Origin: a virus
Taxonomy: Duplodnaviria > Caudoviricetes
IMG/VR virus record: IMGVR_UViG_3300030372_002403
Span: 1 to 44,804 of that record
Length of the DNA: 44,804 bases
Strand: one strand, 5' to 3'
This document shows, one piece after another, positions 1-44,804 of this stretch. Position 1 is the first letter of the stretch; each line of letters opens with the position of its first letter. The translations under genes and the position numbers were made by a program. The notes beneath the pieces are model-generated. The model was not told the origin of the DNA. It was given only the letters and a program-made list of their open reading frames with translations, and did no database searches.

Positions 1-511
1 AGAAGTAAATAACCGAGAAGAGTTAATCCAAACTCTTAAAGATGCTATGGAAGGTCACGATTTTAAATACATAGCTATAGATACTATTGATAAAGTTGTA
101 GAATGGGCTGAAAAGGCTGTTTGTGCAGAATATGAAGTAGCATCTATTGCTGATTTAACATTCGGTAAAGGTTATGCATTAGCGCGTGAAAAAGTAATGA
201 ATACTATCAATGCTTTTAGAGACTGTTGCGACCATTTAATTATTGTTGGACATAGAAAGGTTGCTAGGGCAGTCATTGATGGCAAAGCCCTAGTTGAACC
301 TGAATCTTTAGATATAACTGGTAAGCTGAAGAATCTGATTATGTCAGATTGTGACGCTATCGGTTATGTCTTAAGAGAAGACGATAAATTAATGGTTTCA
401 TTTAAAGCAGATGAATCTATAGAAGCAGGTAGTAGATGCGAACATTTACGTGGCCAATGCATTGAATTTAATTGGTCTAACATATACAAAAAAGAAAGTG
501 AAGGTAAATAA
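1..511 (+). CDS. AAA_24/Sak4-like ATPase (phage recombinase family), 5'-truncated by the window edge
   Basis: Frame is open from position 2. Walker B-like YIAIDTID, GKGY and LIIVGH motifs; precedes an SSB-like gene. Walker A would lie upstream of the window. Confidence 0.75.
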   Translation, partial: EVNNREELIQTLKDAMEGHDFKYIAIDTIDKVVEWAEKAVCAEYEVASIADLTFGKGYALAREKVMNTINAFRDCCDHLIIVGHRKVARAVIDGKALVEPESLDITGKLKNLIMSDCDAIGYVLREDDKLMVSFKADESIEAGSRCEHLRGQCIEFNWSNIYKKESEGK

Positions 512-1126
512 ATGGCGATATTCCGACCAGAAGGCACTACCTCTAGTGGTAATAGTTTTTATGGAAATTGTGAAATAGCTTTAATAAACTTTGAAGATAA
601 ATCATCAGAGTTTGAATGGGCTGACATATACATAGACGTAGAAATAAAACAAAAAGGTAGTGACTATAGTAAGCAGTTAAGAATAACTGGAAATATAGAC
701 AAAGATAGCAATGGTAAAATAACTGGTGGTTCTGCACTTAAAAGAATATATAATTTCTTTGATATTATAGGTGAAAAAGCGGGATTAACAGTAGATGGTA
801 AATGGGAAAACGAAGAGGGTGAAGAGATTTTTGATATTGCAAAGTATCTTAATCAAAAACACGCAATGAATGTAATCCCAGGTACAGAGCCAGAATATCC
901 TTATTTAGCTTACATTTATAAAGAAAAACCAAAACAGCCAGGTGCAAAAGTTTATTCTAGAGTATTTTACAGAATACAAAATAATGATGCACAAGGTGTT
1001 AAGAAGCTAGACGATGACGTAAGTTGGTTTAGGTCTAAAGGTTTCTTAAAAGAAGCTACTGAAAATGATATTAAAACACCTGAAAAGAGTGTTGAGATGT
1101 CACAAAGTGGCATCGGTAATTTATAG
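512..1126 (+). CDS. Putative single-stranded DNA-binding protein
   Basis: Position between the Sak4-like ATPase and the primase-helicase; beta-rich N-terminus. Called from context only. Confidence 0.45.
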   Translation: MAIFRPEGTTSSGNSFYGNCEIALINFEDKSSEFEWADIYIDVEIKQKGSDYSKQLRITGNIDKDSNGKITGGSALKRIYNFFDIIGEKAGLTVDGKWENEEGEEIFDIAKYLNQKHAMNVIPGTEPEYPYLAYIYKEKPKQPGAKVYSRVFYRIQNNDAQGVKKLDDDVSWFRSKGFLKEATENDIKTPEKSVEMSQSGIGNL

Positions 1127-2904
1127 TGTATGACTATGTAGAAATAGCAATAGGTGGCCCTCAATTTAGAGGGCAACTTATTGAGAAAAGTAAACTAATC
1201 AACTATATAAAACCAGAAACACCGCTATTTAGAAGTGTTTATTTATATACAAAAGAAGCAGCAGAATATGCAGAGAAAAATAATGGTTTGAAAAATTATT
1301 TTGGAGAAAGAAGCATAGATTGGATTTTGTTAGATATAGATAAAGCTGACAATAGTGATGAATACACTTTAAATAAAGCTAGAGGTATATTAGTTAGGCT
1401 AGAAGATATGGGAGTAGATGTAAAATGGTCTACACAATCATATTTTAGTGGCAGTGGTTATCATATAGCTGTACATAATAGTGTATTTAACTTTCCAAGT
1501 AGTGACAATCTACATTACTTGGTTAAAGGTACTCTTAAAAGTTTATTTGGTGATGAAATAGATAGTTCTATTTATATGAGAACAGGAATATATAGAGTTC
1601 AACACACGATAAACAAAAAAACTAACTTACATAAAATACCACTAACTTGGGACGATGTTATGCACAAAGACTGTAAAGAAATACAGGAAATGGCAAAAGA
1701 ACCAAGATTAGATTTTGCATATAGCGAATTGGTAGGAAATGGTGAGTTAGAAGATAAAATAATCAATAGAGCGCCTAGAATGACCCAAATACGTAAAGTT
1801 GTAGAACCAAGGGATGTTATACCGTGTGTTCAAGAAATGTTGACAAATGGGCCTCAAGAAGGCTGTAGAAATCAAACGCTTATAAGAATAGCATCACATT
1901 TCTTTAGACATGGCATACCCTCAGAATATGCTAAAACCGCTATATTACACTGGAATAATAATAGTTTAAACGAAAATAGTGTAATAGAAAAGGTAGAGTA
2001 TGTATACAACAGAGGTTACAGGTTTGGGTGCAAAGATGAAATCATGGAAAAACATTGTAAAACTAGATGCATTTACTTTAAAAGAAAAGATTATTTAGTA
2101 GATGTAATGAGTTCTGATGACTTACAGGAAAAGCTAGAAGAGCGTATGTCAGCTGATTTTAATGGACGTTCTATACCTATAGCTGATATGTTAGGTGTAG
2201 AAGAGTCAGATACAGAAATATATCCAGGCGAGTTAGTTACTATATTTGGACCTACAGGTTCAAGTAAAACTACACTTGCACAATGTATAGCTTTAGGTGT
2301 AGATTTTGCTAATGACGATATAAATCCTGATTGGCAAATACCTACTTTATACTTGTCTTTAGAGTTAAGTGCTTGGTATATGCATAGACGTAATATGCAA
2401 ATAGTAAGCGGTTTAACAAAAGATTATGTAAATAATAACCCTAAAGAAGTTTATGGTGACATCAAAGACAAACTTAATCATATGGTAATACAAACAATAC
2501 CTCCAACACTAGAACAAATACAAGCTAAAGTTAAAGAGTTAAGACCAGCATTAGTAGTGGTAGACTACATTGATTTAGTTGAGACACCTCCTCATATTAG
2601 AGGTGAATACGAACAAATCAAATATATATCGCACTCGCTTTCAAGTATGGCTGTAAATAACGATTTAATTATAATTCAAGTATCACAAGTATCTAGAGAA
2701 TACTCTAGAAATGAAGTTCTTGATTTATATGCAGGTAAAGGTTCAGGTGCAATAGAAAACGCATCACGTAAAGTGATAGGCTTGAATGGTCAATCTAATA
2801 GCCCAAATAAAACGCTAGAAGTTCTTAAAAACACTGATGGTGAATTATTTAAAACTAAACTAGAATGGCAACCAAGCTTTAGATTAAGGAGACAGTATGA
2901 TTAA
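1126..2904 (+). CDS. AEP primase (primase-polymerase) fused to an SF4/DnaB-like helicase
   Basis: AEP motifs LLDID, FSGSGYH and DSSIY..GIYR; PC..ML..G..EG.RN linker domain with a Cys cluster; Walker A GPTGSSKTT, Walker B VVVDYID, VSQVSRE. GTG start overlaps the upstream TAG (TAGTG). Confidence 0.85.
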   Translation: MYDYVEIAIGGPQFRGQLIEKSKLINYIKPETPLFRSVYLYTKEAAEYAEKNNGLKNYFGERSIDWILLDIDKADNSDEYTLNKARGILVRLEDMGVDVKWSTQSYFSGSGYHIAVHNSVFNFPSSDNLHYLVKGTLKSLFGDEIDSSIYMRTGIYRVQHTINKKTNLHKIPLTWDDVMHKDCKEIQEMAKEPRLDFAYSELVGNGELEDKIINRAPRMTQIRKVVEPRDVIPCVQEMLTNGPQEGCRNQTLIRIASHFFRHGIPSEYAKTAILHWNNNSLNENSVIEKVEYVYNRGYRFGCKDEIMEKHCKTRCIYFKRKDYLVDVMSSDDLQEKLEERMSADFNGRSIPIADMLGVEESDTEIYPGELVTIFGPTGSSKTTLAQCIALGVDFANDDINPDWQIPTLYLSLELSAWYMHRRNMQIVSGLTKDYVNNNPKEVYGDIKDKLNHMVIQTIPPTLEQIQAKVKELRPALVVVDYIDLVETPPHIRGEYEQIKYISHSLSSMAVNNDLIIIQVSQVSREYSRNEVLDLYAGKGSGAIENASRKVIGLNGQSNSPNKTLEVLKNTDGELFKTKLEWQPSFRLRRQYD

Positions 2905-3118
2905 ACTACTAAAAACAAACAATGAAATAGGATTTAGTTTATTTAACTTAATCTTTATTAAATTAGGTAAAGAAAAAGGTGTATTAATAAATACTTTTAA
3001 TATATATATAAAAGTGTATAAATTCATTTTTTCTATTTACCTAGGAAAGGAGAGGCGAAATGCCGAGAAGACCAGACAAAAAATCAAAAAGTCATCGAAT
3101 ACTTATGCATCTGCTTAA
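2897..3118 (+). CDS. Hypothetical protein, hydrophobic N-half and basic tail
   Basis: ORF overlaps the helicase stop in operon orientation. Confidence 0.5.
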   Translation: MIKLLKTNNEIGFSLFNLIFIKLGKEKGVLINTFNIYIKVYKFIFSIYLGKERRNAEKTRQKIKKSSNTYASA

Positions 3119-3305
3119 AGGTAAAACTTTAAATCAAGCACAAGCAGCAAGTTTATTTGGAGCTTGGAGATTATCAGCAGTTATACATAACTTGCGTAAA
3201 AAAGGCTTTGAGATAGATATGAAGCACAATACAAGAGGTAAGTATAAAGGCTTTGGTAGATACCAAATGCAAAAAACACCGACAGGTCAAAAAGTAGGAA
3301 AATAA
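3060..3305 (+). CDS. Winged helix-turn-helix DNA-binding protein
   Basis: ILMHL..GKTLNQAQAASLFGAWRLSAVIHNLRKKGFEI is a typical phage wHTH; AGGAG upstream. Confidence 0.75.
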   Translation: MPRRPDKKSKSHRILMHLLKGKTLNQAQAASLFGAWRLSAVIHNLRKKGFEIDMKHNTRGKYKGFGRYQMQKTPTGQKVGK

Positions 3306-3315
3306 CAAACTAGTT

Positions 3316-3792
3316 ATGAATACTAATTCCAAAAGGAAGTCGCGTAGTCCTAAAGAGTGGGAAGCGAAGTTTATGCGTAAGCTTCGTCCCGCTCATGGGA
3401 CACATGCAAAAAGAATGTTCCATAGGCTTATGAAAAAGTCATCTACTCTTAAATCTTCATTAAAGAAAAGAAGTAAAGAGTATGAAGTAAAATTTAACAT
3501 ATCTTTAACAGAAATACGTGAAATGCTTTATTTAGCATACAATAGACCTTGCAGATACTGCAAAAAAAAGCTAGATGTAACAAATATGGTTTGTGACCAT
3601 AAGCACCCTATATCATCTGGAGGAGGTTCATTTAAAAGCAACCTTCAAATGATATGTGCATCTTGTAATACTAAAAAAGGTCCACTTACTGACAAGGAAT
3701 ATAGAGCTTTTATAAAATGGATAAACAAACAGGATGAAAGAGTAAGAGATTATATTCTTAGAAAACTTGCAAAGTCTGATGTATTTAATTAG
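3316..3792 (+). CDS. HNH endonuclease
   Basis: CRYC...DHKHPISSGG...NLQMICASCNTKKG. Confidence 0.9.
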   Translation: MNTNSKRKSRSPKEWEAKFMRKLRPAHGTHAKRMFHRLMKKSSTLKSSLKKRSKEYEVKFNISLTEIREMLYLAYNRPCRYCKKKLDVTNMVCDHKHPISSGGGSFKSNLQMICASCNTKKGPLTDKEYRAFIKWINKQDERVRDYILRKLAKSDVFN

Positions 3793-3800
3793 GAGAATAA

Positions 3801-3947
3801 GTGAGTATAGAAAAGAGAAGACAACAAGTAAGAGATAATAACGATAAAATTAGAAAGAAAATATTAAAAGCCACTGATAATGGTCGATGTTGGTGGCTTT
3901 ATCAACAACTAATAGCAAACCCTAAAAAATATAGGACTAGTGAATGA
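3801..3947 (+). CDS. Small basic hypothetical protein (48 aa), not in the ORF track
   Basis: AGGAG at 3791, GTG start, TGA overlaps the next ATG (ATGA). Confidence 0.6.
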   Translation: MSIEKRRQQVRDNNDKIRKKILKATDNGRCWWLYQQLIANPKKYRTSE

Positions 3948-4072
3948 GAAAACTAAACAGATTAGATAAGCTGCTTATAAATATTCTTTGGAAAATAGGT
4001 TACAAACCTAGTAAATTATCGATACTCTTTAAAGTATCAACAAGGACAATTTATAGGCAATTATGGAAATAA
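3944..4072 (+). CDS. Small HTH protein (42 aa), not in the ORF track
   Basis: MRKLNRLDKLLINILWKIGYKPSKLSILFKVSTRTIYRQLWK; VSTRTIYR recognition-helix pattern; overlaps both neighbours. Confidence 0.7.
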   Translation: MRKLNRLDKLLINILWKIGYKPSKLSILFKVSTRTIYRQLWK

Positions 4073-4230
4073 TTAACTGTTTACAATGTGGTAATATCGT
4101 TTCAGCAGGAGACTGTGGTTATTCGTGCCCCCTATGCGGATACTTAGAAACATGAAGCGATATTACAAATAAGATTGGAGGTACCAATGAAAGGAGTAAG
4201 CAAAAAATGGATGGAAAGATACAGAAATGA
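4063..4230 (+). CDS. Small zinc-finger protein with an in-frame UGA at codon 31 (candidate selenoprotein, 55 aa; 30 aa if UGA terminates)
   Basis: MEIINCLQCGNIVSAGDCGYSCPLCGYLET*SDITNKIGGTNERSKQKMDGKIQK*; the second TGA (4228-4230) overlaps the ATG of the next gene. Confidence 0.6.
4174..4188 (+). promoter_or_regulatory. SECIS-like hairpin downstream of the in-frame UGA
   Basis: ATTGG-AGGTA-CCAAT; 23 nt separate the UGA (4153-4155) from the loop, which has G at its second position. It also contains GGAGG, so it could instead be an RBS. Confidence 0.4.
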
Positions 4231-4964
4231 ACTTGCAGAAATACACAAGTCAAAAAGTAAAAAGACTAGACGCAGAAAGAAGGTGGTACAGCAGGGGAGA
4301 ATCAAATAACTGGAAACCATCAGTAACAACTGTCATAGGCGAAACATGTGCAAAGGGTAAACACTTTGAAGAATGGCTTATGAAAAATGGATTAAACGCT
4401 ATTACTGTTAGAGATGAATCAGCAAGAAGAGGGACTAAAGTACATGAATATATTGAAATGTTACTTGACGAAAATGAAGTAAAAGTAGAAGATGAGTTTA
4501 CTCAGAAGTCTTTAATGAGCTTTGAAAAGTTTTACAACGAAGTAAAACCTGAAGTGGTTGAGAAAGAACTGTTTCTTTACCATAAAGATATTCCTTGGGC
4601 TGGAACACCTGATATAATAGCAAAAATAAATAATCGTTTATCTTTAGTAGATATAAAAACAGGAGATTATAGAAAAACACACGAAATACAACAGTTAATG
4701 TATAAAGAATTGTGGAATACTATATTTCCTGATAACCCTATACTAGATATGTATGGCTTATATACAAAAGGTAAATGGATAAAAGAACCGAGTTATGGTT
4801 TTAGAAAATTTAAGGACAGTGATATGCATCATAGTGTTTATAAGTTATGGTGTTTCTTAAACTTTCCATATGGTAAACCATGGCCTAAACAAAAGCCTCA
4901 ATTAAAAAAGGAGTTTAAACTTGGACCCAAACCAGACGCACGAAGCATTGATGAATTGCTGTGA
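4227..4964 (+). CDS. PD-(D/E)XK exonuclease (Cas4/RecB-like phage nuclease)
   Basis: PSVTTVI, RGTKVHEYIE, AGTPDII, LVDIKTG, QQLMY. Confidence 0.85.
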   Translation: MNLQKYTSQKVKRLDAERRWYSRGESNNWKPSVTTVIGETCAKGKHFEEWLMKNGLNAITVRDESARRGTKVHEYIEMLLDENEVKVEDEFTQKSLMSFEKFYNEVKPEVVEKELFLYHKDIPWAGTPDIIAKINNRLSLVDIKTGDYRKTHEIQQLMYKELWNTIFPDNPILDMYGLYTKGKWIKEPSYGFRKFKDSDMHHSVYKLWCFLNFPYGKPWPKQKPQLKKEFKLGPKPDARSIDELL

Positions 4965-5121
4965 TAAAGTCAGAGATTTAGCTATAGATAAAAGAAACAA
5001 AGAAAAAACTATAGCAAATCTAGAGAGGGAATTGAAGGCTGAAAAGCAAATGCGTAAGAAAGCTGAGAGTTACTATAAAGAGCTCGAAAGCTTTCTTAAC
5101 GCTAAGGAGAGCAAAAAATGA
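4921..5121 (+). CDS. Hypothetical coiled-coil protein
   Basis: AAGGAG upstream of the TTG start; charged heptad-like sequence; ATGA overlap with the next ORF. Confidence 0.6.
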   Translation: MDPNQTHEALMNCCDKVRDLAIDKRNKEKTIANLERELKAEKQMRKKAESYYKELESFLNAKESKK

Positions 5122-5225
5122 ACCTAATACAAATTATTTTATGGCTATTAGTATTATTAACATGGATATTTTTAACAACATTATCTGTTGTAAACATAGG
5201 AGAAGATGATGAGCAGGAAAAGTAA
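5118..5225 (+). CDS. Small single-pass membrane protein (35 aa), not in the ORF track
   Basis: MNLIQIILWLLVLLTWIFLTTLSVVNIGEDDEQEK; AGGAG upstream; ATGA overlap. Confidence 0.6.
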   Translation: MNLIQIILWLLVLLTWIFLTTLSVVNIGEDDEQEK

Positions 5226-5427
5226 TAAAGGTAAACCAACAAGAAAAGATATAACGCAAGCTTTGCAATTTATTGGACAAAAACTAAGATATTTAGAAGA
5301 CTTAGCAGTAGCAAATGAAAATATATTAGATATATACATTAATTTTAAAGGCGATAAGGATAACTTTTTAAAATATTTAGAAGAAAACTATCCGCCTAAA
5401 GAAGAGGTTGCAAAAGACACAAAATAA
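5206..5427 (+). CDS. Hypothetical protein
   Basis: AGGAG upstream; operon orientation. Confidence 0.65.
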   Translation: MMSRKSNKGKPTRKDITQALQFIGQKLRYLEDLAVANENILDIYINFKGDKDNFLKYLEENYPPKEEVAKDTK

Positions 5428-5437
5428 TACTTAAATT
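5408..5437 (+). promoter_or_regulatory. Possible sigma70-type promoter
   Basis: TTGCAA-18 nt-TAAATT, ending 5 nt before ATG 5443. Confidence 0.35.
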
Positions 5438-5442
5438 AAAGT

Positions 5443-5625
5443 ATGGACTTTTGTGATAAATGTGGTGAAGAAATAGATACTCTTGAGCCTTGCTTAAGAA
5501 TTAGCCATGGTTTTTTAAATACAGATAAATCATTTAGCAAAATGGTTAGTGTTCATATTCATATTGATTGTTGTTCAGATACGCATTTATTAAGCGAAAT
5601 ACTATCTAAATTCGATAAAAATTAA
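5443..5625 (+). CDS. Small putative Zn-binding protein
   Basis: CDKC ... HIDC; its stop shares TTAA with the convergent giant ORF. Confidence 0.6.
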   Translation: MDFCDKCGEEIDTLEPCLRISHGFLNTDKSFSKMVSVHIHIDCCSDTHLLSEILSKFDKN

Positions 5626-8600
5626 TCTTCAATAGCAGTTCTATAAACAGGATGGTAAGCTTGTTGTTCTTTAAGTTTACGTCTTTCTCTTTGAATATCT
5701 CCATAAGGTATACCAGTAAACTTTTCAACAGTTCTGTAAGGATTATCTATAATATTACCTTTTGCAAAAGGAGCAATATCTCTTACTATTCTTCCAAAAG
5801 GAAACATAGTATAAATATGATAATCTAAAAATTTATCATAGTTATCATCAGTTAAAGTTTTTAATATACTCATCGGTGCTCTAGCAATAGGAGGAGTAAT
5901 CATCTGTAAAGGCGCTATAGCTGTAGGGTATGTTCCCCAAAATGCTCTTTGACGTTCTTTTTCGTCACCAAATATCCATTCAGATGTTTCTTTAAAATGG
6001 TTTAATGGAGCAGGTATTGCTAAATCAAATAAAGACATAGTAAATACACTACCTAAAGCATATACTAATAAATCAATTTGCATAGTTCTTTTAAATTTTT
6101 GATATTCAGGAGTACCTTCACGATAACCTCTTATACGAGCTTCTCTTATAACATCATTTCTAAATCTTGCAGCGTTCCAGGACCATAATTGAAAACGTGT
6201 CATAATTTTACCTAAAGCTGTTCTTGCAAATCCAGGACGATAAGGAGCAGAATATAGGAACTGTGTAGCTTTAACACCTTTTTTAGCCATTTCAATTAAG
6301 AATGGATGGTCAAACTGTGTAATAGCACCACCAAATCTTTCCCACGCTTTTATATAATGAGTCATAAACGCATCCTTACGAAGTGTCATTTCTGGTTTAG
6401 ACATAAATTTAGCAGCAGTTTTAAATATAGGTTCTGTAATTTTGTATTCTTTTGCTAATTCTTTAAATGATTTAGGTTCTATTTCACCATCTTTATTTAA
6501 TTTTCTACCAACTTCTTTTAAGAATCTTTTAGTATTAACACTTTGTAATTCTTTTTGCATACCCCATTCATTTTGTAACATTTCAGGAAACACACCTTGT
6601 TTCTTTATAAAATCTAATACAGCTTGTTTGTTTGTCCAATCTGGATTAATTGTTCTTAAAAAGTTATAATCATAAACTTTACGTAAAGATTTAGCTCCAG
6701 CACTTTGAATTGTATGTAAAGAACCACCGAATAAGTTATTTATCATAGATTTAGGGTGAGCAAGTAACGTTGCTAACTCATATTTAGCTTCAAGATTAGA
6801 CCATCTTGTTATGTCTGCAACGCTAAACTTCTCTATTCCAGGTAAGTCTTCTTTTACACCAAGCTTTTTAGCAATTTTATTAACTTTATCCTTAACTTTA
6901 TTATCAGCCCACCAAGCATAAGGTGTGCCTTTAAGTTTCATACCTGGGTCATTAATCATATAATCAGGTATAATACTAGGATGTCCCATTGCATCTTGTA
7001 CATAAAGTTTATAATGGTCAAGCCATCTATCTTTTAAGCTTCTACCTGTCTTAGGGTCAAACTGAATTTTATGCCAACCTTTTGCAAATGCTTGCTGGTC
7101 AAAGTCAACTAATATATCTCTAGACATTATTTGAGCTAACTGTTTATAATAAGTGTTAAACACATTTCTAGAATAAGCTTCAGGAACAGTAGCATCTATA
7201 GACCATCCAGGAATATGTGTAGTTCTTTGATGCATAGCACCAGTCATTTGATTTGCTTGAAACCAAGTAACTTTATCAGATTTTGCCTGAATTTTTAAAG
7301 GGTCAACAGCATTTTCATATGCTTCCCAATTTTCTAAGCCTGTAATCCAATCACCTGTTAAAGTTTTGTGACGCCATTGTATTTTATTAATCTCAGCTTC
7401 TTTATCAGATTTAGATATGTTTGATTTATTTATAGTTTCCAAAGCTTCTTTTAATGCTTTAGTAGCCATATTTTTATCAAAAAACATATGAGGCCAATAA
7501 CCTTCAGCAATTTCTCCAGTATCTTTAGGTAAAAGTAATTCTTTTCTTAGTTTAGCTCGACTTTTAAATACTTGCATTCTTTTATTATGTAATTTAATCA
7601 TCATAGAACGTGCTATCTGTCTTAAACCATCTATACCAAATTCTGTTGTTATATCTTCACCTCGTTCATAAGCTTTTCTAATGTCATTAACAAAACGTCT
7701 ATAGTCATAAACAGGTTCTTCAGGTTTTGTTCTATCGTATTTATGAAAATCCTTTATGTCCCAATATAATTTTTCACCTTTTTTATTTCTAAGATGATAA
7801 GAGTCAAGAAGTTCTTTATTGCCTGAAATAATTCTATACATATCTTTAAAATGATTTTTATAAACATCTGTAATTTTTTCAACAATTTGTTCACCAGTAT
7901 ATTCTCGTCTTTTAACTACACCATTTATAGTTTCATTAATCCTATAAGTATTGTTTCTTAATTGATTATAATCAGTAGTTATAACTTCTCTATCATATTC
8001 TTTTAAATAATTTCTAGCCCAATTTTTTGATAAAACTTTATCTGAATGTAAATTTTTACTTACGTTTCCATCTCTTTCTATCTTACGAACAGCTATTCTT
8101 CTTAAAGATTCACCATCTTCTAAAGCATCTATAAACTCTAATTTTTCTCTTAGCATACCAACCATTTCCTCACCTTTGGCTTGTGCTTTATCTAAATTCA
8201 TAGTAACATCATGCTGTAATCTTTCTGTAAAATTACTTGGGACCTGTATATCACCTTCTACAACTTTACCATCTTTTGTAACAAATAAACCTCTTTTTTG
8301 CAAAAGCTCAATATCATAATGCATAGTCTCTCTATTTAATGTTAAAGGAAATAACCAACTATTTCTTTTATTTATTAAAGGAGCTTTCATTCCAGATACA
8401 TTTTCTTTTCTATCAAAAGATTTTAAATCTTTAGGAGCTTTTCTAAAGTCTCCAAATATTCTTTGAGCAACTGTTCCTCTTTGAACTTCTTTAAAATAAT
8501 TATTTAAATCAACAAAGTTTTTGTATTGCATAGCATTAAAGTCTTTACCAATAACTGCTCTAGTTATTTCATTTAAGTTTTGCCCTACTTTACCATTATA

Positions 8601-11600
8601 AAATTTTAATCTTTCTACAAGCTCTGTAAGTTCTTGTCTAATTTTTTTAGGTATTTTAGCCATATCAGGTTTACCATGTAAACCTTCATAACCTGTTGTT
8701 GTATCTTTTAATATTGTACCTTCAGGTGTATCTTTTTCTGACATCTGACCTTTTTCAATATTTTTAATAAAAGTTTCATTTACAGGTGTTCTTTCATATG
8801 CTTTATTCATAACTGTAGCATAATCACCTATAAAATCTATAACACTTTGTTGGTCTACACTTCTAGAAGACATCCCTAACTTACTTATTGAGGTGCTTGT
8901 AGTTTTATTTCTAAATGTCCCTAACATTAACATATCAAATAATTTTTGAGCTCTAGGATTAGGTAATGTAGCTTTTATTTGTGCTATTCTAGCATCTACC
9001 TCAGCTTGGTCTAATGTTCTACTTCTTTCTTTTCCTTCAGCCTTTAATTCGCCAAAACTTTTTCTAACTGATGGAGGTATAATATCATCAGTAGCAACTT
9101 CTTCAGGCTTTTCTAAGTCCTTTCTTTGCAAATAACTGTCACGCCTTAATGCGCTAACATCTTTTAAAATTTTACCAAATAAAACTTCACCTATTTCTGC
9201 TCTATCATAGTATCTATATAATTGTCTAAAGGAAACCATATCACTAACATCTTGGGTAAGAATATCTTCTGAAAATTTTAACAACTCTTTTAATTGGTCT
9301 CTTCTATATTGTTCACTTTTTCTTACTAATGCTCTATTTTTCTTTGATATTTTATAGTTCCAAGCATTACCTCTAGCATAAGGACTTCCAGGATATTTCA
9401 TTATTGCATCAAATGTTTTTAAACTTTCTGCAGCTTTATCTAATTGATTTTTATTCCATAAACCACTTCTTATTATAGCGTCTACTAAAGGATTTTTTTC
9501 AACTTTTAAATTTTTTAGTAATTTAGAAAACTCAGGTAATTGGTCTACAATATAGTTATGCTCTTTATACATCCTAAATAAATTAGTTTTATTTATATTT
9601 AGAAATGGACTGTCATATAAGTCTACTTGATTTGCAATTTTGCCCATTTTAGTTAACATAGTGTTTTGAGCAGACTCTAAACCTAAACCATCTTCGTAAT
9701 TTAAATATCTAGTTTTATCTTTTATGCTTTGAGCATCCCAAGACCTGTTGTTTGAAAAATCCCTACTATAAAGCGCAGAGTTAATATCAAACATTTGACC
9801 TATGATACCATTTTTATTTGTTAAAATCTTATAGTTTTCATTATTTAATTTAACTTCTCTTCCATCAATTTTTACTTTAAAATAAGCATTACCTAATTTA
9901 GACACATAATCAGCATAACCTTTTAATCCAGCAACATCTAACGGGTCAGATGTGAATGCAACCATAGAAGACGCTAATTGTCTTGCGTTTTTTAATTCAG
10001 ATTTATTATCTCTTGCTTCTATAGATATTTTTTGTGTATAAGGTTTTTTGCCATAATTAGCTTTTACAGTTATAGTAAATTTATTTTCCTTCTTAGGTAA
10101 TTTTAACATAGAATTATGAGCAGATTTTAATACTTGAGTCATAGTTACTGTTCCACCTAGTAAATCACGACCTTCTACAGCTCTTTGGGATATACCTTCT
10201 CTCCAATTACTATCATATTGCCATACTTTACTATCTCTAGCAACAGGGTCTATACCTGTTTTAACATAATCATCTTGTGTAGTTAAATACTCTTCATAAG
10301 TAATTTTTTCTCCTGGAACAATACCTTCTTTTCTATCAGGTGTACGTCCTGTTTTTGGGTCTAAATACTCGTCTTTATTTTTATGGAAAGTTTCTGTCCA
10401 TTCAGACTTAAAACCATCTCCTTTACCACCTTTTCTTCCACCAAAAAAGATATGTGCCTCATCACCATCAAGGTCAGCACCACCCTCTGCTCTCATAGCT
10501 CTTGAGTGCATTAATATACCATGTCCTTTTCTACCAGTAAATCCAGCAAACTCTAAAGCTTGTGCTCCACTTGTAGAATCCATAGGAACTCTTACTGTTA
10601 AAGCTCTTAAAACTTGCTTAGCATCCATTTTATATTCTTTATCTAAAGGTTTTTTCATTTTACCAGAACCTCTATAAGAATGCCAAAGCTCTTCTAATGT
10701 AGTTTTTTCGAACCCAGGTATATGAGTTCTTAAAGGCATTTTTCTAAATGATTCGTCTAAGAAAAATATATCGTCTCTATTTTCTAAATCTTTAAATTTA
10801 GCATCTCTTTGAAACCATTTGTCAAACCCTCTCATTCTAGCTACACCACTATTTCCTATTTTAGGTTTACTTAAAGATTGAAATACATAGTTTCTTATAA
10901 CTTGGAATCTATAAGGTCTAATATACTTATGTAATAGAACTGTATTTATATTACCAGGTCTTCCTGCTATCTTTTCTGATTGCGACCATTTTTGTGCTGC
11001 ATCAATAATTCTATCTGTAGCGCTATTAAATTCATTTATATTTTCTAATATTTTTTGACCTTCTTGAGCTGTTATATCACCTTCTGCAATTCTTTCAGAT
11101 ACATTTTCTCTATTTATTTTCATTAAACGCATATAAGCTACGTCTGTAAAATCAGTATGCTTTCCATTTATAGCTTGCAATAGATTGTCGATACCTAACT
11201 TATCTACATTTTTTTCTAATAATCTTAATAATTGAGTAGACTTAGGGTTATCCATATATTCTTGAAACGTTTTATTTACAGTAGCATCACCTTCGTATTT
11301 TTTGTAAATAGTCTCATTAAAAAAGTCTTCTATTAATCTCCTAGGAAAAGAATGGTGTGTATTTTGAGCCATTGCCATTAATAACTGTTTAGGAATACCA
11401 TGTTTATGTACACTACCATCAGGATTGTAGCCAGCCATTGTATTAGATTGTTTTACATTGTAACTGTATTTTATATGTTCTAAAGGTAATTCATAAACAA
11501 GGCTAGGGTCTTCTATGTTTAGTTTGTCTTTTGTTAAAGTATAATCAGTAACTTTTCTTTCGCCTCTTTGTTTTACAGCAGAGTCTTGCATAATCATATG

Positions 11601-14546
11601 TAATCCAGCTTCTCTCATCTGTTTAGAAGCAACTTCTCCAGCACTATGCATCATATATTTACCAAGTAAAGCGCCATTTGTAGCATCAGGACTAACAATA
11701 AATGATTTACTTTGCCCTTCTCCTGGCATGCCACTATCTTTTATTAAAGATTTTAAATAACCATCCTCTACTATAATCATACCATCAACATGTTCACCAT
11801 GTTCTGTATTTTTACTATTTTTATCTAAAAGCTTTATTCTTTTTAGCTTATTATTTACTAATGAAAATAATTTAGGGTCTAAATCTCTTGCTATTATATA
11901 TCTAGCTACACCGTTTTTAGATGCGTCTTTAAATTCTGTTGAATATTTTGATGAATCTTTTATTGTTTTTAAATATTTAGAGTAAGAATCTCCTACAAAT
12001 TTTTTATCTGCCCTCCAGGTAGGTGTAAACCATATTTGGTTTCTTTTATTCCAAGCTGTAGCATTTTTAATGTAACCATCATTTTCAAATAACTTTTTTA
12101 AATCCCTATAGTATTCTTTAGCAGTTTTTGGTTTAAAACCATTTAAAGATAAATCCCACATAATATTGCTTAGATATTGGTCTTTAGCCTCTGTTTCTGA
12201 AAAGTTTTTATTTCTTCTTATAGCCATATTATAAAAGTCTCTATTTAAGTAACCTTTTTTACCAGAAGGTTTACTTAAAAAGTTATCTAAATACTGACCT
12301 ATGTACGCTTTTGATGCTCCTTTAGCCATGTCAGGGTGTTTTTTGATATATATAATAGTATCATTATCTCCTTTACCTCCAAAAGGATAATAACCTTCTT
12401 TTAGCATATTGTTATGCATTTCTTTTATAAATTTCTGATAAGCTTTAACGCCTCCCTCATCTGATTTATTTTTTGCTATAAGATATTTTCTATACTGATT
12501 TATTCCCATATCAACGAATCTACCCTTTTCAGCCACAGTAACATTGTCAAATATAAAATGAGAATCTTCTTTAGTTCCAGGAACTAACTCTTCTAAAACT
12601 CTTTGTATTTCTTTTTTAGACTCTATGTTCTGTATTCTATTTCCAGCTAAGGTAAAGTTATCTTCTCCTCTTACTTTATTACTTACTACTTTACCATCTT
12701 TATCAGCAGAAACATTTCTATATTTTACTGGTTCGCCAAAGTTTTTACGAGTTAACCATTGTCTGAAGTTGTTTACAGTTTCAGCATCTATTTTACTTCT
12801 AATATCTATATTTTCTTTTATCTTAAACTCATTTACTATATCTTCTACAAGCTCTTTAGTATTAACTCTTTGACCTTTTCTCATATACTTTTCACCCTTA
12901 ATAATAGTGTCAAGCATATCAGTTAATCGTATAACCTCATTTCTTTTTGTGTTAGGACTAGTTTTAGGTTTGTCCCACACTTCTGATAATTTGTCTTGAA
13001 CAAATATTTCAGATTTTCTATATAAGTCCATACTAGAAGTCATACCAATATCATTTCCATCATTAGTTCTTGGTTCTACTTCTATTTCACCACTTTCTTT
13101 ATCAATAAATTGACCAGGTTCAAGCTCTAGTAAGCCTCTTTCACTTTCGTTTAAATCAGCAAGGTCACCTTCTAACTTCTTTATATTTTCTTCAGCTAAT
13201 AATCTTTCAGCGCCTTCTTTTTTATCAAGCTCTAGCTTCTCTTTGTTTAGTTTGTCTACAAGGATTTTTTTGTCTTCAAATATTTTGTTTAAGTCTTTTT
13301 TAGTCTCAGTTGCTAAACCTACATTTTGCTCTTTAAAAACGCCTGATTGAACTCTTTTGACAAACTCAGCCCAACCTTTATCTGTTAATGTAGTTTTACT
13401 TGGCTCTATACCTAATCCTTTGGCAACAAATTCTTGAAATGCTGTTCTAGCTTCAAATCCACCAGCTTTTACAACGTCAGGGTCATAATGAATACTAGGC
13501 TTACCATTGTCATATTTATCATTTGTCATCATTTCTATGACTTCTTTTTTAACTTCTGGGTCTAAATTTTTCCATTCTTTTACAAGACTAGGGTCATTAG
13601 TAGCTCTTAATTTAGGGTCACCTTTTTTACCACCTGAGCCAGTAGCTTGTTTTTCTTTAGCGACCATAAACTTTTGAGCTCCTTGCTGCTTCCAGCCTGT
13701 AGCTCCACCACCAAAATAAGCACCAAGTAAATACTCATAAACTTGTTCAGGAGTAGTCGCTCCTCTTTGCGTAGCAGGTAATCCTTGGAATATAGAACCA
13801 GATATAGCTCTTAAAGCATAACTACCAGCACCTTTTCCAGGTATCATATTTCCTAGAGCACCAAAAGCTGCTCCAAACTTTGCTCCACCTACACCAGCTT
13901 CTATCATACCATCAACGCCTTGTTTCCAGTTACTTACTGCACTAGCAACACCAAGCTTCATACCTTCATCTATTACACTTTTTGTAGCCCCACTAGTTAA
14001 AAACTTTGCTACAACTCCAGTAGCGTCACTTCTTCTTCCTATTGCTTGCCTTATAATAGGGCTTACAGCTTTTCTTGCTTTTTTGGTAGCATATTCTCCA
14101 ATACCTAAAGGTACAGATTTTATACCACCTAAAACATTAGCTGCTCTATTTGCTCCTAATAACTTTAATGGTTTAGCTGCCATGCCTGGAGCGAATCCAA
14201 GTAAATGGCCTACGTTACGAGCTATTGCTTCATATTCATTGTCAGGTGGGTCTACTACACTAAATGTAGTAAAACCTTCTAATGCACCGCCCAAAAATTG
14301 CTTTAATGCATCAGATATACTAAAATCACCTGCATAAAATCCAACATTATGATAAATAGCATGCTTTTTTATTTGTTCGATTTGCTCTTTATTAAAAGCT
14401 CTAGGGTTATTTTTATAACCTCTTATTATTGATTGTAATTGTGTTTTAGAATACCTAGGATTAAACTGTTCAGATACAGTTGCTTTATCTCCTTGAGGTT
14501 CTTCTTGAGGATAGTAGTCGTATAAACCGTAAGGGTTTACAGCCAT
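5622..14546 (-). CDS. Giant (2974 aa) putative virion-packaged two-barrel RNA polymerase / ejection protein
   Basis: LTVRVP (R1319) followed by GGADLDGD (D1358-D1362, nt 10461-10475); upstream HVDG, LLGK and DSAVK motifs; Gly/Ala-rich N-terminus; last gene of the virion module. Confidence 0.8.
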   Translation of the reverse strand: MAVNPYGLYDYYPQEEPQGDKATVSEQFNPRYSKTQLQSIIRGYKNNPRAFNKEQIEQIKKHAIYHNVGFYAGDFSISDALKQFLGGALEGFTTFSVVDPPDNEYEAIARNVGHLLGFAPGMAAKPLKLLGANRAANVLGGIKSVPLGIGEYATKKARKAVSPIIRQAIGRRSDATGVVAKFLTSGATKSVIDEGMKLGVASAVSNWKQGVDGMIEAGVGGAKFGAAFGALGNMIPGKGAGSYALRAISGSIFQGLPATQRGATTPEQVYEYLLGAYFGGGATGWKQQGAQKFMVAKEKQATGSGGKKGDPKLRATNDPSLVKEWKNLDPEVKKEVIEMMTNDKYDNGKPSIHYDPDVVKAGGFEARTAFQEFVAKGLGIEPSKTTLTDKGWAEFVKRVQSGVFKEQNVGLATETKKDLNKIFEDKKILVDKLNKEKLELDKKEGAERLLAEENIKKLEGDLADLNESERGLLELEPGQFIDKESGEIEVEPRTNDGNDIGMTSSMDLYRKSEIFVQDKLSEVWDKPKTSPNTKRNEVIRLTDMLDTIIKGEKYMRKGQRVNTKELVEDIVNEFKIKENIDIRSKIDAETVNNFRQWLTRKNFGEPVKYRNVSADKDGKVVSNKVRGEDNFTLAGNRIQNIESKKEIQRVLEELVPGTKEDSHFIFDNVTVAEKGRFVDMGINQYRKYLIAKNKSDEGGVKAYQKFIKEMHNNMLKEGYYPFGGKGDNDTIIYIKKHPDMAKGASKAYIGQYLDNFLSKPSGKKGYLNRDFYNMAIRRNKNFSETEAKDQYLSNIMWDLSLNGFKPKTAKEYYRDLKKLFENDGYIKNATAWNKRNQIWFTPTWRADKKFVGDSYSKYLKTIKDSSKYSTEFKDASKNGVARYIIARDLDPKLFSLVNNKLKRIKLLDKNSKNTEHGEHVDGMIIVEDGYLKSLIKDSGMPGEGQSKSFIVSPDATNGALLGKYMMHSAGEVASKQMREAGLHMIMQDSAVKQRGERKVTDYTLTKDKLNIEDPSLVYELPLEHIKYSYNVKQSNTMAGYNPDGSVHKHGIPKQLLMAMAQNTHHSFPRRLIEDFFNETIYKKYEGDATVNKTFQEYMDNPKSTQLLRLLEKNVDKLGIDNLLQAINGKHTDFTDVAYMRLMKINRENVSERIAEGDITAQEGQKILENINEFNSATDRIIDAAQKWSQSEKIAGRPGNINTVLLHKYIRPYRFQVIRNYVFQSLSKPKIGNSGVARMRGFDKWFQRDAKFKDLENRDDIFFLDESFRKMPLRTHIPGFEKTTLEELWHSYRGSGKMKKPLDKEYKMDAKQVLRALTVRVPMDSTSGAQALEFAGFTGRKGHGILMHSRAMRAEGGADLDGDEAHIFFGGRKGGKGDGFKSEWTETFHKNKDEYLDPKTGRTPDRKEGIVPGEKITYEEYLTTQDDYVKTGIDPVARDSKVWQYDSNWREGISQRAVEGRDLLGGTVTMTQVLKSAHNSMLKLPKKENKFTITVKANYGKKPYTQKISIEARDNKSELKNARQLASSMVAFTSDPLDVAGLKGYADYVSKLGNAYFKVKIDGREVKLNNENYKILTNKNGIIGQMFDINSALYSRDFSNNRSWDAQSIKDKTRYLNYEDGLGLESAQNTMLTKMGKIANQVDLYDSPFLNINKTNLFRMYKEHNYIVDQLPEFSKLLKNLKVEKNPLVDAIIRSGLWNKNQLDKAAESLKTFDAIMKYPGSPYARGNAWNYKISKKNRALVRKSEQYRRDQLKELLKFSEDILTQDVSDMVSFRQLYRYYDRAEIGEVLFGKILKDVSALRRDSYLQRKDLEKPEEVATDDIIPPSVRKSFGELKAEGKERSRTLDQAEVDARIAQIKATLPNPRAQKLFDMLMLGTFRNKTTSTSISKLGMSSRSVDQQSVIDFIGDYATVMNKAYERTPVNETFIKNIEKGQMSEKDTPEGTILKDTTTGYEGLHGKPDMAKIPKKIRQELTELVERLKFYNGKVGQNLNEITRAVIGKDFNAMQYKNFVDLNNYFKEVQRGTVAQRIFGDFRKAPKDLKSFDRKENVSGMKAPLINKRNSWLFPLTLNRETMHYDIELLQKRGLFVTKDGKVVEGDIQVPSNFTERLQHDVTMNLDKAQAKGEEMVGMLREKLEFIDALEDGESLRRIAVRKIERDGNVSKNLHSDKVLSKNWARNYLKEYDREVITTDYNQLRNNTYRINETINGVVKRREYTGEQIVEKITDVYKNHFKDMYRIISGNKELLDSYHLRNKKGEKLYWDIKDFHKYDRTKPEEPVYDYRRFVNDIRKAYERGEDITTEFGIDGLRQIARSMMIKLHNKRMQVFKSRAKLRKELLLPKDTGEIAEGYWPHMFFDKNMATKALKEALETINKSNISKSDKEAEINKIQWRHKTLTGDWITGLENWEAYENAVDPLKIQAKSDKVTWFQANQMTGAMHQRTTHIPGWSIDATVPEAYSRNVFNTYYKQLAQIMSRDILVDFDQQAFAKGWHKIQFDPKTGRSLKDRWLDHYKLYVQDAMGHPSIIPDYMINDPGMKLKGTPYAWWADNKVKDKVNKIAKKLGVKEDLPGIEKFSVADITRWSNLEAKYELATLLAHPKSMINNLFGGSLHTIQSAGAKSLRKVYDYNFLRTINPDWTNKQAVLDFIKKQGVFPEMLQNEWGMQKELQSVNTKRFLKEVGRKLNKDGEIEPKSFKELAKEYKITEPIFKTAAKFMSKPEMTLRKDAFMTHYIKAWERFGGAITQFDHPFLIEMAKKGVKATQFLYSAPYRPGFARTALGKIMTRFQLWSWNAARFRNDVIREARIRGYREGTPEYQKFKRTMQIDLLVYALGSVFTMSLFDLAIPAPLNHFKETSEWIFGDEKERQRAFWGTYPTAIAPLQMITPPIARAPMSILKTLTDDNYDKFLDYHIYTMFPFGRIVRDIAPFAKGNIIDNPYRTVEKFTGIPYGDIQRERRKLKEQQAYHPVYRTAIED

Positions 14547-14549
14547 AGA

Positions 14550-15545
14550 TTACTCCTGATTAGTGATGCTTGTGCCTATGTCTTTTGCCATATTTAAATA
14601 AACTGCAGCATTTAAAATTTGACCTACAGGGACACCCTTAATTTTAAGATTTTTAATTTTATTTAAAGTTTTTGAAGCTTTAGATTTTAAAGTCGGTTTA
14701 GCTTTAGGTTTAGATAAATCTTTAGCCATTTCTTTTAATTGGTCTGAAGTTATATTCTTTTTAATTATATCTTTATTTTGCGTTTTTATCCACTTATTAA
14801 AATTTAAAGTCTTTTTTCCTTCTCTTCTTGTTTTATATACCGCATAAAGTTTTCTATAATGTTCATTTAATTTTGCAGTTGGAACTTTAACACCATTTAT
14901 AGTAGTTGTTTTAGGTCCACTAACTTTTGGTTTAGGTGTACCTTTACCTGTTAAATCTTTAGCTTTATTTATAAGCGCTTTACCACCTTTATAAGCACCA
15001 ACAACACCACCACCTGCAAGTAATGCCGATGTAAGCTTAGGATAATCACCTATAAGTTCGTTTATATCTTTTCCAAACTCTTCCCAAGACTGTGTTACAG
15101 TTGGTTTAGTTTGAAGATAAGGAGCTAATATTGATTGTGTTTCTGGACTACCACTAAGAAAAAGATTTTGCAATCTTTTAAGGCCTTCTGGGTCGTCTGC
15201 TAAAGAGGCTTTAACATCTCTATCTTTAAAACCTAAAGCTTTTGCTGTGTTAATTATTTTTTCTATTTTTTGATTATCAAAGTCTTTAGTCATAGCATAG
15301 TTTTCACTAAACTGCGTATAGCTAGGATGAATACCTTTTGCTTCAGCTGCTGCAACATATTCATTCCAAAGTGAATCTTTATTTTGCAAACTTCCAGAAG
15401 GCAGTATAATTCTTTTGTTTTTAATATCAACATTTCCAGAATCAGCCTTTACATTATTACCAACAGTCGACCAAAACGCTTCTTCTAGTCTTTGTTTTCT
15501 TAAATCTCTATAGCTTTGTAAATCTGCTTTTGCGTCTTCAAACAT
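14550..15545 (-). CDS. Putative internal virion/ejection protein with a Lys-rich C-terminus
   Basis: Directly upstream of the giant RNAP-like gene; hydrophobic LTSALLAGGGVVGAY segment; basic tail. Confidence 0.5.
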   Translation of the reverse strand: MFEDAKADLQSYRDLRKQRLEEAFWSTVGNNVKADSGNVDIKNKRIILPSGSLQNKDSLWNEYVAAAEAKGIHPSYTQFSENYAMTKDFDNQKIEKIINTAKALGFKDRDVKASLADDPEGLKRLQNLFLSGSPETQSILAPYLQTKPTVTQSWEEFGKDINELIGDYPKLTSALLAGGGVVGAYKGGKALINKAKDLTGKGTPKPKVSGPKTTTINGVKVPTAKLNEHYRKLYAVYKTRREGKKTLNFNKWIKTQNKDIIKKNITSDQLKEMAKDLSKPKAKPTLKSKASKTLNKIKNLKIKGVPVGQILNAAVYLNMAKDIGTSITNQE

Positions 15546-15547
15546 TA

Positions 15548-16576
15548 TTATTCTCCATAAAGTGGGCCAGCTCCTACAGGAAATATTTGTATACCATTGC
15601 CATCACCTAAATCTACTTCATAAGTTTCACCATCATTGCTAAACATTTGTGCATTAGGGTACATTTGTTTAAAAGATTGCATATTATTTTGCGAAGGCTG
15701 TTGAGGTAACATACTAGGTGGTAACATACTATCGTCACTAAATCCTTCTCCAGTCATTTCTGGAAAACCTGTATTTATTGTATCATCATAAGCCCAATTG
15801 TTTTTGTCGTACCAATTTTTTCTTTGCCCACCTGTTAATCCTGCTGGACTAGACTGGTCTAAATAAGCTTGATTAGTTTGTATTTGTGATGGACCTGCAC
15901 CTAAAGGCGCAGCATCATCAATAGGAGCTGCAGGTTGATTATACATATCTGCACCTGTTGTCATACCACCACCACCTTCAAGTGTGTTTCCTTGATTAAC
16001 AATTTCTCCATCTTTATATATATTTGGCTTTCTGTGAGGTAATGGCTTAGGCATCATTCCTGCTACACCTCCTGCTAAATCTTTATACATTTGTCCACCT
16101 TTTGGGAATAACATACCTAATAAACCTTTTTTAGGTTCTCGTTCAGCAGTTTCTTGAGTCTGGTAATACTCTTCTTCTGTCATACTCTCATTTGGAAGAG
16201 CAGTAGAATCCATACCTGATTGGTAACCCATTTTTGCAGAATCTCCAACATCTTTTACTCTTCCAAAACGCCTACCTTCAACACCACCTTGAAAAATTCC
16301 TTTATCATCTGTCATTGATTTGTTAATATTTCCTGGTATATTTTTGACAAAATCCATTAACCCTTTTCTTCTTGCTTTTCTTTTCTCTTTTCTAGCCGCT
16401 CTTCTTTGTTGTCTGTCAAATTTTCTAGCCGCCCTTTCTTCACTATCGCCTGATAAAAAATTCTTTATATTTCCAATATTTTCACCAGTAAAGCTTCCAA
16501 GTTTAAAAGCCGCATCATTAAACATATTTTGTCTTTGTAAGTTTCTTGCTAGTAGTGGGTCAAAATTAATTGCCAT
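15548..16576 (-). CDS. Putative internal virion protein, low-complexity (G/M/Q/P-rich)
   Basis: Composition and operon position. Confidence 0.45.
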   Translation of the reverse strand: MAINFDPLLARNLQRQNMFNDAAFKLGSFTGENIGNIKNFLSGDSEERAARKFDRQQRRAARKEKRKARRKGLMDFVKNIPGNINKSMTDDKGIFQGGVEGRRFGRVKDVGDSAKMGYQSGMDSTALPNESMTEEEYYQTQETAEREPKKGLLGMLFPKGGQMYKDLAGGVAGMMPKPLPHRKPNIYKDGEIVNQGNTLEGGGGMTTGADMYNQPAAPIDDAAPLGAGPSQIQTNQAYLDQSSPAGLTGGQRKNWYDKNNWAYDDTINTGFPEMTGEGFSDDSMLPPSMLPQQPSQNNMQSFKQMYPNAQMFSNDGETYEVDLGDGNGIQIFPVGAGPLYGE

Positions 16577-16592
16577 TTTTAAATCCTATCCT

Positions 16593-17297
16593 TTATTTGT
16601 TCATAAAATAATCTAGTAAACCAGCACCCATAGTGCCCATTGCATCACCAGCAGTTATAGGTAAATTAGCTAAATCTCTTTGAGTTTTATATTCACCCAT
16701 TTGTTGGTAGTTTCCAGCAACTCCTGATAATGCGTTAAAACCTTGCTGCATATTATTAGAAAACATATTTTGCACTTTAGTTTCTAAGTCTGACCTAAGT
16801 CTATTTTGGTTAGCTACACTTTGTGCGTCTTTTATACCACTGTAACCAGTAAAACCACCTTGTGCTTGATTTCTATTATTTAACATATTAGTGAAAGCCA
16901 TATTATCATAGCCCATATTTTTAATTCTTTGAGCCTGGTCTAAATTATAAGAAGAGTCTGGGTCAACCATTGCATTAGCAATACCTTCTTGTTTTTTTGT
17001 AATATTCATATAAGGTGCCATATTAGACTCTAAATTTCCAGTATTTTTACCAGATTTTTGTGATATATATTGATTAAGTAAAGGGCCTCCCACAGAAATT
17101 AAGCCTGCTGCAAGCTGCCCCATCCAATATTCTTTTTTACCAGTTTTAGGATTTGTCGTTCCCGAACCAACTGCTTTAGTTGCCAACTCTCCTAAAGGTC
17201 CAAATTTATCTATCCAATGAGCTTCTATATTATTAACGTGAGATGGCTCTCCATCTACGTTTCTTATTTTAGTATCTCCAAACCTACCACCGTACAT
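16593..17297 (-). CDS. Putative ejection/pilot protein
   Basis: HVN..EA...GSGTTNPKTG..EY motif recalled from podovirus internal proteins, followed by a Gly/Ala-rich hydrophobic segment and Q/N-rich helices. Confidence 0.55.
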   Translation of the reverse strand: MYGGRFGDTKIRNVDGEPSHVNNIEAHWIDKFGPLGELATKAVGSGTTNPKTGKKEYWMGQLAAGLISVGGPLLNQYISQKSGKNTGNLESNMAPYMNITKKQEGIANAMVDPDSSYNLDQAQRIKNMGYDNMAFTNMLNNRNQAQGGFTGYSGIKDAQSVANQNRLRSDLETKVQNMFSNNMQQGFNALSGVAGNYQQMGEYKTQRDLANLPITAGDAMGTMGAGLLDYFMNK

Positions 17298-17320
17298 ATA
17301 TAACCCTTTTTATAATAGTT

Positions 17321-17360
17321 TTCATCAATTTAATATACCACCTTTGCATAAATTATGCAA
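17321..17360 (-). promoter_or_regulatory. Late promoter 3 (ejection/RNAP operon)
   Basis: TTGCAT-17 nt-TATATT followed by AAATTGATGAA. Confidence 0.7.
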
Positions 17361-17375
17361 GGCTTTTTATTGTAT

Positions 17376-18953
17376 TTATAACCCTGCGCTACTATCTAAT
17401 ATAAACTCTACTGTAAATACTACATCATTTGCGTCATTTGTAGGGTCAAATGATATATTAATTATATCACCTGCACTAAAAGTATTATTAACTAAAAATT
17501 CAAATTTGTATGACGTATCATCAGCAGCCATATCTACTACAGCTGTTCTGCTTGGTATTGCAGCTGGATGCTCTGTTCCTGTTGATGATTTATGAAAACC
17601 TACAACAGTAGAGCCACAAGCTTCTTCACTTCTAATGATAACTTGTTTTAAATACCCATCATAAGGTGCAACATAAGATAAATATTCATTTGATGCAAGT
17701 TGTGAATTTCTTTCTATAATATAACCTACAAGAGGAATATAAACTTTTGTTCCTGCTGTATAATTATAATTAAATCCAGCATTTATAATATGTCTAAATT
17801 CATGCCCCATATAACCTGAATCTTTTAATCCATCAGGTGTTACTGCTCTTGTAGCATCTGTTCCTGTAGTAGTTTCAGCAGTTGTTGCTAATTCTACTAC
17901 ACCTTTAGCACTTGCACTTGCATTTACTGCTTGTACAGTAAATTCTCTTGCTGCATCTTCAGATAGTTCAATACCGTTTCCTGAAGACATTTGTAATGTT
18001 TGTCCATGCGCTACATCAACAGTAGAGCCACTATCTATTTGATAATTCCATATTGTAAGTTGATTAGTGTTTGTATCTGTATCTGTAGGAACAACCCAAG
18101 TTCCATCTTTTCTAAGAAATTGATTACTATGAGTTCCGCTTCCTGCTGCAACTAATCCAGCTGCATAAGAATTACCAGATGCCATTACATCATAAGTTGT
18201 ATTAGTATCAGTAGATGCAAAATCTAATTTACCTGATGAATCATCGTAAGTTACATTTATATTAGTTTCTGTATTACCACTAACCATAGCACCAACTATA
18301 TCCTGTACTTGTTCGTCTGTTAAAGTAGTATCAGTAGATATACCACCTATATCTGATAAAACTTCAGCTCCTGTTCTATGTTTAACTTTACCAGAACCAT
18401 CTACAACTAAAAATTTATCTACATCACTACCTGCATTTGGTACTGTATTCATCTGTAAAGCTGATTGAACTATAGTCGTTCCTGTAGATTCTAGCTTTAA
18501 ATTACCAAATCCTTTTATAGTGGGAGTAGCTACAGAGCCTGAAGATATTTTAGTAGGGTCTAAATTTAAAGATAAACGAGGATTTCCTTCGTAACTATAA
18601 TCAAACTGACCACTAGTCATGTTCACTGTAGGTGGGTCATTTACTTGATTTGTTGCGTCTATTGGGCCAAATGAGGCATTATTATCTTTATGCCAACCAT
18701 CTTCCCCCCTAATGTAAAAATCGTACTTATTTTCGCCTGTTTTGTTAATTTTAATATCACCAGCTTGACCTTTATAACCTTCAGCTTCACCACTTTTAGA
18801 AACAGTATTAGTTTTATTAGTTATTTCATTAGAAAAATTAGATACTTTATATTGAATATCTTCACCATAAGCATCCCAAAAATTTTCTGCAGCACCTAAA
18901 CCACTAGTTCTTTTTAACCCCTTTTTTATTTTCCTAAAACTAATCTTACTCAT
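17376..18953 (-). CDS. Tail fibre / receptor-binding protein
   Basis: ASASAKGVVELATTAETTTGTDATRAVTPDGLK fibre repeat; EQVQDIVGAMVSGNTETNI.VTYDD and FLRKDGTW fibre motifs. Confidence 0.75.
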   Translation of the reverse strand: MSKISFRKIKKGLKRTSGLGAAENFWDAYGEDIQYKVSNFSNEITNKTNTVSKSGEAEGYKGQAGDIKINKTGENKYDFYIRGEDGWHKDNNASFGPIDATNQVNDPPTVNMTSGQFDYSYEGNPRLSLNLDPTKISSGSVATPTIKGFGNLKLESTGTTIVQSALQMNTVPNAGSDVDKFLVVDGSGKVKHRTGAEVLSDIGGISTDTTLTDEQVQDIVGAMVSGNTETNINVTYDDSSGKLDFASTDTNTTYDVMASGNSYAAGLVAAGSGTHSNQFLRKDGTWVVPTDTDTNTNQLTIWNYQIDSGSTVDVAHGQTLQMSSGNGIELSEDAAREFTVQAVNASASAKGVVELATTAETTTGTDATRAVTPDGLKDSGYMGHEFRHIINAGFNYNYTAGTKVYIPLVGYIIERNSQLASNEYLSYVAPYDGYLKQVIIRSEEACGSTVVGFHKSSTGTEHPAAIPSRTAVVDMAADDTSYKFEFLVNNTFSAGDIINISFDPTNDANDVVFTVEFILDSSAGL

Positions 18954-21900
18954 TATTTAATTCTCTTTCTTCTGTAAGTTACAGCAAAAGAATCTATAAA
19001 TGATTTCTGATTTTTAAATACAATTTTAACACTCTTACCTTTAGTTCCTGCTGGAAATTTTAATACTGGCATTGCGGTTCTTATTGGGTTAACTTTTTGC
19101 ATTGTCATTGTCCCGTCAGTTATCATACCATGCCAATCTATCGCCTTTGTTCCTAATTGTCCTCTGAATACAGAAACTCTAACACCATTTGTTCCGTGAG
19201 TTGAACTATAAGTTGAGATGTCATTTTCTCCTTCATTAGTTTGCAGCCAATCAAAATAAAAGTTTCTAACTCTCACAAATTCTCCGTACTCTTTTCCATT
19301 TTCATCTGTTCCAGAGAAATATAGATATTGCCCTTTATGTATATGAACTAATTCTTCTAATTCACCTTGTTTAGTTGGTTTTTTATATTGACTATAAGGT
19401 GGCTCTGCAAACTCTGGTAAACTACTAATTACAAAAGAAAATGCATTTAATAAATCTGCTCCAGCTGGATTTTTAAGTCCGTTACTTGCTGTTTCAAAAG
19501 CAGGTAACATTGTGTTTATTGTGTATATACTATTTGTTTTATCATTAGCTAAATAAGGGCCAATATGAGGTTTTCTATTTTGTACACGCATAGTTTGCAA
19601 AACTCCGTCAACATAAACTTTTAAATCATCTGATTCTGACGCAGGTGCTGTATTTAGTTCATGAGTATCGTCTAAAACTTCATAATTATTTACAACATCA
19701 TACGATAAATCATTTCCCCAATCACCAAAATTATTTCCTGTTTCTGCAATAGCATTAACTCCATCATTATTAAAAGTGTTTAAACAAACCTCTCCAGTAA
19801 CATATAACCTTTTAAATGATTTCTCAAAATCAGGTAAACCCATATTAAACTCTTTACTTTCCCAAGCAAAACTTTTTCTATTCCTTTTATCTACTCTATA
19901 ATTATATATTTGATAACCGTCATTTAATATAACTTCACCTTTGCCAGTTAATGCTAAAGATTTAACATTAGGGCAAGAATAATAATCCCATCTTTTTTGT
20001 TGTATATTAAAAGAATATAACCTAGATTGGTTAGCTTTATAGCTTGCATTAAAATTTTGCTCAGAAGCATCATTATATCCTTGTAAAATAACATATAAAC
20101 ATTGTTTTATAGAATCAAATACTACTCTCGGTGTATAACCTAACTCTTCTGATTTTTTTAAAGCATCTAAATATCCTATTTGCCATTCTGGTCTAGAATG
20201 ATTGTATAATATAGGGTCACCTATTGGAGTAGCTTCTTTTCCATTGTGTATATATATATTGTTTCTATCAGCAAAAAATAAACCTATATCAGTTACTACA
20301 AAAGATTGATTATTAAGTATACCAATTCCTTCTGACATTTCTTCTATAACCATTTCTATAGGATTAATTATATACGTATTATTCTCATCAAATAAAAACA
20401 CTCTGTTTGCAAAAGAAACAAGAGCAACTGGTTGTGTAGGTATATCCATAAAATCATTTGACCAGTCAAATATAGAAAACTTACCTTGTTTTGACCTAAG
20501 AAGAATATGATTACCTTCTGGTATTTCAGGATGATTTATTTTTGCTACAAATAAAAAGTCATTTAATTGACAAGATAGCGAATATTTAGGAGTTAAATCA
20601 TCTAAAGTTTCAGAAATACCGTTTAACCCTTCATAACTAACAGTAACTCTTTCATCTTTAAATTTATATCTAAAACCTCCAGTAAATGGTACAAACTTAT
20701 TATGTTTTTTGTCTAAACTAACAGATTCTACTAATCTATATAATTCATTAGGGTTAATTTTTCTATATATATTAATATCAGTAACTCTTGGATTTAATCC
20801 TAAAAATGCTGCTGAAGGAACTTCTAAATTAAGTTTAATATACTTAGAGTCTTGAGTTATATCTTCAAAAAATGTAGCATCACTTAACGGGCCTTCTTGG
20901 AATCCGTCATAAGTGTAAGATATTTTATAAGATATTCTATCACCCTCTTTAAACGTAATTCCTATTTTTTCACCATCAGAATTTGTATCTGCTGGCTCCT
21001 CAGATTCTTTATACAGTAATTGTTTTTTATATTTTTTAGAATGAGAACCTACTCCTGTATTTATATTTTCTGCATCATTGTATCCAGTTGTACTACCACT
21101 TGTAGGATAAATTCCATCATCGCTTGAAACAGACATAGCAACACCAGCTGTACTTCCATATCCTTCATTTAATCTTTTTGACGCTGATACAGTTTGTCCA
21201 GCTTTTAAAACTGCTCTGTCAAAACCTGCTTCAACATCAAAACTTCCAGTATAACCAGATTTATTGTTAGGAGACTGGTCATCTGTTGACCAAAAATTCC
21301 AAAGCCTGTCATAAAGATAAAAAGGATAATAAGTTGTACTATTGTCAATAGCGCCATTTGTAGTACTTGTTTGTTCACTAAATTGAGGTCTACACCAAAC
21401 GCTTACTGCTTGCTCATCTAATTCTCCAGTAGTTCCAACAACTATAGGTGAATAAGTATCTAGCATTACATCTTCATTACCAGCGTTAATAAATGTTCTT
21501 TGAAAGTAGTGAGTGTTATCATATTGAACTGGAGAGTCTGAAAGTCCAGGGTTTAAGTTTTTAAAGCAAACATAATTATTTGTATAACTTGCTATTTGTA
21601 AAAAATAATTTTCCTCATCTTTTTTATACTGTTTTATCAAAGGTATTATATCTGACACAGCAGCTTTACTTTGAGAACCCCACCAACTAACAGTATTTCC
21701 ATTTGATGAATTTCTAACACCAAACCCTTCTTTTTCGTTATAATTTATAGCTTTAGGGTCAATAACAGTAAGAATAGTTGATTCTATATCACTATCGCTT
21801 ATAGGAGAACTTTCGGCTCTTAAATTTAAAATGTAACCATGTTTTCTTTTTGAGCTTCCATCATGTTTTATTTTTTGCCAAGATATAAAATCTACACCTA

Positions 21901-24900
21901 CTATATCTTTTATTATATAACCAGCAGGTAATACAATTTTTCTCATAGCGCATCTAGGAGAAATTAAATGTTCATATTCATTTGCACTTCGATACTCACT
22001 GTAGCTATAATCTGTATTTTTATAAACAGAATCAGATATAGCTGTAGTATTCCAACACATTACAGTTTTTCTATTATTCCATATATTTCCGCTAGGATTA
22101 GTTGCGCCATCTGTACCATCATCATTTATATCTAAACTACCACTAGCAGGATAATAACCAGCATCAGTAGAGCCATAACCCCCATTTGCAGCGTTTACTG
22201 CAGGGTCGTTTTTATGGGGCCAACGATATGTTAAATATCCTGTACCAAAAGCAGTCTTTGTCATATCGGTTATATTAGCATCACTGTAAGTAGTTCCATT
22301 ACTACCTACATCTACCCTTCTAGCTAATTCTCCAGTAAAGCCTTCTGTCTCTTCAGGAACACCTTCTCCACCATTTTTTCTTGTAAAATTCTCATACATT
22401 TCAAAACCTTGGCCAAAAACTCTGTCATTTTCTACATCACTATTTTCAGTATAATAACCTCTTCTTGTTATTTCACAATTAGAAGCCCAAGTAGTAGTTA
22501 CATTGTTATAATGACCAAAACCATCACCTCCATAGTAAGCTCCACCATAACCATCGTTACCTAGATTTACATAACCTGCTCTCATATCACTAATACTTGC
22601 GTTATCTTTATTTAATTCTTTTACACCATTATGGTCATGTTTATATCTGTATTGATTAAACCTACTAAAACCTATTGTTGCAGGCACACTTTTATCAGTT
22701 CTCCAACCTGCTTCTGTATCATTAAATATTGTTTCCGTTACTGAACCATTATAAGCTACTGTAACATTGCTGTCATCATCATTAGGCGCTCCTTGTTGTT
22801 CTCCGTGATTAAATTGAGCTTCTTTATTAGTAGTATGCCCACTTAATGAAGCAAAGGCTACTGGAGAATCATGTTGTGTAAACATTACAAAATCTTCTTC
22901 ATATGTTTCAGTATTACTATCTTTCCAAGCATACCAACTTACATCGTCACCACCGCTTTTAAATGCTCTTAATTCACCGCCTTTTGTAACAAACTTTCCA
23001 CTTAAAGTACCAAATAAATTAACAATATGCGCTACAGGAGAGCCTAATTCTGTAGCTGTTCTTTTTATTGTTGTTCCTGTATTGTACCATTCTTTAAAAT
23101 GAGGTTTCATATTATGTCTTGAATTAGACCATTGTCTATAACCATTTGAACCAGGTTCTGCTACCCATCCTGAATTGTACCCTAAATTTAAAGCATACGA
23201 TTGTGAGTTATATCTAGAGCCATAAAATACTGCCCAATGCACCCATTCTCCAGAAGGATTACGAAAACATACTATGTTTTGACTATCAGCATAATGATTA
23301 TAATGCCATCTTTCAGCTTTTCCTCCTATAGAACAAAAGTTTTCTTGACCTTCACTATTTTGAGAACCATAACCAGCAACTTCATCCACCCTGCCATCAC
23401 TATCGTATCTCTTGTCTCTAGCAAAATGAAATTTATCTATAGGATAGTACATTTTATACATATCATCAGTGTCTGCATTTTTAGTTCTACCAGCTTTAAT
23501 ATAAGCGCATTCTTGATAAGAAGGAGTCTTATCATACATATATACTTCATAATTAGAATTTACACCAATTCCAGGTTGGGTGTCATTACCAGTCGAGCTA
23601 CCACCATTAGGTGTATCATACATACCTTGAGGTCTAAAGTTAAATAAAAATAAATCCCATCTCATATGAGAACTATCGTTTAATTTATTATAAGAAACCC
23701 AAACTCTCCATTTACCATCACCAGGAGAATTTCCGTCTGTTGCACCATCTCCTAAATGAGGTTTATGAGAATAGGTTTCGCATATAGAAGAGATATACTG
23801 ACCACTTGGTTCAGGGTCCCATAAATATTCTCCTACTGTGTCTTTTAGTCTTGAATCAGCTTGTTTACCATGTAACCTTACAAGCCCTGTACCTACAGTG
23901 CTATCATCAAAGCAAAATAGATTATCATGTAATCTATCAAAGTTTAAAGTTACTTCTCTGTAAGATAATCTAGAATTGTCTGCATCTATTGAGTTCCAAT
24001 TAGTAGTATCTATTAAATAAATTTTATCATAATCATTTTTATTAGAAACCCAAAGCTTTCCATGTCCCATATAATAGTTCGGAGAAACTTCTCTTATACT
24101 AACATTATCAAGATATATAGTAGCATCAGTGCTATTAGCACTTATTATTTTTATTTTTTTATGATTTGTCGCATTATACACAAAATCAATATAATCATGT
24201 TTAGCTGCAGTATCTGCAGAATAAGTTTTTTTGTCACTTGATATGTTAGTTGCAGTATCATTACCTAAACCTACATCAAAACTTCCACTACTATGACTTG
24301 CTACTTGTACACTATAAGAAAGTCTATAAGTTACTCCAGCTTCCATTCCATTCTTAAAATAGTCTTCATCTAAAGCTGTTACGTTTTGCTCTCCTCCACC
24401 AGTATTAGACACTGCCTTTAAATAAGTATCTGTAAAAAAATCTCCCTCAGTTGCACCAGAACTAGCGCTCATTGATATAGAGTTCCATGAATCGCCTGAA
24501 TTAAGCCAATTTGTAGTTCCTACAAAATCTCTATTTGCTTTACTAAAAATACATTCAATTCCAAATCCACCTCCAAAGCTCCCTTCTCCATCAGAACTTT
24601 TACATTCAGAGATTGTTCCTATTTGAAAATTATCTATATTTAATTCTTCAGATAAATCAATACCTTCTATAATATCTTGAACCATACTAACAGGATTTCC
24701 ATTAGAATCATAATTAAGAACTTCATTTGCTTTTAATTGGTCTATTTTTTTAGAAGTAGTTTTCAATCTATATAAATAAGTATCATCATTTACATGACCA
24801 TATACATAAGTAGGTTTTCCACTGTAAGCTCTTTCAGAATCGTGTACATTTGCTGTACTATCATCAGTTCCGTTACCATGAGTAGCTTCATCTACATCTC

Positions 24901-26602
24901 CCATTAAGTGACCTATATAGTTAAATCTTATTAAACCAGCTGTTGAATTATCTTGTAGAGAACTAATGTTTATAGCACCATCTGAAGGCACAAATGCTAC
25001 CTGAAATAAATCTCCTGTATGAAGAGCTTCTCCATCACTACCTCCACTTTGATTATGGTGAGTAGAGTAATCTACATTTTCAGTTACAATAGCAGGAGCG
25101 GTATGGTCTTCTACATCACGTTTTACAGATTTACTCATATCGCCTACTGCAAATGATTTTACATCTTTTAAATAAGAAAAAGCAGCTGTACCGCTATGAG
25201 AATCTAAAGCTCCCCCTAAACTGTTAGAAGTAGCTTCTAAACCTTCTCCTAAATCTAATCTAAATATCATTCCTTTTTTAAAGCTACTATAATTACTAGG
25301 AGTTGTACCTGTTGAATTTTTTAAACATTGTATTGCCCACTGATTTACACTTCTTGTTTTTTTAGAGCTAACACTATTAGTAAATACGTCACTTCCATCT
25401 GCTTCTGAATAAATACTAGCAGAGCCTGCTATACCAAAATTACTACTATTTAATCCATAATGTAGTGTAGGTACTACAATGTTGTCTAAAGAAAGTTCTC
25501 CATATTGATTACCCATTTTTTCTACAGTACTAGGTAATAAGAAATCTTTTTTGTCAAATGTATTTTCAAGTTGGTTTCTATCTACTTCCCCTAACCATAA
25601 AGGGTTTGTAGAAGCTAAATTACCAGTTCCAATATATAAATTTTTATTTCTTTGTTCTGCAGATATATCATAAGTATCAGGCGAACTGGCTACTGAACCT
25701 AAATCAATTTCGCTAAAATTTTCTTTTCCTAAATTTTTTAATAAGACAGCTTTTGCATTATAAGATATACCAAATAAATTATACTCACCTACTTGATTTA
25801 TAGGTTTTAAAAATTTATATGATAAAGGGTTAGAGTCAGAGTTTGATTCAGGTAACATTCCATTACCTTTTACAAATTTACCATCCCTTGTATTGTCCCA
25901 GCTTTTTGGAGTTGTTACATCTTCATAAATTTCTTTGTCTGGATAAAATGCTCTTGCAGTAGATATGCTTCCATTTGTGTAAACATTTGTAGAATAGTTA
26001 GTTCCATTTATATCAGTTAATTCTATTGGACTTTCTGGTATAGCTATATCACCAAGAAAGTTACTAGAAATTAAAATATATTCTCTTACATCATTAGCTG
26101 CAACAGTTTCCGTAAAAGCTATTGAAGTAAAATAATATGTTATTCCACTTGCTGACGCTAAATTCAAAGGAGTAGTTAAAGATTTTATTTGCCCAGAAAT
26201 AAGGCTAGCTAAAGTTGCTAAATTAGTACTAGAATATACAATTGAAACTATTGTATAATTTTTTTCATCAGCATATCCCTGTAAATCGGTAGGAACAGCT
26301 CCGTCTGTAGAAACGTGTATTAAAAATATTTTATTATACGCATGCAAAAGAAAACATGTATTATGCCATTGAGTATGAGAAGGTTCTGTTAATCTTATTC
26401 TCCATCTAGCATATCTAGGCAACTCCCAACCATACTCATGATTTAATATATAATTGCCTTTTATACCTCTTAATGAACCTTGTTCAAATTCAGAGTCTAC
26501 ATCTAAAGAAAACGTAGCATAATCGCTATCAATATCTGATTCAGAAAAAGAACCTAAAAGACCTTTAGTAAACTTATTAACTTGCTTAGATTCTACTGGC
26601 AT
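18953..26602 (-). CDS. Giant tail nozzle/stabilisation-like protein (2549 aa) with a large inserted region
   Basis: N-terminal F.KGL...SD...DVD...GSL and C-terminal beta-propeller-like/WESKEFNMG..EKSFKRL segments resemble podovirus tail tubular B/P22 gp10-like proteins; internal CBM-like module. Confidence 0.55.
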   Translation of the reverse strand: MPVESKQVNKFTKGLLGSFSESDIDSDYATFSLDVDSEFEQGSLRGIKGNYILNHEYGWELPRYARWRIRLTEPSHTQWHNTCFLLHAYNKIFLIHVSTDGAVPTDLQGYADEKNYTIVSIVYSSTNLATLASLISGQIKSLTTPLNLASASGITYYFTSIAFTETVAANDVREYILISSNFLGDIAIPESPIELTDINGTNYSTNVYTNGSISTARAFYPDKEIYEDVTTPKSWDNTRDGKFVKGNGMLPESNSDSNPLSYKFLKPINQVGEYNLFGISYNAKAVLLKNLGKENFSEIDLGSVASSPDTYDISAEQRNKNLYIGTGNLASTNPLWLGEVDRNQLENTFDKKDFLLPSTVEKMGNQYGELSLDNIVVPTLHYGLNSSNFGIAGSASIYSEADGSDVFTNSVSSKKTRSVNQWAIQCLKNSTGTTPSNYSSFKKGMIFRLDLGEGLEATSNSLGGALDSHSGTAAFSYLKDVKSFAVGDMSKSVKRDVEDHTAPAIVTENVDYSTHHNQSGGSDGEALHTGDLFQVAFVPSDGAINISSLQDNSTAGLIRFNYIGHLMGDVDEATHGNGTDDSTANVHDSERAYSGKPTYVYGHVNDDTYLYRLKTTSKKIDQLKANEVLNYDSNGNPVSMVQDIIEGIDLSEELNIDNFQIGTISECKSSDGEGSFGGGFGIECIFSKANRDFVGTTNWLNSGDSWNSISMSASSGATEGDFFTDTYLKAVSNTGGGEQNVTALDEDYFKNGMEAGVTYRLSYSVQVASHSSGSFDVGLGNDTATNISSDKKTYSADTAAKHDYIDFVYNATNHKKIKIISANSTDATIYLDNVSIREVSPNYYMGHGKLWVSNKNDYDKIYLIDTTNWNSIDADNSRLSYREVTLNFDRLHDNLFCFDDSTVGTGLVRLHGKQADSRLKDTVGEYLWDPEPSGQYISSICETYSHKPHLGDGATDGNSPGDGKWRVWVSYNKLNDSSHMRWDLFLFNFRPQGMYDTPNGGSSTGNDTQPGIGVNSNYEVYMYDKTPSYQECAYIKAGRTKNADTDDMYKMYYPIDKFHFARDKRYDSDGRVDEVAGYGSQNSEGQENFCSIGGKAERWHYNHYADSQNIVCFRNPSGEWVHWAVFYGSRYNSQSYALNLGYNSGWVAEPGSNGYRQWSNSRHNMKPHFKEWYNTGTTIKRTATELGSPVAHIVNLFGTLSGKFVTKGGELRAFKSGGDDVSWYAWKDSNTETYEEDFVMFTQHDSPVAFASLSGHTTNKEAQFNHGEQQGAPNDDDSNVTVAYNGSVTETIFNDTEAGWRTDKSVPATIGFSRFNQYRYKHDHNGVKELNKDNASISDMRAGYVNLGNDGYGGAYYGGDGFGHYNNVTTTWASNCEITRRGYYTENSDVENDRVFGQGFEMYENFTRKNGGEGVPEETEGFTGELARRVDVGSNGTTYSDANITDMTKTAFGTGYLTYRWPHKNDPAVNAANGGYGSTDAGYYPASGSLDINDDGTDGATNPSGNIWNNRKTVMCWNTTAISDSVYKNTDYSYSEYRSANEYEHLISPRCAMRKIVLPAGYIIKDIVGVDFISWQKIKHDGSSKRKHGYILNLRAESSPISDSDIESTILTVIDPKAINYNEKEGFGVRNSSNGNTVSWWGSQSKAAVSDIIPLIKQYKKDEENYFLQIASYTNNYVCFKNLNPGLSDSPVQYDNTHYFQRTFINAGNEDVMLDTYSPIVVGTTGELDEQAVSVWCRPQFSEQTSTTNGAIDNSTTYYPFYLYDRLWNFWSTDDQSPNNKSGYTGSFDVEAGFDRAVLKAGQTVSASKRLNEGYGSTAGVAMSVSSDDGIYPTSGSTTGYNDAENINTGVGSHSKKYKKQLLYKESEEPADTNSDGEKIGITFKEGDRISYKISYTYDGFQEGPLSDATFFEDITQDSKYIKLNLEVPSAAFLGLNPRVTDINIYRKINPNELYRLVESVSLDKKHNKFVPFTGGFRYKFKDERVTVSYEGLNGISETLDDLTPKYSLSCQLNDFLFVAKINHPEIPEGNHILLRSKQGKFSIFDWSNDFMDIPTQPVALVSFANRVFLFDENNTYIINPIEMVIEEMSEGIGILNNQSFVVTDIGLFFADRNNIYIHNGKEATPIGDPILYNHSRPEWQIGYLDALKKSEELGYTPRVVFDSIKQCLYVILQGYNDASEQNFNASYKANQSRLYSFNIQQKRWDYYSCPNVKSLALTGKGEVILNDGYQIYNYRVDKRNRKSFAWESKEFNMGLPDFEKSFKRLYVTGEVCLNTFNNDGVNAIAETGNNFGDWGNDLSYDVVNNYEVLDDTHELNTAPASESDDLKVYVDGVLQTMRVQNRKPHIGPYLANDKTNSIYTINTMLPAFETASNGLKNPAGADLLNAFSFVISSLPEFAEPPYSQYKKPTKQGELEELVHIHKGQYLYFSGTDENGKEYGEFVRVRNFYFDWLQTNEGENDISTYSSTHGTNGVRVSVFRGQLGTKAIDWHGMITDGTMTMQKVNPIRTAMPVLKFPAGTKGKSVKIVFKNQKSFIDSFAVTYRRKRIK

Positions 26603-26605
26603 AAT

Positions 26606-27295
26606 TTATGAAGACTCCGCTAAAAATAACTCCAAATCACACGTAGCTGTATCAGATTTAGCTGATATTTTAGATATATTAGATAAACCTGGTGAAAAAG
26701 CAGCTGTAATATTACTAGCTGTAGCTGTAGCATCTGTATCTAAAGTAACAGAAGTAGGAGCCCCATGAGTGTTAACAGAGTTTATTTTTGTACCAGTAGC
26801 TATACCACTTCCACTTACTTTTAGACCTGGTATAACTTTACTATTTGCATCAAGTGTCATTGTAGTATTACTATTAGTATCAACTGTATTATCAGTAAAA
26901 GTTAATTCTTGGCTACTACTTGACATAATCTCATTTAACCCAGTGCTAGTATCACTAGATATTATAAATGATTGACCAGCTTCTAATTTAAAAGCAGCTT
27001 CATGATTAACTCCGTTAGTAATTGTTAATACTGCATAATTAGTATCATCTAAATTTGTAATTCTTAAATACTTTACTTTATTTCCTAAAAAAGAACCAGC
27101 AGAACCAACACTTGCAACTGAAGAAATATTAATAATATCTGTATCAACTGATGTTGAAGTCCCTACAACTCTTCTAAAAACACTTGAAATTCCAGATAAA
27201 GCAAAACTATGAGTTTGACCTTCATCTTTACTATTTAGTGTAATAGATTCTTTTATGGTTACTTTTAATGTGGCTGTACCATAAGTTCTAGCCAT
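26606..27295 (-). CDS. Virion structural protein (S/T-rich, beta)
   Basis: VKYLRITNLDDTN motif; tail-module context. Confidence 0.55.
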   Translation of the reverse strand: MARTYGTATLKVTIKESITLNSKDEGQTHSFALSGISSVFRRVVGTSTSVDTDIINISSVASVGSAGSFLGNKVKYLRITNLDDTNYAVLTITNGVNHEAAFKLEAGQSFIISSDTSTGLNEIMSSSSQELTFTDNTVDTNSNTTMTLDANSKVIPGLKVSGSGIATGTKINSVNTHGAPTSVTLDTDATATASNITAAFSPGLSNISKISAKSDTATCDLELFLAESS

Positions 27296-27296
27296 C

Positions 27297-27500
27297 TTAT
27301 TTATCCTCCTTTTTATAATTACATTTAAAATTTTTTGGTGTGTGCGCTACTAGTTCTAAAGATTTTATTCTTTTCTCTAATTCTTCTACTTTAGTATCTA
27401 ACTCATTTTTTTCAAATACATAAGACATTATTTTATCTAATTTAAAATGTTTAACTAGTTGACTAGCGACAGTATTTATAAGCATTTTAGGTATTATCAT
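27297..27500 (-). CDS. Hypothetical coiled-coil protein (start revised to ATG 27500)
   Basis: ATG at 27500 forms an ATGA overlap with the upstream small ORF; the track's TTG 27512 is less likely. Confidence 0.55.
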   Translation of the reverse strand: MIIPKMLINTVASQLVKHFKLDKIMSYVFEKNELDTKVEELEKRIKSLELVAHTPKNFKCNYKKEDK

Positions 27501-27640
27501 ATTACTTTCCAAAGTTTTTTAAATATTAAAATACATGCTATTATAAAGATAACACTAGCTATATCAATTAAATGATTACCACTATCACTTTCAATTGTTC
27601 CCATTGGAGTTTCTAACTTTACTTTTTTAGTGCTATTCAT
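27497..27640 (-). CDS. Small membrane protein (47 aa), not in the ORF track
   Basis: MNSTKKVKLETPMGTIESDSGNHLIDIASVIFIIACILIFKKLWKVI; fills the gap and overlaps both neighbours. Confidence 0.6.
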   Translation of the reverse strand: MNSTKKVKLETPMGTIESDSGNHLIDIASVIFIIACILIFKKLWKVI

Positions 27641-27941
27641 CGTTCATACCACCTTTTTCCATCATTCTTAAAAACTTGTCTTTTAAGCCATTACCGCTTA
27701 ATCTAGCAATAATTTCTACTTGCGCTTTAAATATACCATTTAACTTTTTTTGTTCCATTTGCACCAACTTTTGCTGGTCAATAAGCTTAATAATAATACC
27801 TTCCAACCTCTTGAAGTCTTGGTCTAGTTCTGTCATTAGAGTTTGCTGTATGAACCGATTCTGTTTCCATATAAAAAATCCGAACGCCATTGCTACTGCT
27901 ACGGGTATTCCAAATTGTTCCAAGATTGTAAGTATATCCAT
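27633..27941 (-). CDS. Holin-like membrane protein
   Basis: N-terminal TM (FGIPVAVAMAFGFFIW) plus coiled coil. Confidence 0.5.
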   Translation of the reverse strand: MDILTILEQFGIPVAVAMAFGFFIWKQNRFIQQTLMTELDQDFKRLEGIIIKLIDQQKLVQMEQKKLNGIFKAQVEIIARLSGNGLKDKFLRMMEKGGMNDE

Positions 27942-28732
27942 TACTTATTCCCATCTATTAACTCTCCCCATAATGAGGTTTTACCGTTAATTATTTGCAC
28001 TACATGCACAGTAAATAAACCTCCTCTAAAGTAATCAACTACTGCAAAAGCATGTGCCCAGTTTATAGCTCTTCCGCCTAACCATTTATTTTTCTCAGGG
28101 CTCATATCTTTCAAGCATCCCATACTCCAAGCAGACTTAGGTCCGTCTATATGAGTTACAGATGCTTGTTGCAATCCATGATGATGTCCATACATTACGT
28201 TAGCACCTAATTGTAAGTGAGCTTTAGCGTGATGCATGCCTGATTTATGATGCCCGTGATAGTAATGTAACTTACCAATCTTTAACCATTTTTTAGGCTC
28301 TAAATCAGCAGGATAATATTTATATCCTCTTTCCTTTAAATTAGTTGCTTCATGAAATTTGTATTGTGGTAAATAAGGATGTTCTCCAACAAACATATTA
28401 CACCACTCATCGTGATTTCCTCCACACAAATACTTTTCTTTACAATTTACTTTATCTAAAGATTCATCTATACTGTCAAGAAGCTCGTTAACACCTTTTA
28501 CATCTTTGTCAACTCTAGGTATAATGTACTCTAATGGCGGCTTTTTCTTAGCTTTCCATTGCCAGTGAGATACACTTCCCCATTCACCTACATCGCCTAA
28601 ATCTATATATATATCAGGCTTAATTATTTCTATTGCTTTTTTTACTACATTTATTGCTGCTTTATCTTCTAAAGGAGCATGTTTGTCTGGTGTGACAATT
28701 GCTCTTTTTAGTACACCTTTTTCTTTTGGCAT
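27941..28732 (-). CDS. Calcineurin-like metallophosphoesterase (start revised to ATG 28732)
   Basis: PDKH, DLGD, GNHD, HGH and GHHH motifs; AAGGAGATAT directly before ATG 28732. Confidence 0.85.
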   Translation of the reverse strand: MPKEKGVLKRAIVTPDKHAPLEDKAAINVVKKAIEIIKPDIYIDLGDVGEWGSVSHWQWKAKKKPPLEYIIPRVDKDVKGVNELLDSIDESLDKVNCKEKYLCGGNHDEWCNMFVGEHPYLPQYKFHEATNLKERGYKYYPADLEPKKWLKIGKLHYYHGHHKSGMHHAKAHLQLGANVMYGHHHGLQQASVTHIDGPKSAWSMGCLKDMSPEKNKWLGGRAINWAHAFAVVDYFRGGLFTVHVVQIINGKTSLWGELIDGNK

Positions 28733-28740
28733 ATATCTCC

Positions 28741-29055
28741 TTAATTTAGTATCTTGTCTATTTCTCCCCAATCATTAGGGTTAGTCCAAGCGGAAGTCGC
28801 GTTTTCCAAAAGGGTTAAAGTTTCTTTTCTATTTAATTTCAAAAATCTGTCGCCACACTTCATGCATTGCCATATTAAACTTCTATCACATGTTCCAAGT
28901 ATTTCTAAACCTGCTATACTAGATTTTGAACAAGTAGGGCATTTTTTAGGCCTTGTTTTATACTCTGTATTATCTATTACACCTATATTTTCAACAATGT
29001 CACCATTGTTTTTATCAGTTATATCGTTTAATAATACAAATAATTTTCTTATCAT
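28741..29055 (-). CDS. Zn-ribbon hypothetical protein
   Basis: CPTC...WQCMKC; TAATG overlap with the upstream ORF. Confidence 0.65.
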   Translation of the reverse strand: MIRKLFVLLNDITDKNNGDIVENIGVIDNTEYKTRPKKCPTCSKSSIAGLEILGTCDRSLIWQCMKCGDRFLKLNRKETLTLLENATSAWTNPNDWGEIDKILN

Positions 29056-29234
29056 TACTTCATTATAGCTTCTTTAACAACTTCTTCAACAGAATCATAA
29101 ATTGCTGTTATAATTTTTTCTTCTGTTTTTTCTGATATAATAGGTATATCTACATTTTCATTTAACTTTGTAATAATTTTATCTTTCATTTCATCGTTAA
29201 ATATATAGTTTGCTACCATTAATTTTAAGTCCAT
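29055..29234 (-). CDS. Hypothetical protein (59 aa), not in the ORF track
   Basis: MDLKLMVANYIFNDEMKDKIITKLNENVDIPIISEKTEEKIITAIYDSVEEVVKEAIMK; AGGAG upstream; TAATG overlap downstream. Confidence 0.7.
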   Translation of the reverse strand: MDLKLMVANYIFNDEMKDKIITKLNENVDIPIISEKTEEKIITAIYDSVEEVVKEAIMK

Positions 29235-29242
29235 TGTTTCTC

Positions 29243-29455
29243 CTATTGTTTAAATCCAAAAAACCAAGCTAAATATGAAATTATTAAACTAGCACATAAA
29301 CTTGCTACTGTATTTAACTTTGCTATTGAACTTTCGTTTGCTCTTACTCTACCATTCTGTTCTTTTAACATAGATTTTATTTCTTTTATATCTTCTGATG
29401 TTGTTTCTTGAATTGTAGATATTTTTGTTAATTGTTTTATAATTCTTTCTTCCAT
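29243..29455 (-). CDS. Coiled-coil protein with C-terminal TM (holin/XhlA-like)
   Basis: LKEQNGRVRANE followed by a hydrophobic C-terminus. Confidence 0.55.
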   Translation of the reverse strand: MEERIIKQLTKISTIQETTSEDIKEIKSMLKEQNGRVRANESSIAKLNTVASLCASLIISYLAWFFGFKQ

Positions 29456-30285
29456 TAAAAATCCTGTGGTCTAATAAATCCTGTTGAACCTTTTGTCCTT
29501 TCAAATTTCTTTATATCCTTTATACCTTGTTGAAATTCATTCTTAAAATAACCAATCATATCTGCATTAAATGATTTTGGATTTTGATAACCAAAAAATA
29601 AAGCTCCATATAATATAACTTCATGAAACTCTTTTGGTATATCTGCTAATGGACCAGAAAATTCTGAATTAATTGTTACACCGCTATCTTCAGAAAGTGC
29701 TGCTCCATGTTCAATGTTTTTAAATTCATTTGGTAAAGTTATTGCATAAACTCTTACATTGCTACTTCCAGTAATTGAACAAGTTTGATAATCACTTACT
29801 CTACCATCTCTTGTTATTGAGTTATTTACTTTTTCTACTATACCTAGTCTTAAACTATTTGAAGCATCTGTATCAGTATCTGTTTGAGTATCATTTGTAA
29901 AATTGTAATCTTGAGTTCTATATGGGTTTAAAGAGTATGAATCTAACATCCAAAATCTTTTATTTAAAGCATTTGCATTTGGAGCTGTTAAAGGTGTGTC
30001 AGCTGTATCGCTTGGATTTTTAAATTCATCATCTTCTATTAAAGGTTCTCCTATTAATTTAGGTATTCTTACGTCATTAAATTCTACCTTGTCTACTCTT
30101 AAAACTTTTGTATCTAAAGAGTACCATCTTGTACCAGCTACAGAACTAATTAAAAAAGTCTTTTTTACTATATTAGTATCTAAAGCTATCTTGTTTGCAG
30201 CTCTTTCTATGTATAATTCGCATTGTCTAGAAGAAAAATTTACATGATGTTCTTTTATTGATTCTATAAATTGTAATTTGTTCAT
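29455..30285 (-). CDS. Head-tail adaptor / tail tubular A-like ring protein
   Basis: GTRWYSLD...VEFND and DIPKEFHEVILYGA motifs; position after the capsid genes. Confidence 0.6.
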   Translation of the reverse strand: MNKLQFIESIKEHHVNFSSRQCELYIERAANKIALDTNIVKKTFLISSVAGTRWYSLDTKVLRVDKVEFNDVRIPKLIGEPLIEDDEFKNPSDTADTPLTAPNANALNKRFWMLDSYSLNPYRTQDYNFTNDTQTDTDTDASNSLRLGIVEKVNNSITRDGRVSDYQTCSITGSSNVRVYAITLPNEFKNIEHGAALSEDSGVTINSEFSGPLADIPKEFHEVILYGALFFGYQNPKSFNADMIGYFKNEFQQGIKDIKKFERTKGSTGFIRPQDF

Positions 30286-31088
30286 TGTTTAATTACTCCT
30301 GGGTTACCATATGTAGCTACAACAAAATCAACTTCATCTTTTTTCTTTATTGATAAAAATGCTACTTGGTCTGATACTAATTTAGCAAGCTCTTGGTCTT
30401 CTTCACTATAAACAAAATCAGCCATATAAGATTGAGCTAAAGTTAAAACTAACTCTATATAAACAAGTTCTTGTGCTCCAGAAGGTATGCCTAAAAATAA
30501 TTGATGCTCTTCTTCTGCTGTTAAAGAAGATATATTTTTTTCTGCTAAATTAAAAGTTAATCTTTCTTCAGTAGGGTCAAAACTTGGACTACTAATCCAG
30601 TATATAGTAGCTTTAGGTATTCTAGTACCTCCGCTAGCATCATGTATATCCAAAGGAAGTATTGATATTTTACTATCTTTTGTAATAAAAAATTTAGGGT
30701 CCCATCTATCATTTTCGTAGTACATACTATTTTTATTTACTGCACAAGTTTCTCCCTTTAATGTAGAGATTTTATAACATTCATAAAATTCATCATCGTG
30801 GTCTAAGCCCATAGAATTTTTTCTTTGAACAGATAATATTCTTCTTTTGTCAGCATAACCTTCTTGATTAAATTGACATAAACCATCAGTTACCCCACCA
30901 TACACAGTACTAAATAAAGAAGAAGATATTCCAGATTTAAATAAGGACTCTAAAACATTGTCATCACTTATTAAATTTACAACAACTTTATATGCATTTA
31001 AATAGGCATTATTTATTACATCATCTCCAAGTAAAGAAACTACATCTTCACTTAAAAGAGATTTTATTTTATTTATAGGCGCTATCAT
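30282..31088 (-). CDS. Second adaptor/ring-like structural protein
   Basis: IPSGAQELVY motif analogous to the neighbouring gene; context. Confidence 0.5.
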   Translation of the reverse strand: MIAPINKIKSLLSEDVVSLLGDDVINNAYLNAYKVVVNLISDDNVLESLFKSGISSSLFSTVYGGVTDGLCQFNQEGYADKRRILSVQRKNSMGLDHDDEFYECYKISTLKGETCAVNKNSMYYENDRWDPKFFITKDSKISILPLDIHDASGGTRIPKATIYWISSPSFDPTEERLTFNLAEKNISSLTAEEEHQLFLGIPSGAQELVYIELVLTLAQSYMADFVYSEEDQELAKLVSDQVAFLSIKKKDEVDFVVATYGNPGVIKQ

Positions 31089-31198
31089 TTTTTATTTTTT
31101 ACCTTATTAATTAATTTTCTTCTATTGTCTGGTTTGACTTTAGAATTGTAAGGCTCTCCTATACTACTACTATATACTATTTTTTTTTCTTTTTCCAT
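31085..31198 (-). CDS. Small basic protein (37 aa), not in the ORF track
   Basis: MEKEKKIVYSSSIGEPYNSKVKPDNRRKLINKVKNKK; AGGA upstream; ATGA overlap. Confidence 0.55.
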   Translation of the reverse strand: MEKEKKIVYSSSIGEPYNSKVKPDNRRKLINKVKNKK

Positions 31199-31207
31199 TT
31201 ATTCCTA

Positions 31208-31231
31208 ATAGGGTCCCTTTCGAGACCCTAT
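31208..31231 (-). terminator. 10-bp stem with GAAA tetraloop (terminator or mRNA-stabilising hairpin)
   Basis: Minus strand ATAGGGTCTC-GAAA-GGGACCCTAT, intergenic; lacks a long U tract. Confidence 0.55.
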
Positions 31232-31242
31232 AGTTTATTTTA

Positions 31243-31878
31243 TTAAGATGGGTCAGCTCCTATACCACCAATTGTAACTGGATTACTAACAGTATCGTTC
31301 TTTTTAGCTTGTTTGTCAAGTGGTAATTTAGCAAATGCAGCATTAACTGCAGCTACACCTGCTGTAACAAGACCTGCAGCAACTCCATCAGAGCCTGCAT
31401 CTGTTACTACCATTTTAACTCTCAACCTAGAAACACCATTTTCCATCAAATCTTCATCACTAGAAGCTGATGGAACCATAGTATCTACAGCATAATCTTG
31501 AGCAGCACTTCCAATATCAGTCCAAGTACCTGCATCTAAATCAGCTGCAGTACCAGGGACTACTTCTTTACCACTATTAAAATTATTACCATTTGACTGT
31601 TTGTAGTATTGCCAACACGTTGTTATTTGAGCGTTACCAGTATCACCAACATCTAAAACAGTACCTGCTGGAATTGTTCCAATACATAGCTCAGAACTGT
31701 AATAAGTATCTGTTGCATCTGCTGAACTTTCACCAGGGTCTGTCATTATAGTATTGGCTGTGTATTGAATACTTTTGTCATCAACTGCTTTTGCCCAATT
31801 AACATCTAAATCGCCTATGGGATGGGACCCCGAAGGGTCCCCACCAATGCCACCTATAGTAAGATTACTTTGGTCCAT
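31243..31878 (-). CDS. Acidic capsid accessory/decoration-like protein
   Basis: Immediately after the major capsid gene with a strong AGGAGG; TIGGIG(G/A)DPS at both termini. Confidence 0.55.
   Translation of the reverse strand: MDQSNLTIGGIGGDPSGSHPIGDLDVNWAKAVDDKSIQYTANTIMTDPGESSADATDTYYSSELCIGTIPAGTVLDVGDTGNAQITTCWQYYKQSNGNNFNSGKEVVPGTAADLDAGTWTDIGSAAQDYAVDTMVPSASSDEDLMENGVSRLRVKMVVTDAGSDGVAAGLVTAGVAAVNAAFAKLPLDKQAKKNDTVSNPVTIGGIGADPS
31824..31841 (-). other. C(UUCG)G extra-stable hairpin inside a CDS
   Basis: Minus strand GGGACCC-TTCG-GGGTCCC, about 50 nt after the capsid stop. Confidence 0.6.
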
Positions 31879-31889
31879 AATCTACCTCC

Positions 31890-33284
31890 TTAAGAAAACT
31901 TAAGAACAGCGTGAGTTTCAGGAAGACTAATTTCAAGACCAGCCTCTGTAAGAACTAAATCTCTTCTTCCATCTTCATCGTTATTCTGTATGTTTGTCTC
32001 AATAAAAGTATCTCTGCTCATACCGTTACCAACAAGTGGTCGATAAGCAACGTTTGCTAAATCAACAACACAAGCATAGTCTTCCCATGGTCCTCTTAAT
32101 AGAGGCTCAGCAACAAAGTGTAAGTTACCAAAAATAGTATTTACTTTTGTTACTTGATGGCCAAACTGACCTTGAATGTTTTGAACATCCATTCTATATT
32201 GAGAAGAACCAACTGTATTATTTAAGAAAGAACCACTACCCATTTTATTTAGATATGTGATTACTTTTCTTGAAGCTAACACAAGTTTGTTTCCAGAGTT
32301 TCCACTTTCAGGAGCAAAGAAATCTTCCATTGCATCTAAGAAAGCGTCATATCCAGAAGAAGCGTATGTCATGTTATATGATTTACCATTTACTTCTGTA
32401 TAAGGCACAATACCGTGTGTGAATCTAGCGTTTCCAGCTGTTTCTGATGTTGCTCCAGTATCACCTACTGTTCCAGCACCAGCTACACCTCTACCAAATA
32501 ACATAGCATTTTCAATGTCCATTTTATGTTCCATTAACTTTTCAGTCCATACTCTTTGGAACTCATTTTTAACACCACGATATTCAGTAGCTCTAGATGT
32601 GTTAGAGAAAAGGTTCATTGCAGTTTTAAAAATCTGACAATATCCTTCTCTATCAAATAAAGCATCTTCCCAACCTAGAGGAGCTGTAGTTCCCTCACCC
32701 CAAGCTGTTCCAATAACCTGACCTTTAGCACCAACAGCTATATCTTCTGTACCTGTCATATCTTTACCTACAACAAAAACATCTTCACCAGCTATTGTAG
32801 TTCTATCAGCACCGTGAACAATTTCTCCAGGTGTACTAGCTGAGTTTCCGATTACTGCTGAGTTAGAAATTCTAACTACCACAACACCTTCAGTTGTTTT
32901 TATAGCTAAAGTTTGACCAGGAAGAATCCATTTACATGGTTGGTCTGCTGTTACTACTCCTTTATCATTATAACCACATTTAATAACTAAATCGTTACCA
33001 GCACCAAAAGCGACACCAGCACCTTTATTTAAGTTATCTCTGTTTGTTATAATTTCAAAATTTCTTCTTTGCCATTGATGACGTTGCTCTAAAAATTTGA
33101 ACACTGGGTCATTAGTTGGCTTTTTTGCTACTTTTGATAAGTAAACAAAAAATGGAGATTGTTGCGGAGCAAGCTCTGCAACTCGAGTACCAAAATCAAA
33201 GACACGTCTATTATTGTCTATGCTTATACCTTGGACACCCGCTCCAAAAGAAGGACTATATTTACTTTGACTTACTTCTGCCAT
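31890..33284 (-). CDS. Major capsid protein (HK97 fold)
   Basis: Follows portal and scaffold; YCQIFKT, EHKMDIENAMLFG, TIFGNL and LTEAGLEI..PETHA motifs. Confidence 0.85.
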   Translation of the reverse strand: MAEVSQSKYSPSFGAGVQGISIDNNRRVFDFGTRVAELAPQQSPFFVYLSKVAKKPTNDPVFKFLEQRHQWQRRNFEIITNRDNLNKGAGVAFGAGNDLVIKCGYNDKGVVTADQPCKWILPGQTLAIKTTEGVVVVRISNSAVIGNSASTPGEIVHGADRTTIAGEDVFVVGKDMTGTEDIAVGAKGQVIGTAWGEGTTAPLGWEDALFDREGYCQIFKTAMNLFSNTSRATEYRGVKNEFQRVWTEKLMEHKMDIENAMLFGRGVAGAGTVGDTGATSETAGNARFTHGIVPYTEVNGKSYNMTYASSGYDAFLDAMEDFFAPESGNSGNKLVLASRKVITYLNKMGSGSFLNNTVGSSQYRMDVQNIQGQFGHQVTKVNTIFGNLHFVAEPLLRGPWEDYACVVDLANVAYRPLVGNGMSRDTFIETNIQNNDEDGRRDLVLTEAGLEISLPETHAVLKFS

Positions 33285-33310
33285 TTTAAATACCTATCTT
33301 TCTATTTTAT

Positions 33311-33334
33311 TCTATAAGCCGCGTAGCCTATAGA
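33311..33334 (-). promoter_or_regulatory. Intergenic hairpin in the capsid gene leader
   Basis: Minus strand TCTATAGGC-TACGCG-GCTTATAGA (9 bp, one G-U). Confidence 0.5.
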
Positions 33335-33341
33335 GAGTTAA

Positions 33342-34241
33342 TTACCAAGGGTTATTTTTTTTATAACCACTTATTATCGAGTCCATAATTTGTTCTTCTT
33401 GAGAAACATTTTGTTCATTCGATTGAGCTGGTAACACTCCCATCGGTGATGGAACCTGTTGAGCTCTAGCTTGTTGATTAAACGTATCGCTAGGACCAGC
33501 AGGCTGTGTTGTTTGCCCTGAACCTTTTTGCATTCTATATAGTTGAACTAAATTATCCATAGTTAGACTTTCTGGGCTTGACATAGTTTGAACAAATTCA
33601 GTAGCTTCTTCATTTGATAAACCATACTCTCCTTGAACTCTGTTATACACTTCGTTCATTTGAGCTCTCTGCTGTTGATAAGCTTGTTGATTTGCAATAG
33701 CTGTTTTTCGTCTATCTTCTTGCTTTTGCATCTGCTCGTTTATCAAGGCAGCTTGGTAATCACTTTTTAAAGAATTATACTGAATTATGTTGTCTCTCCA
33801 TTCATCTAACTCATTTAAGTATTGAGCACTTTTGCTTCCTGGGTCTTCTAAAGCTTCCGCTCTATTAAATCCATGAGGCGTTGTTGGCTTTTCAGGAGGT
33901 GGAGGAAATTCTTCAGCTTTTTCTTCTTGCACAGGAGCTTGATTTGCTTGCTGTGTTTGAGATATTTGCTGTACTTGTGCTCTTAATTGGGCATTCTCAT
34001 TTTTAGCTTTATCAGCTTCAGATTGCCAATACTGAAATCTACGCTCATCATTTTTATCTTGAGCTACCTCAGTATTTATTTGAGCTTCTTCTCCAGCAGG
34101 AGTACCCTCAGTAGGGGTCCCGACTACTTCTTGTTGCGCTTGTTGCTCTTCACTTGTGAAAAACGCTTCTTCTACCGATAATGTCTCAGAGCCCTGATTT
34201 GCAGGGGTGTCTGGATTTTGGTTGTTTTCATTTGCGTCCAT
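33342..34241 (-). CDS. Capsid scaffolding protein
   Basis: Acidic, Q/E-rich, coiled-coil; between portal and capsid. Confidence 0.75.
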   Translation of the reverse strand: MDANENNQNPDTPANQGSETLSVEEAFFTSEEQQAQQEVVGTPTEGTPAGEEAQINTEVAQDKNDERRFQYWQSEADKAKNENAQLRAQVQQISQTQQANQAPVQEEKAEEFPPPPEKPTTPHGFNRAEALEDPGSKSAQYLNELDEWRDNIIQYNSLKSDYQAALINEQMQKQEDRRKTAIANQQAYQQQRAQMNEVYNRVQGEYGLSNEEATEFVQTMSSPESLTMDNLVQLYRMQKGSGQTTQPAGPSDTFNQQARAQQVPSPMGVLPAQSNEQNVSQEEQIMDSIISGYKKNNPW

Positions 34242-34250
34242 TTTTCATTC

Positions 34251-36446
34251 CTATTTTTTGGCTGTCGTTTTGCTACTAACGAGTGAGCCTTCTTTTTTGC
34301 TAGCATCAGAAATCTGACGCTTAACAGTAGCTAAATTATCATCCAATCTTTTTTCGAACAAGGTTCCAGCAGCTTTTGCTTTATTAGATGTTTTATCTAA
34401 ATCTCCTTTAAACTTCTCAACTTCTACTTTCTTACGTAAGTTAACTGCTTCTCTATCTCTAGTTTGTAAGTCTCCTTTTAGTTGTTTAATCTGCTCTTGC
34501 TGTTGTTCAACTGTAGATTGTAATTTTTGTATTTCATCAGTACGTTGCATAACACCTTCAATGTCAAATATTTCTGTCTTCTTAAGAACTTCTTGTCTAT
34601 CGACTAAACCTTTTTGATAGGCATCCATATAAAACTCAAGTTCTGCATATCTGTTTGTAGGTAATGTGCTACCACTTACTATTATAACATCATAAGAACC
34701 TACAGTTATATCATTAAATACTTTAAGTTCTTCAGTTTTATCGTCGTATAAACGTTTATTTATAACGTACTCACTCATAGAATTGTTTGGATTAACAAGT
34801 CTAAATGTTTTTTCTGTATTATATAATTGTTGCATCATAGGTATAGCAACTTGCCCAACTCTTACTAATGCTTGTTCTATATCTGTTAATTTAGATTTAA
34901 TTTTTCGTTGACCAAATTCATCTAAAGATATAGTCGCTTTATAAGTTTGTGGAGCAGCTTGTGAATTACCCATCATCATTTCATATAAACCTAATTGATG
35001 GTCTATATCGTTCTTAGCTGTAGTTTCATTTTGATAAAGTTCATTTGGTAATGGACTTGGTTGAACTGTGACTGGTGCACCATCTGTTGGGTCATATGGT
35101 ATTGCAACACCAGGTTGTGCCCATTTTTCTTCAAAATCTTTCATATCTACACTACCTTCAGGAACTAATATTTTTGTATTAGTACTTGTAGTAGCATGCG
35201 CTATTATTAAAGAACGTGTTTTATTTATATATTCTTGTAAACCTTTTACCATTCTTACATCAGAAGTAGGATAAGGTGTTCGTGTATGTAAATTACAAAC
35301 TGGAACAACTGGATAGTGTTCAATAGGTAAAATTCTTGAATAAAGTAATGTTTCGCCTATAACAATACATTGTTTTATTCTAGTAACTTTTATTTTAACT
35401 ATTTCAATAAGCTTTTGTAACATTAAACCTTGATAGTCAGTTTGCTCTACTTGAGGCTGTTGTAACTCAGGTTCTGGCACTTTAGCTTCTGGTCCATAAC
35501 CTTGTTGCTGCATTTCTTCTTGCATTCTTAGTTTTTCTTGTTCGTAATTTATTTGATATTGTTGCATTAATTGACCTATAATAGCTTCTGCTTGTTCAGC
35601 ATCTGTTATAACTTGTCCTTCTATAATCCAAGCTGGTCTTGCTATATATTCTTTAAATTCTTCTTCATCAAATAATTCTTCTTTACCGCTAAAAGATTCA
35701 TAAGTTCTTATTTTTTGAACTTCTATTTTAGTATATCTTTCATAACCTCTAACATATTCACTTTGTTCGTGTAGTAAACCTATATCTTCTGGAAAAAATA
35801 TTCTACTATCATTATTTCTAGCTGTTTCTGGTGCATTAAAATCTTGTTCTCCATTTGCTTCATCTATTTGCTTAGAGTAATCAGGGTACATTTTTTTAGC
35901 TTGTTCCCTACTAAAAAGTCTAGATATTATAATATTTTCAGCATCATCAAAAAACCTACTTCTACTATTAGGGTCCACATAAACATCTAATGGGTCTACA
36001 TCATGCATACACACTTCACCTTTACCCATATCTTTTTTAGGGTCTTGATAAACGTTTATATATCCAATACCCATAACATAGTAATCATCTATAACTTGTC
36101 TTATAATAGTCCTACCATCAGATATGTCATACATATATGATAGTAAAGCACTCATAACGTTAGCTATTTTTCTATCACTATCTTCACGTGGTGCGCATCT
36201 AAAAGAAGGTCTATTAGCAGTAAGCATAGCTTTTGCTGTCTCAACTGCTGGATGAATACGATTAACAACAATAGGAGCTTGTCCTCTTGCTTCTAAAACG
36301 TCAGACTGCTCTTTAGTCCATTGTCTCCCTAATCTAAATTCTTTATCTTCTTTTGCTTGCTCTGCCCAAGAGTCACGTTTTTTACTATAGTCTTTATATA
36401 GTTTTATTGTATCAGTAACTATTTTAGGGGTTTTGTTTGCGTCCAT
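34251..36446 (-). CDS. Portal protein (P22-like)
   Basis: G.QW...L..RGQ.P...NRIHP, VDPLDVYVDP, VKGLQEYINK..S motifs and a long C-terminal coiled coil; directly after terL. Confidence 0.85.
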   Translation of the reverse strand: MDANKTPKIVTDTIKLYKDYSKKRDSWAEQAKEDKEFRLGRQWTKEQSDVLEARGQAPIVVNRIHPAVETAKAMLTANRPSFRCAPREDSDRKIANVMSALLSYMYDISDGRTIIRQVIDDYYVMGIGYINVYQDPKKDMGKGEVCMHDVDPLDVYVDPNSRSRFFDDAENIIISRLFSREQAKKMYPDYSKQIDEANGEQDFNAPETARNNDSRIFFPEDIGLLHEQSEYVRGYERYTKIEVQKIRTYESFSGKEELFDEEEFKEYIARPAWIIEGQVITDAEQAEAIIGQLMQQYQINYEQEKLRMQEEMQQQGYGPEAKVPEPELQQPQVEQTDYQGLMLQKLIEIVKIKVTRIKQCIVIGETLLYSRILPIEHYPVVPVCNLHTRTPYPTSDVRMVKGLQEYINKTRSLIIAHATTSTNTKILVPEGSVDMKDFEEKWAQPGVAIPYDPTDGAPVTVQPSPLPNELYQNETTAKNDIDHQLGLYEMMMGNSQAAPQTYKATISLDEFGQRKIKSKLTDIEQALVRVGQVAIPMMQQLYNTEKTFRLVNPNNSMSEYVINKRLYDDKTEELKVFNDITVGSYDVIIVSGSTLPTNRYAELEFYMDAYQKGLVDRQEVLKKTEIFDIEGVMQRTDEIQKLQSTVEQQQEQIKQLKGDLQTRDREAVNLRKKVEVEKFKGDLDKTSNKAKAAGTLFEKRLDDNLATVKRQISDASKKEGSLVSSKTTAKK

Positions 36447-36459
36447 TAATTACCTATTT

Positions 36460-36499
36460 TTTATCAACTTAATATACAATTATAATGTCATCCAATCAA
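36460..36499 (-). promoter_or_regulatory. Late promoter 2 (portal-capsid operon)
   Basis: TTGATT-17 nt-TATATT followed by AAGTTGATAAA. Confidence 0.7.
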
Positions 36500-37973
36500 G
36501 CTTTTTTTTGTGTTTTCGCATATGATTGTCATTTTCTTCAAATGATTTCTTTCTAGATGGTCTTGATTTATCAAGAGCTGTCCATATAGCATCCATAACA
36601 TCATCATGCTTTCCTCTTGGATAACTTAAAAATTCTTGTTGTGCTATATTATCTTGTGGTCTAAAATAAAATGTACCTTTAGCAAATAAAGGAACAAGAG
36701 ATAAAAGTCTTTCGCTTTTTCTATTTCTTGGCTTTACACCTTTTTCTAGTCCAGGTATATATATATTTTCTTTTAACATTAATTCTCTAACTGCAGTTCT
36801 AAGTGCTTCTTGATAACCTACAGTCTCTATTTTCATACGTCTAGGTCTGTACTTTTTGTAGATTTCAATAAGCTTCCCAGGCTGTTCTGCAGGAGATATT
36901 CTATCCCTATATATATCAATGATATACTTATTATTATCATAGTCAATGCCAATTGTAGAAACCACAAAATAATCAGCGGTGGAAGAAAGGCTGCTAGCAG
37001 GGTCAACTCCACAATAGATTTCAACTGGTTTAACTTCTTCTTCATCTCCTTTTGTCCTAACTAGGCAGTTTTGCCCATCTATTCTTTTGTAGTCATAATG
37101 ATGAAGCTTTATCCATTCTGGTTTAAATGGAGCCATATCAGGAGACTGTGCAATATTCATGTACTCTTGGTAAAAACCATTCAAGTTTCCTACAGATTGA
37201 AATTCTTTTTTAATCTCCATTATCCTAGACTTAGGAAATCTTTCAGGCCATATACTTTTTTCATCTTCATCCCATATAGAGTACCATAAAGTATGCCAAG
37301 CATCTGACTCTTTAGCCCAATATAAAAAACAATCTTCAGATATTACAGTGCCTATCATAGCTATTTTACCCTCATCTGATAATGATGGTATAACAGCTTC
37401 TGTAACCCATTTTCTATTTTTAGCTCTAGCTTCTGGTGTAAATGCATTAAGCTCAGACTCAAAGTCATCCACTATAATAAGATTAGGCCTTGTATCACCT
37501 TCAATAAATCCTCTAACTCTTTGCCCTGTACCAACAGCTATAATCCTTGCGCCATTAGCAAGAACTACATCATTATTAGTCCAACGTCTTGCTGTACTAG
37601 GACCGAGGTCTCCAAAAATATCTCTAAATTTATCTGAATGTGTTAAATGATATTTAATACGTGACAAAAAGTTTATAGACTGAGTTTGTGACTCAGATAT
37701 TATAACCATAAATAAATCTTCATTAGTAGCTTTAAAAGCTAATTTCCATAAAGGAAAGATGAGGGTGGTAACTGTAGATTTGGCTGTGCCACGAGGTGCT
37801 GCAATTAACACCCTCCTTTTGTCGTCGTTAGCGAGGGCAGAGTACACATCATTATGAAATGGCGGTGTACTCTTTCTCAATGCTGTAGGGAAGCAGTGCC
37901 TTCCGAACAGTGCCATATTATTACGAAGCTTTTTTAAAGCCTGCATTTGGCTATATTGTTCTTCGTAATCCAC
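36480..37973 (-). CDS. terL: Terminase large subunit
   Basis: Walker A APRGTAKST, Walker B IIVDDFE, nuclease GVDPA and HDDVMDA. Confidence 0.93.
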   Translation of the reverse strand: MDYEEQYSQMQALKKLRNNMALFGRHCFPTALRKSTPPFHNDVYSALANDDKRRVLIAAPRGTAKSTVTTLIFPLWKLAFKATNEDLFMVIISESQTQSINFLSRIKYHLTHSDKFRDIFGDLGPSTARRWTNNDVVLANGARIIAVGTGQRVRGFIEGDTRPNLIIVDDFESELNAFTPEARAKNRKWVTEAVIPSLSDEGKIAMIGTVISEDCFLYWAKESDAWHTLWYSIWDEDEKSIWPERFPKSRIMEIKKEFQSVGNLNGFYQEYMNIAQSPDMAPFKPEWIKLHHYDYKRIDGQNCLVRTKGDEEEVKPVEIYCGVDPASSLSSTADYFVVSTIGIDYDNNKYIIDIYRDRISPAEQPGKLIEIYKKYRPRRMKIETVGYQEALRTAVRELMLKENIYIPGLEKGVKPRNRKSERLLSLVPLFAKGTFYFRPQDNIAQQEFLSYPRGKHDDVMDAIWTALDKSRPSRKKSFEENDNHMRKHKKKLDWMTL

Positions 37974-38038
37974 TATTTTTTCTTCTTTTTAGGTGGTCTA
38001 CCTTTTTTCTTTCCGTATGTACCTTTTCCTTTTGGCAT
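37973..38038 (-). CDS. 21-aa basic AT-hook-like peptide, not in the ORF track
   Basis: MPKGKGTYGKKKGRPPKKKKK; AGGAGGAG upstream, TAATG overlap at its start, TAGTG overlap with terL. Confidence 0.7.
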   Translation of the reverse strand: MPKGKGTYGKKKGRPPKKKKK

Positions 38039-38793
38039 TACTCCTCCTTTGTTACAGTTTTAGTTGCTATAAGCTTATCTTCTTCTTCTCTTAATTCATC
38101 AATAAGTTTAGTATTACTAATAGCTTCTAATTTTTCAGTTGTTTTAACAAGTTGTTTTTCTTTCATACCATGCATACCTTGTAAATTCTCTACAGCACGC
38201 ATAAGATTAGTAACATCTTTTTTATCTTCAGCCATAGATATAACTTTTGCTAAAAGCTCTAAAGTGTATGTTTTATCTAGACCGTGGTCAGTTAATAAAT
38301 CTGCTAATTCTTCTTTTACCATCTTACTAAAAACCTCCGTTTTCATTCTTCGTTTCCACTTCTTAAAATCAGAAGGAGTGTAACTACCAAGTACCATATC
38401 AAGGGCTAAATTATAATCCCATGTAACAGAATAAGCTTTAGCAAGATTTTTCATCATATCTTGTTTAGATACAACTTCTAGCATAGGTTTGCCAGTCATC
38501 GTTGTATTTGTTTTTCTGCCTGATACTTTTAATTTTTTAGAAGCATACTTAGGATTAAAAAAAGTGTAACCCCATGGGAACCTGAGATATACATTATCTT
38601 TGTCATGATTAGAAGGATACTCCTTGCGATTAATGCATTTAGCAACGTAGTCATCATCAGATATAGCATATCCCCCAGGTTGAACCATTTTCCAGTGTAC
38701 AAACTTAATTCCTTCTTTTTCAGCTTCTTTTTTTCTATATATAGTATATGCAGTGAGACCTTTATCTTTGTGGTCTATATTTATTGTATACAT
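38038..38793 (-). CDS. Probable terminase small subunit
   Basis: Upstream of terL; helical C-half (LAKVISMAEDKKD...RAVENLQGMHGM) resembles a TerS oligomerisation region. Confidence 0.55.
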   Translation of the reverse strand: MYTINIDHKDKGLTAYTIYRKKEAEKEGIKFVHWKMVQPGGYAISDDDYVAKCINRKEYPSNHDKDNVYLRFPWGYTFFNPKYASKKLKVSGRKTNTTMTGKPMLEVVSKQDMMKNLAKAYSVTWDYNLALDMVLGSYTPSDFKKWKRRMKTEVFSKMVKEELADLLTDHGLDKTYTLELLAKVISMAEDKKDVTNLMRAVENLQGMHGMKEKQLVKTTEKLEAISNTKLIDELREEEDKLIATKTVTKEE

Positions 38794-39182
38794 TATATTA
38801 ATTCAAAATGTGGAAAATCATCAAAATTATTATCATCTACTTCAAAATTCATATTCCAATCTCCGCCCCATCTTAAGTTTATCTCCATAGACTTAGCAAT
38901 GCCAATAACAAAACCAGCAAACAAATGAAAACGTTCTCTATCATCCCAATCAATAGGATAAGGCACCACGTCAACAGCCCTACTTGGATTAGAGTTATGA
39001 CGACCATGGGGGAATTTAAGTTTAGTTTTACCTTCTTCAAATAATTTATTTTGTCTTTCAGCACTTCTATGCCCTTCTATTACACTACAATCTACATGTT
39101 TAATTACTTCATTTAATACTTTTTTTAAATCTGGATGTATATTAGTCATCTCTCTTCTTGAACGTGGTCCAAATTTATACAT
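38793..39182 (-). CDS. Endolysin, M15-family L-Ala-D-Glu peptidase (T5 Lys-like)
   Basis: EGHRS.ERQ, H...PSRAVD, RWGGDW, DFPHFEL. Confidence 0.9.
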   Translation of the reverse strand: MYKFGPRSRREMTNIHPDLKKVLNEVIKHVDCSVIEGHRSAERQNKLFEEGKTKLKFPHGRHNSNPSRAVDVVPYPIDWDDRERFHLFAGFVIGIAKSMEINLRWGGDWNMNFEVDDNNFDDFPHFELI

Positions 39183-39184
39183 TA

Positions 39185-39700
39185 CTATTCTCCTTCTGTT
39201 GTATCTCTAAAAGATAAATAATCACCTACACCTCCTGGTAAGTGGTCATATATAGGGTAACCAAAATAATCTACTATATCAGCTGCAGCCATGCCCCAAC
39301 CTGCATAAGGGACCATATAACCAAGCCCTTTTGTAGTCATTTTAGTTGCTGCTTTTGTTAGTAAACTTTTTGCTAAAGGATATTTCATATAACTTGAGTG
39401 ACTTTGTATAGTCTCATCAAGAGGCTTAACATTGCTGCCTTCTGGAGAAATATCTTCAAGTACAGGGGTTTCTGATATTATATTTATATCGTTATTTAAA
39501 AGTTCAGTATTAGTAGAATTATCTAAATCTAAATTATCTACATTTTCATTAGATATTTGTATATCATCATCAACTAAAAATTCATTTAAATCAAAATCTA
39601 AATTATCATCTCTATTCATACGACCAGAAAGTGCACTAGGAGTATTTTGTTTTAGATATTCATTTAATAAAGTATTTGTATTTAAAATAGAAGTTTGCAG
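39185..39700 (-). CDS. Acidic hypothetical protein; probable CTG start at 39700 (track start ATG 39619)
   Basis: Frame stays open 27 codons upstream to a CTG preceded by AAGGAG at 7 nt spacing. Confidence 0.5.
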   Translation of the reverse strand: MQTSILNTNTLLNEYLKQNTPSALSGRMNRDDNLDFDLNEFLVDDDIQISNENVDNLDLDNSTNTELLNNDINIISETPVLEDISPEGSNVKPLDETIQSHSSYMKYPLAKSLLTKAATKMTTKGLGYMVPYAGWGMAAADIVDYFGYPIYDHLPGGVGDYLSFRDTTEGE

Positions 39701-39702
39701 TT

Positions 39703-40056
39703 TTACTCTCCTTTAAATGTTGCACTATTTACTAATATTTGCGCTTCTGTTTTAGTTAATATACTAAAGTTAGGATAATCTAGCCCATAACCTAGCTCCA
39801 TAAGCTCTGTAAGTATACCGTCTTTCATAGACCATTCACCTTTAATAATAACATAAGACTTATCGTGTGAATATCTAGGCGGGCCTACTTTGCCACTCAT
39901 TATAATATCAGTCCATGTGGGTGCTGACTTATAAGTTACTTCTTCAGTTTCTTCATTAACTGATTCTACTATAGGGTATAACCCTTTTATTTTGTCACCA
40001 ACAGCACTATTAAATGCACTGCTAGGTATACAAAAATACATTTCATAATGTGCCAT
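39703..40056 (-). CDS. Hypothetical protein coupled to the LamG gene
   Basis: TAATG overlap with the upstream gene. Confidence 0.65.
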   Translation of the reverse strand: MAHYEMYFCIPSSAFNSAVGDKIKGLYPIVESVNEETEEVTYKSAPTWTDIIMSGKVGPPRYSHDKSYVIIKGEWSMKDGILTELMELGYGLDYPNFSILTKTEAQILVNSATFKGE

Positions 40057-43000
40057 TATCTGTGACTCCTTTTACCTGTGTTATAATTTCTTAATACTTC
40101 TTCATCTGTCAATGTATCTGAATAAAAACATAAATCATCTAATTCTCCTGGAAAATCTTGATAACTTGCTTCTGTAATAGTTCCAGTAGTTCCTATATCA
40201 GAACCTATTATCATAGGAACATTTGCGTTTTGCATAGAACGAGCTGTAGTCATTGCTGAATTAGCCCCTTCTCTTCCTTCTGCAGCAACCTGTATTCCAT
40301 TAATATAAACAAAATAAGGTGTAAAATTATGGTCTTCAGCATTTGTGTTATCTGCATTACCACTTCCTGTAGTTCTATCATGGTCAAATGTAAAAGTAAC
40401 GTGATACCATTTATTTGGGTCAAATGCTTCTCCAATTCCATTGCTAGGTGCAGTTGGAGGGTTTACTATAGAACCGTTTAAACTGTCTAAATCGTAATCA
40501 CAATAAACTGATTCATTACCTGCAGAAGTGCCATAGTATGTATACATATATAATATATTATTATGATTTAAACTTGCTCTAAAGGCTCTACTAGAATTAG
40601 ATATTGTAGTGTCAAATAAAGAAAAACTATTACCAGAAGTTAAAAAATCACTTGGCTTTATACCTATTTTCATCCAAAAAGATATGCTATAATTTGTTAC
40701 AGCACTTCCTGTGTAAAGTGGATGAGTTTCTACTTTACTATAAGCACCTCTATCAATATCTCCATCTATTATAGTGTTGTTATTAAAACTATTAGTAGTT
40801 TTTTGTCTATTCATCAAGAACCCTTGTGAATCTCTTGAACTGTCTACACCTGCTGTAATAAGCATTGTTTCTGTAACATTAGCATGACAGTTACCATCAT
40901 TACTTCCTTTTAAATCTTTCCATTCAGATAAACCATTATTTCTCCAATATCCAGTTAATCCAGCGCTACCACTAGCTTCTAAAGCAGATTTACATTTGCC
41001 ATTGTTATATAAATCTAAAACATTAGCTTCGGTCAACACAGATGTATGATAAGCTATTTCTGTAATACTTCCTTTAGTAAAATGATTTCCGCTATAACCT
41101 TCCATAAATGTTTGTAATCTAAATTCTGTATCGCTCATATCAGAATTTGCTGTAAATTGTTGTCCATTTATATAAGCTTGCATTGATGTATTACCTGTTG
41201 CTGTAACTACAATATGGTTCCACTTACCAAGGGGTATAATATAATCAGCAAGTAAATGGTAAGAGCTGCCAGAATCTCTAAAATGAAGTTTGCGAGTTCC
41301 AGAACTTTTTGTCAAAATATTTCGTGTTCCATCAACTCCTAATGGCCATGAAAAATTATAATCATTTTCTTCTTCATAAAGCCAAAAAGACACACTCCAA
41401 TTACCAGAATAACCACTTCCAATTGTACTATCTAATGTAACATGGTAATTATCTTGTCCAGGAAAGTATGCCAATTGATTATAAGACTGCAACGCTGTTT
41501 GAGGTATATCTAGTTGTTGGTCTGCATCTGTCCATCCTGATGCTACACCTACTTCTTTTAAAGAAATATCATCAATATAAAAAAACTCAGTATTAGGTAT
41601 ATCAACACTACTACTTACTTTATATCCTATAATTTGAATATCTGTAATATCATCAGGTATAGTAAATGTTCCTGATAATTTTTGCCAACTTCCTAAAGTA
41701 GTAGTAGAACCAATTTCAACACTAGTACCATCATTTGACCTATACTTTAATTGTAATCTATTTATTTCGCCACCAGTATTACCATAAACATAACATTCCA
41801 TATAATATGTTCTACCATATATAAGACTCATTTCATCTCCGCCTATCCATCTCACTCCAGGCCAAGCAGTGTCTCCATCGCATAATACTTTAATAGACTT
41901 AGTTCCAGTACTAGTATTATTTTGAGCAGTGCTATCGTCTACTGTTGAACTTAAAGCTGCTAATGCTACGCCATTTATAGTAATAGTAGTAGGGTCAGTA
42001 ACTTCAGAATCTCCGTTAGCAACCATTTCATCACTATAAAATACAGTTGTTGCGTTATTTTTAGCGTTTATTGGGTAAACTTCAACATTATCTACTGTTG
42101 CAATCATGTCTGAATTTCCAGTAAAGTACCAATAGCTACCATCTGCTATAAAAGTAAAATCAGCACTCCCTGATGTTCCAGAACTAATATTTAAATGAGA
42201 GGCACCAGTTTTAAATTGTAATGTAGAAGTGCTTCTTGTCCAATCAAATTTCGCTCTATAAGTTTGTCCGCTTACAGTTGTATTACTTGCTCCATCTTGA
42301 TTATTTTTAGCAGCAGCCCAATCTGTCTGTGTTCCATCCCACCTTAATTTACCATCAGATATAGATATACCTCCAGAAGAACCCTTATGCCAATGAGTAT
42401 CTGTGTCAAATGTTCCATTTGTTACTATGTTATCACCAAGACCTGTATTAGAAGCATCAAGTACATAAGACTGATTACCCCTATGACCTTCATTCATTGG
42501 GTACCATAGTTTAAGATTAGAGTTAGTTAGCGATGTACCACCTCTATTTAATGCTAATTGTTCTGGATTAAGATAATCATATTCTACATCATCAGCTGTC
42601 CATGCTCCTTGCCAAGCCTGAAAATCAGACATTTTACCAGCAAAAGCATTTGTAAATACAGAACTTTGAAGCCCTGCTCCTATAAGACTTATATTTAAAT
42701 CAGCATTATTATTTGCATCAGACGATGTAAGAGTCCCACTACCATCTGCAACACCATTTAAATAAAAATTAACAGTATCTGAGCCATTATAAACAAAAAC
42801 TGCTCTATACCAAGTTTTTACTTTTAATATAGTATTTCCAGTTCTACTAACACCACCACCTATATCATAAAAGCCTAATTTTTCAGTACTACTTAATCTA
42901 AGGTAATTAGAAGTAGAAACATCTACTGAATTATCATAACCACTAATCATTTGATTTGAAGAACCTGCTGCATCATAATTAAGCCAAACCGCTACAGTCC

Positions 43001-43202
43001 ATGCTCTATTAGCAGCTGTTGTTTCTGCGCTATAATCTATAAAAGTTTTACCTGCTGCAGCACCAGTTACACTTAAATAATCAGTAACACCATCAAACTC
43101 TAATGCTCTACCTGAATATATTTGTGCGTGATTGTTGTTACTAGAAGTATCTAATCCTCTAGCTCTTGTTGGTTTTACTATTGTTTGTATTGTAACTGCC
43201 AT
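40056..43202 (-). CDS. Multi-domain LamG/concanavalin A-like and CBM-like virion protein
   Basis: Three LamG-like units (FDGVTDY..WTVAVW..YLNG; WSVSFW..WNHIV..YING; YSISFW..WYHV..GELDDL) and two CBM-like units (..VDNVEVY; ..YIDDISLKEV). Confidence 0.75.
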   Translation of the reverse strand: MAVTIQTIVKPTRARGLDTSSNNNHAQIYSGRALEFDGVTDYLSVTGAAAGKTFIDYSAETTAANRAWTVAVWLNYDAAGSSNQMISGYDNSVDVSTSNYLRLSSTEKLGFYDIGGGVSRTGNTILKVKTWYRAVFVYNGSDTVNFYLNGVADGSGTLTSSDANNNADLNISLIGAGLQSSVFTNAFAGKMSDFQAWQGAWTADDVEYDYLNPEQLALNRGGTSLTNSNLKLWYPMNEGHRGNQSYVLDASNTGLGDNIVTNGTFDTDTHWHKGSSGGISISDGKLRWDGTQTDWAAAKNNQDGASNTTVSGQTYRAKFDWTRSTSTLQFKTGASHLNISSGTSGSADFTFIADGSYWYFTGNSDMIATVDNVEVYPINAKNNATTVFYSDEMVANGDSEVTDPTTITINGVALAALSSTVDDSTAQNNTSTGTKSIKVLCDGDTAWPGVRWIGGDEMSLIYGRTYYMECYVYGNTGGEINRLQLKYRSNDGTSVEIGSTTTLGSWQKLSGTFTIPDDITDIQIIGYKVSSSVDIPNTEFFYIDDISLKEVGVASGWTDADQQLDIPQTALQSYNQLAYFPGQDNYHVTLDSTIGSGYSGNWSVSFWLYEEENDYNFSWPLGVDGTRNILTKSSGTRKLHFRDSGSSYHLLADYIIPLGKWNHIVVTATGNTSMQAYINGQQFTANSDMSDTEFRLQTFMEGYSGNHFTKGSITEIAYHTSVLTEANVLDLYNNGKCKSALEASGSAGLTGYWRNNGLSEWKDLKGSNDGNCHANVTETMLITAGVDSSRDSQGFLMNRQKTTNSFNNNTIIDGDIDRGAYSKVETHPLYTGSAVTNYSISFWMKIGIKPSDFLTSGNSFSLFDTTISNSSRAFRASLNHNNILYMYTYYGTSAGNESVYCDYDLDSLNGSIVNPPTAPSNGIGEAFDPNKWYHVTFTFDHDRTTGSGNADNTNAEDHNFTPYFVYINGIQVAAEGREGANSAMTTARSMQNANVPMIIGSDIGTTGTITEASYQDFPGELDDLCFYSDTLTDEEVLRNYNTGKRSHR

Positions 43203-43912
43203 TACAATGTCCCATTATTTGAACCATGCGAATCATTAGCATCTTCACTAAGATTCCACCAATGTAGCAAGTTTGTTTTTTCGCTGTCTGTTAATCCAGC
43301 ATAATTTTTGTTCATTATAGATTTAATTTGTGGTTGTGTTAACGCTGTACCATTCCATATGCCCATATTGCATATATAACCATTAAAAAAGTTTCCATCA
43401 TTACCACCACCAATTCTGTTAAATTCTACATCCCAATTAAAAGTATCATTTACAGCCACAGATATTTCAGCTCCGTTTTGATACATTTTTCCTCCAGCAC
43501 TACCGTCAGTAGTTATTGCAAAATGATTCCATTCATTTGCTACTATAGATGTGGTTCCTGTAAGATTATCACCATCAGTATTACCTTCAAACATCATTCT
43601 ATCTCCACCTGCATCATCAAAAATAATAAATTTATGATTATTAACACTACTATGACCTAAAGCAATATCCCAAGTAGTTATATTGTTTCTTCTAGCCCAA
43701 AACACAAATGAACAAGGAGTGTCGTGTGGACTAAGGGTTATAGTAGAAGATAGACTTATATAACTTGAATCATCAAACGATGCAGCACCATCACTTACAG
43801 GTATTACACTGCCTGCATTGTATTGATGTTTTAGTACGAGGTTATCTGTTACTATACCAGGTGTTATTAGACCAGAACTGGTCGATTTATTGCCTAATCC
43901 TAAACTAGGCAT
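43202..43912 (-). CDS. LamG/concanavalin A-like protein
   Basis: SFVFWA..WNHFAIT..MYQNG..FNGYICNMGIWN..LT..QI. Confidence 0.75.
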   Translation of the reverse strand: MPSLGLGNKSTSSGLITPGIVTDNLVLKHQYNAGSVIPVSDGAASFDDSSYISLSSTITLSPHDTPCSFVFWARRNNITTWDIALGHSSVNNHKFIIFDDAGGDRMMFEGNTDGDNLTGTTSIVANEWNHFAITTDGSAGGKMYQNGAEISVAVNDTFNWDVEFNRIGGGNDGNFFNGYICNMGIWNGTALTQPQIKSIMNKNYAGLTDSEKTNLLHWWNLSEDANDSHGSNNGTL

Positions 43913-43915
43913 AGA

Positions 43916-44281
43916 TTAACCTAAATAAGCTATTACTTTGCCAGAAGCTAGTATGATTTGGTTCCATCTACCATAAATAGTCATACCAGCAGGAAATGTT
44001 ACAGAATCAACTACTTCACTATCACTATCTATTGCAGTTGCTGCAGTCTGTGTATTTGGCCATTTTGTATCATCTTCAGATTTTAAGCCATTTGTACTAT
44101 TAAAAACCGCATCTTCAATAATTTGTATAGCTACAAAAACCTTGCCATCTGTAGGAGTTAATGTTCCTGCATCGCCAATATATGCAGAACCTGACTGGCC
44201 TAACTCAGCTCCAGGCCCTATTGGCCCTTGAGAAGTCTGTGTCTGAGTTGTTCCTGCATGTTTTACTACTAAATCACTCAT
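43916..44281 (-). CDS. Small virion structural protein, first gene of the late module
   Basis: TFPAGMTIYGRW..I.LASGKVIAY motif; GGGGA upstream. Confidence 0.6.
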   Translation of the reverse strand: MSDLVVKHAGTTQTQTSQGPIGPGAELGQSGSAYIGDAGTLTPTDGKVFVAIQIIEDAVFNSTNGLKSEDDTKWPNTQTAATAIDSDSEVVDSVTFPAGMTIYGRWNQIILASGKVIAYLG

Positions 44282-44311
44282 ATTGTCCCCAATTGTTGAA
44301 ATTTTATAAAA

Positions 44312-44351
44312 TTTATCAATTTAATATACTAAAGTCACTGTAATAATCCAA
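44312..44351 (-). promoter_or_regulatory. Late promoter 1
   Basis: TTGGAT-17 nt-TATATT followed by AAATTGATAAA. Confidence 0.7.
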
Positions 44352-44443
44352 GCGTTTATTTAAGATAGGTCACTTTGACTGGATATGTGGTTAGCCTATA
44401 GGTTAGATTGAGTGACTTAGTTAGTGACTCACAGAGGCTGTTA

Positions 44444-44492
44444 AACTTAAGCTTGAGACATGGTAAAAGTCAAGAAAATTTTAAAAAATTTT
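44444..44492 (-). promoter_or_regulatory. Second upstream sigma70-type promoter with an A/T-rich UP-like tract
   Basis: AAAATTTTTTAAAATTTTC-TTGACT-18 nt-TAAGTT. Confidence 0.5.
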
Positions 44493-44594
44493 TGTCTTTT
44501 ACGTAAGTTTTTTTGGTTTCTCGACGATAAATACATACAAAAAGGGTTGATTTTCAAAAAAATAGCACGAGAATGTGTGTGGGAGAGATATAGT

Positions 44595-44804
44595 GCACCG
44601 TACCCGTTGAAAATCACGGGGTAGGGTGCCTCGACTCGTTGAAAGTCCACTGTGCTGTCTACTTATAGCGTGGACTTTAAACTCGTGTGTCTGAGGCACC
44701 ATCTATCTTCCGTGATTTGTTTATCCTAAAGGGATAAACTACACCAACGGGTACTGTGCCCCCCGCGAGTCTTGCGACTCGGCACTAACAATTAAGTTAG
44801 TGTC
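44595..44804 (+). ncRNA. Highly structured non-coding element (ncRNA or ssDNA hairpin element), may continue past the window
   Basis: Nested inverted repeats 44595-44609/44745-44759, 44611-44619/44710-44718, 44625-44632/44693-44700, 44642-44650/44670-44678, plus three local hairpins; wobble pairs read G-U on the + strand. Confidence 0.6.

Follow-up and report, generated by a model that had tools for sequence, protein, structure and literature searches.

A small zinc-ribbon gene in a marine phage carries an in-frame UGA, and the question raised by this locus is whether the codon terminates a 30-aa product (4063-4155) or is read as selenocysteine (Sec) within a longer one. The window, meaning the whole analysed stretch of 44,804 nucleotides, is a virus record that is 87% complete and was found in marine metagenome runs, with no RNA run among those listed. 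In this study, comparison of the gene with its relatives indicated that the UGA at 4153-4155 is very probably read as selenocysteine by the host system. Moreover, the zinc-ribbon gene, with its UGA at the position of a conserved Cys and a hairpin behind it, is highly likely to encode a selenoprotein, for which a function as redox shuttle or sensor is predicted. This reading was adopted because the UGA is invariant, UGA and Cys codons alternate at the site, conservation continues past the codon, and a hairpin is kept family-wide at a fixed distance. An earlier note on this DNA had proposed that the UGA places Sec where zinc fingers resembling HVO_2523 keep a Cys, with a bacterial SECIS and the host machinery, and the proposal passed every comparative test that was run. 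The features of the locus are the following.

3944..4072, plus strand: HTH-like gene, 42 aa, with a 10-nt overlap with the zinc-ribbon start (HTH_23, E 0.006, below the cut-off)
4063..4230, plus strand: zinc-ribbon gene with the UGA read through, giving 55 aa and a predicted Sec31, conserved only over about residues 1-35
4078..4137, plus strand: Cys6, Cys9, Cys22 and Cys25, predicted to bind zinc, with Cys18 (4114-4116) predicted to pair with Sec31
4153..4155, plus strand: in-frame TGA, predicted selenocysteine codon
4174..4188, plus strand: SECIS-like hairpin with a 5-bp stem (4174-4178 and 4184-4188), the loop AGGTA at 4179-4183 and the key G at 4180
4177..4181, plus strand: GGAGG in the hairpin, 5 nt before the ATG at 4187, likely ribosome-binding site of the ORF at 4187
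4187..4309, plus strand: basic ORF of 40 aa with the motif G-V-S-K-x-W, separate in the window and overlapping the exonuclease start
4227..4964, plus strand: PD-(D/E)XK-type exonuclease (phrog_298, E 7.8e-28), its start overlapping the read-through stop (ATGA)

The window contains virion genes for an SU10-type capsid protein, a P22-like portal and a terminase, and no tRNA gene was found in the whole window. The order in the replication module is Sak4-like annealing protein, primase-helicase, HNH nuclease, two small ORFs, the candidate and the exonuclease. The carriers of the family were mostly related podoviruses, with the SU10 capsid in 18 of the 25 contigs tested and in 15 of the 16 near-complete ones; GenBank phages gave capsid matches of 22-34% only and no match to the small zinc-ribbon protein below E 3. 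Across the family, the zinc-ribbon gene had various neighbours, among them replication genes, terminase and unassigned genes of the virion region. At two loci, L379 and L432, the gene lay between large unassigned genes resembling the virion-region proteins of the window, and this location outside the replication module suggested that the gene moves as a small cassette. There was no Rfam match, and the promoter and terminator scans were at chance level. Elsewhere in the window, a protein of 2974 aa (5622-14546, minus strand) that adjoins the virion genes carries a D-x-D-G-D motif of the kind typical of RNA polymerase active sites; it is possibly a virion-packaged RNA polymerase, and it had no match in PDB or PHROGs. 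Two further small Cys-rich CxxC ORFs were noticed at 5443-5625 (plus strand) and 28741-29055 (minus strand), neither of which has an in-frame TGA.

The motif described previously, C-x2-CG-x7-C-x3-CP-x-CG-x4-[TGA]-S-D from the ATG at 4063 with the TGA at 4153-4155, was present as claimed, and so were the 24 sense codons after the UGA and the final TGA at 4228-4230, which overlaps the exonuclease ATG at 4227. Cys6, Cys9, Cys18, Cys22 and Cys25 were invariant in 38/38 aligned family members, which had been chosen by that Cys pattern. With Cys in place of Sec, the predicted structure was a zinc ribbon (pLDDT 82.6) with strands at 2-5, 12-16, 19-21 and 28-30, and the model paired the regions of strands 19-21 and 28-30, which flank the second knuckle. 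Its fold matches were weak (RNA-polymerase zinc ribbons, best E 0.25), a PDB sequence search with the protein returned generic zinc ribbons only, and Pfam, PHROGs and NCBIfam gave no match over cut-off. The HVO_2523 family micro-protein of Haloferax volcanii (NCBIfam NF041914) shares the six-Cys spacing ending in C-S-D. However, NF041914 matched the Cys-type relatives at 13.8-25.8 bits (best E 7.7e-6, profile positions 3-31 of 33), short of its 60-bit cut-off, and gave no match on the window protein, which itself aligns gap-free to the matching relatives. HVO_2523 is archaeal and, by the name of its model, Cys only, whereas Sec is predicted in the phage family; its deletion alters glycerol growth, biofilm and swarming (PMC6562870).

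An assembly error at the TGA was rejected, as the contigs of 4/4 runs gave the same letters at 4153-4155, although contigs drop rare variants; in the same contigs the nearby positions 4145 and 4156 varied. This agreement, together with the invariance of the TGA in relatives, answered the concern over sequencing error. A search based on the exonuclease recovered 25 loci, 22 of which had the zinc finger upstream, all 22 with TGA. When a pattern blind to that codon was applied to viral and metagenome loci (9/127 loci had no match), TGA was found in 46/46 unique relatives. In the near clade, a set of 42 sequences from which one more distant sequence had been set aside, TGA was present in 42/42, while codon 30 took six forms, codon 33 was GAT or GAC (25/17) and codon 34 was ATT or ATA (25/17). 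Furthermore, five of six neighbouring orthologous genes switch stop codon within the clade, and the sixth stop is part of TAGGAG. A scan that admitted TAA, TAG, TGA or TGG at the site gave 98 unique sequences, 89 with an open core, among the matches listed (119 of about 130 stretches); the open cores comprised 87 TGA, 1 TAA and 1 TGG, and the two exceptions, judged by eye, look like unrelated Cys-rich shadow frames. Homologues with TAA or TAG, which would have spoken against Sec, were thus represented by that one unrelated-looking sequence among the matches listed.

Conservation also extended beyond the codon, and it did so differently in two subgroups. Coding-type conservation covered codons 32-35 in all 42 sequences and codons 32-54 in the 29 sequences of subgroup b, and an acidic residue occurs within three codons after the UGA in 29/31 clusters. 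In subgroup b, the G-V-S-K-x-W block is fused in frame behind the UGA and, as in subgroup a, overlaps the exonuclease start. Codons 32-55 had no in-frame stop in 29/29 of these sequences, both other frames being stopped in 29/29, and the ratio of synonymous to non-synonymous changes was 9:7 and 10:4 in frame, against 1:17, 2:28, 2:12 and 0:14 out of frame. No ATG precedes the block in the subgroup-b sequences viewed, so the block is best reached through the UGA; an in-frame TTG exists, with no visible SD. In subgroup a (13 sequences, including the window), the same block is a separate ORF starting at ATG 4187, whose frame is better conserved than the read-through frame, and both GGAGG and ATG 4187 are kept in 13/13. 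Conservation at codons 43-52 was not found in the window's subgroup, where the tail after about codon 42 had a synonymous to non-synonymous ratio of 1:13, that is, no coding selection in frame. The expected conservation past the UGA therefore held for codons 32-35 in 42/42 and for codons 32-54 in subgroup b, but not for the tail of the window's own subgroup. A +1 frameshift at the UGA was rejected, the +1 frame being open in 13/13 subgroup-a sequences but closed in 29/29 of subgroup b.

Sec insertion could instead serve mainly as a selenium-sensing switch, delivering ribosomes to the exonuclease start or gating the ORF at 4187 through SelB, with the protein mattering little. In line with this, ATGA or GTGA closes 13/13 read-through frames of subgroup a, all of them have the SD and ATG in the hairpin, and the window exonuclease has no strong SD. 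However, the arrangement is not family-wide: the tails run from 2 to 73 codons, ATGA closes the frame in 1/31 clusters and GTGA in one more, the neighbours differ, and the exonucleases of subgroup b carry their own AGGAG. In addition, conservation extends to five Cys and to the acidic residue that follows Sec. As the main role of Sec, the switch is therefore improbable. The earlier suggestion that exonuclease translation is tied to selenium supply fared poorly because tail length and end and gene neighbourhood vary across the family. ATGA coupling is not used throughout the genome as had been stated: it occurs at 3/37 other junctions, with one-base TAATG or TAGTG overlaps at 7. At three other loci, L054 (1504-1620), L133 and L137, the protein ends 2-3 codons past the UGA and the hairpin lies over an SD-like sequence of the next gene, as in the window.

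The hairpin, claimed as a bacterial SECIS element, was confirmed 23 nt after the UGA. In the bacterial SECIS model, the loop has 3-9 nt and the stem 4-16 bp, a G stands in the first two loop positions, usually as G[G/U], the spacing is 16-37 nt and the free energy is -7.5 kcal/mol or lower (PMC13188914); some genuine elements fall outside the model, according to the review (PMC13188914). The window hairpin agrees in geometry (loop 5, stem 5, AG, 23 nt). Its energy by ViennaRNA, on a segment and with parameters not taken from the model, was -5.4 kcal/mol at 37 °C, above the threshold, and -9.2 kcal/mol at 20 °C. By itself the hairpin was weak (z -1.0 to -1.9 at 37 °C), and 11-33 of 200 shuffles folded equally well in four windows starting at or after the UGA; it exceeds chance only across the family. 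The loop, stem and G constraints held in 30/30 viral TGA clusters (<70% identity). At -2 kcal/mol or better, a hairpin was found in 24/30 of these clusters versus 9.9% of shuffles, and the same test on Cys clusters gave 4/15 against a shuffle rate of 24.9%. Under a strict register rule, whose distance window of 16-26 nt was fixed after data inspection, a G-loop hairpin was present in 28/34 TGA clusters, 0/16 Cys clusters and 3.4% of shuffles, and 2/39 other stops of the window passed; the 6/34 TGA clusters that failed included 2/3 cellular forms. The key G lay 17-24 nt past the UGA across clusters, on very different stems. In the subgroup-b pair count (20 of 29 sequences), 100% of cells were paired, with G-C to A-U in 4 sequences and G-C to G-U in 2, probably few events because the sequences are related; register pair counts across clusters are circular and were excluded as covariation evidence. 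The covariation check thus yielded one G-C to A-U compensation (4/20), probably of few origins, and the SECIS claim was borne out in geometry and family-wide enrichment, with a window hairpin whose energy misses the threshold at 37 °C.

The family pattern obtained from viral-contig scans was C-x2-C-x8-C-x3-C-x2-CG[YF]-x3-[C/U]-x-D. Among the matches listed, 119 stretches in each of two scans, there were at least 83 unique cores, 54 with TGA and 29 with TGT or TGC, so that the alternation of TGA with TGT/TGC at codon 31, which had been named as a sign of Sec, was present. In an alignment almost free of gaps, the TGA codon falls on the invariant Cys of the 29 Cys-type relatives. Moreover, with U read as C, the near-clade profile matched the Cys form L162 (97.7%, E 1.8e-12), and the Cys-form protein P0017 was similar to the phage TGA clades. 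These Cys forms and the conserved frame would also be accounted for if the UGA were read through as Cys or Trp, either because near-cognate decoding is leaky or because the host has a variant tRNA, and variant Sec machinery is known that inserts Cys at UGA under the direction of a hairpin. Position 31 is W in four database proteins (P0003, P0004, P0011 and P0018) and R in P0002, a single 544-base contig. However, the W form P0026 is identical over its first 30 residues to locus L050, which has TGA and lies on a contig of equal length, so W at this position probably stems from gene calling. Among the 89 open cores listed, none with TGG belonged to the family, the hairpin fits the SelB-type G[G/U] loop consensus, and TGT or TGC would be open to any phage needing Cys; insertion of Cys or Trp at the UGA is accordingly very unlikely. 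In the records of P0004, P0025 and P0026, the TGA is read as W and a stop follows three residues on, for which no reason is visible in L050.

A plain stop at the UGA, leaving a 30-aa zinc ribbon, with a hairpin that hides the ribosome-binding site of the next gene until ribosomes terminate (translational coupling), was judged less likely still. The products deposited by gene callers for this gene are indeed of 30 aa, the hairpin of subgroup a contains GGAGG and part of ATG 4187, L054 is similar with the SD in the loop, and the Lachnospiraceae form L501 has this TGA without Sec machinery. The earlier note had counted it against Sec if GGAGG served only ATG 4187; GGAGG does appear to serve that start in subgroup a, but the 29 relatives of subgroup b keep the hairpin without an SD-ATG, and the hairpin is therefore not only a ribosome-binding site. 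A plain stop is moreover hard to reconcile with 87 TGA against 1 TAA among the listed matches, in genomes that prefer TAA (TGA terminates only 4/39 window genes), and it leaves the alignment with Cys, the in-frame synonymous variation and the acidic residues after the UGA (29/31 clusters) unexplained. A code in which UGA is always sense (table 4 or 25), to which the database records containing W might point, is refuted, since 39 window genes have no internal TGA but 208 TGG codons, TGA ends 4 of them, the window has no tRNA, and the exonuclease stop alternates among TGA, TAA and TAG in relatives.

Selenocysteine inserted by the host's machinery, the reading retained here, implies a host that possesses it. 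Sec machinery borne by the phage was rejected as a source: in addition to the window without tRNA, selD and tRNA-Sec over cut-off were found in 0/25 carrier contigs each. A pattern scan of GTDB gave 40 matches, 24 with stops in the core and 16 open, most of the latter chance-like, and 4 were tested. Three of these, L493 (Planctomycetota), L508 (Acidiferrales) and L482 (Dehalococcoidia), look like family members with TGA, and selA, selB and tRNA-Sec all scored over cut-off in their genomes. L501 has TGA at the same place and no hairpin, and in its genome, of completeness not given, none of the three (selA, selB, tRNA-Sec) reached the cut-off. The cellular TGA forms in Planctomycetota, Acidobacteriota and Chloroflexota are, from their sequences, candidate new bacterial selenoproteins. 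L482 adjoins genes with matches to phage-type regulators.

As judged from sequence, the zinc-ribbon gene appears to work like a standard bacterial selenoprotein gene that happens to reside in a phage. Bacterial genes of the type with SelB and a SECIS in the ORF share the UGA on a conserved Cys, the loop G followed by G/U, a stem of at least 4 bp and the spacing of 16-37 nt (PMC13188914). In contrast to them, the gene described here belongs to a phage in which no sel genes were found, and its hairpin is minimal and appears to double as a ribosome-binding site. The zinc-ribbon family is not among the 119 prokaryotic selenoprotein families of the 2026 catalogue, as far as its available text goes (PMC13188914). 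The small CxxC-CxxC proteins NF041197 (dual CXXC) and TIGR02605 (FmdB-family zinc ribbon) are listed as selenoproteins and resemble the phage protein; their Sec motifs, however, are RxU/GxU and UxxU, a search for NF041197 at E 10 found nothing in the window, and TIGR02605 was absent from the NCBIfam matches. Viral borrowing of host Sec machinery is shared with the selenoprotein glutathione peroxidases of poxviruses (molluscum contagiosum, fowlpox), which differ as captured GPx genes of eukaryotic viruses with eukaryotic SECIS elements (PMC8310308). At the level of listings and abstracts, no phage selenoprotein was found in the literature (also 10.1101/2022.07.06.499078, PMC13326102). Neither phage nor virus occurs as a word in the main text of the 2026 review or of the BSepDB paper, and bacterial selenoproteins are catalogued there from cells only; in the available text of a marine survey, viral sequences were reported as few or absent for all families apart from three metalloproteins (PMC9402790).

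A possible function is suggested by the six-Cys tail of class II ribonucleotide reductase (NrdJ), in which C920, C923, C936 and C939 were proposed to bind zinc and C933 and C945 to shuttle electrons (PMC5704485). Like the phage protein, this C-terminal domain has two CxxC zinc knuckles and an extra pair, spaced 3-10-3-3-6 versus 3-9-4-3-6 in the phage. The phage protein differs in that it stands alone, is longer by one residue from the extra Cys to the second knuckle, and would carry Sec on the terminal redox Cys. A weak match to NF006417 residues 733-756 (E 1.9) was obtained, and the likeness is offered as an analogy of working, not as membership. On this analogy, it is tentatively proposed, at somewhat under even chances, that Cys6, Cys9, Cys22 and Cys25 bind zinc and that Cys18 and Sec31 form a redox pair; alternatively, Sec31 may bind a metal, or the role may be chiefly regulatory. 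In the proposed mechanism, SelB of the host, together with Sec-tRNA, would attach to the G-loop hairpin, and selenocysteine would be inserted at residue 31 of the small zinc ribbon. Cys18 and Sec31, which would lie opposite one another on the second hairpin of the protein, would then form a reducible selenenylsulfide on the zinc scaffold, and the target of the shuttle would be some host or phage protein. Without selenium, a 30-aa ribbon lacking the redox pair would result. The partner is not a phage ribonucleotide reductase, since this enzyme (PF02867) was found in 0/25 carrier contigs and in none of the window ORFs scanned.

A wider picture, speculative and rather doubtful at present, is that a widespread lineage of 50-kb marine podoviruses has kept a Sec-dependent redox shuttle, equivalent to the electron-transfer domain of NrdJ but independent of the enzyme, across dozens of divergent clades. 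The shuttle might plug into host redox or nucleotide metabolism, so that infection would depend on the Sec system of the host and on ocean selenium, the hosts would be Sec users, and the SECIS of subgroup a would double as a SelB-gated ribosome-binding site. The dozens of family hairpins of 12-20 nt lend themselves to a study of how small a bacterial SECIS can be. If the selenoprotein reading is true, Sec beside a zinc ribbon would be a new selenoprotein fold context, the gene would be a host-prediction marker for uncultured phages, and gene callers would be shown to truncate such genes. Bacterial viruses would be shown to use the 21st amino acid if selection has long maintained UGA and SECIS in a phage family.
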